Assembly (NCBI GenBank): GCA_963676835.2
Contig: CAXXFF010000001.1
Location: 704,001-768,000 of the forward strand
DNA: 64,000 nucleotides
Origin: Marispirochaeta sp.
GTDB taxonomy: Bacteria; Spirochaetota; Spirochaetia; JC444; Marispirochaetaceae
Direction: 5' to 3'
A model generated the notes under the pieces. It ran no database searches. It saw only the letters and a program-made list of their open reading frames with translations, and was not told the DNA's origin. A program made the translations under genes and the position numbers. Position 1 is the stretch's first letter. Each line of letters begins with the position of its first letter. Shown here piece by piece: positions 1 through 64,000 of this stretch.

Positions 1-281
1 AAGGACATATCAAGTTTATCAGAGACAATCTGCTTTATCAGGGGAACCGCAGTGGTATCGGTGGTTGCCGTCAGGGCCTGTATAAGAATGTTCCAGATAC
101 GGTCCCAGTCGTAACCGGGGAAAAAGTTGGCTGAAGAGAGGGTGGGAAACAGCTGCCGGGAGTTTGCCGTGAGAAAATGGAGAACCTGCTCCTCTTTCTG
201 AAAGGGGTTTTGATCCGCCAGGGCGGGATTTGCCAGTAGCCGGGAGATAAAAGCTTCTGCTTTGGCGGCTTCGCTGCTCAT
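1..281 (-). CDS. hypothetical protein; 5' part only, runs off the window start
   Basis: Not in the ORF track. From ATG at 281 the minus strand reads MSSEAAKAEAFISRLLANPALADQNPFQKEEQVLHFLTANSRQLFPTLSS... with no stop to position 1. Divergent from the large gene at 364. Confidence 0.7.
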   Translation of the reverse strand, partial: MSSEAAKAEAFISRLLANPALADQNPFQKEEQVLHFLTANSRQLFPTLSSANFFPGYDWDRIWNILIQALTATTDTTAVPLIKQIVSDKLDMS

Positions 282-363
282 AATAGGTCTACCTTATCCG
301 TCTCTCCGGTTTTTTTTCTGCAAAAATCCCGGTGCTTGTGCTATTGTTTCCAACTATAGAGTA

Positions 364-3300
364 ATGCACCGATCAGATCTTAGCAAGGCTATTTTGATTC
401 TCCTCTTTTTCACCTTTTTTACCCTCCTTTCGGTAAATACCGCCGCAGAAGATGAGGTACTGCTGCCGGAGGAGGAAGCACCGAAAGCCCTCTTTGAAAC
501 AAACCTGGGAGATGCCGATGTTGATCTCTATCTTGACGGCACCTGGACCATCGACAGCAGCCTTGGTGCAGTATGGGGCACCCCGGGTCCGGTGAGTGCC
601 GCCGTCCCCGGATTCAGCTCCGGTTTTCTCTTTGACCAGATTCCGGACCTCACTTTATCTCTCTGGCTTATGGACCGCTACTTCTTTGAAACAAGCCTCA
701 GTGAAGACTCCGATTACAATACCTACCTCTTTGGTTATGAAGGCAAGGAGGGAGAACTCCTGCAGCATGCCAGGCTGGGGAACACCGCCACCTTTATCGA
801 GTCCACTCCCCTGATGGAGGTTCCGGATCACCCTGCAGGCGCGCTTGGAGCTTCAGCTACCATGGAAACAGATATCAGCCGTCACGAACTGCTGCTGCGC
901 TATCAGAAAACTTCAAGGATAAGCAGAACCTACTCGGGTACCTCCGAAATTGAAGAGCTGAATCTCGACCCGGGAGAGTACATACGGGGAAGGTATTTTC
1001 TGCTTCCCGATGAAGACATAGAGAATGCCGTGGTCTACCTGGAGGATAGCGACGGTGAGTATACCGGCGACGACGGCAGCACCTACCGGGAAGCCACGGA
1101 ATACGAAGCATCGGTCTCCGCGGAGGAGGGTTTTGTTGCCCTGACCTCCCGCCCGGCAGGCAGGGTCCTGGTCTATTACACCAAAGACAGCTATTCCGTG
1201 GGAGATTCAAATATCGGGCAGGATGCCCTTGCCGGGCTTAACGGCAGCAGCCAGCCGGACCCTTCCGCGGCGGAAGAAGATTTCTACTGGACCGCAGCGG
1301 ATTATGCAGGCATCGATTTTGATGCGGAGCTTCAGGTAACGGTGAACGGCACCACCTCCCTGCTTCTCTGGGACGGCGGGGCCTGGTCTCCCTTCGAGTT
1401 TCAGGCGGTCTATTCATCCACCGGCGCCTCTTCCGGAAGCACCGTGGAGGTTGAACTGCGGGAATCCGGCGCGGAGGAGGCAACAGCCAGCCTTGAAGGG
1501 GAATACGGATCCGGCAGCCTTACCCTGATCCCCTCCGGATTCAACCGTGCCTCCACCCGCTATCCCCTTGCAGACCTTATTCCCGAAGCCTACGGGCCTG
1601 ACAGGGAGGCCCTGCTGCCGTGGTACCTATGGTACGTGCAGGAATCCGGTACCAGCGTTATCAGTGTTCCCTCTTCGGCTATAGAAGGCACTGTACGGGT
1701 TACGGTAAACGGCAGGGAGGAAAAACGCTTTTCCCGTCTGTCCGACGGAACCCTGGAGTTCTTTTTTACCCTCTATCCCAGCGACAGCGTGGAAGTAAGC
1801 TATGAACTCCCAGACGACACTGCCTCCGGGGCGGACCTGCTCTTTATCTCTTCCAACAGCTTCAATCCTTTTCAGCGTATACCGGATCTTACTTTAAGGG
1901 CGGATCTAGGGCTGCGCTGGAATGTTGATCTTGATCAGGGCTACTCAGAGGAGTACGACCAGAGCCCGGGAAGCCTGCTGGCAACTGCCGGAGCTTCCCT
2001 TGAGAAGGAGACTGCAGGCTTTACCATAAACGGCGGCGTTTCCCTGGGGACCCACGATACCCGGGGCTACCTGCGCCTGGCAGGAATGGACACCGGGGCA
2101 ACCGGTTTTTCCATAAGCGGACACACCCTGTTTCCGGCGGCTCCTTCCGCTTCCTATGCTGCAGCAAGTCTTGGAGAACTGAGCTATACGGATTACTACA
2201 AATACCTGGATACCGGCGGCAGCAGCCTGCAGGAATATACCTGGACACCTCCATCCGATCAGGTCTACGCCTATGGCGACGGTAATCCCGTTGGGCCCTC
2301 GGTCTCCCTGGCTGAGGATGATGACATCGACGGCCGGGTCGCGGTTCTGGACTACAGCCTCGATGATGGCGAATGGGTGGGCGCCCAGATAAATGCCGGG
2401 GATACACTGGACCTTTCCGGAGCCGCGGCAGTCTCCTTCAGATACAGGCTTACCAATACAGGAGGAGGAACCCCGGCACTTATCTTCCGCGCCGGTGCTG
2501 TTTCTGAAGACATTGATGATGACGGTATACTGGACAACGAAAGCGGCGCCTATGATACCGGTTTCGACTACAACATTGCCGGTGACACTCTTTATGTAGG
2601 CGGTGGGGGAAACGGCCCCCGGGGAGAGTACGGAAACGGATCGGAAGAGACCGAGGATGCCGACGGGAACGATCTCTTAAACCCGGAAGTCAGTTCCCGC
2701 ACCGTAACCCTCACCCCGCCCTCGGGAACAAGCGTAGACGGGGTCTGGCACACCGTCTACATTCCCCTCTCCCGGGCGGAGAGAAGCGCACTTTCGTCCA
2801 CCAGGGCAGTTCAGATTCTACTGGAAAACAGCGGAGTAACCTCTTCCGGAAAGCTTCTCATCGGAGAAGTGCAGTTTCAGGGGACCGGATTTGTTCCCGT
2901 CAACACGAACACCTCCGTAAGCGAGCTCTCTGAATATGAGCTTGAAAGCGGTGAAGCACCGACACAGAAGCTCTATGCGGCCTACGATCTGGTGGATACC
3001 CGTTTTAATGACGGCAACGACGACCAGCAGGTGATGCGGATGGAATGGTCCGGAGGAGCTGCAGAAGCGGCAGGGCCCCTGAATGAGGTTCCCCTTTCCG
3101 CCTACGATACCCTGCGCTTCTACTACCGGCTGGAAGCCGCCACAGGAGATACGGAAGACATTCAGCTCGATATTGAAGGGGACGAAGGAACCTTCTCTAT
3201 CAGCCTCAATACAATCAATACTTCAACAGAATGGAGTGAAGTTGAGGTGGACCTTGCAAATAGAACAGTATCTGTCCAGGGTGATACTCCGGCATCCTCT

Positions 3301-5103
3301 ACTGTAAGCGGAAGCCGGGATATCGTCGTCAGACGGGCGCGGATAAGCACGTCCACCAGTGACGGGGTTCTTTTTCTCGACGAACTGCATCTGGCAGACC
3401 CGGTTTCCGCCGCCGATTTCGGCGTGGTAAGCAGTGCCCGCTACTCCCGTCCGGGAGAAATTCTTTCCGCAGGCGGGATACCCCTGCTGGGCAACTTCAC
3501 CTGGGCCGGAAGCTCCCGGATAGCTTCCTCCGGCTTCGGCACCGGCTTCTCCGCTGCCGACGGCCGGGTCTACCGGGTCTATCAGGAAGCGGCTTTTTCA
3601 ACCCTCTGGTCCCGGGCGGACCTGTCTCTCACTGTCAGAGAGGGAGAATCGGGAGTCGAGACAGCCGGCAGCCACAGCCTTACCATCCCGGAAAACGGCC
3701 CGGTCCAGCTGAATGAAAACTACTCCCATGAGCCATCGGGAAGCACCTTCAGCTACAGCAGGGGAGATGCCCTCAGGCTCAGCCTGCCGGGATTTTCAGC
3801 AGCCGCCGGTGCCGCAGTCTCAGGGGATGAAGAGAGCCTGACACAGACATGGACCGCCGCGGCCTCGGCAGACTCCCGCTTCATATCCCTGTCCCCCTCA
3901 CTGAGCTTCAGTAATACCCTCACGGACACGGTACTCGACCCGGAAAACTATGGTGCCGGCTGGATGAATGCAACAGAACTGCTCCTTTACCGGGAAGATT
4001 CCACCCCGGGAAGCAGAAGTGTATATCTGGATCTGCCCCTGGAGAGCACTCCCTCAAATGACCTGAATCTCTCACTGGCCTCATCAGCATCCTCGGCACG
4101 CTACGGCACGGAAGAGAGGCTGCAGCTGGACAGTATGGAAACGCTATTCTCTCTGGAAGGAGTTCTCTTTCCCATGCACCCCTACCAGCTAAAATACCTG
4201 CTCAGCTACAACCGGGATTTTTCCGGAGAATGGAGCACCGCATCTTTCAACCGGGGAGAACATGCCTTTTCCGGGGATATCTCCTCCTGGGCGGAAACTG
4301 CAGGAAGTCAGGGCTATTTTCTTACCTCCCTGCCGGGAAGAGAGATATTTTTCCAGAGTGAAAAAGACCGGTTCACAAGCGGAACCGAAGGCTTTGAAGA
4401 AGCACAGTACTCACCCTCCTTGAACCTGTCATTAAAACGGCCCTTTTCCTCCCGCTTCAGCGACCTGATCATCCCCTCAACTCTCTCCTTCTCCACCGGC
4501 AGGGACTATCTGCGGGAGTACGATACGGTAAGCAGCTCCTTCACCACCGCCACAAGTGCAACCATGACAGCGGTAAACCTCACAGGAACCATGGGTGCCT
4601 ACCCGCTGGTTTCCTGGTACGAATCGGACGAAATAATCACCTCGGTGAATGTAACAACCCTGCAGGAGGAAGAACTCGAAGTCGCCTGGAGTGCAGATAA
4701 CACCCTTCGTCTTTACGGACACGACGACGGTACCCTGAGTTTAAAGAACAGTTTCTCCTGGGATTCCGACTATAACGGCATTACATGGAACAGCAGTTTT
4801 GAGATGCGCTGGTTTCAGAATGTTGAGAATCCCCTGCAGCTGCCCCTCCCGATTAATCTTATCCCCGACGGCGATCAGCGATTACGCCATACCAGTGAAC
4901 TGGAATTCGAACTGAGTCCCGGAGATGAAAGCTGGGAGCGTTCAGGGTCACTCAAACAGTCCGGCGCCCTGCTCTTCGGCGCACAAAGCAGCATAGAAGT
5001 CTATGCCGCCTTCGGGTTTGACAGTACCGGCATGGATGGATACGACAGTTCACTTAACTTTTTTGCCCTTGAAGCGGGAATTACCGGAGTATTTTCCTTC
5101 TGA
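364..5103 (+). CDS. very large exported / outer-membrane protein with SprA-like motifs
   Basis: ORF 262..5103; ATG at 364 gives a signal peptide (MHRSDLSKAILILLFFTFFTLLSVNTAA). Rich in alternating beta-strand segments, ends in Phe (GITGVFSF). Motifs IEGTVRVTVNG, GAVSEDIDDDG, GNGSEETEDADGN and WHTVYIPL resemble SprA. The CDS is solid; the product is tentative. Confidence 0.6.
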   Translation: MHRSDLSKAILILLFFTFFTLLSVNTAAEDEVLLPEEEAPKALFETNLGDADVDLYLDGTWTIDSSLGAVWGTPGPVSAAVPGFSSGFLFDQIPDLTLSLWLMDRYFFETSLSEDSDYNTYLFGYEGKEGELLQHARLGNTATFIESTPLMEVPDHPAGALGASATMETDISRHELLLRYQKTSRISRTYSGTSEIEELNLDPGEYIRGRYFLLPDEDIENAVVYLEDSDGEYTGDDGSTYREATEYEASVSAEEGFVALTSRPAGRVLVYYTKDSYSVGDSNIGQDALAGLNGSSQPDPSAAEEDFYWTAADYAGIDFDAELQVTVNGTTSLLLWDGGAWSPFEFQAVYSSTGASSGSTVEVELRESGAEEATASLEGEYGSGSLTLIPSGFNRASTRYPLADLIPEAYGPDREALLPWYLWYVQESGTSVISVPSSAIEGTVRVTVNGREEKRFSRLSDGTLEFFFTLYPSDSVEVSYELPDDTASGADLLFISSNSFNPFQRIPDLTLRADLGLRWNVDLDQGYSEEYDQSPGSLLATAGASLEKETAGFTINGGVSLGTHDTRGYLRLAGMDTGATGFSISGHTLFPAAPSASYAAASLGELSYTDYYKYLDTGGSSLQEYTWTPPSDQVYAYGDGNPVGPSVSLAEDDDIDGRVAVLDYSLDDGEWVGAQINAGDTLDLSGAAAVSFRYRLTNTGGGTPALIFRAGAVSEDIDDDGILDNESGAYDTGFDYNIAGDTLYVGGGGNGPRGEYGNGSEETEDADGNDLLNPEVSSRTVTLTPPSGTSVDGVWHTVYIPLSRAERSALSSTRAVQILLENSGVTSSGKLLIGEVQFQGTGFVPVNTNTSVSELSEYELESGEAPTQKLYAAYDLVDTRFNDGNDDQQVMRMEWSGGAAEAAGPLNEVPLSAYDTLRFYYRLEAATGDTEDIQLDIEGDEGTFSISLNTINTSTEWSEVEVDLANRTVSVQGDTPASSTVSGSRDIVVRRARISTSTSDGVLFLDELHLADPVSAADFGVVSSARYSRPGEILSAGGIPLLGNFTWAGSSRIASSGFGTGFSAADGRVYRVYQEAAFSTLWSRADLSLTVREGESGVETAGSHSLTIPENGPVQLNENYSHEPSGSTFSYSRGDALRLSLPGFSAAAGAAVSGDEESLTQTWTAAASADSRFISLSPSLSFSNTLTDTVLDPENYGAGWMNATELLLYREDSTPGSRSVYLDLPLESTPSNDLNLSLASSASSARYGTEERLQLDSMETLFSLEGVLFPMHPYQLKYLLSYNRDFSGEWSTASFNRGEHAFSGDISSWAETAGSQGYFLTSLPGREIFFQSEKDRFTSGTEGFEEAQYSPSLNLSLKRPFSSRFSDLIIPSTLSFSTGRDYLREYDTVSSSFTTATSATMTAVNLTGTMGAYPLVSWYESDEIITSVNVTTLQEEELEVAWSADNTLRLYGHDDGTLSLKNSFSWDSDYNGITWNSSFEMRWFQNVENPLQLPLPINLIPDGDQRLRHTSELEFELSPGDESWERSGSLKQSGALLFGAQSSIEVYAAFGFDSTGMDGYDSSLNFFALEAGITGVFSF

Positions 5104-5152
5104 TCGGGATCATGTTCCCGGAAGAATCCTCCTTGTATATCGGATTGAGAAA

Positions 5153-5180
5153 TTGTAGTTTAATAAAAGTGGAGTATACT
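5153..5180 (+). promoter_or_regulatory. sigma70-type promoter candidate
   Basis: TTGTAG-N16-TATACT in an AT-rich intergenic region ahead of the AGGAGA RBS and ATG 5232. Confidence 0.45.
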
Positions 5181-5231
5181 TAATTATATATGGACAGCAG
5201 ATTAAACTGCGGCTGTATAAGGAGAAAGATA

Positions 5232-6548
5232 ATGGGAGAACGATCATTCCGCCTGCTTTTAGCATCAGCTTTGCTCATTATGGCATCTGCCCTGTGGGCC
5301 GAGTCCGACGGTGAAAGCGGTTTCGATTTCGGTCTCGGCATCGATATCGGTGCTGTAGGCTTTCAGGAAAACGGAGAAACCGTAGCCTACCAGAGACTGG
5401 TACTCAAGCCCGATTTCTCCATTGGTAAATTCGGTCTTGGTCTCTGGATTCCCCTGCACTACCGTTTTACCGAAGACGGTACCGATTTCAGGGAGGAAGA
5501 CTGGGAGGTTCAGGACGGCGAGTCGGCCCTTGAAAAATACCTCCCGATTTTCAGCTATATCCGCTACGGTCATAAAGGGGACGACTTTTACACAAAAATC
5601 GGCTCCATAGAAGACGGTACCCTTGGAAACGGTTTTATCATGGGGGGATATGCAAACACCCACTTTCTGCCGGATACCCGCATAATCGGCCTCAGCCTGG
5701 ATCTTGACGGAAATCTGGTTAACTTCCCCTATGTCGGGGTGGAAACCTTTGTGGGCAACCTGGCGGTAATGGATGTAATCGGCGCCAGGGTATACGCCAG
5801 ACCCCTGGCAGATACCAGCCTGCCCCTGCTTCCGGAACTCCAGATAGGCACAACCTTTGCCACCGACCGGGAACCCGATGCCCAGTATGACTTTACCGCC
5901 GGTTCCCCCGATGCGGTGCAGATGTTCGGTTTCGACCTGCGTCAGCCGATTCTGGATAATCCCGCAGTCAGCCTGGCGGCTTTCAGCGATGTGGTCTTTC
6001 AGGATGAGGCCCTGGGAGGAATGATCGGAGCCGGCGGACGCTTTGTTCAGCATATTCTCTACGGCGCCCAGATGCGCTTTCTTGGTGAGGATTTTATTCC
6101 CGTCTACTTCGACGGCCAGTACGACCTCTACCGGGAGGCCAAATACGCCGTCTACAGCGGTGCGGAGACAATTCCAGCCTATGCCGGCTGGTATGCCAGC
6201 CTCGGTTTTGCCTTTTTGCAGGACACGGTTGTTTTTCTTTCAAGCATCGAAGGAAGCTTTGCAGAACCGGAAAACGACCTGGAATATCCCCATATCAATG
6301 CCACCCTCAAAATCGGTGAAGGCCTTCTCCCGGGAATATACTTTGATGCAAGCTACGATAAGCGGGTACTCAAAAGCTGGGAAGACTTTACCACTGCGGA
6401 TAACTCTGTTATCGGGGCCGGTATAAACTATAAAACCGGCAACGCGGTGATCACCCTGGCCTACACCCTGCGCTATGATCCCGATGCCGCAGCCGGTGAT
6501 GATCCCTGGATAACCACAGCCAATCTCTCCACCTCGGTGGCATTCTGA
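5232..6548 (+). CDS. putative outer-membrane beta-barrel protein
   Basis: RBS AGGAGA before ATG 5232, signal peptide ending ALWA, amphipathic beta-strands, C-terminal LSTSVAF. Paralogous to the C-terminal part of the next gene. Confidence 0.65.
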   Translation: MGERSFRLLLASALLIMASALWAESDGESGFDFGLGIDIGAVGFQENGETVAYQRLVLKPDFSIGKFGLGLWIPLHYRFTEDGTDFREEDWEVQDGESALEKYLPIFSYIRYGHKGDDFYTKIGSIEDGTLGNGFIMGGYANTHFLPDTRIIGLSLDLDGNLVNFPYVGVETFVGNLAVMDVIGARVYARPLADTSLPLLPELQIGTTFATDREPDAQYDFTAGSPDAVQMFGFDLRQPILDNPAVSLAAFSDVVFQDEALGGMIGAGGRFVQHILYGAQMRFLGEDFIPVYFDGQYDLYREAKYAVYSGAETIPAYAGWYASLGFAFLQDTVVFLSSIEGSFAEPENDLEYPHINATLKIGEGLLPGIYFDASYDKRVLKSWEDFTTADNSVIGAGINYKTGNAVITLAYTLRYDPDAAAGDDPWITTANLSTSVAF

Positions 6549-6570
6549 TTCGGACAATAAGGAGGATAGA

Positions 6571-8649
6571 ATGAAACGCCTGATAACCCTGATACCCTTC
6601 CTCATCCTGCTGGCAGCCGCCGCTTTTGCCCAGGAAACCCTGGAGCCTGTGGCCCTGCTGGAATACTATGACGATGAGTTTGAAATAGAAGTATATGATA
6701 TTGACGGAAATATGGTGGAGGAGCTCTTTTACGGCATGGAGCTTATGCCGGGAGACCGGATAAAAACCCTCTCCAGTTCCGCGGAAATCCGCCTGGATCC
6801 CAATGGTTCCATAGTGAAGCTCTCGGAAAACACCGAGTTTATTATTGAATCACTCCAGAGAGACGAACAGACAGCCAATGAGTTTACCCTCTTCGGCGGA
6901 AAAATTCGCACCGTAGCCGCCAAGATCGGCGTTTTTCAGCGCAACAACTACTCCATTCAGACCCCGTCCGCCGTTGCCGGCGTAAGGGGAACCGATTTCG
7001 GTCTGGAGGTTGTCCCCTCCCTCTCGGATGCCGCCTTCGTATTTGAAGGAGCCATCGAATACACCAGTCTGGCCACGGGCAAGGCTGTTAACCTTGGAGC
7101 CGGTCAGTTTGCCGATGCCCTGGGATCAAGCTTCGAGGCAGTGAATCTGAGCACTGAGCGGCTGGCCACTCTTTATCAGAACCTGCAGTTTACCAACCTT
7201 AATCCCGAGGAGGTTCCCGGCTATGTTGCTCCGGTGGTTAAGGAAGAAAAGAAGGCCCCGGAACCGGTGGAGGAAGCTCCTGCCGTAACTGAAGAGGAGG
7301 CTCCGGCCGAAGATAGCGCGGTAATGAACTTCCTTGCCCAGTACATGGGAATGGAAATCGGTACAGTAACCATCGATGGTGTCACCTATTCCAAACTGAT
7401 TTTGCAGCCCACCTTCAATGTGGGAAAATTCGGCATATCCCTTTACCTGCCGGTAATCTACAATACCAATCTTTTCGATCCCGATGACTGGTACCGGCCT
7501 GAAGATAACTATGAGTGGTCCTTCGGTACCGATCAGAACAGCATTGAAGACGGCACAAAAGACGCCATCCGCGACCTTGTTCTGAAGATCCGCTACATAG
7601 AATACGGCGACAACCGGGACACGGTATTCTTCAAAGTGGGCAACTACGACGATGTCACCATGGGACACGGAATTCTGATGAACCGCTTTGCCAACGATAC
7701 CGACTTTCCCGCAGTGCGCCGGGTTGGAATCAACGGCGGCGTAAACTCAAGCAAATGGACCCTTGAATCAGTAGTAAACGACCTTGCCGAACCGGAGATT
7801 ATGGGAGCCCGTATCGGCTACCGTCCCCTTGGAAGCGTCTTTCCCCTGGGATTCGGCGTCTCCTCCATTATGGATATCAACCCGGATGCGGATAATGCCT
7901 ACGGCGACCCGATACTCCTGAATCCTGCCCTGGATACGGAGTTTCCCCTGGTGGATAACGACAGCCTCTCCATTGTGGCCTATGCGGATATTGCAACCAC
8001 GGTGCCCTATTTCCGTGACAGCTACGGAACAAATGTAACTGCCGGCTGGCAGACGGATTTCTTTTATGATGATACGGCCGGAAGTTTTCTTGAAGGATTC
8101 CGCAATTACGGCTGGAATGCTGGAGTGCTCGGTAATATCTCAATCATGAGCTACAAACTTGAATACCAGTACGGTAATGGCATATTTTCAAACGGTCTGT
8201 ACGGACCAACCTACGAAAGATACAGAAATGAATACGGCTCTTATATTGCCCTAACTACCGAGTACCTTGATTTTATAGAAGATTATGAAACACAGGGAAT
8301 CTACGGTGAAGCGGGATTTGAAATTCCCAATATCCTGCTCATGGAAGCAGGATACCGCATGGCCTGGGATGATGACGGGCTCAACGGGACTGCCGACCTG
8401 TTCCATCTTCAGCTGACTGTTCCGACCATCCCCTTCATCGGCCTGAGTGCAGGACTGGGAATGGACACCGTGGGCTTTGCAGATGATATTATACACCGGA
8501 CCCTTTTTGATGAAGGCACAGCCCTCTACGGCGAACTGGTCTATCCCATTGCACCGACCCTCAAACTTGCGGCGGTGCTTACCAACTTTGTCAACGCCGA
8601 CGGAGATGCGAACTTCGCAGTCTCCATCGAAACCAGGGTGGCCTTTTAG
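6571..8649 (+). CDS. FecR-domain protein fused to a putative beta-barrel
   Basis: RBS AGGAGG and signal peptide (AFA). FecR-like motifs GDRIKT..AEIRLDPNGSIVKLSENT and IQTPSAVAGVRGTDF, then an E/P/A-rich linker and a barrel paralogous to 5232..6548. Ends in ETRVAF. Confidence 0.7.
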   Translation: MKRLITLIPFLILLAAAAFAQETLEPVALLEYYDDEFEIEVYDIDGNMVEELFYGMELMPGDRIKTLSSSAEIRLDPNGSIVKLSENTEFIIESLQRDEQTANEFTLFGGKIRTVAAKIGVFQRNNYSIQTPSAVAGVRGTDFGLEVVPSLSDAAFVFEGAIEYTSLATGKAVNLGAGQFADALGSSFEAVNLSTERLATLYQNLQFTNLNPEEVPGYVAPVVKEEKKAPEPVEEAPAVTEEEAPAEDSAVMNFLAQYMGMEIGTVTIDGVTYSKLILQPTFNVGKFGISLYLPVIYNTNLFDPDDWYRPEDNYEWSFGTDQNSIEDGTKDAIRDLVLKIRYIEYGDNRDTVFFKVGNYDDVTMGHGILMNRFANDTDFPAVRRVGINGGVNSSKWTLESVVNDLAEPEIMGARIGYRPLGSVFPLGFGVSSIMDINPDADNAYGDPILLNPALDTEFPLVDNDSLSIVAYADIATTVPYFRDSYGTNVTAGWQTDFFYDDTAGSFLEGFRNYGWNAGVLGNISIMSYKLEYQYGNGIFSNGLYGPTYERYRNEYGSYIALTTEYLDFIEDYETQGIYGEAGFEIPNILLMEAGYRMAWDDDGLNGTADLFHLQLTVPTIPFIGLSAGLGMDTVGFADDIIHRTLFDEGTALYGELVYPIAPTLKLAAVLTNFVNADGDANFAVSIETRVAF

Positions 8650-8672
8650 AAGCCTGCTTTTTAGGAGAACAG

Positions 8673-10487
8673 ATGGAAAACCAGACCATCCCCCGGAGGG
8701 TTAAACTCCTCCGGGACGATGTGGCTCGAAAAATTGCGGCCGGCGAGGTAATCGACCGGCCGTTTTCTGTTGTCAGGGAACTTCTGGACAATGCAGTTGA
8801 TGCCGGAGCCGCATCCATTCAGGTGGATCTCTCCAAAGGCGGCATCGGCCTGATCCGGGTAAGTGATGACGGCTGCGGAATGAGCGAAGAGGATCTCAAG
8901 CTCTGCTTTCTGCCTCACGCCACCAGTAAAATCGAAACCGTTGACGACCTCTACCATACAACCAGCCTGGGTTTCCGGGGAGAAGCCCTGGGGAGTATCG
9001 GTTCCTGCGCACGTCTGCGGATTACCAGCGGCACCGACGAGAATATACGGAGACTGGTAGTTGAAAACGGGGAGCTCTCATCCCTGGAACCCTGGCGGGG
9101 CCGTAAAGGGACCACAGTCGAGGTGGAGGATATTTTCTACAACCTCCCCGGCCGCAGACGCTTTTTAAAAAGCGCCCAGTCTGAAGGAACCCTGTGCAGA
9201 ACTACATTTTTAGAGAAGGCTGTGCCCTTTCCGGATATTCAGTTCCAGCTTCTCAATGAAGGCAGCCCCAAAATGACCCTGCCTCCGGGAGACAGAATCG
9301 CCCGGGTATGCGCAGCCTATCCTTCCATCTTTCCCCGGGGCACAACTGAATCATTTTCAGAAGAGGGAACGGGCTTCTCTTTTACCGTGGTGCATGCATC
9401 CCCGGCGGTCTACCGCCGGGACAGGCGCTATATACATGTATATCTGAACAAGCGCCGTATTCAGGAGTTTTCCCTGCTGCAGGCGGTGGAATACGGTTTT
9501 TCCACGGTCCTCCCCGGCGGCAGCTACCCGGTGGCCATGCTTTTTCTGGAAGTAGACCCGGAACAGGTGGATTTTAATATTCATCCTGCCAAAAGAGAGG
9601 CAAGGATCAGGATTTTAAAGGAGATTCATCATGCGGTATCCTCATCCATTCAGCAGCATGTGAGCCGTCCTGCGAGCATAAGCAGGGGAAGCACCAGGAG
9701 CTTCAGTCAGGCCCCCACCCTTGGCGATTTCTCAGGCTTTGCCTCGGAAAAAGAGGAGAGATCTGAAGAAATAAAGAAGGCCTTCAGAGCTTTTCCAAAA
9801 GAAACCAGCAATCCTGCATCTGTCGAATACCGCCGGTACAGACAGTCTGCAGAGCCGGTACTGCCCCGATCCCACAGGCCGCCGGATGCTGCTGAAAGAA
9901 TAGACAGCTGGAAAGTAATTCCCCATAGAGAGATGCCTGCCCCGAAACCGGGAAGCAGAATCACCTATATCGGTCAGGCCTTCGAACTTTTTCTTATATG
10001 CCAGGTAGAAGAAGAACTTTTTATGGTTGATCAGCATGCAGCCCACGAGCGCATCCTCTATGAAAGATTCTCAAAGCCGGACCCCAACCCACAGGGGCTT
10101 ATGGTTCCGCTTGAAATAGAAGCCCCGGGCAGTGAGGAATACAGCAGTGGCTTACTGGAAAAACTCAAGCCCCTTGGTTTCCGCGGCCATATGGAGGGTG
10201 AGAAAATCCTCATAGAGAGTATCCCCTCCTCCTACCGTGGGGTAGAAAAAGAACTTAGCGCTTTTATAGAAGGAGCTGCGGGATCTCTGGATAATCTTTT
10301 ACGGGATCTCTATGCGGATATGTCCTGCAAGGCAGCGGTAAAAGACGGAGAAACCCTGGACCGGGTCAGCGCGGAAAGTCTTCTGGAAGAGGTTTTCAAA
10401 CTGCCCGAGCCCCGCTGCCCCCACGGCCGACCGGTCTGGTACCGCTTAAGCCGTGAAGAACTCTTTGCCTTTGTAGGACGTACCTGA
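8673..10487 (+). CDS. mutL: DNA mismatch repair endonuclease MutL
   Basis: KIAAGEVIDRP, ELLDNAVDAGA, GFRGEALGSI, VDFNIHPAKRE, DQHAAHERILYE, SCKAAVK and CPHGRP motifs. Confidence 0.97.
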   Translation: MENQTIPRRVKLLRDDVARKIAAGEVIDRPFSVVRELLDNAVDAGAASIQVDLSKGGIGLIRVSDDGCGMSEEDLKLCFLPHATSKIETVDDLYHTTSLGFRGEALGSIGSCARLRITSGTDENIRRLVVENGELSSLEPWRGRKGTTVEVEDIFYNLPGRRRFLKSAQSEGTLCRTTFLEKAVPFPDIQFQLLNEGSPKMTLPPGDRIARVCAAYPSIFPRGTTESFSEEGTGFSFTVVHASPAVYRRDRRYIHVYLNKRRIQEFSLLQAVEYGFSTVLPGGSYPVAMLFLEVDPEQVDFNIHPAKREARIRILKEIHHAVSSSIQQHVSRPASISRGSTRSFSQAPTLGDFSGFASEKEERSEEIKKAFRAFPKETSNPASVEYRRYRQSAEPVLPRSHRPPDAAERIDSWKVIPHREMPAPKPGSRITYIGQAFELFLICQVEEELFMVDQHAAHERILYERFSKPDPNPQGLMVPLEIEAPGSEEYSSGLLEKLKPLGFRGHMEGEKILIESIPSSYRGVEKELSAFIEGAAGSLDNLLRDLYADMSCKAAVKDGETLDRVSAESLLEEVFKLPEPRCPHGRPVWYRLSREELFAFVGRT

Positions 10488-10490
10488 GGC

Positions 10491-12335
10491 TTAAAGCAGG
10501 GCCTCTATTTCGGCACGTTTGGGGTAATCCGGTTTTTTCTCCAGCAGTTTATTGAAGATAGACCGTGCTCCCTCTTTGTCTCCCTCGGAATAGAGCACCA
10601 TTCCAAGGCGGTAATATCCATCCCAGAAAGCAGGATCTATCTTGATCAGTTCCACCAGGGCATCCTTTGCCAGGGTGGTCTGGTCCGTTTCGATATAAGC
10701 GATGGCCAGGTTGTATCGGATAAGGGTTGCATTGGGTTTTACCGCCACGGCCTTTTTATAGTGCTTTACCGCATCGTTGTAGAGCTCCGCATGAAGATAT
10801 ACATTTCCCAGGTTGTTATTCACCTCAAGGGAGTTCGGCTCAATGTTATAGGCTGCCAGAAGATGGTCCAGTGCCTTCTCTTTCTCTCCCCGGGAATCGT
10901 AGAGTTTGCCAAGGTTTATCCGTGGTTTTACATAGTTGGGATCAAGGCGGATAGCCTTTTCGTAGGCCTGAACCGCATAATCAACATTACCCGTCAGTTC
11001 CGCAGCCTGTCCCAGGGTATAGACATACAGAGGATTATCCCCTTCAAGTTTTACCGCCTGTGCGGCTGACTCAAGGGCCGGCCCCGCCTGATTGAGCTTT
11101 ATTCGTGCCAGAGCGAGATTATAGAAAACATCCGCCCGGGTGGAATCCAAACCTGCAGCAACCTTGAAATAGGCCTCTGCATCACTGGATTTTCCCTGAT
11201 CAAAGAGGTTTATACCATGATACAGGTTGTAATTTACGTTTTCGGGATCCCTGGTCACAGCAATCTTGTAGTTTTCTTCCGCCTTTCCCAGATCGCCTTT
11301 GGCACGGTAGGCATTGGCCAGGGCAAAATAGGCTGAAACCAGATCCGGAGAATATTTAACCGTATTAGAGAAAGCCGTAACCGCCCCGGCAGGATTGTTC
11401 AGGCGGTTTTCCGTTAGCCCCAGGTTGAACCATGCCTTGGCGTAATCCCGTACCAGATACACAGCGCCTTCGAAAGACTGTTTTGCATCGCGGAACTGTC
11501 CTGCCCGGTACTGAACCTTTCCCAGTTCAAAAAGAACATCCGCATTCTCAGGATTCAGCCGGGAAGCTTCCTTGAAATGGCGGATAGCATCATCCCAGCG
11601 CCGGGTGTTGGCGTAGATATTACCCAGGGTATTGTGGGGAATCCAGAGATTGGGATCCTTCTGAATAGCCTTGTTGGCGTTGGTTACCGCTTCGTTAAGA
11701 GATGTCTGGCTTTCGGAATCTTCCCGGTAGAAGGCCTCCCCTTTCATGGCGTAGGCATAGGCAACATCGGGATCCAGCCCCAGGGCCTCATCAAAGAGAT
11801 CACGGGCCTCGGGATAGGACTCTTTTTCCATGGCAGCCACGCCCTGCTGAATCAGGCGGTTCACCTCTTCCTGCTTTTTCCGTTCAGCCTCGGTTCTTGC
11901 CGCCTCGTCTGCTTTCGGATCATACTGGGGGACGGCCTGGATCACCGGCTGGGGCACAGGCTGCTTGCTGCCGGTCTCCTTTATGGTATCACTCAAGGAG
12001 GAAAGGGATTCGGTGAGATCATCCTGCCTGGCCTTGTCCTGCTCCTGCTTATGGTTCTCTTCATCTTTTCGGGCCTGAATAACCGCATCCCGCAGGGCTC
12101 TTGCCTCCTGGTCATCGGGATTCTGCAGCAGCAGCTGGTCGATCAGATCCAGGGCTCGTTGAAACTCACCCTGTTCGTAGTATTCCGAGGCAAGCCGAAT
12201 GGTATTCCCCCGGATATCAGTGGCCTCGGTAGTTCCGGAATCACCGGATTTCCAGGGTGCCCAGACAGCAAGACCTCCAAGCAGAAGAATAAGTAAAACA
12301 GCCGCTGTGGCTGCAGCAATAATTTTCCGGTTCAT
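10491..12335 (-). CDS. membrane-anchored multi-TPR protein
   Basis: N-terminal hydrophobic anchor followed by many TPR repeats (NLG..Y, A...Y..A....P). RBS AAGGAG 9 nt before ATG 12335; TTG 12341 is an alternative start. Confidence 0.85.
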   Translation of the reverse strand: MNRKIIAAATAAVLLILLLGGLAVWAPWKSGDSGTTEATDIRGNTIRLASEYYEQGEFQRALDLIDQLLLQNPDDQEARALRDAVIQARKDEENHKQEQDKARQDDLTESLSSLSDTIKETGSKQPVPQPVIQAVPQYDPKADEAARTEAERKKQEEVNRLIQQGVAAMEKESYPEARDLFDEALGLDPDVAYAYAMKGEAFYREDSESQTSLNEAVTNANKAIQKDPNLWIPHNTLGNIYANTRRWDDAIRHFKEASRLNPENADVLFELGKVQYRAGQFRDAKQSFEGAVYLVRDYAKAWFNLGLTENRLNNPAGAVTAFSNTVKYSPDLVSAYFALANAYRAKGDLGKAEENYKIAVTRDPENVNYNLYHGINLFDQGKSSDAEAYFKVAAGLDSTRADVFYNLALARIKLNQAGPALESAAQAVKLEGDNPLYVYTLGQAAELTGNVDYAVQAYEKAIRLDPNYVKPRINLGKLYDSRGEKEKALDHLLAAYNIEPNSLEVNNNLGNVYLHAELYNDAVKHYKKAVAVKPNATLIRYNLAIAYIETDQTTLAKDALVELIKIDPAFWDGYYRLGMVLYSEGDKEGARSIFNKLLEKKPDYPKRAEIEALL

Positions 12336-12353
12336 AATCAAATACTCCTTGGT

Positions 12354-13076
12354 CTATTCCGCCAGTTCAATTTCTATATCAGGTTCAACAATACTCTCAG
12401 TACCGGCAGAGAGGGACTGAGTATCTTCGGTGACATCATCAAGTGAGCTCAGGACTGAATCAAGCAAAGCCTTCTGACGGGCCTCTTCCTCAAGCCTTCG
12501 GGCTTCGTCGGCAAGGGCCTTTTCCCGTTCAGCCTCAAGCAGCTGATTGAGTACCGCTATCATTTTACGTATTTCCGGCTCCTGCCTGGGCTCTGTTTCG
12601 AGGTTCAGATAGGTTGAATAATCCGTAACCGCTTTCTCGTACTGACGAAGCTCCACCCGGGAATTGGCCCTGTTAAGATAGACACCATAGTTGACAGGAT
12701 TCTCCTGAAGGGCCTTGTCATACTGCTCCAATGCATCTAAAAAACGCTCCATCTTGAAAAAGTTCCTGCCCATGGCATTATAAAAAAGGTCCTTATCCAG
12801 GGTGGCCACAGAAGCGCCCTTCTGATAAATTTCCACAGCTTTTTCCGGAGAGCCGAGCATTTCATACACATAGCCGAGGTTGCGGTAGATTCCCGGATCC
12901 TGCGGATTCTGTTCCAGGGCCGTTTTGTACAGCGGCAGAGCCTCCTCGGGCTTGTTGTACTGGAGAAGCTCGTCTGCCCGGGCCTTCGGTCCCTTCTGCT
13001 CCTGGGCGAAGAGGCCCATGGGAAGCACCACAGTAATAATTGTTACCAGAATAAGCAGATACCTGTTGATACGCAT
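12354..13076 (-). CDS. exported TPR protein
   Basis: The start at 13076 (MRINRYLLILVTII...LFA, signal peptide) avoids overlap with the divergent gene. About four TPRs and a coiled-coil tail. Confidence 0.8.
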   Translation of the reverse strand: MRINRYLLILVTIITVVLPMGLFAQEQKGPKARADELLQYNKPEEALPLYKTALEQNPQDPGIYRNLGYVYEMLGSPEKAVEIYQKGASVATLDKDLFYNAMGRNFFKMERFLDALEQYDKALQENPVNYGVYLNRANSRVELRQYEKAVTDYSTYLNLETEPRQEPEIRKMIAVLNQLLEAEREKALADEARRLEEEARQKALLDSVLSSLDDVTEDTQSLSAGTESIVEPDIEIELAE

Positions 13077-13088
13077 CACCCCTTTTGT

Positions 13089-13117
13089 TTGACATGTTGG
13101 CAAAAAGCGATTACTCT
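13089..13117 (+). promoter_or_regulatory. sigma70-type promoter candidate
   Basis: TTGACA-N17-TACTCT, followed by a GGAG RBS and ATG 13138. Confidence 0.5.
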
Positions 13118-13137
13118 TCTGATGTTGGAGCAACCAT

Positions 13138-14514
13138 ATGCCGGCGATAATAGTACTTATAGTAATTTTCGGAACAGCAATCGGCCTTATTACCATTTTT
13201 CTTCTCAAAACCATAATTGCGCCCAAACGGGTGGCGACTCTACAGGATTATTACCGGCAGGGTAAATACACAGCGGCTATTCGCATGGCCAAGCAAATTA
13301 TAGCAAAGGAGCCGCGCAATAGTGAAGCCCACTATATTCTCGGCCTGAGCTACATTAAAGATAATAAAACCGAGCTGGCCCTTATGGAGCTGAAAACCGT
13401 TAATCAGATCGGCCGCTTCGGCGGAGCCTGCCCGGAAGTGGATTTCCGCAAGAATATCGCCTCCCTTTACGCGAAATACGGGCAGGCAGAGGAAGCTCTG
13501 AAAGAGTACGTCCTGCTGATGAAGCAGGAACCCAATGAGCCGGACCACTACTACAATACAGCCATGCTCTTTGAAGAACGGAACAAGACAGACAGAGCCA
13601 TGGGATTCTACCGTAAAACCATAGAAGTAGCCCCGCGGCACTCCAATGCCCACTACAAACTGGGGACCCTCCTCTATCGCAATAAAAAACCGGTGGAAGC
13701 CAAGGTAGAGCTGGAAACCTCCATCAAACTTAAACCGGATAACTACACCGCCCACTTTTATCTCGGCCGGCTTCTGAAGGAGAGTCACGACTACGTCAAT
13801 GCACTCCACTCATTCGAGAAGGCCCAGAGAGACCCGGACATGAAGATTAAAGCCCTGGTTGAACGGGGCAGCTGCTACATGAGCATGAATAACTTCGACA
13901 AAGCCATAACCGAACTGGAACGGGGAGTAAAGCTCTCCCAGGATGACGGCAGCACAGAGAGCCTCTACGGACGTTATTTTCTGGCCCTCTGCTACGAAAA
14001 GCTCCGGGATATTGACATGGCTGTGGATCAGTGGGAGAAGATCTACGCGAAAAAGCCCCAGTTTAGAGATGTGGCGGAAAAGCTGAGTCAGTACCAGGAT
14101 CTGCGCACCAATGACCATATGAAAGACTACCTTACCGCATCTCCCCAGGAATTCCACGAAATTTGCCGGGCGGTCTGTTCAAAGATGAGCCTGAGAGTAC
14201 GGGACCTTAACGAAGTACCCAACGGCTGTGAAATTATTGCCGTTGACGACGATACCCGCTGGCGGAATACCAAGAAAATGCCGCGGCTGATTCACTTTTA
14301 CCGGGTTCCCGAAATGATTGCAGAGTCCACCGTACGGAGCTTCCATGAGCTTATGAAGAAGTATTCCGTACAGAGGGGAATCATGCTCTCCAGTTCAAAC
14401 TTCTCAAGAATTGCCATGGATTTTGTTGAATCCCGCCCCATCGACCTTATAGACAAGGATAAGCTTCAGGAACTTATGCAGGATATAGAACTTCCCGGGC
14501 TCCCGAAGCGCTAA
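13138..14514 (+). CDS. N-terminally anchored TPR protein with a C-terminal Mrr-like restriction-endonuclease-fold domain
   Basis: TM helix and TPR array. The C-terminal VRSFHELMKKYSVQRGIMLSSSNFSRIAMDFVESRPIDLIDKDKL matches the tail of the Mrr_cat domain. Confidence 0.8.
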   Translation: MPAIIVLIVIFGTAIGLITIFLLKTIIAPKRVATLQDYYRQGKYTAAIRMAKQIIAKEPRNSEAHYILGLSYIKDNKTELALMELKTVNQIGRFGGACPEVDFRKNIASLYAKYGQAEEALKEYVLLMKQEPNEPDHYYNTAMLFEERNKTDRAMGFYRKTIEVAPRHSNAHYKLGTLLYRNKKPVEAKVELETSIKLKPDNYTAHFYLGRLLKESHDYVNALHSFEKAQRDPDMKIKALVERGSCYMSMNNFDKAITELERGVKLSQDDGSTESLYGRYFLALCYEKLRDIDMAVDQWEKIYAKKPQFRDVAEKLSQYQDLRTNDHMKDYLTASPQEFHEICRAVCSKMSLRVRDLNEVPNGCEIIAVDDDTRWRNTKKMPRLIHFYRVPEMIAESTVRSFHELMKKYSVQRGIMLSSSNFSRIAMDFVESRPIDLIDKDKLQELMQDIELPGLPKR

Positions 14515-14524
14515 GCCTGCCGGA

Positions 14525-15190
14525 GTGAAAATACTCTGCGTTTCCGATCATATTGATCCCCTGGTATATTCCAACAGTATCAAAGAGCGTTTCGGCGATG
14601 TAAAGCTCGTTATTGGTGCAGGAGACCTCGACCTTGACTATTACGGGTTTATCGTCTCATCTTTGAATGTTCCACTCTGCTTTGTCTTCGGTAATCATAA
14701 CCTTAAAAAGATTCAGGATTACCGCAAAGAGTACAGGACAAATCCGGCCTGGGACTCACCCTACAGCCTGCCCCAGACCTACGGTTCCACCTATGTAGGA
14801 GGAAAGGTTGTAAAGGTAAAACACCTGCTTATTGCCGGTCTGGGGGGAAGCATGAAATATAATGCCGGGCCCAACCAGTTTTCCAATACAGGCATGATGC
14901 TCTATTCTCTGCGTATTCTTCCCAGGCTGCTGTTTAACCGCATAGTCTACGGACGCTTTCTTGACATTCTCGTTACCCATGCCCCGCCGGAGGGAATACA
15001 CGACAGGGATGATCCCTGTCACAGAGGATTCAGGTTCTTCAGAACATTTATCCGCCTGTTTAAACCGCGTTACCTGGTCCATGGACATGTTCACCTATAC
15101 GACCTCAACGCCTCCCGGGAAACCCTTGTAGACAGCACCCGGGTAGTAAACGCCTACGATCATCATGTTATAGAGATAGAGGATATATGA
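14525..15190 (+). CDS. calcineurin-like metallophosphoesterase
   Basis: VSDH, AGDL, VFGNH, THAPP and HGHVH motifs. Confidence 0.9.
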   Translation: MKILCVSDHIDPLVYSNSIKERFGDVKLVIGAGDLDLDYYGFIVSSLNVPLCFVFGNHNLKKIQDYRKEYRTNPAWDSPYSLPQTYGSTYVGGKVVKVKHLLIAGLGGSMKYNAGPNQFSNTGMMLYSLRILPRLLFNRIVYGRFLDILVTHAPPEGIHDRDDPCHRGFRFFRTFIRLFKPRYLVHGHVHLYDLNASRETLVDSTRVVNAYDHHVIEIEDI

Positions 15191-16104
15191 GTCATCTGGC
15201 AGAAGAAAAAGCGCGGGACGATTTTAATAAAGCCCGTGGCAGAGCCACAATTGGTAAGGTTCTTAACTACCTGACACCGGAAAAGCAGGACCTCCTCTCC
15301 CTTCAGGATGTAAGGAAGCTTCTGAAGCCCCGTTCCGAGTCTTATAAGGGAATGAAGGCTGTACCGGTAGACAGGATCATCGGATCCGAAGGCCGCTACA
15401 AGGATTTCAACAAGGCATTTCTGCCGAAATTTGAACACAGTCGGGGACGCTGGCAGAGCATAGATAAAGCACATATTACCGATGTAATCCTTCCGCCAAT
15501 CAAACTCTATGAAATCGGCGGAGTTTATTTTGTACGGGACGGAAATCACCGGGTTTCTGTTGCCCGCCATCAGGGAGTACATGCCATAGATGCGGAAGTA
15601 ACCCGCCTTGATACCTCAATAAAAATAGAGCCCCATATGACTATTGAAGGTTTAAAGAACTCGGTTATTCTCTACGAAAAACAGCGGGTATTTAAAAACT
15701 CCGAGCTCGGAAAGGTTATACATCCCCATGAGCTCTCATTTTCCGAACCCGGCAGATACTATGAGCTTTTACGGCACATACAGGGCCACAAGTACTTTCT
15801 CAACCTGGACACAAAAGAGGAGATATCATTCTTGGCTGCCGGGCAGTCCTGGTATAAAAACCTGTACAAACCGATTATTCACGTTATTAAATCCCGCCGC
15901 TTTCACAAGCGATTCAAGGGAAGAACCCCTTCGGATCTGTATATGTGGATCATCAAACACTGGCATGAACTGAAGGAAAAATACGGCAGTGAGTATCCCA
16001 TGGAAGCGGCGGCAAAGCATTTTGCAGAAACCTACGGTCAGACACCTTTCGAAAAGATTCTCGAAAAAGCCGCAAGAATATTCGGAGACCGCAGCCGCCG
16101 CTGA
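15187..16104 (+). CDS. ParB/Sulfiredoxin-like domain protein (DUF4032-associated type)
   Basis: IIGSEGRYKDF and PPIKLYEIGGVYFVRDGNHRVSVAR (DGxHR motif). ATGA overlap with the phosphoesterase gene. Confidence 0.8.
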   Translation: MSHLAEEKARDDFNKARGRATIGKVLNYLTPEKQDLLSLQDVRKLLKPRSESYKGMKAVPVDRIIGSEGRYKDFNKAFLPKFEHSRGRWQSIDKAHITDVILPPIKLYEIGGVYFVRDGNHRVSVARHQGVHAIDAEVTRLDTSIKIEPHMTIEGLKNSVILYEKQRVFKNSELGKVIHPHELSFSEPGRYYELLRHIQGHKYFLNLDTKEEISFLAAGQSWYKNLYKPIIHVIKSRRFHKRFKGRTPSDLYMWIIKHWHELKEKYGSEYPMEAAAKHFAETYGQTPFEKILEKAARIFGDRSRR

Positions 16105-16140
16105 AGGCGCAGACAGTCGAAAAAAGAGAGGCAAAAGAAA

Positions 16141-16806
16141 TTAATACGGTCCTGATCCGATATACCAGCCCCGGTCGGACTCGAATTCAAAGACATACCA
16201 CTGCAGTGTCCCGCTTCCGGCGGATTTCGTATAATTCGAAGTGTCAAATATCGATGAAGGGGTCTCAAACACAGCACTGATTTCCCCTTCGCTGTTAACG
16301 GCAACACATTGATAGGGACCACCGTTACCCCTGATACTCCCGGTATCTCCTGACAACTCAAGCTCGGGAACAATCCGAAGATTCGGCTGATATTCATTCT
16401 GATCAAACTCCGGCAGATCGATATAGATTGAATCCACCGCCTCTTCGCCGCCACGGTCAATCAGCTGAAGTTTATATGCTCCCCGGGGAATTCCTGCGGG
16501 AGCTGTAAGGGCGGTACTGCCTATCCAGGTTTCGTTGTTTGCCGACCGTTTGGTCCAGTTTTCTCCGCTCAGGTGCCAGAAAAGCCGGGAGTCGGTACTG
16601 CTGAGATAAAAATCCTCAATATCCTCCACTCCGTCGGGATCCTCGGTACGGGCAAAAAAAGAGAGATATTCGCGGTATACACCATCAGCGGTATTTTTTA
16701 TCTCCAGCAGACTCCACTCCATCCCGCTGATGCGGGGTGGCTTTCCCTGACAGGCTGACACTACAAGGAGCAGAGGCAGCAGAATAAACAGAACAGACTT
16801 TTTCAT
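16141..16806 (-). CDS. hypothetical lipoprotein
   Basis: MKK + hydrophobic stretch + lipobox VSAC. ATGA overlap with the upstream gene. Confidence 0.75.
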   Translation of the reverse strand: MKKSVLFILLPLLLVVSACQGKPPRISGMEWSLLEIKNTADGVYREYLSFFARTEDPDGVEDIEDFYLSSTDSRLFWHLSGENWTKRSANNETWIGSTALTAPAGIPRGAYKLQLIDRGGEEAVDSIYIDLPEFDQNEYQPNLRIVPELELSGDTGSIRGNGGPYQCVAVNSEGEISAVFETPSSIFDTSNYTKSAGSGTLQWYVFEFESDRGWYIGSGPY

Positions 16807-17945
16807 TGAAAGGTATCCCGGTACTGCAGCAGTGAAATAAGATAGCGTTTTTTTATCCCCGTATCCCTGGCAAGCTCTCCCAGAGTAACCTCAGGATTTT
16901 CCGTACGGATATCATCAACCCTGGCGGCAATATCTTCAAGCAGATCCACCGGCATAAATACCCCGGGCTCAATCTCAAGGGCAAGACCGGTACTGCAGAG
17001 AAGGGACAGACCCTTTCCCCGGGGAGAGTCGGCAATCTTTTCTATAAGGTAGACCTCATCGTGCATCTGCTTGAGCAGACCACGGTTCATAGGGGAAAGG
17101 GATGCGCTGTAATCCCAGCTGCTGTCCAGGAGCACCCCCTCCTGAAGAGTGAACCAGCCCCGGGTCTGCAGAGCATTTACTGCATCATCAGCAACATAGG
17201 GAGGAATGGACAACAGGGAATGAACCTTGCGGCGTTCCAGGCCTCCCTCCTTTCTGGCCCCCGGCTGAAGCTGCGTCTGTGCCCATTCAAGCCAGTCATC
17301 GAGAAAAATAACGTTTCCCTCCCGGGTAACTCTTTTCAGGCGCGCTGGGGCTGCACTTTTTGCGGGAATCCACCCCTGCAGAAGCATAAGAGCTTCTTCT
17401 TTTTCTTCTTCTGCACCGGCCACTGCCTCCGGATTCCACGGAAAAACGGTGAGAGGAGTGAATGTTCCGGTTCCGATACGCTGGGATGCTCCGGGCAGCA
17501 GAGCAACGGGCTGCAGAAGCTCGAGGCGCACCGGTAAAGCTGTTTTAATGGCTGACAGGTCGGATATTTCTGACGGGAGAAGACGGCATGGTATTTTCTG
17601 TTTGTGGAAAGTAAGCTCCCCGGAAAAAGGAAGCTTAAGGTTATCTGCAGTACCGAAAAATACCCTGGAGCAGATTTCCAGGCAGTCTGCTGGAATTATA
17701 GCGTCCCCCGCCTTAAGACTGCGGCGGCTCAATCCCCGGACAGGATATAACGGGCTGCCCTTTTCAAAATATGGCCGCCCGAGGCGAAAACTCGTGAGTG
17801 ACGGCAGATGAATCCACCGCCCGCGGGAATCTTCCGGAATAAATCCGGAGAGAGCAATCATCAGATCTCCACGATGAGACTTTTGCCCGGACTTGCCTTT
17901 TCCGGAAGACTTTTTTACTGATGTAATCCGTACAGGGCCGGTCAT
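16803..17945 (-). CDS. SelB-like protein lacking the GTPase domain
   Basis: C-terminal TLGELARDTGIKKRYLISLLQYRD resembles the last SelB winged helix (SRKYAIPLLEYLD). VRGLSRRSLKAGDAII resembles the end of EF domain II. No P-loop. Confidence 0.55.
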   Translation of the reverse strand: MTGPVRITSVKKSSGKGKSGQKSHRGDLMIALSGFIPEDSRGRWIHLPSLTSFRLGRPYFEKGSPLYPVRGLSRRSLKAGDAIIPADCLEICSRVFFGTADNLKLPFSGELTFHKQKIPCRLLPSEISDLSAIKTALPVRLELLQPVALLPGASQRIGTGTFTPLTVFPWNPEAVAGAEEEKEEALMLLQGWIPAKSAAPARLKRVTREGNVIFLDDWLEWAQTQLQPGARKEGGLERRKVHSLLSIPPYVADDAVNALQTRGWFTLQEGVLLDSSWDYSASLSPMNRGLLKQMHDEVYLIEKIADSPRGKGLSLLCSTGLALEIEPGVFMPVDLLEDIAARVDDIRTENPEVTLGELARDTGIKKRYLISLLQYRDTFQ

Positions 17946-19084
17946 TCTGCTGCGGGCAGAGCTTCCCGGTTTTCAACCGGCCGGGCATAGGCACTCCAGG
18001 CATATTCCCTGACCTTTTCCGGCAGCCGTTTAAGACGGTTTACAATTTTCTCTTTTTCCGCCGCCGTATACTGGTCCGCATACTTGTCGGTGTTGTGCAG
18101 AATATCATAGGCGACATAGTTATTCGGCCAGAGTTTGTATCCCCGGTGAATAGCCTTGTCCAGAGCCACCGCCATATCCTTTTCGGAAGCAAACGCTCCG
18201 GAAAGGGGCTTACCGTAATGGTAGTGAACCCTGCCTTTATATCCCTTTATACCGGCATTCATACTGGCAAGATCTTCATACTTGCCCTTGGCATGGCCGC
18301 CCTTGTGCTCTTTACGGTAGAGCTCCCACGCCTTCATGCGGTCGCAGGGGTCAAACTCGTACGATACAGAGACAGGAACAATTCCATAACGATTTGCCAT
18401 TTCCGTATAGTCGACCCCGGTCTTACGGTGGCAGAGATAGAGCATCTTGAGTACCGCCGGATTGGTCCGGTCATCGCCGTTTTTGGCACGGCCTTCCCTC
18501 TGGGCAATCCAGACGGACTGCTTGTCAGCCAGGCGCGATGCTATGTAGCCTGAGAGGCGGATAGAGGATTTGAGCTGCTCCCGGGGAGGCAGTCCACGAT
18601 GAACAATAAAGCCGCGGTTGGCCCGGATAAGATCAGAAACAAGACCGTTTATAAGCAGGTTATCGCCGAAGGCAATCTCCGTAATGGGAAGATCCGCAAG
18701 GGAAAGAAAGTAGTTGATATAGGCCGGATCCAGGGTAATATCGCGGTGATTACTTATCAGCAGATAGCCCCGTCCCTTTTCCATATTCTCAAGACCATCA
18801 GCGGTAATTCCGTCGGTAGACTTTATGCGAATATGGTCGAGCACTATTCGAACAATTATATCCCGCTGAAACTGATGCACGGTTTTGATGTTACGTACCT
18901 GTTTTTTCAGATACATTATTACAAAAGGCTGAACCAGCTTGAACAGAACTTTATTCAGCTTTTTGAACTTTGCCCTGCGGACAAGTTCCAGGGCCCAGGG
19001 ATGACGGATTATCCGGTTAAGAACTTCCTGTATTTCTTCATCGTTATAGGGACGTATATCCCTGTAATCATCTTCCTGATCCAA
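17942..19084 (-). CDS. phospholipid/glycerol acyltransferase (PlsC-like)
   Basis: ISNHRDITLD (HX4D), IAFGDNL, WIAQREGRAKNGDD, VPVSVSYEFDP. TTG start with a GGAG RBS. Confidence 0.88.
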   Translation of the reverse strand: MDQEDDYRDIRPYNDEEIQEVLNRIIRHPWALELVRRAKFKKLNKVLFKLVQPFVIMYLKKQVRNIKTVHQFQRDIIVRIVLDHIRIKSTDGITADGLENMEKGRGYLLISNHRDITLDPAYINYFLSLADLPITEIAFGDNLLINGLVSDLIRANRGFIVHRGLPPREQLKSSIRLSGYIASRLADKQSVWIAQREGRAKNGDDRTNPAVLKMLYLCHRKTGVDYTEMANRYGIVPVSVSYEFDPCDRMKAWELYRKEHKGGHAKGKYEDLASMNAGIKGYKGRVHYHYGKPLSGAFASEKDMAVALDKAIHRGYKLWPNNYVAYDILHNTDKYADQYTAAEKEKIVNRLKRLPEKVREYAWSAYARPVENREALPAAE

Positions 19085-19085
19085 A

Positions 19086-19649
19086 CTATTCTCCTTCGTC
19101 CCCGCAGCTGCCGTTCATGGAAAACAGAACGGAAAAGCGTCTGGGGTTCTTTCTGCGCCAATCCAGAAACCTGCTGAACTCATCCTCAAAATTAGGGGTG
19201 AACAGACCGGTTCCGAGTTCATGCTCTATATCCTGTTCCGACCAGAATCGTCCTTCAGAGATCTCCTCCGGGCAGGGATCCGGTTCGGTTTCGGTGACAC
19301 AGATAAAACTTGAAATCATTTCAGATTCGAAGCTGTTGTGCATAATATACCGGTACATAAAACAGGGAGAAATCTCGTCAAGCCTCAGCTCTTCATGGGT
19401 TTCCCGGTAGAGCGCATCAAGATATTCCTCACCGGCAGAAATATGCCCGCCAACAGAGGTATCCCATTTACCGGGCTGCACCTGTTTCGCCATGCTTCTG
19501 CGCTGAAGATAGAGATCTCCCGCCTGATTAAAAACAAAAAGATGTACAGCCCGATGCAGGTTTTCGGGGTTGCCATGACAGTCTCCCCGAAGCGCTGTAC
19601 CGATAACCCGGTCATTTTCATCGACCAGGTCGAGAAGCTCATCCTGCAT
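19086..19649 (-). CDS. NUDIX hydrolase (IPP-isomerase-like subfamily)
   Basis: HRAVHLFVFN..GDLYLQRRS..K...PGKWDTSVGGH...GE......RETHEEL. Confidence 0.88.
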   Translation of the reverse strand: MQDELLDLVDENDRVIGTALRGDCHGNPENLHRAVHLFVFNQAGDLYLQRRSMAKQVQPGKWDTSVGGHISAGEEYLDALYRETHEELRLDEISPCFMYRYIMHNSFESEMISSFICVTETEPDPCPEEISEGRFWSEQDIEHELGTGLFTPNFEDEFSRFLDWRRKNPRRFSVLFSMNGSCGDEGE

Positions 19650-19659
19650 GATCAGAACC

Positions 19660-20643
19660 TCAGCTGATGCCTACCAGAGCTTTAATGTACTGGGAACGTT
19701 CGTATATTTCAGGATTTGCACTGGCTTCCTGACAGAGCTTGCCGCGGAAATCGTTGATACTGCTGTAGTTATGACGGGTCATCCACTCTTCAACTTCAAC
19801 GAGAATACGCTGAATGTAGCTGACACCGTTGCGGTAGAGGGTGGAACAGAGCTGGGTTGCCCGGGCGCCTACTAAAAGCTGCTTGACAACACCCTTACCA
19901 TCGTGGATTCCCGTGGCGGCGGCAAAGTGAATATCCATTTCGCCGGAAAGGAGTGCTATCCACTGCAGTGAGAGGGCCATCTCCTGGGGAACACTATACA
20001 CCTTGCCGGGAATAATCTTCATATTCTCAATATCAACATCGGGCCGGTAAAAACGGTTGAACAGAACCACGCCGTCGGCACCGTTGTTTTCAAAACGGCG
20101 GATAACATTGGCCATTCCGGAAAAATGTGAACCCACCTTCAAGGCTACCGGTACAGTTACATGCTTTTTAACTTCCTTGAGGATTTCGATATAGCGGTCC
20201 TCAATTGCCTGGCTGTTCTGATCAGCATCGCCGGGCATAATAAAAACATTCACTTCCAGGGCATCAATGCCGGCTTTTTCAAGCTTGCCCGCATACTCAA
20301 TCCAGCTTCCGGAAGTTACACAGTTAACACTGCCGATAACCGGAATGGAAACCCGGGATTTCGCCTCTTCGATAAGTTCCACGTAGGCGTCAATATGCTG
20401 GTTCTTACTGGCACTGGTAACAAAATCAAAACCGTCGGTATGAGACATATAGTTCATACTCTGCAGAAGCTCCGCAGTATCAACATTAATCTGCTCTTCG
20501 AATAGACTCTTGATAACCACTGCACCGGCACCGGCTTTCTCGCATTCTGCAATCTTATCTGCCCTGGAAGTCATACCGGAACTTGCGACAATTATCGGGT
20601 TGCGCAGGTTCAGTCCCATATAGTTTGTTGAAAGATCAATCAT
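19660..20643 (-). CDS. dihydroorotate dehydrogenase-like flavoprotein
   Basis: YMGLNLRNPIIVASS, AGAVVIKSLFEEQI, DGVVLFNRFYRPD and YERSQYIKAL are typical of the DHOD-like subfamily. Confidence 0.88.
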   Translation of the reverse strand: MIDLSTNYMGLNLRNPIIVASSGMTSRADKIAECEKAGAGAVVIKSLFEEQINVDTAELLQSMNYMSHTDGFDFVTSASKNQHIDAYVELIEEAKSRVSIPVIGSVNCVTSGSWIEYAGKLEKAGIDALEVNVFIMPGDADQNSQAIEDRYIEILKEVKKHVTVPVALKVGSHFSGMANVIRRFENNGADGVVLFNRFYRPDVDIENMKIIPGKVYSVPQEMALSLQWIALLSGEMDIHFAAATGIHDGKGVVKQLLVGARATQLCSTLYRNGVSYIQRILVEVEEWMTRHNYSSINDFRGKLCQEASANPEIYERSQYIKALVGIS

Positions 20644-20796
20644 AAATCCCCCGAATAATCAAAAATTCAGCCACAGACCGGCAGAAAACTGCTGTCCATG
20701 GTTAATCCTCATCCAGTATAAAGCCTCAAACAGGGCCTTGGAAAGGTAAAATCGTACAAAACCGGGTGAAAAGTCCGGTAAATAAAGATAAAAAGC

Positions 20797-20830
20797 TAAA
20801 AAAAGAGGCTCCGGCAATGGGAGCCCCTTC
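20797..20830 (-). terminator. intrinsic terminator after rpsU
   Basis: Minus strand reads GGGGCTCC-cattgcc-GGAGCCTC-TTTTTTT. Confidence 0.75.
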
Positions 20831-20869
20831 AGCACGCGCATTAGACGCGTATAAGCATATTTCCAAAAA

Positions 20870-21079
20870 TCAGTAGTTCTTGGAGGCCTGAATCTTGCGC
20901 AGTTTTTTCATCTGCTTCCGCTCCATGGCCTTTTTCTTGCGGTTTTTGATGGTGGAAGGCTTTTCAAAATATTCCCGCTTCTTCCATTCACGGATAATGC
21001 CCTCTTTCTCTACCATGCGCTTGAAACGCTTGATTGCCTTTTCCAGGGGCTCGCCTTCATCAATCTTTATATTGGCGAT
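20870..21079 (-). CDS. rpsU: 30S ribosomal protein S21 (non-canonical ATC start)
   Basis: Missed by the ORF track. Translates as (M)[78 protein letters not shown] lies 6 nt before ATC. Confidence 0.95.
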
Positions 21080-21124
21080 AGAAAATCACCTCCCTCCGCC
21101 GTAAATATACATGCGATGGCCGTA

Positions 21125-21153
21125 ATTAAAGCGGAATTCAGGGGGAGTGTCAA
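21125..21153 (-). promoter_or_regulatory. sigma70 promoter for rpsU
   Basis: Minus strand TTGACA-N17-TTTAAT, about 45 nt upstream of the start codon. Confidence 0.6.
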
Positions 21154-21202
21154 GATTACAGAAAAAGCAGCTGTACAATGTAAAAAGCAGTTATGAAACT
21201 GT

Positions 21203-22117
21203 CTATTCCAGATTAACCGCTATCTCAACCCGCCGGTTGAGGCCTCTTCCCTCGGGAGCAACTGTATCGCCGATGGTTACAGCACCACCCTTCCAGGTTA
21301 CTTCATCGATGGCTATTCCGGCACCGGCCAGGTATTCCGCCAGTGTTTCTGCTCGCAGATGGGACAGTTCCATCAACTCAGCTTCTTCATTGCTTTTGCC
21401 TGTGGGGTTGGCGTGGCCGGTAATGGATATACTTTTGTAATTGAGTTCTTGCAGTTCTTTCAAAAGAGTATCACTAAGGGTGACAAGCCCGCTTTTCTGG
21501 CTTTCCGACAGGGCTGCATCATCGGGTATAAAGTTTACAATCATTATAAGCACCCGGTTGTCGTCAAAACGGACCAGGATATCCTCCGCCCGGTAGTCCT
21601 GCAGTTTCAACTCTTTCAGACGGCGCTCGACCATAAAAGCCTGATCAACTTCCTCTGAAGAGACCTTTTCATACAGTCTGCCGCTGTCATATTCAAGCTC
21701 TTCTTCATAACGGTAGAGGGCGCTCTTTATCAGGCTGTCACCGCAGTCTTCACAGTATTTCATAAGAATCCAGTACTGATCCCCTTCCTGATACTTTTCA
21801 ACCAGCTCTGCGCCTCTCAGGGTGTTATGACCGAAGAAGGAGTCCATCTTTTCATTGGCTACTTCCCTGCCCCCGGCGGATGAGCTCTCCATGGTAATTA
21901 CCGCCTTGACCCGGCTGCAGAGCTGCATCAGGATCTCCTGCTTCGCAAGATTCGACGCTTCAACCTCACTGGCGGCATGGCCTACTCCCCAGAAAGCATC
22001 ATCCGTAAAGGGCAGACGGTCGGTCCATTCAGGGCGGTCTGCAAAGAGGAAAATGGAAGTGAAAAGAATAAAAATGACCACAAGCAGGCTTCTACACCTG
22101 TTTTTACAACTAAACAT
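21203..22117 (-). CDS. exported protein with an LPP20-like N-domain and an OmpA-like peptidoglycan-binding C-domain
   Basis: Signal peptide; RPEW...FWGVG.A......A.QEI; ISITGHANP...LSHLRAETLAEYL...NRRVEI. Confidence 0.75.
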   Translation of the reverse strand: MFSCKNRCRSLLVVIFILFTSIFLFADRPEWTDRLPFTDDAFWGVGHAASEVEASNLAKQEILMQLCSRVKAVITMESSSAGGREVANEKMDSFFGHNTLRGAELVEKYQEGDQYWILMKYCEDCGDSLIKSALYRYEEELEYDSGRLYEKVSSEEVDQAFMVERRLKELKLQDYRAEDILVRFDDNRVLIMIVNFIPDDAALSESQKSGLVTLSDTLLKELQELNYKSISITGHANPTGKSNEEAELMELSHLRAETLAEYLAGAGIAIDEVTWKGGAVTIGDTVAPEGRGLNRRVEIAVNLE

Positions 22118-22221
22118 TAAGAATCTCCGGCTTTTGTATCTACCTTATGCCTTTTTTACACCTTTATTTTTACACCCATTTTCAGCTCCCGTAAAGCAGG
22201 AAAGCCTACCGGAGGGTACAA

Positions 22222-23103
22222 TCAGGGGATTCGTATTACCGGACGGTTGAGAAACAGCAGGGGATCCACGGGAACACCATTAATGCGGAGCTCCCAGTGC
22301 AGGTGGGCACCGGTGGCAAGTCCGCTTATGCCGCTTTCGGCAATAATTTCCCCCTGTTCAACCCGGCTGCCTTCTGCTGCGATAAGCTTGTCCAGATGGT
22401 AATAGAGGGTATAAACACCGGGGCCGTGTTCAACAACCATGGTGTATCCGGTGAGCATTCTCTCTGCAGCAAGAACAACCTCTCCGCCGGCGGGGGCTTT
22501 TACCGGGGTGCCTACAGGAACTGCATAATCAATACCGTAATGGAGGGATCTGCTGCTTTCACCGCCGGAGTAGCGGAAAATCCTGCGGTCACCGTAGTGA
22601 CTGCTCTCCCGGGCTTCGCCCACGGGCAGCATAAATGCGGAGGATGGCGCGGCTTCTGGATTGAAGCTTGAGAGAAGTTCCCAGAGAAGCCTGGATTCCC
22701 GTGCTTTTCTGGGATCATCGCTCTGCCTTAAGGAAGACATACTGCCGTTAAGGGGGATCTCCTCAGTTATAAAATCCCGTAGAGCAAAACCGACTTCGGC
22801 TGTCTCCCTGCGGCCGTTCTCAAACTGCAGTTCCACCCTGCCTGCGGGCTCCCGGGTATCACAGGGAACAGGCAGCAGAAGCAGGCGGTGCTCCCCGGCA
22901 AGAGAAAACACCTCGCCTGTTGATAGTTTTCTATCGTCCCCGTACAGAACCGCAGAGAGAATCCCCTCATCGGCATGAGCTTTAACGGTGACCATACCCC
23001 CGGGAGAACAGAGGCTGGTATCCAGCTCCCAGGAAAAAAGCCTCAGGCTGAGGAATAGAGCAAAAACAACAACAGAAACACTTTTTGATACTGAGTTCTT
23101 CAA
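22222..23103 (-). CDS. M23 family metallopeptidase
   Basis: HYGIDYA and TGAHLHWE motifs; signal peptide. Confidence 0.92.
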   Translation of the reverse strand: MKNSVSKSVSVVVFALFLSLRLFSWELDTSLCSPGGMVTVKAHADEGILSAVLYGDDRKLSTGEVFSLAGEHRLLLLPVPCDTREPAGRVELQFENGRRETAEVGFALRDFITEEIPLNGSMSSLRQSDDPRKARESRLLWELLSSFNPEAAPSSAFMLPVGEARESSHYGDRRIFRYSGGESSRSLHYGIDYAVPVGTPVKAPAGGEVVLAAERMLTGYTMVVEHGPGVYTLYYHLDKLIAAEGSRVEQGEIIAESGISGLATGAHLHWELRINGVPVDPLLFLNRPVIRIP

Positions 23104-23115
23104 TTGATAGCAGCC

Positions 23116-25278
23116 TTAAGATTCCGGTACAACCGGGACATTCTCTATACGTACATCCTTCGGCCGGCACAGATCGAGTACAGTTAACTGCAGGGTTTCT
23201 GCATTATTAAAGTAGTTTCTCCCCAGGCGGAAAGCCACATCCACCGTGTCCCCCACCTCAAAATCATCACCCAGCCGTGGCGCGGCATTCCAGTAAACCG
23301 CAGGCCATTTGTGGCTCCCCGATTCCAGCAGGAGTTTCAGGTGAACAACCTCTTTCCGGCCCATGGGGTCGGCGGATACAATCTTCATACCTCTGGCCAG
23401 AAACACCAGGGGCTGATTTCCCTCCCCATAGGGTTCAAAACTCTCCTGAATTTTGATCAGATCCGGATTCATATAGGAGGGAGGAAGCTCCGCATCAATA
23501 AGCAGCGACTCTTCCGGAGTCTCAACGGGGGTGATATTCTTTGCAAAGGTTCTTACCCTGTGGGAAAATGTTTCAAAATTCTCTTCGGGCATGGAAAATC
23601 CTCCGGCACAGTCATGGCCGCCGAAGTCTATAAACAGGTCGGAAAAATTCGCCATAAAATCCCGCACGTTGAAAGGCGGAGCACAGCGCATGGAGCCTAC
23701 AGCCTTGCCGTCAAAATGGGCGACAACCATGGCGGGGACCTTCATGGTATTTGAAAGCCGGGAAGCGAGAATGCCGGTAATACCCCGGTGAATCGAGCTG
23801 TCAGAAATAACCACCAGATTTTCCCCGTGCTCTTCAAGGCTTTTCTTTGTTTTGGGAAACACTTTTGCCCAGACGGTTTCCCCCAGCTTACGCCGCTCTT
23901 TGTTCAGGTTCTCAACTTCCTGAGCAAGCTCCTTCAGCTGATCTTCTTCATCCGCAAGCAGGAGCCTGACTGCGGTGTCCGGTCTTCCCAAACGGCCTGT
24001 TGCATTTATCGAAGGACTGAGCTGCCAGGATATGTCAGTGGTTCCAAGCCTCTTTCCAAGCAGGTTCTTCTGAAAAAGCAGCTCCCGAAGCCCTTTGCGG
24101 CCGGTTACGTTGAGAACCTTCAGTCCCTGACGTACGAGAATACGATTCTCATCAACCAGGGGCATAAGATCGGCTAAAGTACCCAGGGCAACCAGATCGA
24201 GACTTCCGGGGTAATCCTCCGCCAGAGACGGTGTTTTCCGGCTTACAAAGCTGCGGAACAGATTGGCCAGAACATCGATCTCTTCCAGCCCCTTCTCTTC
24301 GTACTTACCCAGCCGGCTTTTTTCACGCAGAGAGAGAAGACTGTCCCCCTTTCCCCGCAGGGAAGGAAAGGTTTTTTCTATCTCCGGCTTGAGATCATTG
24401 AGGCCGATGAGGGTATCGGGACCGAAGATTTTCCTGAGCATCCGCTCCTGAAGCTCCGCGTCATACACCAGAATTTCCTCACCTTCAAGAAAACGGTAGA
24501 GTCTGGTATCGGAAAGCCCCACCATGCCGGAGTTGAGGGTTTCGGTAATTCTTTCGGTTTCCACAAGGTTCACAAGGCGCACAGCATCGATAAAATAGCT
24601 GTCATTTCCAGGGCGTACATTCAGAAGACAGACCGACTGATTATAGAAAGGGGACCGGGAAAAATAGAGGGCCCATACAAGCTTGGAAACAACTCCGCAG
24701 CCCGCAAGATCACGAAAGGGATATCCCGAATCCTCGATCTTGGGATTGATTATGGCCACAGCCGGGGGCAGCTCTTCCGGAGGATTATGGTGATCCACCA
24801 CAATGGTCTCAATTCCCAGTTCAAGACCCCGTTCAATCTCCTGCTTATTGGATATTCCGCAGTCAACGGTAATAATAAGGGTTCCGTCCCTGCTGCCGAA
24901 ATCCTCAACGGTCTCCATATTAAGACCGTAGGGATCATCCCCCATGGGGACACGCCATTCGACATCGCCGCCGAGATTCCGCAGGGTCTGGGTTATCAGC
25001 ACCGTCGAGGTAATTCCGTCAACATCACGGTCACCGAAAACCAGGATCTTCTCACCCTCTTCAAACGCCCGGTGAATCCTGTCCACCGCATCCTCCATCT
25101 CAACAAAAAGAAAAGGATTATGGGTAAACATAAGATCATCTTCGAGAACAAACTTTATGTCTGACCGTCTGTGGAGATTTCTCCGTACGAGAATCGAAGA
25201 AAGCAGCAGGTCCAGGCCGTATTCATCGGCAACCTTGCGGACCAGCCCGCCTTCTATCTCTTTTTTTTGCCAAAGCAT
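23116..25278 (-). CDS. recJ: ssDNA-specific exonuclease RecJ, with an internal insertion
   Basis: GDRDVDG, ITVDCG, VDHH, LAGCGV, ALGTLADLMPL, INATGRL and FGGHDCAGG motifs. Confidence 0.95.
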   Translation of the reverse strand: MLWQKKEIEGGLVRKVADEYGLDLLLSSILVRRNLHRRSDIKFVLEDDLMFTHNPFLFVEMEDAVDRIHRAFEEGEKILVFGDRDVDGITSTVLITQTLRNLGGDVEWRVPMGDDPYGLNMETVEDFGSRDGTLIITVDCGISNKQEIERGLELGIETIVVDHHNPPEELPPAVAIINPKIEDSGYPFRDLAGCGVVSKLVWALYFSRSPFYNQSVCLLNVRPGNDSYFIDAVRLVNLVETERITETLNSGMVGLSDTRLYRFLEGEEILVYDAELQERMLRKIFGPDTLIGLNDLKPEIEKTFPSLRGKGDSLLSLREKSRLGKYEEKGLEEIDVLANLFRSFVSRKTPSLAEDYPGSLDLVALGTLADLMPLVDENRILVRQGLKVLNVTGRKGLRELLFQKNLLGKRLGTTDISWQLSPSINATGRLGRPDTAVRLLLADEEDQLKELAQEVENLNKERRKLGETVWAKVFPKTKKSLEEHGENLVVISDSSIHRGITGILASRLSNTMKVPAMVVAHFDGKAVGSMRCAPPFNVRDFMANFSDLFIDFGGHDCAGGFSMPEENFETFSHRVRTFAKNITPVETPEESLLIDAELPPSYMNPDLIKIQESFEPYGEGNQPLVFLARGMKIVSADPMGRKEVVHLKLLLESGSHKWPAVYWNAAPRLGDDFEVGDTVDVAFRLGRNYFNNAETLQLTVLDLCRPKDVRIENVPVVPES

Positions 25279-25313
25279 CTATATACAACTCCGTAGAACT
25301 TATTACCATACTG

Positions 25314-25904
25314 TTAATCTGCCCGGCCGTGCCCGCCGAGAAGAAATGTCCCTTCCGGGTAGTACCGTGCTCCGGCGGGGGTAAGCTCGGAACGGTATAG
25401 AATAACCCGGTCTGCCTGGAACCAGGAATCTGACCCGCCGCCGATGGGGGGCAGAGTCGCCTTATCAACCACAATGCCCCGCCGTCCCCGTACCCGGGCC
25501 AGGGTAATATGGGGGCTGTAGGAAGCCTCCCGTTTTGCTAACCCTGCTTTTACCAGGGGCCCTTCAAAGATCCGGTACAGTTTCAGAAGATCACCTTTTG
25601 TATCCGCCAGATTCAGAGTAAGCCCCCGGGCCCGCTCAAAGGATGGGAAGGCCCCTAATTCTTCTGCGGTAAACTGTACCGGCTTTGCCTTTTCTGCCGT
25701 TTCTGCAAGGATACGTTGCAGATTCTTCAGCTGCAGAGGATCTGTATTACCCAGAAAATGGAGGGTAATGTGCAGTTCATACTTACCTATTAACCGCAGA
25801 TTCGGCTGTCTGATTTTACGAATCTGATTCTGCAGTGAATATACCTGTTTTTTCAGCTGTGGACTGAGTGGAAAGGCGGTAAAAAGGCGGATGGAATTAT
25901 TCAC
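25314..25904 (-). CDS. thpR: RNA 2',3'-cyclic phosphodiesterase (2H family)
   Basis: RLFTA, two HxT motifs (LHITLHFLG, PHITLAR), LYRSELTPAGARY. Confidence 0.9.
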   Translation of the reverse strand: MNNSIRLFTAFPLSPQLKKQVYSLQNQIRKIRQPNLRLIGKYELHITLHFLGNTDPLQLKNLQRILAETAEKAKPVQFTAEELGAFPSFERARGLTLNLADTKGDLLKLYRIFEGPLVKAGLAKREASYSPHITLARVRGRRGIVVDKATLPPIGGGSDSWFQADRVILYRSELTPAGARYYPEGTFLLGGHGRAD

Positions 25905-26686
25905 GACTGCACTCCCGCACTGGAATAGAGATCAAAAGAGAAATAGGCATTAAAAGAACGCACTTTGCGCTGCAGGGTACTGTCCAGAACCGCAGAAAGC
26001 ATCTGTACCAGCCCCCGGGACAGTTCTCCATCCGGGACTATCTCTATAGCCCGGGAAAGGGGCAGTTCAAGAGCGCGGTCCATATAACGCCTCATGCCGG
26101 GGGATACCAGTGGATCATTCGGATCGGAGCACCCACTGCAGCAGAAACCCTCATCCTTGAGACTGACCGACGTGGTTTCATCCCGGCGAAACAGAGTCCC
26201 GCAGCGGGCACACTCATCACCGTATCCGAGAAAACCGGAATGGGCCAGAAAGCGGATAAGAAACTGAAAAACAGCACGGCGGCAGCCGTCATTGTCTGAG
26301 CGGTTAAGCAGCCTTAAGGTGCTGCGCAGAAGCCCGTAGGGATAGCTGTAATCCGGGCCGCCGCCGGCGAAGGCTGCAATCATTACCTCAGCCGTCAGGG
26401 CTGCGGCATAGCTGCGGTAAAGCTCGGCCCGGATGCCCTCATAGCTTTCAAGGACATCAATATCCGATACTTTGTACTGGTTCTTCACCGGATTACGGTA
26501 AAGCTGAATCCGTGCACTGGAATACGGGTCACTGGTACCGACAAGCCGGCTCTTGCCTTTACAGGCACCGTAGGCAACTGCTTTGAGAAGACCCAGTTCA
26601 GGGCTCAGCAGTTCCAGCTGTTTATGGTAATCCCCAAATCTGGAGGCCCGCAAAATAAGGGCTTCCGTTGCTCCGGCGCGGCTCAT
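25901..26686 (-). CDS. recO: DNA repair protein RecO
   Basis: TEALILR...GDYHK.LELLSPELG...AVAYGA.K.KSRL and a CxxC...CxxC zinc finger. The start at 26686 avoids overlap with lon. Confidence 0.9.
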   Translation of the reverse strand: MSRAGATEALILRASRFGDYHKQLELLSPELGLLKAVAYGACKGKSRLVGTSDPYSSARIQLYRNPVKNQYKVSDIDVLESYEGIRAELYRSYAAALTAEVMIAAFAGGGPDYSYPYGLLRSTLRLLNRSDNDGCRRAVFQFLIRFLAHSGFLGYGDECARCGTLFRRDETTSVSLKDEGFCCSGCSDPNDPLVSPGMRRYMDRALELPLSRAIEIVPDGELSRGLVQMLSAVLDSTLQRKVRSFNAYFSFDLYSSAGVQS

Positions 26687-26777
26687 CAGGAGAGCATCAT
26701 ACATCTTTCTATTGATGATTTCAATAAATCTTTGTACCTTATACACCCGCGAAGGATATCCATCTAATGAGGTTCCC

Positions 26778-29135
26778 ATGGCTGAACAACAAATAATACC
26801 TGCAGATCAGATTTTACCAAACAAGCTGTTTATTATTCCTCTGAACGGACGCCCCATATTTCCAGGGATTTTCACCCCCCTTATGATCTCCGGTAAAGAG
26901 GACATTGAAATTGTCAACAAGGCCTCTGAATCCAACGGCATCGTGGGTCTTGTACTCATGAAAGACGGAGAGCTTGAAAATCCCTCCGCCGGGGATCTCT
27001 TTCCGGTAGGAACCGTTGCAAAGATAGTCAAGAAGATAAATCTTCCCGACGGCGGCCTGAATATTTTTATCTCAACCCTCAAACGCTTCCGTATCAAGAA
27101 GTATATAACCGAGGAACAGCCTCTTTCCGCTGCGGTTGAGTACCTTGATGACGAGAAAGACGATACCCTTGAAGTAAAAGCCCTCTCCCGGGCCCTGCTT
27201 ACGGAAATGAAACAGCTTTCGGAGAATAACCCCATATTCTCCGAAGAAGTCCGGCTGAACATGATCAATATTGATCACCCCGGAAAGATTGGCGACTTTA
27301 TCTCCTCCATCCTCAATATCAAACGGGAAGAGCAGCAGGGGATACTGGAAACCCTTGATGTTCAGAAGCGGATGGAGCAGGTTCTTATCTATATAAAGAA
27401 GGAACAGGAACTGCTGACTATCCAGAAGAAGATTCAGCAGCAGATAAACGAGAAAATTGAGAAAAGCCAGCGGGAGTATTTTCTCAAGGAAGAGCTGAAG
27501 GCAATAAAGAAAGAGTTAGGCATGCCGGTGGATGCAAAAAGCGGAGAGTACCAGCGCTTCAGGGAAACCATCGACAGCCTGCCCCTGCCTCCGGAGGTAA
27601 AAGAGCCGGTGGAGCGGGAACTGGAAAAGTTCGCCCTCATGGATCCCAACGCTTCGGAGTTTATTGTTACCAGAAACTATCTGGATACGGTGGTCTCCCT
27701 GCCCTGGGGGGACCCCGAAGTGGAGGAGTTTGAACTTGAAGAAGCCCGTTCCATCCTCGATTCCGATCACTACGGCCTTGACGAGGTAAAAGAGCGGATA
27801 ATTGAGTTTCTGGCGGTACGGAAGCTTAAAAAAGATACAAAAGGCTCCATTATCTGTCTTGTCGGCGCTCCGGGAGTGGGAAAAACCTCCATAGGCAAAT
27901 CCATTGCCCGGGCCCTGAACAAGGAATTTTTCCGTTTCTCCGTTGGAGGAATGCGCGACGAAGCGGAAATAAAGGGTCACCGCCGAACCTATGTGGGAGC
28001 CATGCCGGGAAAAATCATCCAGGGTCTTAAAATTGTCAAATCCCGGACTCCTGTTTTCATGATAGACGAAATTGACAAGATGGGCTCAAGCTACCAGGGA
28101 GACCCCTCCTCTGCCCTGCTTGAGGTTCTGGATCCGGAGCAGAATATCGCCTTCCGGGATCACTACCTTGATCTTCCCTTCGATATATCCTCGGTGCTCT
28201 TTATAGTTACCGCCAATACACTGGACACCATTCCCCGGCCCCTTCTGGACCGGATGGAGATTATCCGGCTGTCCGGCTATATTGAGCAGGAAAAGATAGA
28301 AATTGCCCGGAAGTATATACTTCCAAAATCTCTGGCCAAACATGGCCTTAAAAAGAAGGATGTCCGTTACAACAAGACAGCCCTCTCATCAATTGCCGTG
28401 CATTATGCCCGTGAAGCGGGAATGCGTAACTATGAAAAGGCCGTGGACCGTATTTCCCGGAAGATTGCCACCAAGCTGGTTCTTAAAGAGACAGAGTCTC
28501 CGGTCAAGATCGGAGCAGAAGAGCTGGAAGAGTATCTGGGCAAGCCGGTATTTCGGGAAGACGTAAAGAAGCAGGCTGCTGTTCCGGGTACCGCCATCGG
28601 CCTTGCCTGGACCAATTTCGGCGGGGACATCCTGGTTATCGAAGCAGTCTCAAACCCGGGCAAAGAGGGATTCAGGCTGACCGGTCAGATGGGAAATGTT
28701 ATGCAGGAATCCGCAGGCATTGCCTTTACCTATGCCCGGCATATTGCCTCTCAGTACGGAATCGAGGCTTCCTGGTTTGAGACTAACCAGGTACATCTGC
28801 ATATCCCTGCCGGAGCCACTCCAAAGGACGGCCCTTCAGCGGGAATAACCATGACATCCGCCCTTATTTCCCTTGCGGCGGGAAAGAAACTCAAAGCCGA
28901 CTTTGCCATGACCGGTGAACTCTCGCTGGTGGGCAACGTCCTCCCCATCGGCGGACTTAAAGAAAAGGTTATTGCCGCCAGGCGAAACAAGCTGAAACAT
29001 ATTATAATACCCGCATCCAACGAGCGGGATCTGGATGAGATTCCGGAAAATATCCGTAAAGGAATAAGCTTTCACCCGGTGGAACGTATGGAAGAGGTCC
29101 TTGATCTGCTTCTTCCGGGGCTGAAAAAAGCTTGA
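26778..29135 (+). CDS. lon: ATP-dependent protease La
   Basis: LON N-domain, Walker A GAPGVGKTS, IDEIDK, PKDGPSAG (catalytic Ser), IGGLKEK. ATG 26778 follows GAGG. Confidence 0.97.
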   Translation: MAEQQIIPADQILPNKLFIIPLNGRPIFPGIFTPLMISGKEDIEIVNKASESNGIVGLVLMKDGELENPSAGDLFPVGTVAKIVKKINLPDGGLNIFISTLKRFRIKKYITEEQPLSAAVEYLDDEKDDTLEVKALSRALLTEMKQLSENNPIFSEEVRLNMINIDHPGKIGDFISSILNIKREEQQGILETLDVQKRMEQVLIYIKKEQELLTIQKKIQQQINEKIEKSQREYFLKEELKAIKKELGMPVDAKSGEYQRFRETIDSLPLPPEVKEPVERELEKFALMDPNASEFIVTRNYLDTVVSLPWGDPEVEEFELEEARSILDSDHYGLDEVKERIIEFLAVRKLKKDTKGSIICLVGAPGVGKTSIGKSIARALNKEFFRFSVGGMRDEAEIKGHRRTYVGAMPGKIIQGLKIVKSRTPVFMIDEIDKMGSSYQGDPSSALLEVLDPEQNIAFRDHYLDLPFDISSVLFIVTANTLDTIPRPLLDRMEIIRLSGYIEQEKIEIARKYILPKSLAKHGLKKKDVRYNKTALSSIAVHYAREAGMRNYEKAVDRISRKIATKLVLKETESPVKIGAEELEEYLGKPVFREDVKKQAAVPGTAIGLAWTNFGGDILVIEAVSNPGKEGFRLTGQMGNVMQESAGIAFTYARHIASQYGIEASWFETNQVHLHIPAGATPKDGPSAGITMTSALISLAAGKKLKADFAMTGELSLVGNVLPIGGLKEKVIAARRNKLKHIIIPASNERDLDEIPENIRKGISFHPVERMEEVLDLLLPGLKKA

Positions 29136-29152
29136 TCACGACAAGAGGCAAA

Positions 29153-29977
29153 ATGAGTTTTACAAAAAGCATAGCAGCATCAATCCTCGTTCTCATGGCT
29201 GTCACCGGCTGTACCCGGTCACAGCCGGTGGTCGAAGCAGAACCCGCACCGGTGCCGATAATTCAGGACTTTTCCATTACTGCTGAAGACATGGAATACT
29301 TCACCGGCCTGCTGCAGGATCAGGAGCTGGCGGAAAAAATCACCGCATCGCCGGATGAATTCCTTGCTCTTATGAAGCAGATTATCGATGAACCTGAAGA
29401 ACTGTTCCTGCTTGCCGACAAGCAGCACGCTCTTCCTTCAGATTATATTCCAGAAGATCTGCGCCCCCTTACCGAATACCCTCTGCTCCTGAACCGTAAC
29501 GACCTGAGCCTGCGGGAAATGATAATGCCTGCGGTACTGAAGATGGACGCTGCAGCAAGGGATGACGGTATAAAACTGGTCTACTCCTCCAGCTACCGCT
29601 CCTATGAGTACCAGAAGGGGCTATTCGCCCGGCATGTACGGGAGATGGGAGAAGAGGAAGCGGCAAAGGTTTCCGCCCGTCCCGGAACCAGCCAGCATCA
29701 GTTAGGGACTACCATCGACTTCGGTTCCATCACAGATGAGTTTGCCGACACCCCCGCAGGCCGCTGGCTCTATGACCACGCGCCGGAATACGGCTTTACC
29801 CTCTCCTACCCCAGAGGCTATGAAGATCTGACTGGCTACTCCTGGGAGTGCTGGCACTACCGCTACATAGGCATTCCGGCTTCCCGGATGACTCAGGAGT
29901 ATTTCGGAGGAATTCAGCACTATTTCCTCTATTTTATCAACGACAACCTGGAATGGTTCAAGGCGCACAGGACCTGA
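29153..29977 (+). CDS. M15B D-alanyl-D-alanine carboxypeptidase lipoprotein
   Basis: Lipobox VTGC; SSYRSYEYQ, SARPGTSQHQLGTTID and ECWHYRYIG motifs. Confidence 0.9.
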   Translation: MSFTKSIAASILVLMAVTGCTRSQPVVEAEPAPVPIIQDFSITAEDMEYFTGLLQDQELAEKITASPDEFLALMKQIIDEPEELFLLADKQHALPSDYIPEDLRPLTEYPLLLNRNDLSLREMIMPAVLKMDAAARDDGIKLVYSSSYRSYEYQKGLFARHVREMGEEEAAKVSARPGTSQHQLGTTIDFGSITDEFADTPAGRWLYDHAPEYGFTLSYPRGYEDLTGYSWECWHYRYIGIPASRMTQEYFGGIQHYFLYFINDNLEWFKAHRT

Positions 29978-29979
29978 AA

Positions 29980-31194
29980 ATGAGTGAACTTCTGGCTCCC
30001 GCAGGGAGCATTGAAAAACTGGGCTACGCCTACCGCTACGGTGCAGATGCGGTCTATATCGGAATCCGTAACTTCAGTCTACGGGCACGGGCGGATAACT
30101 TCCATGAAGATGAGTTTGAAGCAATCCGCAGGGTAAAAGGCGACAAAAAGCTCTATGCGGCTTTAAACATATTTTTCCACAATGAAGATCTCCTCCGTCT
30201 TCAGGAAAACCTTGATTACCTTGCTGAGTACCCCCTGGACGCATTTATTGTTTCCGATCTCGGCGCCGCATCAGTACTGAAAAAGGCTTTCCCGAAGACT
30301 CCCCTGCATCTGTCAACACAGGCAAACTGCATAAATGCCGAATCCGCAAAGGCCTACCGGGACTTCGGGTTCAGCAGGGTAATCCTCGGCCGGGAAACCA
30401 GCCTGAATGAGATTGCCGATATCCGCAAAGCTGCTCCGGATCTTGAGCTTGAAGCCTTTGTTCACGGAGCCATGTGCCTGGCTTATTCGGGACGCTGCTT
30501 TTTAAGCGCCTATATGGCCGACCGGAGCGGAAATGAAGGGCACTGTTCCCACTCCTGCCGCTGGAAGTACCGGGTGCTGGAAGAATCGGAACGCCCGGGG
30601 GAATACTATCCTGTTGAAGTGGGTGAAAACTTTACCACCATCTTATCATCCAAAGACCTCTGTATGATCGATCATCTTAAAGAGCTCAAAGATGCAGGGA
30701 TCGATTCCTTTAAAATAGAAGGGCGGATGAAATCCATCTACTATGCTGCAGTCGTTACCCGGGCCTACCGGAAAACCCTGGATGCCCTTGACGGCAAAGA
30801 GGATCCCAATCTGGAGGCCTACCGGGAAGATCTCTTTAACGTGAGCCACAGAGAGTATTCTACCGGCTTCTTCTTCGATAAATCAGATATAGAGGTACCA
30901 ACGGAACTGGTTTATCAGCGGCGCTTTGTATTTCTCGGCTCAATCCTTGAGGAAGTCGCAGACAAACCGGGTGTGTATGAACTTGATGTAAAGAACCAGA
31001 TCCTTACCAGTGACGCTGTTCAGTTTGTGGGTCCGGATATTCCCTTTATTGAAGACACACAATGGGAACTCTTTGATGAGAATATGCAGCCTGTTCAGAA
31101 GGCTGATCACAGCAAGAAGTACTTCATCCGGCCTTCGGTAAAGGTTGAGGAAGGATATATCCTCAGGAAACCTGCGGCAGTTCAGTCAGAATAG
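29980..31194 (+). CDS. U32 family protein (TrhP-like tRNA hydroxylation candidate)
   Basis: ELLAPAG, GADAVY, HLSTQAN, EAFVHGAMCLAYSGRC, CSHSCR and KIEGRMKS motifs. Confidence 0.88.
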   Translation: MSELLAPAGSIEKLGYAYRYGADAVYIGIRNFSLRARADNFHEDEFEAIRRVKGDKKLYAALNIFFHNEDLLRLQENLDYLAEYPLDAFIVSDLGAASVLKKAFPKTPLHLSTQANCINAESAKAYRDFGFSRVILGRETSLNEIADIRKAAPDLELEAFVHGAMCLAYSGRCFLSAYMADRSGNEGHCSHSCRWKYRVLEESERPGEYYPVEVGENFTTILSSKDLCMIDHLKELKDAGIDSFKIEGRMKSIYYAAVVTRAYRKTLDALDGKEDPNLEAYREDLFNVSHREYSTGFFFDKSDIEVPTELVYQRRFVFLGSILEEVADKPGVYELDVKNQILTSDAVQFVGPDIPFIEDTQWELFDENMQPVQKADHSKKYFIRPSVKVEEGYILRKPAAVQSE

Positions 31195-32325
31195 AGGATA
31201 GACCTCCACGGTATTGTCCTGAAAATTGGTGAATGCCAGAAACTTCCCGTCCCCGGAAACATCCAGTCCGGTAGGCTGGTTTCCTCCGGGAATGATTTTC
31301 ACCCTAGCAAGGCTTCCGGTATCAATAACATGAACCTCGCCGTTCTCAGGACTCCGCAGGGTATAGTTTTCGGGATTATTGAGTCCCCGGCAGGAGACAT
31401 ACAGCCGGGAACCATCGGGGCTCAGATCGATGGTATTGGGATTCGGCCCGACCTGTATATCAGCAGTAATTTTGCCGGTTTCAAGATTCAGGACGTGAAC
31501 CTTCCTGCTTGCCATATTGGATATATATGCCAGGGGTTTTTGAGGATGCAGAACAATGTGCCGGGGAGCTCCTCCGGTATGAATACGACTTACAATCGTC
31601 CAGTCCTTTACAGAAAAGCGCACAATATCACCGCTTCCGAAAAAAGCGACCAGCAGCGAAGTTCCATCCCTGGAAAAAACAGTTCCCCGGGGAACCTCCG
31701 CTCCCTCCGCCGTAAGCCGAGTAATAACGCTTTCATCCCCGGCATTCAGGATTGTTACACTGTGACTCAGCCAGTTGGAAACGGCCAGAAGGGTTCCGTC
31801 AGGGGAAAATGCGAGCACCTTTGACCATTTCCCGCCGGAGGAGAAGCTATGCAGGTATTCCGCTTCCGGGGTAAAGACATGTACCATACCGGTGGTCATC
31901 TGGGAAATATAAAAGAGAGAGCCCCCAGGATTGAAAACCGCTTCAACAAATCCTTCTTGATCATCATATCCCGGCACATTAACCGTTCGGACAGTACCAT
32001 CTATTCTGTCCACAAAGGAAAACCCGGGTCCTTTCAAGAGCGGAACAATCAGACTTTTGCCGTCTGGAGTGAACAACACCTGTTTCGGCTGTACTCCGGT
32101 TGCAAAAAGCAGGTTACGGGTTTCCTGGAAAGAACTTTCCGGTGAAAGCTTTGCTTCAATACCTGTATCAGCCTCCGTATCCGCATCAGGGGCTGCTGCT
32201 TTTCCATGTGTACTATTCAGCTCTTCAGCATTTTCAGATTGAGGACGTGTACTTCCGGGAGAGACGGGTGAGCAGGAAATAAGCAGCAACAGCAGACCTG
32301 CACAGACTGAGTTCAATTTTTTCAT
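31186..32325 (-). CDS. YncE-family beta-propeller lipoprotein
   Basis: Lipobox LISC; repeated P..(L/V).FSPDG..L.V.N propeller blades. Confidence 0.85.
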   Translation of the reverse strand: MKKLNSVCAGLLLLLISCSPVSPGSTRPQSENAEELNSTHGKAAAPDADTEADTGIEAKLSPESSFQETRNLLFATGVQPKQVLFTPDGKSLIVPLLKGPGFSFVDRIDGTVRTVNVPGYDDQEGFVEAVFNPGGSLFYISQMTTGMVHVFTPEAEYLHSFSSGGKWSKVLAFSPDGTLLAVSNWLSHSVTILNAGDESVITRLTAEGAEVPRGTVFSRDGTSLLVAFFGSGDIVRFSVKDWTIVSRIHTGGAPRHIVLHPQKPLAYISNMASRKVHVLNLETGKITADIQVGPNPNTIDLSPDGSRLYVSCRGLNNPENYTLRSPENGEVHVIDTGSLARVKIIPGGNQPTGLDVSGDGKFLAFTNFQDNTVEVYPLF

Positions 32326-32385
32326 CTGAAAGCGATCTTAGCACAGGGAAAGATTGATTGTCACTTTTAATGCCCGAAGATGTAC

Positions 32386-32419
32386 AAGAAAAAGCCCCTC
32401 TGCACATATACAGAGGGGC
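32386..32419 (-). terminator. intrinsic terminator after ilvD
   Basis: GCCCCTCTG-N8-CAGAGGGGC followed by TTTTTCTT on the minus strand. Confidence 0.85.
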
Positions 32420-32445
32420 GGATAGAACAGAAATAAAGGTGCTGA

Positions 32446-34287
32446 CTACTCAGGCATAACCCTGGCGGCACCGGTATCGGCGGAAGAGGCAAAGGCTGCA
32501 AAAACCTTGAGAGCATCGGAAACCTTCCGCTCCCGGCCCACAGGCTTGTAGGCGTCCTTACCCTTCGCTTCCATGGCCTTGCGACGGGAAGCAAGTTCAT
32601 CATCGCTTATTACAAGATCCAGCTTACGGTTGGGAATATCGATAAGAATGGTATCTCCTTCCTGTACCAGGGCTATGTCTCCGCCGGCGGCTGCCTCGGG
32701 AGAAACATGACCAATGGAAAGCCCGGAAGAGCCTCCGGAGAAACGGCCGTCTGTAATCAAAGCACAGGCCTTATCCAGGTGCATGGACTTGAGGTAGGAG
32801 GTAGGATAGAGCATCTCCTGCATTCCCGGTCCGCCCTTGGGTCCTTCGTACAGAATAATGACCACATCACCGGCCTCGACGGTGCCGTTAAGAATTCCGT
32901 CAACAGCCTGATCCTGGGAATTGAAAACCTTCGCCTTGCCTTCAAACTTGAAGATGGAAGGATCAACACCGGCGGTTTTTACAATGGCCCCTTTCTGGCT
33001 GATATTGCCGAAAAGAACCGCAAGTCCGCCGTCCTGATAGTAGGCATGTTCTTTATCCCGGACACAGCCGTTTACCCGGTCGGTATCCAGTTCCTTGAAC
33101 TTCGCCTGCTGGGACCCCATAACCAGGTTTCTGCCGCCCGCAGGGGCCGCCCGGTAGACTGATTCGGCTTCAGCACTGAGATCGGGAGCCATAATGTCGT
33201 ATTTTGCCAGAGCCTCTTTAAGGCTGAGACCGTCATTACGTTGAACAGAAGTATCAAGCAGCCCCGCCCGGTCGAGCTCGGCCATAATTCCAAGGATTCC
33301 CCCTGCCCGGTTTACATCCTCCACATGGTAGTGGGAGGAAGGGGCAACCTTGCAGAGACAGGGAACCTTGCGAGAGAGCGCATCAATATCCTTGAGGGTA
33401 AAATCAATTTCACCGGCTTTTGCAATGGCAAGGAGGTGAAGAATAGTGTTGGTTGAACCGCCCATGGCGATATCCAGGGTCATGGCATTAAGAAATGCCT
33501 GCCGGTTGGCAATATTTCTGGGCAGTACCGAGTCGTCACCGTCCCGGTAGTAGGCGTAGGTCATCTCCACTATGCGTTTTGCCGCATCCTTGAAGAGGTC
33601 TGTGCGCTTTGCATGGGTTGCAACCACCGTTCCGTTTCCGGGAAGAGCCAGCCCGATGGCTTCGGCCAGACAGTTCATGGAGTTGGCGGTAAACATTCCC
33701 GAACAGGACCCGCAGGTAGGACAGGCGCTTGCCTCAACCTTTGCGACGGTATCATCATCGACGCTGTCATCGGCGGCCATGATCATGGCATCAATAAGGT
33801 CGTACTTCTTGTCTCCCACAACACCGGCTTCCATGGGACCGCCGGAAACAAAGATTACCGGAATATTGAGACGCATGGAGGCAATCAGCATACCCGGGGT
33901 AATCTTGTCGCAGTTGGAGATACAGACCAGAGCATCCACACAGTGGGCATTGCTCATATACTCAACACTGTCTGCAATGAGATCACGTGACGGAAGGCTG
34001 TAGAGCATTCCGTCATGTCCCATGGCAATACCGTCATCAATGGCAATGGTATTGAACTCGGCGGCAAAGCAGCCCTGCTCTTCTATCCAGCCCTTTACCT
34101 GCTGTCCGATCTCGTGAAGATGGACATGGCCGGGTACAAACTGGGTAAACGAGTTGGCGATTCCGATAATCGGTTTGCCGAACTGCTTCTGCTGCATACC
34201 GTTGGCAAGCCAGAGACTGCGCGCTCCGGCCATACGCCTGCCGGCAGTACTGGTGGCACTGCGGGGAGTGATTTTATATTCCGCCAT
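32446..34287 (-). CDS. ilvD: dihydroxy-acid dehydratase
   Basis: [51 protein letters not shown] and TDGRFSG motifs. Confidence 0.97.
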
Positions 34288-34296
34288 GATGACTCC

Positions 34297-35799
34297 TTAC
34301 TGAAAATTTTTCTGCATAAACGTTAAATCGAGTTCCGGATAGAGGAGGAACGTATCCAGCAGAGCCTTAACCCGGCTTCTGGCCTCTTCGATTACTCCGT
34401 CGGTAATTTCGTATTTCGCCTTGGAAAGGTTACCGGCATTTTTACCGGTGGTAATGGTTGCAGGCTTTGTGTTACTGAGCACCAGCTGAATAATGGAGGC
34501 AATCTCCTTCATTTCAGCGTCGCCCATACCCAGGGTGGTAACCGCCGCTGTTCCCATACGGAGACCGGAGGTGTACCAGGCGCCGTTTGGATCGAAGGGA
34601 AGAGAGTTCCGGTTCATAGTGATACCGCTCTCTCTGAGGGCGCTTTCCGCCTGACGGCCATTGAGGCCGAATCCGCGGACATCAACCAGAAAAAGGTGGT
34701 TGTCGGTTCCGCCGGTGGCTACGGTCATGCCTTCCGCCATACAGTAGTTGGCCATGGCCTGACAGTTTTCTACGATTTTTGCAGCATAGGACTTAAACTC
34801 GGGCTTTGCAGCTTCCGTAAACGCCACAGCCTTGGCTGCCATTACATGAGGCAGGGGCCCACCGATAACCATGGGACATCCCTTGTCGACAGCTTCTGCA
34901 AACTCTTCAGTACAGAGAACCATACCGCCCCGGGGGCCTCTGAGGGTTTTATGGGTTGTTGTGGTGACAACATGGGCATGCGCCACAGGGTTATAGTCAC
35001 CCTCAAAAACGCCTCCGGCAACAAGTCCTGCAAAGTGGGCCATATCGACCATAAGCACAGCGCCTACACCATCGGCAATCTGCCGCATCCGTTTGAAATC
35101 AATCTTCCGGGGGTATGCGCTGTATCCTGCAAGCAGAATAAGGGGTTTAATCTCTTTTGCCTGGGCTTCAATGGCATCGTAGTCGAGGAGACCGGTCTCT
35201 CTGTCTACGGTATAGGTATAGGAATCAAACATCTGGGCGGAGACATTGTGCCGGTAACCGTGAGTAAGGTGACCGCCTGAGTAGTAGTCCAGTCCAAGCA
35301 GACGCTGGTTACCCAGTTTTTCCCGAAGCTTGTCCCAGTCTTCCCGGGAGAGGTTGGAAGGATTGGTTTCACCCAGCTCTTCAAGTCCGGGGACCTCTAC
35401 CTTCTGATACAGAATCGCCCAGTAGGCAATCAGGTTTGCATCCGCTCCGGAATGGGGCTGAACATAGGCATGGTCGGCGCCGAAAATCTGACAGGCAATC
35501 TCAGCCGCCCGGCTTTCTACGGCGTCAACATTGTCGCAGCCTGCGTAAAAACGGTGAAAAGGAAAACCTTCAGAATATTTGTCAGTAAGGAGGTTTCCCA
35601 TGGCAAGCTGGGTGGCAAGAGAACAGTAGTTCTCACTGGCAATAAGCTTCAGGTTTGACCGCTGATCGGCAAGTTCCTGTACAGTTTTTGCCGCAATCTC
35701 CGGGGCGACGGCATGTACTGCTTCGAGGGACGCGATATAGGCAAGGGCGCCTGCATCCGGGTCCGGGGTGGCGGATAGATACTCTTTGGTAATGTTCAT
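34297..35799 (-). CDS. glyA: serine hydroxymethyltransferase (long form)
   Basis: LIASEN, KYSEG, QPHSGADAN, GGHLTHG, DMAHFAGLVA and TTTHKTLRGPRGG motifs. GGAGG spacing favours ATG 35799; 35805 is an alternative. Confidence 0.96.
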   Translation of the reverse strand: MNITKEYLSATPDPDAGALAYIASLEAVHAVAPEIAAKTVQELADQRSNLKLIASENYCSLATQLAMGNLLTDKYSEGFPFHRFYAGCDNVDAVESRAAEIACQIFGADHAYVQPHSGADANLIAYWAILYQKVEVPGLEELGETNPSNLSREDWDKLREKLGNQRLLGLDYYSGGHLTHGYRHNVSAQMFDSYTYTVDRETGLLDYDAIEAQAKEIKPLILLAGYSAYPRKIDFKRMRQIADGVGAVLMVDMAHFAGLVAGGVFEGDYNPVAHAHVVTTTTHKTLRGPRGGMVLCTEEFAEAVDKGCPMVIGGPLPHVMAAKAVAFTEAAKPEFKSYAAKIVENCQAMANYCMAEGMTVATGGTDNHLFLVDVRGFGLNGRQAESALRESGITMNRNSLPFDPNGAWYTSGLRMGTAAVTTLGMGDAEMKEIASIIQLVLSNTKPATITTGKNAGNLSKAKYEITDGVIEEARSRVKALLDTFLLYPELDLTFMQKNFQ

Positions 35800-35841
35800 G
35801 GACATCCTCCAGTGAAAAAATAACAGTAGATTGCGTCGCTT

Positions 35842-35918
35842 CCCCAGGCGCGCGGGACAGCGGCGATAGACTTCCCGGCGGTTAGATCCGCCTTTTAATG
35901 CAGCGCCAGTCGTGTGGG
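35842..35918 (-). promoter_or_regulatory. ZMP/ZTP (pfl) riboswitch
   Basis: Minus strand reads cacacGACTGGCG...AGGCGGatctaaCCGCCGGGAAG...ccgcgCGCCTGGG. The conserved GACUGGCG, P2 hairpin + GGGGAG-like element and 3' CGCCUGGG pseudoknot partner are present, directly upstream of glyA, a typical target. Confidence 0.85.
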
Positions 35919-35980
35919 CTACACTCTATCAGGAGGGGGATAAATCTTCAATAGAAACTTTGCTGTCCCTTCTTTCCTTA

Positions 35981-37267
35981 TCAGGTCTGAAGCTGTGCAG
36001 TATACTCGTTGAGCCTCTGCAGACGCTGCGCCAGAAGCCGGGCAAGAAACATTCCATAATGGGGATTTTTACGGATAAGATTGACAAAATCGACCTTGGA
36101 AATCGTAATAAGAGAACTTTTTCCCCGGGATGCGACGGTGGCAGAACGGCGGTTGTTTACCAGAAAAGACATCTCGCCTAAAAACATATCCGCCGGGGTG
36201 AGGGTTGAAAGCAGTTTACCCCTGGAGCTTACATCAAAGCTGCCGTTCACAATATAGTAGAGGTTGTTGGAATCCTCGTCTTCGGAGAAGACAACCTCTC
36301 CGTCATTGAAAAACTGTTCCCGCTGGTCCTTGAATATGGCAGGTACAGTATTCACCCCATCCTGCCTGTGGGTTACAGAAAAGGAGACACAGTTTCCTGC
36401 TTCATTATATTCCAGTCCCTTCAGATAATACTCGGACATCTTTATTCCATGGCCGTGTTTCTCCAGATTATCCTGTGCCGACGTACTGGACATGGCGGCC
36501 CGCCAGTCGAACCCCTCACCCTCATCACAAACAGTAAAATGAGATTCATCATTGGTAATCTGATAAGTAAGCCGTACCTTTCGCGCGGCAATTTCGGGAC
36601 TGCTGTTTTTCTCGCGGATAAGACCGAAAATATCTCCATGAGATGTAAGCCACTGGTTTTTCTCATTATAGCTTATACAGCAGTTACCGTGCTCAATGGC
36701 ATTCATCAGCAGTTCCATGAGAGAAACCTGTAAGCGGTCCCGCATTTCCATGTTCAGGAAGTCGGAATTGTATAGATAGGTGGTTACCAGGTTGGCATAG
36801 GTCCTTATATCAAAGGGATCATTATCTATAATAAAAGTACCATTCACACTATCCAGAATCTTGTTATAGAAATCCCGGTGGAACAGGATATTTCTGTTCT
36901 GATGAATAATACGGAAGGCTCGCGCAAAACTGAAATCAAGGGAAGAGCGGCTTACCCGGGAGAGAAAATTAAACTGCTTGAGGTACTCCTCCGGAAGCCC
37001 GGGACCGTCAGCTCCCTCGATGCCGATGATACCGCCGTACAGAATCCAGGAATCCTGAAGAACCTCATCAAGAATGGAACGGATATCAATTTGAGCATCT
37101 CCCAGGTTATAGATAACCAGCTCCGGCAGTTCAAACTTCAAATGCTCAAGTATTTCATCCCGGGAATTCAGAAAAACCGGCTCAACATCGGTAAAATCCC
37201 GGTTAATGATATCCTGAAGTTCCTTGTTAAGTATCGTATCTGTGGAGATTACCGGTAAAACGCTCAT
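35981..37267 (-). CDS. signalling protein: degenerate receiver-like domain + RsbW-type HATPase + cyclic-nucleotide-binding domain
   Basis: ELLMNAIEHGN, DEGEGFDW and HGHGI (GHKL boxes); C-terminal FSEDE...LYYIVNG...FLGEMSFL...RRSATV (cNMP-binding). Confidence 0.82.
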   Translation of the reverse strand: MSVLPVISTDTILNKELQDIINRDFTDVEPVFLNSRDEILEHLKFELPELVIYNLGDAQIDIRSILDEVLQDSWILYGGIIGIEGADGPGLPEEYLKQFNFLSRVSRSSLDFSFARAFRIIHQNRNILFHRDFYNKILDSVNGTFIIDNDPFDIRTYANLVTTYLYNSDFLNMEMRDRLQVSLMELLMNAIEHGNCCISYNEKNQWLTSHGDIFGLIREKNSSPEIAARKVRLTYQITNDESHFTVCDEGEGFDWRAAMSSTSAQDNLEKHGHGIKMSEYYLKGLEYNEAGNCVSFSVTHRQDGVNTVPAIFKDQREQFFNDGEVVFSEDEDSNNLYYIVNGSFDVSSRGKLLSTLTPADMFLGEMSFLVNNRRSATVASRGKSSLITISKVDFVNLIRKNPHYGMFLARLLAQRLQRLNEYTAQLQT

Positions 37268-38292
37268 CTGTTTCCTCTGGGTGTAAATACTTGTTCTGCT
37301 TCTTTACGTGCTGCTCCCGGCCCCTGTCCGCTGCCCGGGTCCAGAAGAGAAAGAAGCACAGAAAGCTCTGTTCCGAATTTATCATCCTCAACCCGCTGGT
37401 ACATAAAGGCACGGGTATATCCTCGAATCCATTGCCCGCGGCGGCTCTTAAACCAGTCCCGGGAAAAAAGCGGCGCAGCAGCGGAATCAAGCTGTCCAAG
37501 CAGTTCGGACAGCCTGGAGATAAGCTTAAGCTGCTCATCAGTGCGGTTTTCCCGGCCTTCCCAGGCGGCCCGCAGTCCTGCCCAGAGGGAACTGAGTATG
37601 TTATCCATCTTTCTGTACACTTCGAGAAAGGAAGCAACCTGGAAATTAAAGCTTTCATCCAGCAGACTCAGCCATCCCGGAGGAGAAGGAAGGGAAAATC
37701 CCGCGGTATCGGAAAAAACAGGAATTACCACGCCGTCATTTGCTGCCTCTCCGGGAACAAACTGCTGCATATCCTTGCGTTCTATCAGCTGGATCTGTGT
37801 ATCTGTACTGATTCCCGCCTCCCGAAGAACCTCGGGATGGTCAAGAATGAGCTTTCCGGTGGAACTTCCGCCGGCATCGGAGAGAAAGAGTGCCGAACGG
37901 GCATCCCGGAATACGGATAAAAGATCCTCCACCAGCCCTTCGATAATACGCTGAAGAATTTTCAATAAAGCCGATGTGTCTCCCCTGGAAAAAGCAGCGG
38001 CAGTACTGGAATGGGCGGAAATAAAGGTATCTATATCTGAAGGGGTTATAACAGGAAGAAAACTGTATCCCCGCTTCTCCCCCAGAGCCATAATGCCCAG
38101 AAACACCTCTTCCGGATAGGCATTGCAATCCCGTAAAGCATCATCAAAGCCCCAGCAGAACTGCCGGCCCGCATGAATGAGAACCTTCCCGTTTGAGACT
38201 TCACCTGCCCTCTTAATCAGTAAGGCGAGAACTTCCGGGGAGGGAGGAAAATCATCAAACTCAAGAAGGATTCCTCCGGGAGTACTTTTCAT
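37264..38292 (-). CDS. hypothetical protein; N-terminus resembles a degenerate GH20-type TIM barrel
   Basis: GILLEFDDFPPSPEVL...VLIH....F.W......AYPEE...FLPVI resembles the start of HexD-like GH20 enzymes; no catalytic DE motif is visible. ATGA overlap with the next gene. Confidence 0.5.
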   Translation of the reverse strand: MKSTPGGILLEFDDFPPSPEVLALLIKRAGEVSNGKVLIHAGRQFCWGFDDALRDCNAYPEEVFLGIMALGEKRGYSFLPVITPSDIDTFISAHSSTAAAFSRGDTSALLKILQRIIEGLVEDLLSVFRDARSALFLSDAGGSSTGKLILDHPEVLREAGISTDTQIQLIERKDMQQFVPGEAANDGVVIPVFSDTAGFSLPSPPGWLSLLDESFNFQVASFLEVYRKMDNILSSLWAGLRAAWEGRENRTDEQLKLISRLSELLGQLDSAAAPLFSRDWFKSRRGQWIRGYTRAFMYQRVEDDKFGTELSVLLSLLDPGSGQGPGAARKEAEQVFTPRGNR

Positions 38293-38342
38293 TGGTACAG
38301 AATAGACGAAAGAGCAGAGAGGATGCAAGAAAAATAATTATT

Positions 38343-38491
38343 AGGCACTTCTAAAAACGTAGTATTTTTGCCATAGCCTAGGAGGATAGATTTTGTAGCG
38401 CCCGCAAACTCTTGTGGTAACAAGAGTTGAGGACCGCGGGAAATCTTGACGACGTAGGATATGGAGAAAAGAGTAGTTTTTAGAGGTGGCC
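38343..38491. mobile_element. MITE-like non-autonomous element, 149 bp
   Basis: Terminal inverted repeats AGGCACTTCTAAAAAC / GTTTTTAGAGGTGGCC (13/16 match). TATT flanks both sides (38339-42, 38492-95). Internal hairpin AACTCTTGT-ggta-ACAAGAGTT. No ORF. Confidence 0.78.
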
Positions 38492-38955
38492 TATTGAACC
38501 ACTTTCAGCCCGAAGCGTTTTCTACCTGCTCCGGTCAAATCAAAGCTTCCGCTAAGAAGAAAAACAATGGTCATGGTAATTATCCCGGCGATGAGCCCAA
38601 GCTGACTGCGCCCGGCGGTTGAACCATCTGCTCCAACCATGCGCCCCACAGCATAGTAACTGCGGGCAGGATGCCAGATATGCGGGATCTCTATTACCCC
38701 TTCACCATCCGACAGATATCCCAGATCCCGTGCTTTAAGGGCGACTTGCTCTCCGGAGCGGCGTAAAGACTCAAATTCCACAGACAGCGATGTATGGATT
38801 TCCTTCAATTCATCCAGATTCTTCTCAAGCTGAATAGCATCGCTCTCTATGGTACTGTAGGCGAGCATCCCGGCAGGTCCGTATATGATATGCACGAGTG
38901 TTGCGACGACAAACCCCGCATAAAGGCTGAAAAGAAGCCTTGATACAATCTTCAT
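38491..38955 (-). CDS. septum formation initiator family protein (FtsB/DivIC-like)
   Basis: TM helix + YGPAG + coiled coil + ARDLGYL..GE. Confidence 0.75.
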   Translation of the reverse strand: MKIVSRLLFSLYAGFVVATLVHIIYGPAGMLAYSTIESDAIQLEKNLDELKEIHTSLSVEFESLRRSGEQVALKARDLGYLSDGEGVIEIPHIWHPARSYYAVGRMVGADGSTAGRSQLGLIAGIITMTIVFLLSGSFDLTGAGRKRFGLKVVQ

Positions 38956-39060
38956 ACCTTTAATAACGGTAATCTGAACCTAAACTTTATATAAGCACAT
39001 GCCTGGAATGGATATTTATCGGGGGATACTATAGGCTTATAGGGAATGGTAACTTTCCAT

Positions 39061-39088
39061 TCAATGGATTATTGATTCTTGCCGATAT
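39061..39088 (+). promoter_or_regulatory. sigma28 (FliA)-like promoter candidate
   Basis: TCAA-N16-GCCGATAT, 35 nt upstream of ATG 39124. The downstream operon contains maf genes. Confidence 0.5.
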
Positions 39089-39123
39089 ATTGAGTACTGT
39101 GAAGTATAATCCGGGAGACAGCC

Positions 39124-41832
39124 ATGAGTGTAGAGAAGGACAATTCTATAAATCAGGAAGATAATACACTGGATAATGACGATATTCTCAAAGCTGAAGA
39201 CGGTTCTCTTGAAGAATACGGAGTCTGGGTAAAGTCCGGACCTGAAGATATCGAAGACGCCAGCGATGATGAATCATTTTCCCTTGAGAATCTACCCGAA
39301 TCCGGTGAGGTTTCCTCTTTCCTTACCGACGAAGAAGAGGAACTCCTGGGCGATCTCGAATCGGATATTCCGGAAGAAGAGAATATTTTCGACGAAGATG
39401 CGAACCTGGCTGAAGCGGATCTATCCTTCACAGAAGAAGACGACCTGAATGAGACCACCCCGGATGATTCACCCGGTGAAGCTGATGATTCAATCGAAGA
39501 AGATTTCAGCATAGAAGATCTGGATGATCTCAGCGATCTTGATGCAGCTCTGGATAGTGATGAATCGGAAAATGACGATGACATCCTCGATGCGGCAAGC
39601 CTTGATACAGATACCGTTTTCAGGGAGATCCCTTCTCTGGATGAAGAAGACCTTTCCATAGAAGATTTTTCCGGCGATGCAGAAGAGACAGAAGCAGGCA
39701 GCGACGATGATTTTGACCTGCCTGAAATGGATGATCTCAGCGAAGACTTGTCCGACCTGAGTGAAGATGAAGATACAGAAATTGAAGATCTTACAGATGT
39801 CTCCCTCGATGATTTTCTTGAAGAAACTCCCGAAGAAACAGCAGATATCCAGGATGAAACCCCGGCAGATGACGTAATGCAGCTTGAAAACCCTGTTTTC
39901 AATGATGAAATAGAGGAAGACGACGATGACTTCTTCGACATCGATCTTGATATAGAAGAAGAACCACTTGAAAGTTCTCCGGAAACGGATGACTCCACAG
40001 AAGAACTTGAAACTCTTTCAGCAGACCTTGAAGATGAGCTTGAAGAGATCTCCCTGGATGAATTTGATACAGATGATGATTTGACCGGGAGCCTGGAAGA
40101 AACTCTGGAAGATATTGAAGTTTCAATCTCGGATGAAGAGCCGGAAGAGATAGAGCTCAGTGAGCTTTCCAGTGAAGAGGACGAACTTCCGGAACTCTCC
40201 GTTGAAGAACTGGTGGAAGAAAACATAGTATCTCCCGGAACATCTGCCGCGGCTGAAATTGATACGGAAATTGAAGAAAAATCTTCGATTCTGCGCAAAA
40301 TAGAAGAAGAACTCCACTCTATACGGGATGAACTTGCATCCCTCAAAAGCGAACTGACCAATCTCAAGCCCTCGTCACCACCAGCGCCAGCTATGGAAGG
40401 TGCAGATGTTGCAGAGGAAGAAGATGTAAATAGCTTCTTTGAGGATGATGAGGATGAAACCATCGCCTTAACCGGTGATGAACTGGATAATATTCTTAAT
40501 ACTGCAGACGTTACCGAAGAAGCAGGAAAAGAGTCAGAAGCTCCGGAAGATATGGTCGATATCAATCTTGATGATCTGTCCCTGGAAGAAGAAACGGAAG
40601 AAGTTGATCTTTCAGATGATCTTGACCTCTCGGACCTTGATGATGAACTTAATCTCGATGATGAGCTCGACATAGAGGAAGAAGAGCTGGATCTTACTCC
40701 CGAGGAATCAGCTGATCTGCCTGATGAACTTGATGAACTTGATGATCTTGATCTTTCTCTGCCGGAAGAAGATACAATTGAAGATTTTTCCATTGAGGAT
40801 GATGAAGAAACAGAGGAAGATATTCTGAGTCTGGATAATCTCAGCGGGGAACTCGATGAGGAAATCCCCGATGAGCTCACAGCAGAAATCGAAGAGTCTG
40901 ATTCTGACCTTCTGCTTTCCGGAGAAGATATTCTCCCCATGGGAGACACCGCAGAGGAAGAAGAAATTCTTTCCCTTGATGAAGAGGACCTTGTAGAAGA
41001 AGAGGATTTCTCCATCGACGAAGAGCTTCCGGAAGAAGATCTTTCACTTGACGAAACAATTCCTGAAGATACTGGGGAAGAGGATCTCACTCTTGATGAG
41101 TCTCTCATGGAAGAAACAGAAGAAGATGAAGATCTCACTCTTGATGAAACACTTCTTGAAGAGACCGTGGAAGAGGATCTCTCCCTTGACGAAGCTCTCC
41201 TGGACGAAACTCTCCCGGAAGAGACTGAAGAAGAAGATCTTTCTCTTGACGAATCTCTCCTTGACGAAACTCTCCTGGATGAGACAGAAGAAGAGGATCT
41301 TTCTCTCGATGAGACTCTCATGGAAGAGACGGAAGATGATGAGCCTGACTTTTCCGATCTTGAGCTTGAAGACTTTGATATCGAAACCGATGAGATAACA
41401 GAAGAGACGGTAACAGAGACGCTTCCAGAAGACGACGATTTTGAGTTTGAAGAAGAAATTGAACTTGATATAAGCCCCGATAATGCCTCCCCCGCCGACA
41501 GCGAGGATATAACTGAAGACATTATTGCAGATGAAGCAGAAACCGGCGAACCGGAATCTGCAGCCATTGAGGCTGAGTTTCCTGATAACGAAATCCTGGA
41601 AAATGATACAAGTACTGCAGCAGCGGCAACTGCCGAAACTGAAGATGCTGCACGTCCGGAAGAATCCTCTCTTGATCTCAATCCGAACCTTCGCAGTGAG
41701 ATCAAGTCAGTACTTTCCTACATGGACCAGCTTCTGAATGACCTGCCCGAAGAGAAGATTGAAGAGTTTAAACACTCTGAACACTTCAAAGTATACAGTA
41801 AGCTCTTTACAGAACTGGGAATATCCGGCTGA
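39124..41832 (+). CDS. very acidic, largely disordered protein with short conserved-looking helical islands
   Basis: 902 aa dominated by D/E/L/S. Islands: LEEYGVWVK, coiled coil SSILRKIEEELHSIRDELASLKSEL, IALTGDELDNILNTAD, C-terminal EIKSVLSYMDQLL...LFTELGI. GGAG RBS. Confidence 0.85.
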   Translation: MSVEKDNSINQEDNTLDNDDILKAEDGSLEEYGVWVKSGPEDIEDASDDESFSLENLPESGEVSSFLTDEEEELLGDLESDIPEEENIFDEDANLAEADLSFTEEDDLNETTPDDSPGEADDSIEEDFSIEDLDDLSDLDAALDSDESENDDDILDAASLDTDTVFREIPSLDEEDLSIEDFSGDAEETEAGSDDDFDLPEMDDLSEDLSDLSEDEDTEIEDLTDVSLDDFLEETPEETADIQDETPADDVMQLENPVFNDEIEEDDDDFFDIDLDIEEEPLESSPETDDSTEELETLSADLEDELEEISLDEFDTDDDLTGSLEETLEDIEVSISDEEPEEIELSELSSEEDELPELSVEELVEENIVSPGTSAAAEIDTEIEEKSSILRKIEEELHSIRDELASLKSELTNLKPSSPPAPAMEGADVAEEEDVNSFFEDDEDETIALTGDELDNILNTADVTEEAGKESEAPEDMVDINLDDLSLEEETEEVDLSDDLDLSDLDDELNLDDELDIEEEELDLTPEESADLPDELDELDDLDLSLPEEDTIEDFSIEDDEETEEDILSLDNLSGELDEEIPDELTAEIEESDSDLLLSGEDILPMGDTAEEEEILSLDEEDLVEEEDFSIDEELPEEDLSLDETIPEDTGEEDLTLDESLMEETEEDEDLTLDETLLEETVEEDLSLDEALLDETLPEETEEEDLSLDESLLDETLLDETEEEDLSLDETLMEETEDDEPDFSDLELEDFDIETDEITEETVTETLPEDDDFEFEEEIELDISPDNASPADSEDITEDIIADEAETGEPESAAIEAEFPDNEILENDTSTAAAATAETEDAARPEESSLDLNPNLRSEIKSVLSYMDQLLNDLPEEKIEEFKHSEHFKVYSKLFTELGISG
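41032..41334 (+). repeat. coding tandem repeat: about 6 imperfect copies of a 15-20-aa unit EEDL(S/T)LDE(T/S)L.EETE
   Basis: Repeated GAAGA(A/G)GATCT(T/C)(T/A)C.CT(T/C)GA(C/T)GA units inside the acidic gene. Confidence 0.8.
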
Positions 41833-42905
41833 TGGGCCTCCTCGACAAGGCATCCAGACAGCAGCCTTCTCCTGCGGGAGGACTGCTGTCAAGGGCACAA
41901 CATTCCGGACCTTCCGCAGGGGTTATTTCTCCTGCGAAATCTGCTGTTCCCTCGGGAACAGTTAAAAAAAAAAGAACTGAAAACCAGAGTGCGCCTTCTG
42001 ATAAGCCTGTTCCCGGCGGAATAATCCGCCTTGCAGCAGGCATCTCTCAGCTGACACCTTCCCTGGAAGGCATGGGAGAACTCTTTGAGCTGCTTAAAAA
42101 AGCATTTTCCATCAAAAAAGGAGCCTTGCTGACACGCTCCACTGCCACAGAGTTCTTTCTTCCCAGGGCACAGACCGGCCTTGATATAACCAGTAGAAAC
42201 CGCCTTCGCTTACCACCTGACCTGATTTCAGAATCAACCGAAAGGGGTTCATGGGTAGTACCCGAAGAACTTACAGATATACAGCCCTATCTCAGTTCAA
42301 GAGAACATGCCCTTATTGAAGGGGCCTTTATTCTTCCCGTGTACTCCGAAAACTTCTGTTCGGGCATGATTATCATACTAACCGATGCCTATGATAACGG
42401 CAAAATGCAGAAACTTACGAGCCTGCCTATCCATCCGGTGCAGGAAGCAATCGGCAGTTACTTCAACAGGATAAAACTGTTCCATCTGACCAAGGCCCCG
42501 GAGACTGCCGGGGGCCCCCTGGAGCTTGAGAAGTTTATCCACAAAATGCGGGAAAACCAGATGGTGTTTACCGCTGTGCAGTTTAACATTGCCCCTCTTC
42601 TAAAGAGGCTTCAGACCGCATCCCACGATGTTGATCTTTTCCGGGCCCGGAAAGACACTCTCAGAATAATTGAAACACTTTTCGAAGGCAGCTCCATTCT
42701 TGTACCTCTTAACGCTGATGCCTACCTTCTTCTGCTCGGGACAAAAAGACAACAGAACCCGGGTCTGCTCCAGCATCAGGTAGCCCTTGCTCTGCAAAAC
42801 TTTTTTTCTGACAGTAAAACGGTCCTTGAGTTTACAACAATCTCCCCTCCTCCTTCTGATAAAACCCCCAAACAGGCGGCTTCCGATCTTATTAATGCAG
42901 GGTAA
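41832..42905 (+). CDS. hypothetical protein, possibly with a GAF-like domain
   Basis: TGATG overlap with the acidic gene. Low-complexity N-terminus, then KKGALL...F.PRAQTGLD...FILPV...GMIII, a GAF-like pattern. Confidence 0.6.
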   Translation: MGLLDKASRQQPSPAGGLLSRAQHSGPSAGVISPAKSAVPSGTVKKKRTENQSAPSDKPVPGGIIRLAAGISQLTPSLEGMGELFELLKKAFSIKKGALLTRSTATEFFLPRAQTGLDITSRNRLRLPPDLISESTERGSWVVPEELTDIQPYLSSREHALIEGAFILPVYSENFCSGMIIILTDAYDNGKMQKLTSLPIHPVQEAIGSYFNRIKLFHLTKAPETAGGPLELEKFIHKMRENQMVFTAVQFNIAPLLKRLQTASHDVDLFRARKDTLRIIETLFEGSSILVPLNADAYLLLLGTKRQQNPGLLQHQVALALQNFFSDSKTVLEFTTISPPPSDKTPKQAASDLINAG

Positions 42906-42911
42906 TACCTG

Positions 42912-44357
42912 ATGATCCGGATCGAAACATCGCGAACCGGGCTGCCCGTGCCCTTGATGAACGAAAAAGCACTCGTCTCCCGATTTGATCCGCAGAAAGA
43001 GGCCTCCCGGTTTATAGAAAATAAAATCGGCTCACCGCCGGGTATACTGCTGATTCTTGGTGATGTCTTCGGCTACCTGAGAGCCGCCGCCGGGAAGCTG
43101 CTGCCCGGCACAGAAGTTTACAGCATAACCGTCAGTGAAGAACTTGCTTCGAACGATACCGACTACGGAGAAGAATGCCTCTTCAACCGGGGAAAGACCC
43201 GTGAGTTTCTGGACAGAGTTCTGCGGGAAGATAACTTCAGCGGGTTAACTGTTCTGGAATGGCAGCCGGTGCTTAAAATGTTTCCTGATTTTTCCGCCGC
43301 TGTTACGCGGCTTATTCAAAGACGCCTGCAGATTCTTAACGGAAACATTACAACAGTCCGGGGTTTTGGAAACCGCTGGCTGAAAAATACAATCCTGAAT
43401 TTCCTGTATATTCCCCGATTTTCGACTCTTGCTTGTGGAAACTCCGGAATAGCACTGATAGCTGCAAGCGGAGCAAGCCTTAAGAATTCCTGTTCACTTC
43501 TATCCGATTCCAGGCTGCCCGTAATAGCCCTCCCCTCAAGTCTCAGGTTTATGAAAAGCATCGGTCGTCTCCCGGTCTTAACCGTACAGACGGATCCCGG
43601 CTATTACGCTGTATACCATCTGCGGGAAGGAACCGGCTGGTTAACCCATATAGCATCACCATTATCTGCATGCCCCTACATTGCCCGGACAAAAGCTTCA
43701 ATCCTGCCCCTGAACCAGGGAGACCCCTTTGAGCAGGAACTGTTCAGGCAACTTGAAATCCCGGCGTACTTCCTGCCGTCCGCCGGTACAGTTGCGGCAA
43801 CGGCGATGTCCGCTGCCATCGCCCTTGGTGCTGACCCGGCAGTCATGGCGGGGCTCGATCTCTGTTATGACGACATCAACACCCATGTAAGTCCTCATAG
43901 CTTCGACGAGGTATTTTCTAATGGTTCCAGCCGGAACAGGCCCCTCTACTCTGTAAAATACCGCTACTCAAGAGATACCCGGAGCAGTGAAGGACAATCC
44001 CGGGCACTGGAAACCTACAGCAAATGGTTCACGGAACTGGACAGAGATTTTTCAGAAAAAGTGAAGCGAATTAAACCTTCCCGGATAAAGCTGCCCATGG
44101 AGGTGGTCACTGCGGATGATGTTTCAGCCTTTTCCGGGAATTCCCTGAATATTAAGTTCGATTCCAATCCGGCGCCGGATTTCAAAGTGAGAAAAAGGAT
44201 TATTCTCAATATACTGGAAGAGACACATGGACATATCAAACAGGGAACAGAATCCTCCATGGCCGAAGAATTTATAGAGAAAACTGGAAATGTTGAAACA
44301 GGGGCTCAATTAATCGGAGAGCTGTTAAACCGGGTAAGAAAAATGGAGCATCAATGA
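42912..44357 (+). CDS. Maf (motility-associated factor) / MptE-like family protein
   Basis: L.SRFDPQKEA.RF, IAASGASL, TDPG, GTVA.TA...A..LG, AGLDL motifs. Confidence 0.8.
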   Translation: MIRIETSRTGLPVPLMNEKALVSRFDPQKEASRFIENKIGSPPGILLILGDVFGYLRAAAGKLLPGTEVYSITVSEELASNDTDYGEECLFNRGKTREFLDRVLREDNFSGLTVLEWQPVLKMFPDFSAAVTRLIQRRLQILNGNITTVRGFGNRWLKNTILNFLYIPRFSTLACGNSGIALIAASGASLKNSCSLLSDSRLPVIALPSSLRFMKSIGRLPVLTVQTDPGYYAVYHLREGTGWLTHIASPLSACPYIARTKASILPLNQGDPFEQELFRQLEIPAYFLPSAGTVAATAMSAAIALGADPAVMAGLDLCYDDINTHVSPHSFDEVFSNGSSRNRPLYSVKYRYSRDTRSSEGQSRALETYSKWFTELDRDFSEKVKRIKPSRIKLPMEVVTADDVSAFSGNSLNIKFDSNPAPDFKVRKRIILNILEETHGHIKQGTESSMAEEFIEKTGNVETGAQLIGELLNRVRKMEHQ

Positions 44358-46018
44358 AGGAGAAGACAATTCTTGCCCAGAACCTTTCGATACTGAAGAA
44401 GCGCGCCCCCCTTGCGGCCCGTGCTATTGAATCCGCAGAACCTTCAGAGAATTTCAGAAAAGAGGAAGCCCGAAACGGCAGTAATATTATCTCTGAATAT
44501 GTAGCCCCACGATGGTTCGCTCTGCATTCGTCAATGAACCCGGAGAGAGAAGCCGGCCGGGCAGCAGAACAGCACACCCGGGAAGGCTATCTGATCTGCT
44601 ACGGACTCGGGGCAGGATATTACCTGAAGGAGGCAGTCAACCTTCTTACCCCGGCAAAAGGCATTATTCTTCTCATCGATGACAATCCCGAAAGGCTTCG
44701 TTTTCTTCTCTCCAACTTTGATTACACCCCTTACTTTGAATATACCGGTTTCAGAATGCTGATATCACCTGACACCAATTCCATAGTACAGGCCCTTACA
44801 GATACCTATCTGCCTGCGCTCTACGGAAACCTCGGTATATTTCCTCTCCAGAGCATTGTTAACCGCAGCAGAGACCGCTTCCGGGAGATTACCGCAGCAG
44901 TTCAAACTGCCATTGCAGGAATAAAAGCTGATTTCTCAGTACAGGCTCATTTCGGAAAAATATGGTTCCATAACATCACCGCCAATCTTCCTGCAACAGC
45001 CGCGTGCAGGTACGGGACAGTCAGCACCCTGCAGCAGAAAATAAAAGGGAAAAAGGTGCTTATAACGGGAGCCGGTCCAGGTTTGTCAGCTTTTCTCGAG
45101 ATCCTGAAAAAAAGGCCGCCCGAATCATTTCTTCTTGCAACCGATACATCTCTTCCGGTACTGCTTGCAAACTCCATTGTCCCGGATGCCGTTATCAATG
45201 TTGACAGCCAGTACTATTCACTTCTTCATGCCATTGAACCTGCAGCCCGGGAAATCCCCTGGATTGTACCCATCTCTGCAGCACCGGCATTGCTGCGCCG
45301 CCTGAAACAACCCCACATTTTTGCCGGCGGACACCCGCTGGAACAATGGCTCTCTTTAAAGCTTGACCTCCCCGGCCTGGAGACCTCCGGCGGCAATGTA
45401 CTCCAGACTGCTGTTTCCCTGGCAAGGCTTTCTGAAGCAGCTGAAATATCTGTATACGGGGCAGATTTCTGCAATCCCCGGGGTATTCCCTATGCCACGG
45501 AGAGCTACGTATACCGCTGGTTCATGGACCGGGCCGATAGGAGTGCACCTCTGCACTCCCGGCTGCTGCGGTTTACCTTTGATTCCCGGGAGACACTCCC
45601 CACAGAAAGTATCGCAGACAAAGGTTATGACCCATTTTATTCCTCACCGAAGCTGTCCCGGTACCGGGAGTTTTTTGAAACGGATCAGGAAAACAGTGCG
45701 GTTAAACTAGGCTGGGCAAGCCCATGGGGAATGAAAGAATTCTGCACTTTAAATAATCAACAGAATTCCGGAACCGGCAGTTCAGCAAAGCTTCAGAACA
45801 GCTCCACTGCAGTGCCAGTTCCGGTTTTACAGATTATTGAGCAGCTTTGTGCGGAAATTGATGAAGCACATCCTTCCTCACCGGCGCTCCTCTACCCTCT
45901 GGCCGCATGGTTCAGAGGTAAAGGAATTATTCCCGATAATGCCGGTGCAGATGAAGCTCTTGCATTTGCCAGGGAGTATGCCCGTCAGAAACTTCGGAAC
46001 CTCAACGATACAGAATAG
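44354..46018 (+). CDS. Maf family flagellin glycosyltransferase-like protein
   Basis: NLSIL, LHSSMNPEREA, YGLGAGYY, GAGPGL, ATDT, VDSQ, GGNV and YGADF motifs. ATGA overlap with the previous gene. Confidence 0.85.
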   Translation: MKEKTILAQNLSILKKRAPLAARAIESAEPSENFRKEEARNGSNIISEYVAPRWFALHSSMNPEREAGRAAEQHTREGYLICYGLGAGYYLKEAVNLLTPAKGIILLIDDNPERLRFLLSNFDYTPYFEYTGFRMLISPDTNSIVQALTDTYLPALYGNLGIFPLQSIVNRSRDRFREITAAVQTAIAGIKADFSVQAHFGKIWFHNITANLPATAACRYGTVSTLQQKIKGKKVLITGAGPGLSAFLEILKKRPPESFLLATDTSLPVLLANSIVPDAVINVDSQYYSLLHAIEPAAREIPWIVPISAAPALLRRLKQPHIFAGGHPLEQWLSLKLDLPGLETSGGNVLQTAVSLARLSEAAEISVYGADFCNPRGIPYATESYVYRWFMDRADRSAPLHSRLLRFTFDSRETLPTESIADKGYDPFYSSPKLSRYREFFETDQENSAVKLGWASPWGMKEFCTLNNQQNSGTGSSAKLQNSSTAVPVPVLQIIEQLCAEIDEAHPSSPALLYPLAAWFRGKGIIPDNAGADEALAFAREYARQKLRNLNDTE

Positions 46019-46847
46019 CAGCATAACCTACAAAGCTGGACAGTCCACCGCCCCCGGCGGCATCCCTGCTGGTGCGATAGCCGAGAAGCTCTGCCTTTAA
46101 ACATTCTTTCCGTACCTTTTTTGATTCAAGCGCGTAAACTGCAGCTGCTGCTGCGGCTCCTGAAGAACAGGCAGCTTTATCGTCCGTACCATGGGCGATC
46201 ATCCGATGCCAGTCTGCCGCCAGGGCAGAATCAATAAAATTCCTGTCATTGGTCTCACGAACCCAGTGGTATGCCTCCGGTCCTGTACCTTTGGGAGTAA
46301 AGCCGTAATCGTTGCCATAATGGGTCAGGTCCGTTGAGCCTGCTACAACTATTTTAGTTTCAGTTGCCTCTCCGTAATCAGCTATTGCTTTACCGACAAC
46401 TGCAGCGGCAGGACCCGACGGTACACGCAGGGCAGCAACCGGAGTATCACCATGAAAGTACCGGATCATCGGCAATAGGACCTCTGTGGTATTATCAGGA
46501 GCTTCCGATTCCTGAATATCGATCTTTTCGGACAGAAAAGCAGTAAAACCGGTGTCCGCTTTAATAGATCCCAGAGGGGTATCATATAAATCACCGGATA
46601 TACGCAAGACACTGGAGGCTGGTCCAAGATGTCCGCCGAGAAGAATAAACAGATCCGCCTCTTTAAGAGACCCGATGCCAGCAGCGGCAAGTTCACCGCT
46701 GAAGGCCCACCCCGCATGGGGGACAATACAGGAAAGACCTTTCTCTTCAGCGGGCTTATACATAGAAGCATCAATAAACGAAGCGATTTTATCGGGATTA
46801 TCAGGATACCACCCGGCAGGAAGCATCCGGCGGCGAACCGTATTCAT
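46002..46847 (-). CDS. amrB: AmmeMemoRadiSam system protein B (MEMO1 family)
   Basis: PAGWYP, IVPHAGWAFSG, TPLG, STDLTHYG and VGYAA motifs. Confidence 0.85.
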   Translation of the reverse strand: MNTVRRRMLPAGWYPDNPDKIASFIDASMYKPAEEKGLSCIVPHAGWAFSGELAAAGIGSLKEADLFILLGGHLGPASSVLRISGDLYDTPLGSIKADTGFTAFLSEKIDIQESEAPDNTTEVLLPMIRYFHGDTPVAALRVPSGPAAAVVGKAIADYGEATETKIVVAGSTDLTHYGNDYGFTPKGTGPEAYHWVRETNDRNFIDSALAADWHRMIAHGTDDKAACSSGAAAAAAVYALESKKVRKECLKAELLGYRTSRDAAGGGGLSSFVGYAAILYR

Positions 46848-46930
46848 TACTTTATATTCTTACATGCCGCGGAGAAAAAAACCAGAAGAATCTGATTCCT
46901 TTTCTCCGGATTAGCGTATACTATAGACCT

Positions 46931-47935
46931 ATGAAGAAGGTCTTATTACAGACATACGCAGTACTTATGTTTATCCTTCTGGTAGCTGCAGCGGTATATA
47001 CCTTTGCAGATATCTCTCAGCTGATAGCGGACAGGGCTGTCAGCATGGAGCCCTATGCGGCCTATATGTCCTCCGCCATCCTGCGGGGAGAGACCCCTTC
47101 ATGGGATCAGATGCAGCGAACAGTGAGTATCAGCCTGCAGAAAGATGACAAAGAGATCTTTCTCTATAAAAACAGGGGAACCAGCCGTATAGGTGCCGCC
47201 CTCTTTTCCCGTCCCTATATGTTTCCTGTGGATACAAAGCTTAAGGCAGATAACATGGTCGTGACCTATCAGCTTGTACAGCAGGATGAGGTTATAAGCA
47301 GACTGCGTCTGCTGCTGTTTATTGCCACCGGGGTACTGCTTGCAACGGGGCTGATTATTGCCTTCTACCGCAAAGCACCGGCAGTGGTAAAAGTGCCCAT
47401 TGCGCCTGTAAAAACAGAAAAGCAGGTTGGTGAGACAAAAACAACACCTGTGGATTATCAGCCTTCAGCGAATACAAATACCGAGCTGGTACCCGGAAAT
47501 GAGCTGATTCCACGGCTTCAGTCAGAACTCAAACGGGCAGCCACCTTTGATCAGGATCTGGTGCTTGCAGTGCTTCAGGCAGAAGGGGCTCATCCGAATC
47601 AGGCTTTTATCCAGCTTTCTCGGGAAATACGGGCATTTTTCTTTTTTAAAGACCTCTGCTATCAGCATGGAGACAATAAAGCCTACGTGATACTGCCCAA
47701 CAGCGAGCTTGATGAGGGTGTCCGCACCTTAAAGGATTTCCGTAACCGCCTCGATAAAGCGACTCCTCCCCTATCATTCACCGCAGGCTTAAGTGCCCGC
47801 TCGGGAAGGCTCCTCGAAGGAGAAACCCTCATTCGGGAGTCCGAAGCCGCTTTAAGAAAATCTGTTCAGGATGGCGCCAATACAATAACCGGATTCAGGG
47901 CGGACCCGACTAAATTCAGGGCCGTAATGTCCTGA
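46931..47935 (+). CDS. membrane protein with a degenerate GGDEF-like domain
   Basis: Two TM segments; RLQSELKRA...DLCYQHGDNKAYVILP...SFTAGLS...LIRESEAAL. Confidence 0.7.
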   Translation: MKKVLLQTYAVLMFILLVAAAVYTFADISQLIADRAVSMEPYAAYMSSAILRGETPSWDQMQRTVSISLQKDDKEIFLYKNRGTSRIGAALFSRPYMFPVDTKLKADNMVVTYQLVQQDEVISRLRLLLFIATGVLLATGLIIAFYRKAPAVVKVPIAPVKTEKQVGETKTTPVDYQPSANTNTELVPGNELIPRLQSELKRAATFDQDLVLAVLQAEGAHPNQAFIQLSREIRAFFFFKDLCYQHGDNKAYVILPNSELDEGVRTLKDFRNRLDKATPPLSFTAGLSARSGRLLEGETLIRESEAALRKSVQDGANTITGFRADPTKFRAVMS

Positions 47936-47937
47936 TA

Positions 47938-48885
47938 TCAGGCTTCTTCATCCTGATGCGGTATATCGATAATCATTCTGTCTTTGGTTAGAAATGTTTC
48001 GGGGAAAACCAGCCGGGCCTCATCCTTCAGTTTCTTCAGCTCTCTGCCGCCGTAACGGGGACTGAAATGAATCAATCCCATTTTCTTGACCCCCCCGGCA
48101 TCCCTGGCAATGGTCGCCGCCTGAGTGGATGTCATGTGCTTCTTTTCCCGGGCACTCTCTTCCAGTTCCTTCTCAAACATACCTTCACAAATCAGCAGAT
48201 CTGATCCGGTAACTTCCGGAGCAATGCTCTTTTTATAAAGGCTGTCGGTTACATAACTGAACTTCCGGCCCCGTCTGGGCTGCCCCATAACCATGTCGGG
48301 AGAAATGGTTTCTCCATCCTCATTTTTGACATCTCCCCCCTCCTGCAGACGTGCCCAGAGCGGACCGACCGGAACCTTGAGTGCCCGGGCTTTTTCGGGA
48401 AAGAAAACACCTGGACGGATATCTTCTTCGAGGGTATAGCCGTAACACGGTTTGGTATGTTCCAGAGGAAAACTGCGGACGGTAAAATCCTTACCCCTGT
48501 ACAGAGTCTCCGGTCCGGTAAACTCATGGACAATAATTTCATAGTTGATATACATATCCAGGACCTTGCGGTTTGCTTCCACATAGTCCTTTACCTTGGG
48601 TGGACCGTAAATGTATAAAGGCTCATCCCTGTCTACCTGGGAAGAGAGCATAAGAATACCGGGAAGACCGGTAACATGGTCAGCATGGGTATGGGAGATA
48701 AAAATAGCGGAGATTTTCTTCCAGCGCAGGTTAAGACGTCTGAGAGAAACCTGAGTTCCCTCTCCGCAATCGAAAAGAAAGAGATCTCCGTCTTTTCTAA
48801 GTAAAACCGATGTAAGATGTCTGGATGGAAGGGGCATCATCCCGCCGCAGCCCAGTATAAAAGCCTCTAAATTCATAGCAGGCAT
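47938..48885 (-). CDS. rnz: ribonuclease Z
   Basis: FDCGEGTQ, SHTHADH, HMTS.QAA and LIHFSPRY motifs. The start may be 48876 (MNLEAFILG). Confidence 0.95.
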   Translation of the reverse strand: MPAMNLEAFILGCGGMMPLPSRHLTSVLLRKDGDLFLFDCGEGTQVSLRRLNLRWKKISAIFISHTHADHVTGLPGILMLSSQVDRDEPLYIYGPPKVKDYVEANRKVLDMYINYEIIVHEFTGPETLYRGKDFTVRSFPLEHTKPCYGYTLEEDIRPGVFFPEKARALKVPVGPLWARLQEGGDVKNEDGETISPDMVMGQPRRGRKFSYVTDSLYKKSIAPEVTGSDLLICEGMFEKELEESAREKKHMTSTQAATIARDAGGVKKMGLIHFSPRYGGRELKKLKDEARLVFPETFLTKDRMIIDIPHQDEEA

Positions 48886-48935
48886 GAACCTATCATAAAA
48901 GGGCCTTCATGAGAAGATCGACTGCAGTACTGTTT

Positions 48936-49532
48936 TCAGTTTTGCATGGAAAAAGCGCGGGTTCTTGATAAACGGATAAGCTTTTTTACCGGCATATCAC
49001 ATCCTTCGGGAATACGCTGCACAATATGCTTTAGCAGCCTGGAACAAACCTCTGCGTCATCCAGAGCACGATGAAACTGATTGCCCTCAAGGCTGTATTT
49101 TTGAGCAAGGTTCTGCAGGCTGTAACTTTTTTCTCCCTTAAGTTCCGCCCGGGCAAAACTGCAGGTATCAATAGCACGAAAATCAGGTGCCTTTATTCCG
49201 TTGGCATCACAGGCTGCTTTTAGAAAAGAGAGATCAAAATTGACATTGTGGGCCACAATAACAGCATCTTCCATCAATGAGAGAAGCTCCGGCAGAATTG
49301 CGGCTACAGAGGGGGCCTCAGCAACCATCTCATCACGGATTCCGTGTATTGCAATGGAAGATTCCGGTATGCTCCTGCCGGGATTTACAAAGCTCTGAAA
49401 CCGGCGCAGGACGGATCCGCCGGAAACAAGCAGAGCCCCGGCCTCTATGATAGCGTCTGTTCTGGGATAGAGGCCGGTGGTCTCAAAATCAATAAAACAG
49501 AACCGTGCGTTTCGGTAGGTCTCGTCCCCCAT
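48936..49532 (-). CDS. DEDDh 3'-5' exonuclease (DnaQ-like)
   Basis: IDFETTG, IHGI, VAHNVNFD and HRALDDA motifs. Confidence 0.92.
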   Translation of the reverse strand: MGDETYRNARFCFIDFETTGLYPRTDAIIEAGALLVSGGSVLRRFQSFVNPGRSIPESSIAIHGIRDEMVAEAPSVAAILPELLSLMEDAVIVAHNVNFDLSFLKAACDANGIKAPDFRAIDTCSFARAELKGEKSYSLQNLAQKYSLEGNQFHRALDDAEVCSRLLKHIVQRIPEGCDMPVKKLIRLSRTRAFSMQN

Positions 49533-49534
49533 GC

Positions 49535-52039
49535 CTAGTTGGCAACAATAGCATTAGAGGGATTTGAAGACTGGGCTTTAACCCTGAAACCTATCTTACC
49601 GTTCCGTACGGTGACCTGGATAATATTTCCGTTGGAACATTTTCCCTTCAGAATCTCCATGGAAAGCGGATCCTCGATCTCCTTCTGAATAATCCGCCGC
49701 ATGGGCCGGGCGCCGAATTTAACATCATAGCCCATATCAAGCAGCATATCGCGGGCAGTCTTGCTTATCTCCAGGAAGAGATTCATTTCAAGCAGCCGCA
49801 GCCGAACCTCATCGACAAGAATATCAAAAATAGTTGCCACCTGGTTTCTGCTGAGGCTGTGGAAAACAACAATCTCATCCACCCGGTTGATAAACTCAGG
49901 CCTGAAGAACCGTTTCAGCTCAGAGAGCGCTGAGGTTTTAATTTCGTTATACGCAAGCAGACCGTCATCGGCACGGAACCCGAGGCCGGATTCGCGGGTA
50001 ATTTCCCTTGCTCCCGCATTGGAGGTCATAATAACTACGGTATTACGGAAGGAGACTTTGTGCCCGAGATTATCCTGAAGCTCTCCCTCTTCCAGCACCT
50101 GAAGCAGAATATTGAAAACATCCGGGTGGGCTTTTTCTATTTCATCCAGGAGAATAACGCTGTAGGGTCTCCGACGGATCTTTTCAGTAAGAATACCGCC
50201 CTCTTCATAACCGACATATCCGGGAGGAGCTCCAACCAGACGGCTGACATTATGCTTTTCCATAAAATCAGACATATCTATACGGATAAGGGAATTTTCA
50301 TCACCGAAGAGAAATACCGCCAGGGTTTTTGCCAGCAGAGATTTTCCAACACCGGTAGGTCCGAGAAAAATAAACGAGCCAAGAGGTCTTTTCGGAGAAC
50401 TGAGCCCGGTTCTTGACCGACGTATAGCCGATGCTATTACGTTAATCGCATCATCCTGTCCGATAACCGTTTTGTGAAGTTCCTGCTCGATATCAAGGAG
50501 CTTTTCCGATTCACTCTGGGCAAGACGGGAGACGGGGATCCCGGTAATCCTGGCAATTATAGCCTGAATATCATCGGCATCAACCATGTTGCGCTCGGAA
50601 CGAAGGCTGTCCTTCCAGCCTTTCTTCATCTCGTCGACCTGTGTTTTCATCTGGCGTACCGTATCCCGGACTGCTGCAGCCTTTTCGTAATCCTGATTGT
50701 TCACCAGATTTATTTTTTCCTGGGTAAGCTTTTCGATCTCAATCTCAAGATCAGAGAGCTCGCTGGGGCGTACACTGTTGCGGATACGCTTATGGCTTCC
50801 GGCTTCGTCTATTAGGTCTATAGCCTTATCGGGAAGAAAACGCTCGATGATATAGCGATGAGAAAGATTTACTGCCGCCTCTATTGCATCGTCGTTATAG
50901 ATAACATTGTGATGATCTTCATACTGCCGCTTGATGCCTCTAAGAATCTCTACGGTTTCATCAACTGAAGGTTCCTTGACGAATATAGTCTGAAACCGCC
51001 GCTCCAGGGCCGCATCCTTTTCGATATATTTCTTGTACTCGTTAAGGGTGGTTGCACCGATACACTGCAGTTCACCCCGGGAAAGTGCGGGCTTGAGCAT
51101 ATTGGAAGCATCGATAGCGCCTTCGGCACCGCCGGCACCGATAATGGTGTGGAGCTCATCAATAAACAGAACCACATTTCCTGCGCTTAAAATCTCTTTC
51201 ATTACCCGTTTGAGACGGTCTTCAAATTCGCCCCGGTACTTGGTTCCGGCAATAAGAGAGGCCAGATCCAGGGTAACAACCCTCTTGTCCATAAGAACTT
51301 CCGGTGCACTGCCGTCGGTAATCCTCTGGGCAAGTCCTTCAACAATAGCGGTCTTGCCGACACCGGGTTCACCGATAAGAACAGGGTTATTCTTTGTACG
51401 GCGGGCAAGAATCTGAATAACCCGCTCGATCTCATCATCCCGGCCGATCACCGGATCAAGTTTCTTGTCTCTGGCATACTCGGTCAGATCCCGGGAAAAC
51501 TCATCCAGCGTCGGAGTTGCCTTCTTGGGATGGGGCTGAGAACGCTTCTGCTGCCCCTGGGAAGGAGCGCTTTTACGTGACTGGGCCTGCTGGGCAGCAC
51601 TTGCTCCGGCAAGATCCACCACCGAGTTTCTCAGAGCCTCGATACTGATATTGTATTTTCCAAGCGTCCTTGCCACAACACTGCCGGTCTCCCGGGCTGC
51701 AGCAAGCAGGAGGTGTTCTGTTCCGATGTATTCATGTCCGAGGTTGCGTGCCTCTTCGGCACTGTCCTCAAGCATCTTCTTTCCCCTTTTTGACGGCGGA
51801 ACATCACCGAGGATAAACCCGGTATGCCGCTTGGGGATACTCTTTTCAATTTCAAGCTGCAGCTCAACAGGGTCTACCTTCAGCTCCTTGAGAGCCTTAT
51901 AGCCCACCCCCTCGCCGTCCTTGAGCAGAGCAAGAATAATGTGCTCCGGCAGCAGCTTGTCTGAATGGAAGCGTTTTGCCTCTTCCTGGGCGAAAATGGT
52001 CAGCAGACGCTGCGCTCGTTGTGTTAATCCTTTAAACAT
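49535..52039 (-). CDS. clpC: ATP-dependent Clp protease ATP-binding subunit ClpC
   Basis: Double Clp-N domain, [11 protein letters not shown]-like middle domain, [11 protein letters not shown] loop; directly follows mcsA-mcsB. Confidence 0.95.
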
Positions 52040-53099
52040 CCCATCCTCCTGCCATTCCGGCGTTCAGAGTCTCCCTGATCAGCTTAGCTCGATAAGCATC
52101 GACTGGGATATCCTTGTTCTTTTCGTTCTGCTTAATAAGCATCTGGACATGCGATTTCTGGCTGAGAAAGAGCAGGCCTGTTACCATGGGGATACCTAAA
52201 GGAACCATCTCACACTCTATGCCGAAACGAAGCAGATTCAAGGCGTCTATTGCCTCTTTCGACTCCATAATCCGGCTGTAAAGCAGGGTGCCCAAAGCCC
52301 GGTAAACCTTATCTTCCATGGCAAGCCTGTTCTTTTTCAGAACCTCTTCGCGTGCCGTCCTCTCATAATGTACCAATTGATGTACCACACCATCAAGTTT
52401 TGCCAGCAATTCTTCTTCGCTTTCTCCGATTGCAACGGAATTTGCTATCTGATAGAGGTAGCCAAGGCTGTTTTCATTATCCGAAAAGAAGCCTTTTACG
52501 GAGAATCCAAGCTGTACCACTGCCTTCAGGGCTTTGTCGATCATCCCGGTTTCAACAAGTGCCGGCAGATGTACCATGGATGAAGCCTTGAGGCCGGTAC
52601 CGAGATTGTTAACTTCCGGTGTCAGATAGCCCCATTCCAGAGAAACCGAGTAGTCGAGATACTCCTCTAAGCCGCTGTCGATTTCATCAAGCTCCTTCCA
52701 CAGAGAACTCATATCGGATCCGGGGGCAAAGAGAGCCATCCTCAGGTGATCAATCTCATTCACCATGGCGCTGAAACGGTAGTCACTGCGTACAATCGCC
52801 GCCTTGGCGGTCTGCAGACTGAAATCCTGGGAGATAAGGTTTCGCTCAAGCAGAACCCGGCGTTCCACCGGCTCCAGGTCTCCCATGGGAAGAAACTGAT
52901 ACTGACTTCCCAGGGAGGAAAAAGAACGCCGCACCTGCAGCTGTATAACCTGCTCCTCCTCGGCGTTGACATGGGGAATAAAATGATATCCCGAGATATT
53001 CCGGGCAAGCCTCAGCCTGGATGCGACCACCACGTCATCATCGGGTCCGGAAGCGTTATACCAGCCGGGAGTGTTCTCTGCACTGGAAAACTGAATCAC
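52032..53099 (-). CDS. mcsB: McsB-family ATP:guanido phosphotransferase with substituted catalytic motifs
   Basis: VVASRLRLARN, LLERNLIS, VNEIDHLR, GYLT....NLGTGLKAS.MVHLPAL; located between mcsA and clpC. Confidence 0.85.
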   Translation of the reverse strand: MIQFSSAENTPGWYNASGPDDDVVVASRLRLARNISGYHFIPHVNAEEEQVIQLQVRRSFSSLGSQYQFLPMGDLEPVERRVLLERNLISQDFSLQTAKAAIVRSDYRFSAMVNEIDHLRMALFAPGSDMSSLWKELDEIDSGLEEYLDYSVSLEWGYLTPEVNNLGTGLKASSMVHLPALVETGMIDKALKAVVQLGFSVKGFFSDNENSLGYLYQIANSVAIGESEEELLAKLDGVVHQLVHYERTAREEVLKKNRLAMEDKVYRALGTLLYSRIMESKEAIDALNLLRFGIECEMVPLGIPMVTGLLFLSQKSHVQMLIKQNEKNKDIPVDAYRAKLIRETLNAGMAGGWDV

Positions 53100-53596
53100 T
53101 CATCCGCCTCCTGGGAACCTTCAAGGGAGCTGATACGGTCCCGAAGGGAAGCTGCCGCCTCATAATCCTCGTTATCAACCGCTTCCTGGAGACGCTTTTT
53201 CAGGATCTCCTTATCCACCAGAAGAGCTTTGTAGGCTTTCAGCCTTTTCGGGTATTTCCCGGTATGCTTCACCTTGCCGGCAAAATCCTCGAGGTAGCCT
53301 GCAATCTCCTCTCTGAATGCTGAGTAACATTCCGGACAGCCTACAAGACCGTTTTTACGAAAATCCTTCAGCCGCGTACCGCAGGCAGGACAGGAATCTT
53401 CACTCCTGGGGCGTGGAGACAGGTCCACCAGCCCGTTGAGGAGTTCATTCAGGGACAGTTCGATCTTATCACTGTTTGAAGATATGCCGTTTTTGTGGGC
53501 ACACTTCTCACAGAGGTGTATTTCTTTGTTTTCTTTACCTACAATCTGCTGTATGTGAATAACTGCATCGTTCTTCTTACAGAGTTCGCACTTCAT
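53096..53596 (-). CDS. mcsA: McsA (CxxC motifs + UVR domain)
   Basis: CELC, LCEKCA, CPACG, GCPECY, HTGKYP and EDYEAAASLRDRI motifs. Confidence 0.92.
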   Translation of the reverse strand: MKCELCKKNDAVIHIQQIVGKENKEIHLCEKCAHKNGISSNSDKIELSLNELLNGLVDLSPRPRSEDSCPACGTRLKDFRKNGLVGCPECYSAFREEIAGYLEDFAGKVKHTGKYPKRLKAYKALLVDKEILKKRLQEAVDNEDYEAAASLRDRISSLEGSQEADE

Positions 53597-53653
53597 ACCG
53601 CCCCTCCACTAGTATAGTATAGCAATTCTGTATCTTTTTTCTACAAGAACCGC

Positions 53654-54937
53654 CTACCGTTTCTGTAATATATGCAAAGGACGCAAAACGGCGGCCCGGA
53701 GAGCCGGAATAAGAGCGGAGAGAACTGCAACCCCAAGGGTAAAGCCGACAATACCCAGAACAGCAGAACCATCCAGCTTAACCGGAATGGTATCAAGATA
53801 AAAACTGGAATTAAAAAGGTCAACGTTGCCGACACCGCTGGTAAAAAGAGTGATAATACCGTTGATCAGATTTTCCATAAAAGAAATGATGGAGTTTATA
53901 TTAACCGCAATAAGCGCCCCCGCTGCGATACCCGGAACAACTCCGGCTATTCCGGTTAATAGCCCCGCGGCAAGAAACACAAGGGCAATCTGGCTGCGGC
54001 CCGTTCCTGTTGCTTTGAGAATGGCAATCTGTTCACGGTTTTCGAGCACCAGCATTCCAAGGGTAGCGGATATATTGAGTGTTGCCACCAGCACAATCAG
54101 CGCCATTATCAAAAGAATAAGATTTCTGGAGGTTTCAAAAGAGGCATACATGGGACGCTGCAGCTCCTGCCAGCTCATGAGGTACCACTCGCCATTCAGG
54201 GCAAGGCCGATCTCCCGGCGAAGATTGTCCATATTTTCAAAAGGTTCATCCACCTTGATACCGATGTACCGAATCCCCTGATCCCGCAGGATACTCTCTG
54301 CCCTTGAATATGAAACATAGGCAGTCATGGCATCAAGTTCATAATAGCCGGAAGAGCAGATACCGGTTACGGTAAAAAAGCTGGGGCGGAGAAAAAGAGC
54401 ACCCGAAGAAGAGGTCCGGCTGGAAAGAAGTTTAATACTGTCTCCTATACCCACAGAAAGTTCATCTGCAATTCCCCGGGAAATAACAATACCCTTTTCA
54501 TCGGAGAGGTCGAAACTGCCTTCTTCAAGGATCATATAGGACCGAAACCCGGTATCAGTCTCCCATACATCCGATGGAAGCCCCTTCAGGGTGATCCCCG
54601 CCCTTCCCGAGGAGGAGTAGAGCATTCCCAATCCGCGAATTACCGGAAAGGTACCGGAAACACCGGGAACTGCGGCAATCTTCTCTGCAGCCTCCTGCCA
54701 GTTTACATCTGCACTGTAGCTTCTGGCCTGGAGATGATAGGTGCCGATCTCGAGAAAACGGGCGGTAATCCCCCGGATCAGACCTGAGGAAACAACCATA
54801 ACCAGTACCAGCGGAATAAGGGACAACGAGATACCGAGGACAGTACCCTTCAGATGGCTGGTAATACGCCGTTCCCGGCGAAACACCAGTCGCCATGCCA
54901 GATGAAAAGGAGCAGGATTAAATCCTTTCTTAACCAT
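53654..54937 (-). CDS. LolC/E-family ABC transporter permease
   Basis: FtsX/MacB architecture with SWQEL, IAILKATG and PALRAA; adjacent to a lolD-like ATPase. Confidence 0.88.
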   Translation of the reverse strand: MVKKGFNPAPFHLAWRLVFRRERRITSHLKGTVLGISLSLIPLVLVMVVSSGLIRGITARFLEIGTYHLQARSYSADVNWQEAAEKIAAVPGVSGTFPVIRGLGMLYSSSGRAGITLKGLPSDVWETDTGFRSYMILEEGSFDLSDEKGIVISRGIADELSVGIGDSIKLLSSRTSSSGALFLRPSFFTVTGICSSGYYELDAMTAYVSYSRAESILRDQGIRYIGIKVDEPFENMDNLRREIGLALNGEWYLMSWQELQRPMYASFETSRNLILLIMALIVLVATLNISATLGMLVLENREQIAILKATGTGRSQIALVFLAAGLLTGIAGVVPGIAAGALIAVNINSIISFMENLINGIITLFTSGVGNVDLFNSSFYLDTIPVKLDGSAVLGIVGFTLGVAVLSALIPALRAAVLRPLHILQKR

Positions 54938-54940
54938 GGT

Positions 54941-55618
54941 TTATACTGTCTCCAGCTTTCCCGCATGCAGGCGGTAGGCAGAATCCCCCTCGGGAATGAG
55001 TTGAGGATCATGAGTAACCAGCAGCAGGGTTTTACCAAGGTCGCGGACAAGAGAAAAAAGCAGTTCCTTTACCTTTTCAGTGTTCTTCTCATCAAGATTG
55101 CCTGTTGGTTCATCCGCAAGCAGCAGTTTGGGATCATTAACCAGGGACCTCGCCAGGGCAGCCCGCTGCCGCTCACCACCGGAAAGCTGTGCCGGGGTGT
55201 GATCCAGCCGGTGCTCCATCCCCACCCGGACAAGCAGTTCCTCCGCCTGTTTCAGTGCTTTTTTCCTGGGGAGACCTGTCATGTAGGCCGGAAGCATGAC
55301 ATTCTCAAGGGCGGTAAAGCCGTCCAGAAGGTAATGAAACTGAAATACAAATCCCACCGCCGTGGAGCGGTAGCGGTTGGTTTCACCCTCGTTCATTGAA
55401 TCAACCCGAAGGCCGTCGACACTGACAGTTCCGGAGTCGGGAGAATCCAGCGAACCAATAATATTAAGAAGGGTACTTTTACCGGAACCGCTCTCGCCGG
55501 TAAAGATTGTCACACTGCCCGCAAGCACCGTAAGATCGAGAGCATCAAGAATGGTAAGGACCTCGCCTCCGGACTCAAACTTCTTGGTAATTCCTTCCAG
55601 TTTAATAAGATCCATCAT
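54941..55618 (-). CDS. lolD: LolD-like ABC ATPase
   Basis: GESGSGKST, GFVFQFHYLL, LSGGERQR, ADEPTGNLD and VTHD motifs. Confidence 0.85.
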   Translation of the reverse strand: MMDLIKLEGITKKFESGGEVLTILDALDLTVLAGSVTIFTGESGSGKSTLLNIIGSLDSPDSGTVSVDGLRVDSMNEGETNRYRSTAVGFVFQFHYLLDGFTALENVMLPAYMTGLPRKKALKQAEELLVRVGMEHRLDHTPAQLSGGERQRAALARSLVNDPKLLLADEPTGNLDEKNTEKVKELLFSLVRDLGKTLLLVTHDPQLIPEGDSAYRLHAGKLETV

Positions 55619-56862
55619 TCGTACCTCAAAATTTGACTTGGCTTCATGGAGACTACATCCCGGGAGGCCATCCAGGCCGACAGCAGGGCGGCAGAAAAGG
55701 CGCAGGCGCCGATAAGCACCAGCTCCGCCGGAAGGACCCTCACCGGAACTTCACTGAGATAAAAGGTGCCGGAGTTTATGGCCAGCCGGGAAGAAATATG
55801 CTCCAGCAGGCGAAACAGAGAGTTTATATGAGTAACCGTAAGCAGACCCAGAAGAAGTCCCCAGAAGGTACCGGCAAATCCTATGATGGCACCTTCGAGG
55901 ATAAACACGAGCTGCACCTGCCTGCTTCCACCACCCACTGCCCGGAGGACCGCAATGGCAGCCCTCTTCTCCTGAACCCCGCGGCGCAGGGAATGATAGA
56001 TATTTCCGGCCACAACCAGAAACATTACCCCGATAAGCAGTGACATGGTCAGTTTTTCCATTCGCAGGGCACCGAAAAAAGCACGGTTGAACTCCCGCCA
56101 CGAAACCAGTCCACCCGAATCAAAGCCTTCAGATTCAAGGACATCCGCGATGGTAGTCAGGGCAGAAGATATTCTGTATCTGTTTTTCAGTTTGATGCCG
56201 ATAACGGGATGATCAATGCCGGAAGCAAGGCTTTGAACATTTTCGAGGGATGTAAATACCAGCCCCCGGTCATACTCATAAAAACCGCTTTGAAATATTC
56301 CTGCAACGGGCATCTCCCGGGAAGCCGGCATGAGACCTGCGTAGCCAGAACCTGAAAGAGCCGCCAGGGTCATGGTATCACCAATGTGAACCCCGACAGC
56401 CCGGGCCAGTTCCCGTCCAATCACAAGCCCGGCTGAAAAATCCAGATCTCCGTCAACCAGATTCAACTGCCCTATCATACCCGGGTCTATTTGTTCTATA
56501 TCAACCGGCAATCCGCGGACTTCAACTGCTTCAAAACTGCCGAAACGCCCCCGGGCAAGAGTCTGGGTTTCCAGAAAAGGGACGGCAGCCTTGACCCCGG
56601 GGACTGCCTTCAGGCTTTCTGCGGCAGCAAGCGTCTCTGTATCGATGATACCGGTTACCCGCAGATCATAGGAGCGGATCTCAAGTATATCTTCAATAAA
56701 TCCCAACTGAAATCCGTTCATCACACCCATAACCACAACCAGAGTCAGTACCCCTACGGCGATTCCGGCGGTGCTGAGAAAGCTTGCAGCCAGAGTCCGG
56801 GAAGTTCTTCGTTCCTTAAGATAACGGCGGGCGGTAAAAAACACCCATTCAAGGCTCTTCAT
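55615..56862 (-). CDS. LolC/E-family ABC transporter permease
   Basis: GIAVGV.TL.VVMGVMNGF, SWREFNRAFFGALRMEK, C-terminal ILRYE. Confidence 0.9.
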   Translation of the reverse strand: MKSLEWVFFTARRYLKERRTSRTLAASFLSTAGIAVGVLTLVVVMGVMNGFQLGFIEDILEIRSYDLRVTGIIDTETLAAAESLKAVPGVKAAVPFLETQTLARGRFGSFEAVEVRGLPVDIEQIDPGMIGQLNLVDGDLDFSAGLVIGRELARAVGVHIGDTMTLAALSGSGYAGLMPASREMPVAGIFQSGFYEYDRGLVFTSLENVQSLASGIDHPVIGIKLKNRYRISSALTTIADVLESEGFDSGGLVSWREFNRAFFGALRMEKLTMSLLIGVMFLVVAGNIYHSLRRGVQEKRAAIAVLRAVGGGSRQVQLVFILEGAIIGFAGTFWGLLLGLLTVTHINSLFRLLEHISSRLAINSGTFYLSEVPVRVLPAELVLIGACAFSAALLSAWMASRDVVSMKPSQILRYE

Positions 56863-57880
56863 GGAGCTCCTCTTTTACAAGTTCATCGTTTTCGTACCAC
56901 TTCCGCAGAACCAGCAGGTCCTGGCGATAGTACTCCTCAATCCGGCTGTTCCTCTGAAAAAGAACAATCCGGACAAGCCGCCGGTTGATCCTCAGCTCTT
57001 CACGCGCAAGATCATCTCCGGCATAAAAATAGTTCCGCTGTTCGAGTCTGCCGGGCTCCCGGATAACCGACTCCGCAAGGCGGTCTCCACTGTAGCGGAG
57101 TTCCCTGTCCCTCCGGACTGATCCGTCATCTTCAAAGACTATTTCCCGGATGAGCCGGCCTTCAGAAGTACGTTCAACACGGCTTATAAGGATATCTCCT
57201 TCGGAATAGGTATTCTCACGGATAATCCCGTTAACAGTTTCCCGCTCTACCCGGGCAACCACTGAAGTCCCGCTGATCCGGCTCTCGCGGATTACATCCA
57301 GCCCGTTAAAGAGAGTCTCCGTACCGGATTCAAAAGAACCGGTCCAGGTTTCCGCGAGGCCCCCCTCCGGATCATATCCAAAGTGAAGAACTGTTATCTC
57401 TTCATTATGTGCAAATCTTATTACCGAACGCAGGCGTCCCCGGACATCCCGCAGGTACTCCTGCCGATACTGCTGCACACCACCAACGCTCAACTCGGTA
57501 AACATCAGGCGGCTCTCTTCCCATCCATAGGAAAAAGAGCGCTGCAGTCTTGTTCCCCGGTAAACATCTTCAGATCCGGGCAGCCCGTTATGGTACCGGA
57601 TAACCCGCCGCTCTCCGGCTTCGCTTATTTCTTCTATGCGGTCGGCAGCTCCCGGATTCTCAACAGATGATTTTCGCAGGAGCCTGCCCTGAAGAAAAAG
57701 CTCATCAACACGCTTTTTTCCGTTTTCAATGCGGTGGAGAAGATAACCCTCGGCATCCATATCCGGAATTTCAACCGGAGAGAGAGCCCGTCCGAGAGGG
57801 TCAGACTGAAACCAGCCGGTTTCAGCTGAAAGACCTGTACAGAGGAGAATAAGTAGCAGCACACACCGGATTTGTACCAA
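56849..57880 (-). CDS. exported hypothetical protein with beta-hairpin (YwqK/MORN-like) repeats
   Basis: Signal peptide; repeated E..Y..G.L units; coupled to ftsY and lolC. Confidence 0.6.
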   Translation of the reverse strand: MVQIRCVLLLILLCTGLSAETGWFQSDPLGRALSPVEIPDMDAEGYLLHRIENGKKRVDELFLQGRLLRKSSVENPGAADRIEEISEAGERRVIRYHNGLPGSEDVYRGTRLQRSFSYGWEESRLMFTELSVGGVQQYRQEYLRDVRGRLRSVIRFAHNEEITVLHFGYDPEGGLAETWTGSFESGTETLFNGLDVIRESRISGTSVVARVERETVNGIIRENTYSEGDILISRVERTSEGRLIREIVFEDDGSVRRDRELRYSGDRLAESVIREPGRLEQRNYFYAGDDLAREELRINRRLVRIVLFQRNSRIEEYYRQDLLVLRKWYENDELVKEELHEEP

Positions 57881-57892
57881 ATCCTTCTCCCG

Positions 57893-58750
57893 TCAATCCT
57901 CTAAAAGAGCAGTAAGAAAATCATCGGAACTGAAGGGCCGGATAGCCTCATAATTTTCACCATCACAGACATACAGGAAAGGCACTTTCAGGTTTCTGCA
58001 TACCGAAAGAATAACTCCCCCTTTGGCAGCTGAATCGTATTTGGTCAGGATTATGCCATCCAGGCCCACAGCTTCATGAAAGATCTCAGCCTGGCGCAGT
58101 CCGTTCTGACCGGTGGTGGCATCTATAACCAGAACCTTGCGGTAAACACCATCTATTTCCCGCTTCTTCACTATCCCGTCTATCTTCTGCAGCTCCTTGA
58201 CCAGGTTCTGCTTGTTATGCATTCGTCCCGCGGTATCCGCAATTACCAGGGGAATCTTTTTTGACTGAGCACTCTCAACTGCATCCCATATAACCGCGCC
58301 GGGATCTGCTCCGGAGTGCTGATGAACAACCCGTAATCCCAGCTTTTCACCATGATGAATAAGCTGATCTATTGCTGCAGCCCTGAATGTGTCTCCTGCG
58401 GCAAGAAGTGGCTCTATCCCTTCGGTACGGTGTATACGGGCTGCCAGTTTTGCTATGCTCGTTGTTTTGCCGACACCGTTTACCCCGAGAACAAGAACTA
58501 CATTGACCTTGTCCTTCTCGAGATTCAGCTCTCCCTCAATGAGGTACCCTTTCAGATTATTCCGGAGAACAGTAATCAGATCTTCCCGGGATTTCATTCC
58601 CCGTTCTTTTCTCAGTGCATCCACCACTTCCATGGCGGCCGCAGCCCCGATATCAGCCTCAACAAGCAGATCTTCTATCTCCTCGAAGGTCTCCTCATCA
58701 ATTTTATTACCTGTAAATATGCTTTTAAGCCGAGCTCCAATTCCCCGCAT
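57893..58750 (-). CDS. ftsY: SRP receptor FtsY (NG domain only)
   Basis: GVNGVGKTT, DTFRAAA, DTAGR, DATTGQNG and TKYD motifs. Confidence 0.96.
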   Translation of the reverse strand: MRGIGARLKSIFTGNKIDEETFEEIEDLLVEADIGAAAAMEVVDALRKERGMKSREDLITVLRNNLKGYLIEGELNLEKDKVNVVLVLGVNGVGKTTSIAKLAARIHRTEGIEPLLAAGDTFRAAAIDQLIHHGEKLGLRVVHQHSGADPGAVIWDAVESAQSKKIPLVIADTAGRMHNKQNLVKELQKIDGIVKKREIDGVYRKVLVIDATTGQNGLRQAEIFHEAVGLDGIILTKYDSAAKGGVILSVCRNLKVPFLYVCDGENYEAIRPFSSDDFLTALLED

Positions 58751-58777
58751 CGCTTTCGTAACCTCTGTAGTATCAGA

Positions 58778-60130
58778 TTAAAATGTGTCTTTACCGGCGG
58801 CTTTGTATTCAAAAAGGGATTCAACCATATGCGCAAAGAGTACGCCGGATGCACAGAGAGTACCATAAAAGAGTCCGTTATACAAAACTGCTTTCTGTGA
58901 AATTCCCGTATCGTCATAAAGAACCGCCTGGTTCCAGTAGTCTGTATAAAGAGAATAACTGAACATGGTCAGTGGAAGGGAGAGAGTAAACAAGCCAACA
59001 GAATTGTAAAGCTTATCCTTCTTTTCCTTCATTCTCATTGATGTACTGTAGAGTTCCATCTCAAGTTCAAAGCTGTTCTTGCCGCGTGGGATGTCGTCTG
59101 CCGGAAGCATAATGCTGCGGTAGCCTTCAAGATCGATACGTATCGTCCCCCCTCGGCCGGTATCGGGTAGAAACAGAGGTGTGGTGCCAACCCAGCGGCT
59201 GGAAAGATACACATCCGCTCCTGCAGGGAAACTGCTTATACCCACAAGGGGAGCCGGTACCGGGTTCAAATTTATTTCAAGACGATTCTCCTCTCCCGGT
59301 TTCAGTGCAACAGTCTGCTCCACGCTTTCCGCCGCTTCAGCATGTATCTCCAGGCGGTACTCCCCGGGAGGGAAAATCTTTTCGTACAGCGAGCCGACCC
59401 CCGTCAGAGTTGAGTCGATATACAGGGATGCGTCGCTTCTGTTGGTAATAACCGTCAGGCTGCTCCAGGGCCCGCCGATAACCTGCTCCCGGATCGCTCC
59501 CTTTGCCTGATTAAGAGCTCCCTCAAGGGAGGTAAAACCGGCGGTGGAGAAATAAAACCTGCGCCAGAATCCTTCGGCTGCTGTATAACTGCGAAGACTG
59601 AAATAGATCAGGTCTCCAATTGGTTCGATTGTCCCGCTGATAAGCATATCAATACTATTATTCCGGCAGTAGGCAGCCGTATCTTCAGGCAGGTTCTTCA
59701 ATTCACCGGGCACATTTTTAATCTTGAGCTTCAGAAGCTCAAAGTCTGCTTCAGCTGTCTGTGGTTCTTCTGCCACCTCAGCTTCATCAGATCCCTCGCC
59801 GAGCCCCTCCCGGAGACGGGATAATGAGGCTTTCCGGGCTGCCGCAGCCTTGTCGGTCTCCCGGGACCGGTGATCTTCCCGACGCAGATACTCCCGGCGC
59901 ACTGTTTTTTCGGCGTCGCTCAGATAGTGGTATTCGATTCCGGCCAGTGAGTGCAGCAGCAGCCGCGGGAGTGCTTCTGAGAGGTAGAGATGCTCAGCAC
60001 CGAGGCCGGCTGAAGGAAAACGGGTAATCTCAACGGCATATTCAGATGTTTCTGAATCCTCTGCCGGAAGAGTAAGGACTGAAAGTGAAAATACGAGAAC
60101 TGCCGCTGTTCTTCGCCAACAGGTTTTCAT
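58778..60130 (-). CDS. PEGA-domain protein
   Basis: Start MKTCWRR + signal peptide, overlapping the cheY stop. ISSFPAGADVYL....VGTTPL (PEGA); C-terminal hydrophobic helices. Confidence 0.75.
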   Translation of the reverse strand: MKTCWRRTAAVLVFSLSVLTLPAEDSETSEYAVEITRFPSAGLGAEHLYLSEALPRLLLHSLAGIEYHYLSDAEKTVRREYLRREDHRSRETDKAAAARKASLSRLREGLGEGSDEAEVAEEPQTAEADFELLKLKIKNVPGELKNLPEDTAAYCRNNSIDMLISGTIEPIGDLIYFSLRSYTAAEGFWRRFYFSTAGFTSLEGALNQAKGAIREQVIGGPWSSLTVITNRSDASLYIDSTLTGVGSLYEKIFPPGEYRLEIHAEAAESVEQTVALKPGEENRLEINLNPVPAPLVGISSFPAGADVYLSSRWVGTTPLFLPDTGRGGTIRIDLEGYRSIMLPADDIPRGKNSFELEMELYSTSMRMKEKKDKLYNSVGLFTLSLPLTMFSYSLYTDYWNQAVLYDDTGISQKAVLYNGLFYGTLCASGVLFAHMVESLFEYKAAGKDTF

Positions 60131-60495
60131 CCTGCAGTTTTCAGTGCCTTTGATACAGCGGAAACAATTCTGTCGGGCTTGAAGGGCTTTACCACAAAAT
60201 CCCTGGCACCCAGCCGTATTGCCTTGAGAATGGTACTTTCCTGCCCCATGGCGGAGCACATAATTATTCTGGCCGATGGATCACGCCGGCGGATGGCCCT
60301 TAAAACAGTCAGCCCGTCCATTTCCGGCATGGTAATATCGAGAAGAACAACATCGGGACGAATCTTGAAATAGCGGCGAAACCCTTCCCTGCCGTTGTCG
60401 GCCTCACCGGCGACCTGAATTCCCGCCTGAGAGAGTATATCCCGCAGAGCAGTGCGCATAAACTCAAGGTCGTCGACAATAAGAACTCCGCTCAT
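60127..60495 (-). CDS. CheY-like single-domain response regulator
   Basis: VLIVDD, LLDITMPEMDG, CSAMGQ and FVVKPF motifs. Confidence 0.92.
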   Translation of the reverse strand: MSGVLIVDDLEFMRTALRDILSQAGIQVAGEADNGREGFRRYFKIRPDVVLLDITMPEMDGLTVLRAIRRRDPSARIIMCSAMGQESTILKAIRLGARDFVVKPFKPDRIVSAVSKALKTAG

Positions 60496-61599
60496 CCCTT
60501 CTTCATTTTCCAGGTAAAATTAAGATAACTTTCGATAAACTGATCGAGATCCCCGTCCATTACAGCCTGAACATTTCCGGTCTCATGCTTGGTCCGGTGA
60601 TCCTTGACCATATTATAGGGATGAAAAACATACGAGCGGATCTGGTTCCCCCAGGAAATATCCTTTTTCTCCTGGGCACTCTTTTCCTGCTCCGCTTCCT
60701 GTTCGGCTTTGTAGTGTTCATACAGCCGGGATTTAAGCATCTTCATGGCGGTGGCACGGTTTTTATGCTGGCTTCGCTCATTCTGACACTGCACCACAAT
60801 ATTGGTGGGAATATGGGTAATTCTGACGGCGGAATCGGTTTTGTTAACGTGCTGTCCACCGGCACCCTGGGCCCGGTAGGTATCCACCCTCAGATCTTCC
60901 GGCTTTATATCCACATCAATGTCATCTTCAATAACCGGTGATGCATATACCGATGCAAATGATGTATGCCGCCGTTTTGATGAATCAAAGGGAGAAATCC
61001 GCACCAGACGGTGAATACCGGTTTCACATTTGAGATAGCCGTGGGCATATTCTCCTTTGATCTGCATGGTAACTGATTTGATTCCACCCTCTGCTTCCAG
61101 CAGATCCAGAATTTCCAGCTTAAACCCCTTGCGCTCTATCCATCGGGTATACATACGGTAGAGCATACTTACCCAGTCACAGGCTTCAGTACCCCCTGCC
61201 CCGGAGTGAATGGTAAGAAAAACAGGATTTGGATCCAGCTCATCGGAAAGCATATCCATAAGCCGGAGCTTACTGTATTCAGATCTCAGTGTTTCAAGAC
61301 TGCCGGCTATTTCATCCTCAACGGAGGAGTCGTCCTCCTCTACAGCCATCTGGTAAAGCTCTTCAAGCTCTTCCACCTGCTCTTTCAGCTCTTTCCAGGG
61401 CGCAAAGGAACGCTTGAGACTGTTAATTTCTGCCAGCATTTTTTCCGCGGTTTCGCGGTCATTCCAGAAATCGGGCTCTGCTGTTACAGCTTCCTTTTCC
61501 CGGATGGAGTGTTCGATTCTTTCCGGGTCAAAGACCCCTCCAGACATCGTATATTTCAGACTTCAGGTTTTTAATCGGATCATTCAGTTCACTTAACAT
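60492..61599 (-). CDS. prfB: peptide chain release factor 2, with programmed +1 frameshift
   Basis: The first 23 codons from ATG 61599 (MLSELNDPIKNLKSEIYDVWRGL) end at AGG GGT CTT TGA C. The +1 frame continues DPERIE... and contains the SPF and GGQ motifs. Confidence 0.97.
61527..61541 (-). promoter_or_regulatory. prfB frameshift signal (internal SD + CTT TGA C)
   Basis: Minus strand GGAGGGGTCTTTGAC. Confidence 0.92.
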
Positions 61600-61612
61600 A
61601 TGCTTTTCCTTG

Positions 61613-61882
61613 TCAGTCTAAGATAAGCCGCCGCCAGCGCTTGCCCTTGAGAGAGGTAATTACCAGGGTCTCCTCCAGGGGAAACTGATAAAACCGGATT
61701 GAATCAAAGGAATCACAGACCCGGTCAATATCACGCTTCAGCCGGGAAAGGGTATTTTCCGGTATGGAACGGGATTCCCACACACCTTCCTGAATCTTCT
61801 CAAAGCCGTACCAGCCGAGAAGCTTGATCACCTCGGAAGAGTGGTCGTCATCTGCAAAATCGCATGCAACGGCTACAAACAT
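61613..61882 (-). CDS. cas2: orphan Cas2-family protein
   Basis: 89 aa: FVAVACD (conserved Asp), LL..YGF.KIQ.GVWE, DSIRFYQF. No cas1 or array nearby. Confidence 0.7.
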   Translation of the reverse strand: MFVAVACDFADDDHSSEVIKLLGWYGFEKIQEGVWESRSIPENTLSRLKRDIDRVCDSFDSIRFYQFPLEETLVITSLKGKRWRRLILD

Positions 61883-62006
61883 CGTGATCTGAGTTTACCC
61901 GGAAAGCGGTGCAGGAGCAAGCGCAATAAATGGCCGGGTACAGCCTATTGAGAACGGCTATGGATTAATGATTTTTTTTCCGATAAGAATAGAAGGAAAC
62001 TCTGTT

Positions 62007-63242
62007 ATGAAAAGAAATAAACTGTTCTATCTGTCGGCATTACTCCTCTTTGCATCTACCCTTATCTACTCCCAGAACGGAGATATATTCTCACCCTTTC
62101 CCTCAAGCCTGAGAATATCGCCCCGGGCTAATGGTATTCAGCTTACCTGGAGGGATTCCCCCGACGTTTTTGAAAGCTATGAGATTTACCGCTACACAGA
62201 AGAGATAACAGAGGAGAATTTCCATCTGGCCGAAAAAGCAGGCCAGGTTCCACCGGGAACCTCCACATTTACCGACTATCCGGGAGATGAACAAACCTAT
62301 TTTTATGCGGTACTCCTGAACAACCCCGACGGCGGACTGTACGAACTTTTCATTCCCTTCAGGAATAAATCCGTGGTCGGAGCAGCTGCAACACAGATAA
62401 AAAACGAAGAGGAGATCGCCGCAGAAATTACCCGTATAGGCTCATCTGTATCAGGTGATTCAATTCAGGTAAGCTATAAATCCAACAGGGGAGACAGAAC
62501 CCTGCTTATATACCGGCATACCGACCCCATTGCCTCGGTAGACAACCTGCTTGAAGCAAGCCGCATCGCAGTCGTACAGAGTGACACCGGCAGCTACACC
62601 GATTACCCGATACCGGGCATCCAGTACTACTATGGTGTATTCGACAGCAAGCTTCTCCAGACCGGAACCTTCAGCTTTAATCCGGGAGAAAACATTACCA
62701 CAAGTCCCGTAAAAATATCCGCCACATCAGAACGTCCCGGACTGGCTGCGCCGGCAATCAGCCTCAGGTCTCCACCACTGCCGAATCTGATTATCCAGAA
62801 GGGAATTGAAAGCGGAAAACCCCTCACAGCATCACTTGCTCTTATTGCGCCCTCCAGGAAAGAGGTAAACCCAGAGACTGAGATTGCCATACAGGGATTA
62901 TTAAGCCTCCTTCCGGAACAGAAGCTTATCGAACCGCAGCCTGCAGTACTGCCGCAGCACATACATGGTGGACTCGAAGGAGCCGCCTATACCCTGGGGC
63001 TGATCCTCAAGGAACAGTTTCTTAAAGAAGATTATAAAGCGGCATCAGAATCTCTTGCCAACTTCCTTTCCATCCGGAGAACTCCGCAGATTGAAACCGC
63101 CGCCCGTTTTTACTACGGCCAGGCTCTCTATATGAACGGTGAGTACAATGATGCATTCTATGAATTTCTGGTGGCGGAAGAAGAATATTATCCCGAATCT
63201 CAAGTCTGGATAAACCGGATTTACCGGCATCTCAGATCGTAA
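62007..63242 (+). CDS. exported protein with two FN3-like repeats and a C-terminal TPR-like region
   Basis: Signal peptide; two I.L.W/Y...IYR.T..I...FTDYP....YFY.V repeats; ARFYYGQALY. Confidence 0.7.
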   Translation: MKRNKLFYLSALLLFASTLIYSQNGDIFSPFPSSLRISPRANGIQLTWRDSPDVFESYEIYRYTEEITEENFHLAEKAGQVPPGTSTFTDYPGDEQTYFYAVLLNNPDGGLYELFIPFRNKSVVGAAATQIKNEEEIAAEITRIGSSVSGDSIQVSYKSNRGDRTLLIYRHTDPIASVDNLLEASRIAVVQSDTGSYTDYPIPGIQYYYGVFDSKLLQTGTFSFNPGENITTSPVKISATSERPGLAAPAISLRSPPLPNLIIQKGIESGKPLTASLALIAPSRKEVNPETEIAIQGLLSLLPEQKLIEPQPAVLPQHIHGGLEGAAYTLGLILKEQFLKEDYKAASESLANFLSIRRTPQIETAARFYYGQALYMNGEYNDAFYEFLVAEEEYYPESQVWINRIYRHLRS

Positions 63243-63248
63243 ACGGCC

Positions 63249-64000
63249 TTAGAGTTTATCTACCTTTAACTGAACCACGGTCTCCCATGTCTCTGAAGGT
63301 CCAAGTTCCAGGGGCCATTGGAGAAGCACGGCGTGCTGCTGGTACTCCTCTGCCATCCCGGCAAGTGTCAGGTACTCAAGTACCATTGGAACAGCTTTCC
63401 AGGTGAATGTCTTATCCGAATTCAGGGACATCCTGCTTTTAATACCTTTATCCATGAAAATGACTGCCGTATCATCGGGATCCCCCGGATTTTCACCGGT
63501 ACTGATTGCCAGATTTTCAGGATCGGAAAAGGCAAAGTTCATTTCACTGGCAAAGAAACGTTTAAACGGCTCATCGCCGGTATTGGTAACTTTGTAGGTT
63601 ACATGCAGGGTGTTTTTTCTGAATGAGAAATCCTTTTTCAGAGTAATCGGTATTTCGCTGTCTCCCTGTCTGATACGACATTCTGCACCGAGGCAGACCT
63701 GACGCCGCTCACGGTCAATAGACTCCTCGGAATAGAGCAGCCCCATCAAATCACATTCATCATCCCCGGGACGCCGATCAATAAAATCTTCGCCCTGCTC
63801 CTCTTTTACAATGCGGTCCATGAAAGATCGACGGGGGTATGCATCCGGAGTTGAGCTGCCGCTGCGGTATACCTCGTTATGCCGGGACATGGTGGCGCCG
63901 AAATTCCAGGAAGCCGGGAAGTAATCAAGCTCAAAAAGGGTTCCGCCCTTCTGATGCAGGTAGGCGTTTATATTGGTTCCCCGGTATAGATACTCCTGGA
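63249..64000 (-). CDS. GH57 alpha-amylase / 4-alpha-glucanotransferase C-terminal (DUF1926-like) domain; starts beyond the window
   Basis: Open to the window end (QEYLYRGTNINAYLHQKGGTLFELDY...NFGATMSR); RRSFMD, KDF, YKVTN, FASEMNFA and EYQ motifs. Confidence 0.75.
   Translation of the reverse strand, partial: QEYLYRGTNINAYLHQKGGTLFELDYFPASWNFGATMSRHNEVYRSGSSTPDAYPRRSFMDRIVKEEQGEDFIDRRPGDDECDLMGLLYSEESIDRERRQVCLGAECRIRQGDSEIPITLKKDFSFRKNTLHVTYKVTNTGDEPFKRFFASEMNFAFSDPENLAISTGENPGDPDDTAVIFMDKGIKSRMSLNSDKTFTWKAVPMVLEYLTLAGMAEEYQQHAVLLQWPLELGPSETWETVVQLKVDKL

Follow-up and report, generated by a model that had tools for sequence, protein, structure and literature searches.

Type V secretion (autotransporters and two-partner systems) and the SprB adhesin are points of comparison for a dedicated pore that serves a giant repeat-rich surface protein; little is known of the route by which spirochaetes bring large proteins to the cell surface. 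The closest described pore is SprA/Sov of the T9SS (type 9 secretion system). In Flavobacterium johnsoniae, the N-terminal 128 residues of SprA are described to bind SkpA and to matter for export, and removal of cargo from the pore requires energy (PMC10994853). A partial T9SS comprising only SprA, PorV and Plug is described for Melioribacter and Ignavibacterium (PMC11705866). The T9SS has been reported from no clade but Bacteroidetes (10.1101/031039), and its genes are given as absent outside the FCB group in PMC11285876 and PMC13721041. No spirochaete SprA appears in the accessible parts of PMC11205867, PMC9581022 and PMC13721041, and a literature search covering the main text of mostly open-access papers returned no description of SprA or a T9SS from spirochaetes. 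Barrels related to PorV are described in the phylum, including five PorV/FadL-like proteins in Treponema pallidum (PMC13749626) and a PorV/PorQ-family barrel of Brachyspira that was read as FadL-like (10.1101/2025.01.03.631275).

Here, the window, i.e. the whole 64,000-nucleotide stretch G000:C1:704001-768000 of the Marispirochaeta sp. genome (G000; 4.43 Mb, 97% complete), was analyzed. An initial annotation of the window had proposed that one of its genes encodes a divergent, shorter SprA-type translocon.

Results

Sequence relationship of P0001 to SprA

The gene is a single unbroken ORF encoding a 1579-aa protein, P0001, with Phe as the last residue, in agreement with the ~1580-aa protein with a terminal Phe described in the initial annotation. 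A hydrophobic N-terminal stretch, judged by eye, is the probable signal peptide noticed there, and only ~20 residues lie between it and barrel strand 1. The parts of the protein and the other features discussed are listed in Table 1.

Direct searches with P0001 gave no match in Pfam, NCBIfam or PDB sequences, and none to TIGR04189 and PF14349; alignments A1 and A5 yielded nothing usable against PDB sequences, Pfam and NCBIfam. TIGR04189 was matched weakly by 7 of 29 close homologues (best E 0.0054); 9 of 22 locus proteins from other genomes also matched it, with a best E of 4.9e-43 and none at the cut-off. A first search for the P0001 family gave 29 matches, a profile gave 62, and a wider profile reached 1323 representatives at E <= 1e-30. 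The family profile reaches P0080 (E 7.6e-45) and P0081 (E 1e-12), which score 106.8 and 344.8 bits, respectively, against TIGR04189 (cut-off 200), and hhalign of A2 against P0081 gave a probability of 99.0 over 919 columns. The SprA profile match that the initial annotation had called for is therefore indirect, being absent for P0001 itself and reached via P0080, P0081 and the nine locus proteins. The ESM Atlas returned unnamed clusters and one cluster with SprA_N in 12% of its members, a lead only. Named homologues of P0001 are labelled Spirochaetales, Spirochaetia or Treponema.

The five ordered SprA-like motifs on which the initial annotation was built, including IEGTVRVTVNG and WHTVYIPL, lie at nt 1681-1713, 2485-2541, 2632-2679, 2746-2769 and 2791-2826. 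Key residues of these motifs are kept across the alignment of 80 family members (e.g., G 98%, G 100%, D 100%, E 100%, D 100% and W 92%), and they align in the same order with those of P0081, a protein above the TIGR04189 cut-off. Sequence bridging together with the fold (see below) supports the divergent, shorter SprA-type reading, and P0001 is a real, divergent, shortened SprA/Sov homologue. Because P0001 fails the TIGR04189 test and several defining T9SS parts were not found, it is not classed in the canonical system.

Table 1 Features of the pore gene and of associated genes. Plain numbers are positions in the window; other coordinates are given as genome:contig:positions or locus:positions.
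Feature	Coordinates	Strand	Basis
SprA/Sov-like outer-membrane translocon P0001, 1579 aa	364..5103	+	ORF (ATG 364 to stop 5103), SprA fold match, sequence bridge
P0001, probable Sec signal peptide, aa 1-28	364..447	+	sequence by eye
P0001, predicted barrel strands 1-7, aa 51-181	514..906	+	DSSP of model 1
P0001, predicted first extracellular insertion, aa 183-489, with GSVxVxxNG motif	910..1830	+	model, alignment
P0001, predicted barrel strands 8-11, aa 490-563	1831..2052	+	models 1 and 2
P0001, predicted second extracellular insertion, aa 564-1015, CBM-like jelly-roll domains	2053..3408	+	VIA
P0001, predicted barrel strands 12-36, aa 1016-1576, and terminal Phe	3409..5100	+	DSSP of model 2
452-aa probable outer-membrane protein, directly 3' of the pore gene	5190..6548	+	weak NF047543 match
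692-aa FecR-domain protein	6571..8649	+	PF04773, E 1.7e-10
TPR protein with C-terminal Mrr-type restriction endonuclease domain	13138-14514		
PorV-family barrel with TPR tail	G000:C1:684614-685885		PF03687, NF033709 below cut-off
Cluster of PorV-like, 1051-aa and 1626-aa protein genes (L075)	G000:C1:676420-685885		
1418-aa protein with PorV-like barrel	G000:C1:65244-69500 (L071:1247-5500, minus)		
Candidate cargo, 4564 aa	G000:C2:198172-211866		TIGR04183 at cut-off, PF13860
380-aa lipoprotein-like protein	G000:C2:197010-198152 (L072:1010-2149)		CBM_4_9 match

Predicted structure of the pore

P0001 residues 30-1229 (model 1) and 381-1579 (model 2) were folded by AlphaFold with 78-sequence alignments, giving a pLDDT of 88.3 and a pTM of 0.77 for model 1, and 87.4 and 0.58 for model 2. 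In Foldseek, the top four matches of both models are SprA entries, with E 2.4e-39 to 2.5e-24 and TMq 0.51-0.62 for model 1 (next TMq 0.09), and E 1.7e-27 to 6e-21 and TMq 0.45-0.46 for model 2. VIA aligned model 1 with SprA residues 129-1826 (Z 20.1, rmsd 5.9, 1011 of 1200 residues aligned) and model 2 with SprA residues 678-2401 (Z 13.4, rmsd 8.8, 956 residues aligned). SprA is ranked ninth by VIA for model 2, after smaller barrels at Z 13.5-15.4, probably because this model is an open partial barrel. Taken together, the models are colinear with SprA residues 129-2401, the end of model 2 aligning to SprA 2401, at a sequence identity of 10-13%. The structural alignment starts at SprA 129, and no counterpart of the SkpA-binding N-terminal extension of SprA (~residues 1-128) was found in P0001.

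Thirty-six barrel strands (7 + 4 + 25) were counted in P0001; since the barrel was modelled in two overlapping pieces, its closure at 36 strands has been counted and not modelled. Strand parity is consistent, in that an upward strand precedes each insertion and the final one runs downwards to the terminal Phe, and the family-averaged alternation is above the insertion background (~1.2) in 35 of the 36 strands. Strands 3-7 are short in model 1 (7-10 aa), as would be expected of strands near a lateral opening. The second extracellular insertion carries the acidic motifs EDxDxDG and EDxxxNG, and its CBM-like domains match CBM11 in VIA (Z ~12).

Both models confirm the beta-strand-rich N- and C-terminal parts described in the initial annotation, and its proposal of a SprA-type barrel is borne out by the strand count and the Foldseek matches; neither a lack of SprA match nor an LptD/TamB-like or soluble fold was observed. 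Computational modelling thus shows a predicted SprA fold over the whole length, in which 36 strands were counted and two insertions lie on the extracellular side.

Distribution and variant forms of the pore

The survey of Spirochaetota suggested in the initial annotation revealed relatives of the pore in many members of the phylum: the pore profile matches 193 out of 401 genomes, 156 out of 336 near-complete ones and 107 out of 153 genera. By family, it matches 0/8 genomes of f5, 0/75 of f20 and 1/38 of f25, and none was matched in G102, a 1.1-Mb genome of family f2. A search with the treponemal N-terminal half, run without a positive control, found no hidden pore in G102, G195, G240, G344 and G383. 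Profile A7 detected no pore in 34 pore-negative genomes; it matched G015 and missed the known positive G064, so its sensitivity is limited.

A tree of the N-terminal half of the pore, built from 30 sequences with P0081 as the root, unites the short forms of this class in one clade with a support of 1.0, and the treponeme-type loci group together. In genus g2, one ORF of 1137 aa encodes the pore, from which the second insertion is missing (profile positions 534-1050, with deletion boundaries resting on HMMER ranges; e.g., L049:7962-11372). A split into two genes was considered for g2 and rejected, as there is one ORF with an internal deletion. A 1146-aa minimal pore, also without the second extracellular insertion, is present in the genome of Treponema putidum ATCC 700334 (L118). 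The minimal form of 1137-1146 aa is that of oral treponemes.

In five f2 genomes, an in-frame fusion joins DinB (DNA polymerase IV) to a hydrophobic, signal-like stretch and then to the SprA-like pore, in single ORFs of 1885-2057 aa (L030, L058:7599-13769, L059:7660-13674, L061:6112-11766 and L062:6096-12044). The placement of a cytoplasmic polymerase ahead of an outer-membrane barrel suggests internal signal-peptide cleavage or an internal start. In L049 and L056, the DinB and pore genes abut and stay separate.

A giant CTD-tagged protein co-occurs with the pore

Co-occurrence was analyzed in all 78 genomes of families f2-f12, of which 43 have the pore and 35 do not. As the initial annotation had suggested, PorV and CTD-like cargo were searched for, and a PorV-family barrel and one CTD-bearing giant were found, both co-occurring with the pore. 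The candidate cargo is a 4564-aa protein that has a signal peptide and ends in a type A CTD. Its body is rich in Gly, Thr, Ala, Ser and Asp, with a ~970-aa repeat visible in the sequence, and its C-terminus matches TIGR04183 at the cut-off (22.8-23.1 bits) and PF13860, a FlgD-type CTD; the closest PDB sequences to this CTD are those of flagellar FlgD. With a custom CTD HMM, it is the sole match among the 3996 called genes of the genome (E 5e-40; next 0.002). The ESM Atlas gave no usable match for cargo residues 20-1300.

The last 800 residues of the cargo have matches in 43/43 pore-positive and 0/35 pore-negative genomes, a contrast that overstates significance because kin are not independent. 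Moreover, the cargo repeats the patchy presence of the pore within genera g8 (13/24), g13 (1/3) and g4 (1/2) and family f9 (2/4). Phylum-wide, TIGR04183 matches 127/193 pore-positive and 19/208 pore-negative genomes; in the panel, the cargo's own sequence finds the cargo in all pore-positive genomes, including those missed by TIGR04183. Among the cargo orthologues read in 16 loci, ORF lengths are 1312-5738 aa, with one gene truncated by the locus edge and another split in two ORFs. The CTD is kept in 17/17 of the orthologues aligned, and its last strand contains a near-invariant Lys; such a conserved Lys is described as typical of T9SS CTDs (PMC11285876).

In G402, a MAG whose completeness is not given, the CTD is present and no pore match was found. 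A second TIGR04183 match in the Marispirochaeta genome (C1:918007-919857) was rejected as cargo, as it covers residues 66-118 of 616 and is not C-terminal. At least 14 type A CTD matches per genome were observed in G004, G006, G020, G034, G046, G058, G069, G079, G105 and G264, so multi-cargo versions probably exist in other lineages of the phylum. The 380-aa lipoprotein-like gene is convergent with the cargo gene, and its homologue adjoins the cargo in 4 of the 16 loci read.

The PorV-like barrel and neighbouring genes

The PorV-family barrel is encoded 19 kb upstream of the pore and carries a conserved TPR tail. It matches NF033709 with E 9e-24 and 84.6-85.4 bits, below the cut-off of 90, and belongs to UPF0164 (PF03687, E 8e-54). 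This putative partner of the pore is present in 43/43 pore-positive and 5/35 pore-negative genomes of the panel. G102 has five paralogues of the barrel (G102:C1:593450-594550 and 934866-946085), and neither pore nor giant cargo was found in that genome.

The PorV-like gene lies back to back with two genes, one for a helical secreted protein of 1051 aa and the other for an inner-membrane protein of 1626 aa with a BNR propeller, a HAMP domain and a SpoIIE-type phosphatase. Both genes occur in 43/43 pore-positive genomes, in most of which they adjoin the PorV-like gene, and in 8/35 and 9/35 pore-negative genomes, respectively. The cluster, which is possibly a trans-envelope signalling module, is retained in the pore-less G102.

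A 1418-aa protein of the same genome combines a PorV-like barrel with several FlgD/CHU_C Ig repeats and an OmpA domain; its gene adjoins mltG-dnaG-rpoD-like genes, and it has three barrel-less paralogues of 813-851 aa. It was rejected as a specific partner of the pore, as its barrel occurs in 62/78 genomes and does not track the pore, and is a candidate outer membrane-to-peptidoglycan tether.

In the window, the genes for the 452-aa and 692-aa proteins, both probable outer-membrane proteins, sit between the pore gene and mutL. The FecR domain of the 692-aa protein is N-terminal, and the C-terminal part of this protein is paralogous to the 452-aa protein, being the second match of the 452-aa query. 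With this query, matches were found in 11/43 pore-positive and 0/35 pore-negative genomes, and the 452-aa gene is directly downstream of the pore in 7 of 20 loci read. The two genes were rejected as core parts owing to their presence in only 11 of the 43 genomes, and their products are at most accessory components of the pore. Further downstream, the TPR protein gene with the Mrr-type domain is followed by a metallophosphoesterase gene and a DUF4032-like gene.

Canonical T9SS parts

The search for GldKLMN and PorU proposed in the initial annotation returned nothing over the cut-off in the Marispirochaeta genome. There, GldK gave only partial matches (best 70.5 bits against a cut-off of 350), GldL only matches at E >= 0.013, and GldM, GldN and PorU (C25 peptidase) none; PorP/SprF carriers for type B cargo were likewise not found there in a search without a positive control. 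Among the 80 pore-positive genomes examined, GldM was over the cut-off in none, with two partial matches and the possibility that divergent forms escape; GldN, searched for without a positive control, was found in none; and C25 peptidase was over the cut-off in seven. Since the HMM set for the motor parts also misses P0001, these parts are described as not found. One partial GldM match, G273:C89:2051-2593 (L106; E 7.9e-23, 239-aa frame), is a fragment, a contamination or a true relic.

Discussion

The pore and the giant tagged protein are gained and lost together among relatives, which points to a minimal export system in which no motor was found. We regard P0001 as the probable pore of a minimal type 9-like secretion system that serves one cargo in spirochaetes. 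The initial annotation had seen in it the core of a secretion or surface-display machine: the co-occurring PorV-family barrel and single CTD giant add to that proposal. Homology and co-occurrence are computational observations; that the parts bind and the cargo is secreted, its role as an adhesin and the source of energy are inferences. By analogy with the SprA mechanism, the cargo would cross the inner membrane by Sec, its CTD would enter the pore and bind the PorV-like loops at the lateral opening, and the protein would leave the pore CTD-first to form a long surface filament, probably an adhesin. As PorU was not found, the cargo probably retains its CTD, with the filament held by PorV. Because neither GldLM/GldKN nor the SkpA site was found, release would not proceed via the known proton-motive chain, which is the weakest part of the proposal. 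PorV and cargo may remain attached to the pore and form a display complex; alternatively, the repeat-rich passenger, on folding outside the cell, may ratchet the cargo out.

The same pore, carrier and cargo could instead be powered by an unrecognised trans-envelope link or be used for surface sensing, which we regard as unlikely. The 1051-aa and 1626-aa proteins could then stand in for SprE and the motor, or transmit a contact signal inwards, and their presence in every pore-positive panel genome, mostly beside the PorV-like gene, the conserved TPR tail of the PorV-like protein and the energy requirement of cargo release in F. johnsoniae (PMC10994853) are consistent with such a role. Their genes, however, also occur in about a quarter of the pore-negative genomes, and the SpoIIE domain is, according to Pfam, a phosphatase rather than an ion-driven motor. 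Less probable still is that P0001, a true SprA homologue, has another job, e.g. as a large uptake or release channel, with a co-occurrence that stems from shared ancestry or niche. A pore capped by CBM-like domains would suit such a channel, the T. pallidum UPF0164 barrels have been grouped as PorV/FadL-like (PMC13749626), and the TIGR04183 match is absent from 66/193 pore-positive genomes. Yet the treponemal form drops the CBM-like insertion and keeps the barrel, the cargo tracks the pore inside single genera and is found by its own sequence in all 43 genomes, and the control gene with FlgD-type Ig repeats, that of the 1418-aa protein, does not track the pore (62/78).

There is hardly any likelihood that P0001 is an unrelated giant barrel resembling SprA by size only. 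The lack of a direct HMM match and the Z of 13-15 of generic barrels against model 2 would fit that view, but Foldseek TMq values are at most 0.20 for LptD and ~0.11 for ushers against 0.45-0.62 for SprA, the SprA match spans the extracellular insertions, and the motifs align in order. TamB is encoded by a separate gene in the genome, and P0001 has no Pfam match. An LptD, TamB or usher identity was ruled out by the colinear structural alignment to SprA.

The preferred reading, a minimal one-cargo type 9-like system, can be extended to a scenario that we advance tentatively and rather doubt as a whole. Spirochaetes including oral treponemes would have kept an ancient system of three parts, a pore, a PorV-like carrier and one giant filament, that works with no proton-driven motor. 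The filament would be permanently displayed on the pore or leave it through folding, and the system may be connected to an inner-membrane phosphatase. No 36-strand translocon would then be smaller than the 1137-aa treponemal pore, and treponemes without a pore would retain relics of the system in their PorV/FadL-like barrels. With a divergent SprA in about half of the spirochaete genomes sampled and a giant tagged protein matched to it one to one, the phylum would gain a secretion route and oral treponemes a candidate adhesin. In addition, the seeming lack of a motor would offer a natural test of the role of the T9SS motor, and the 1137-aa form a small model for structural work on SprA-type pores.

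Compared with SprA of F. johnsoniae and Sov of Porphyromonas gingivalis (TIGR04189, PF14349; 6H3I, 6H3J, 8GL6, 8GL8), P0001 shares the colinear predicted fold, the insertions, the ordered motifs and, by count, the 36 strands, and the genome also has PorV-family and type A CTD genes. P0001 differs in its length (1579 aa against ~2400 aa), in lacking the SkpA-binding N-terminus and in its host, which lies outside the FCB group; one cargo is found here instead of dozens, and GldM, GldN, GldL, GldK, PorU and PorP are not over the cut-off. Relative to the UPF0164 barrels of T. pallidum, the PorV-like gene of Marispirochaeta is of the same family, and the five paralogues of G102 equal the published number for T. 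pallidum; if G102 is T. pallidum, its barrels may go back to a type 9 carrier that has lost its pore. As for type V secretion, folding-driven export is a possible analogy, whereas the pore here is of the SprA type, not an Omp85 or autotransporter barrel, and the tag is a type A CTD. The partial T9SS of Melioribacter and Ignavibacterium, also a pore and carrier without other T9SS proteins, is a precedent for a motor-less set. Those bacteria, however, belong to the FCB group and their SprA is found by ordinary searches, whereas the spirochaete pore is far more divergent and shortened, and is tracked by a single conserved giant cargo.
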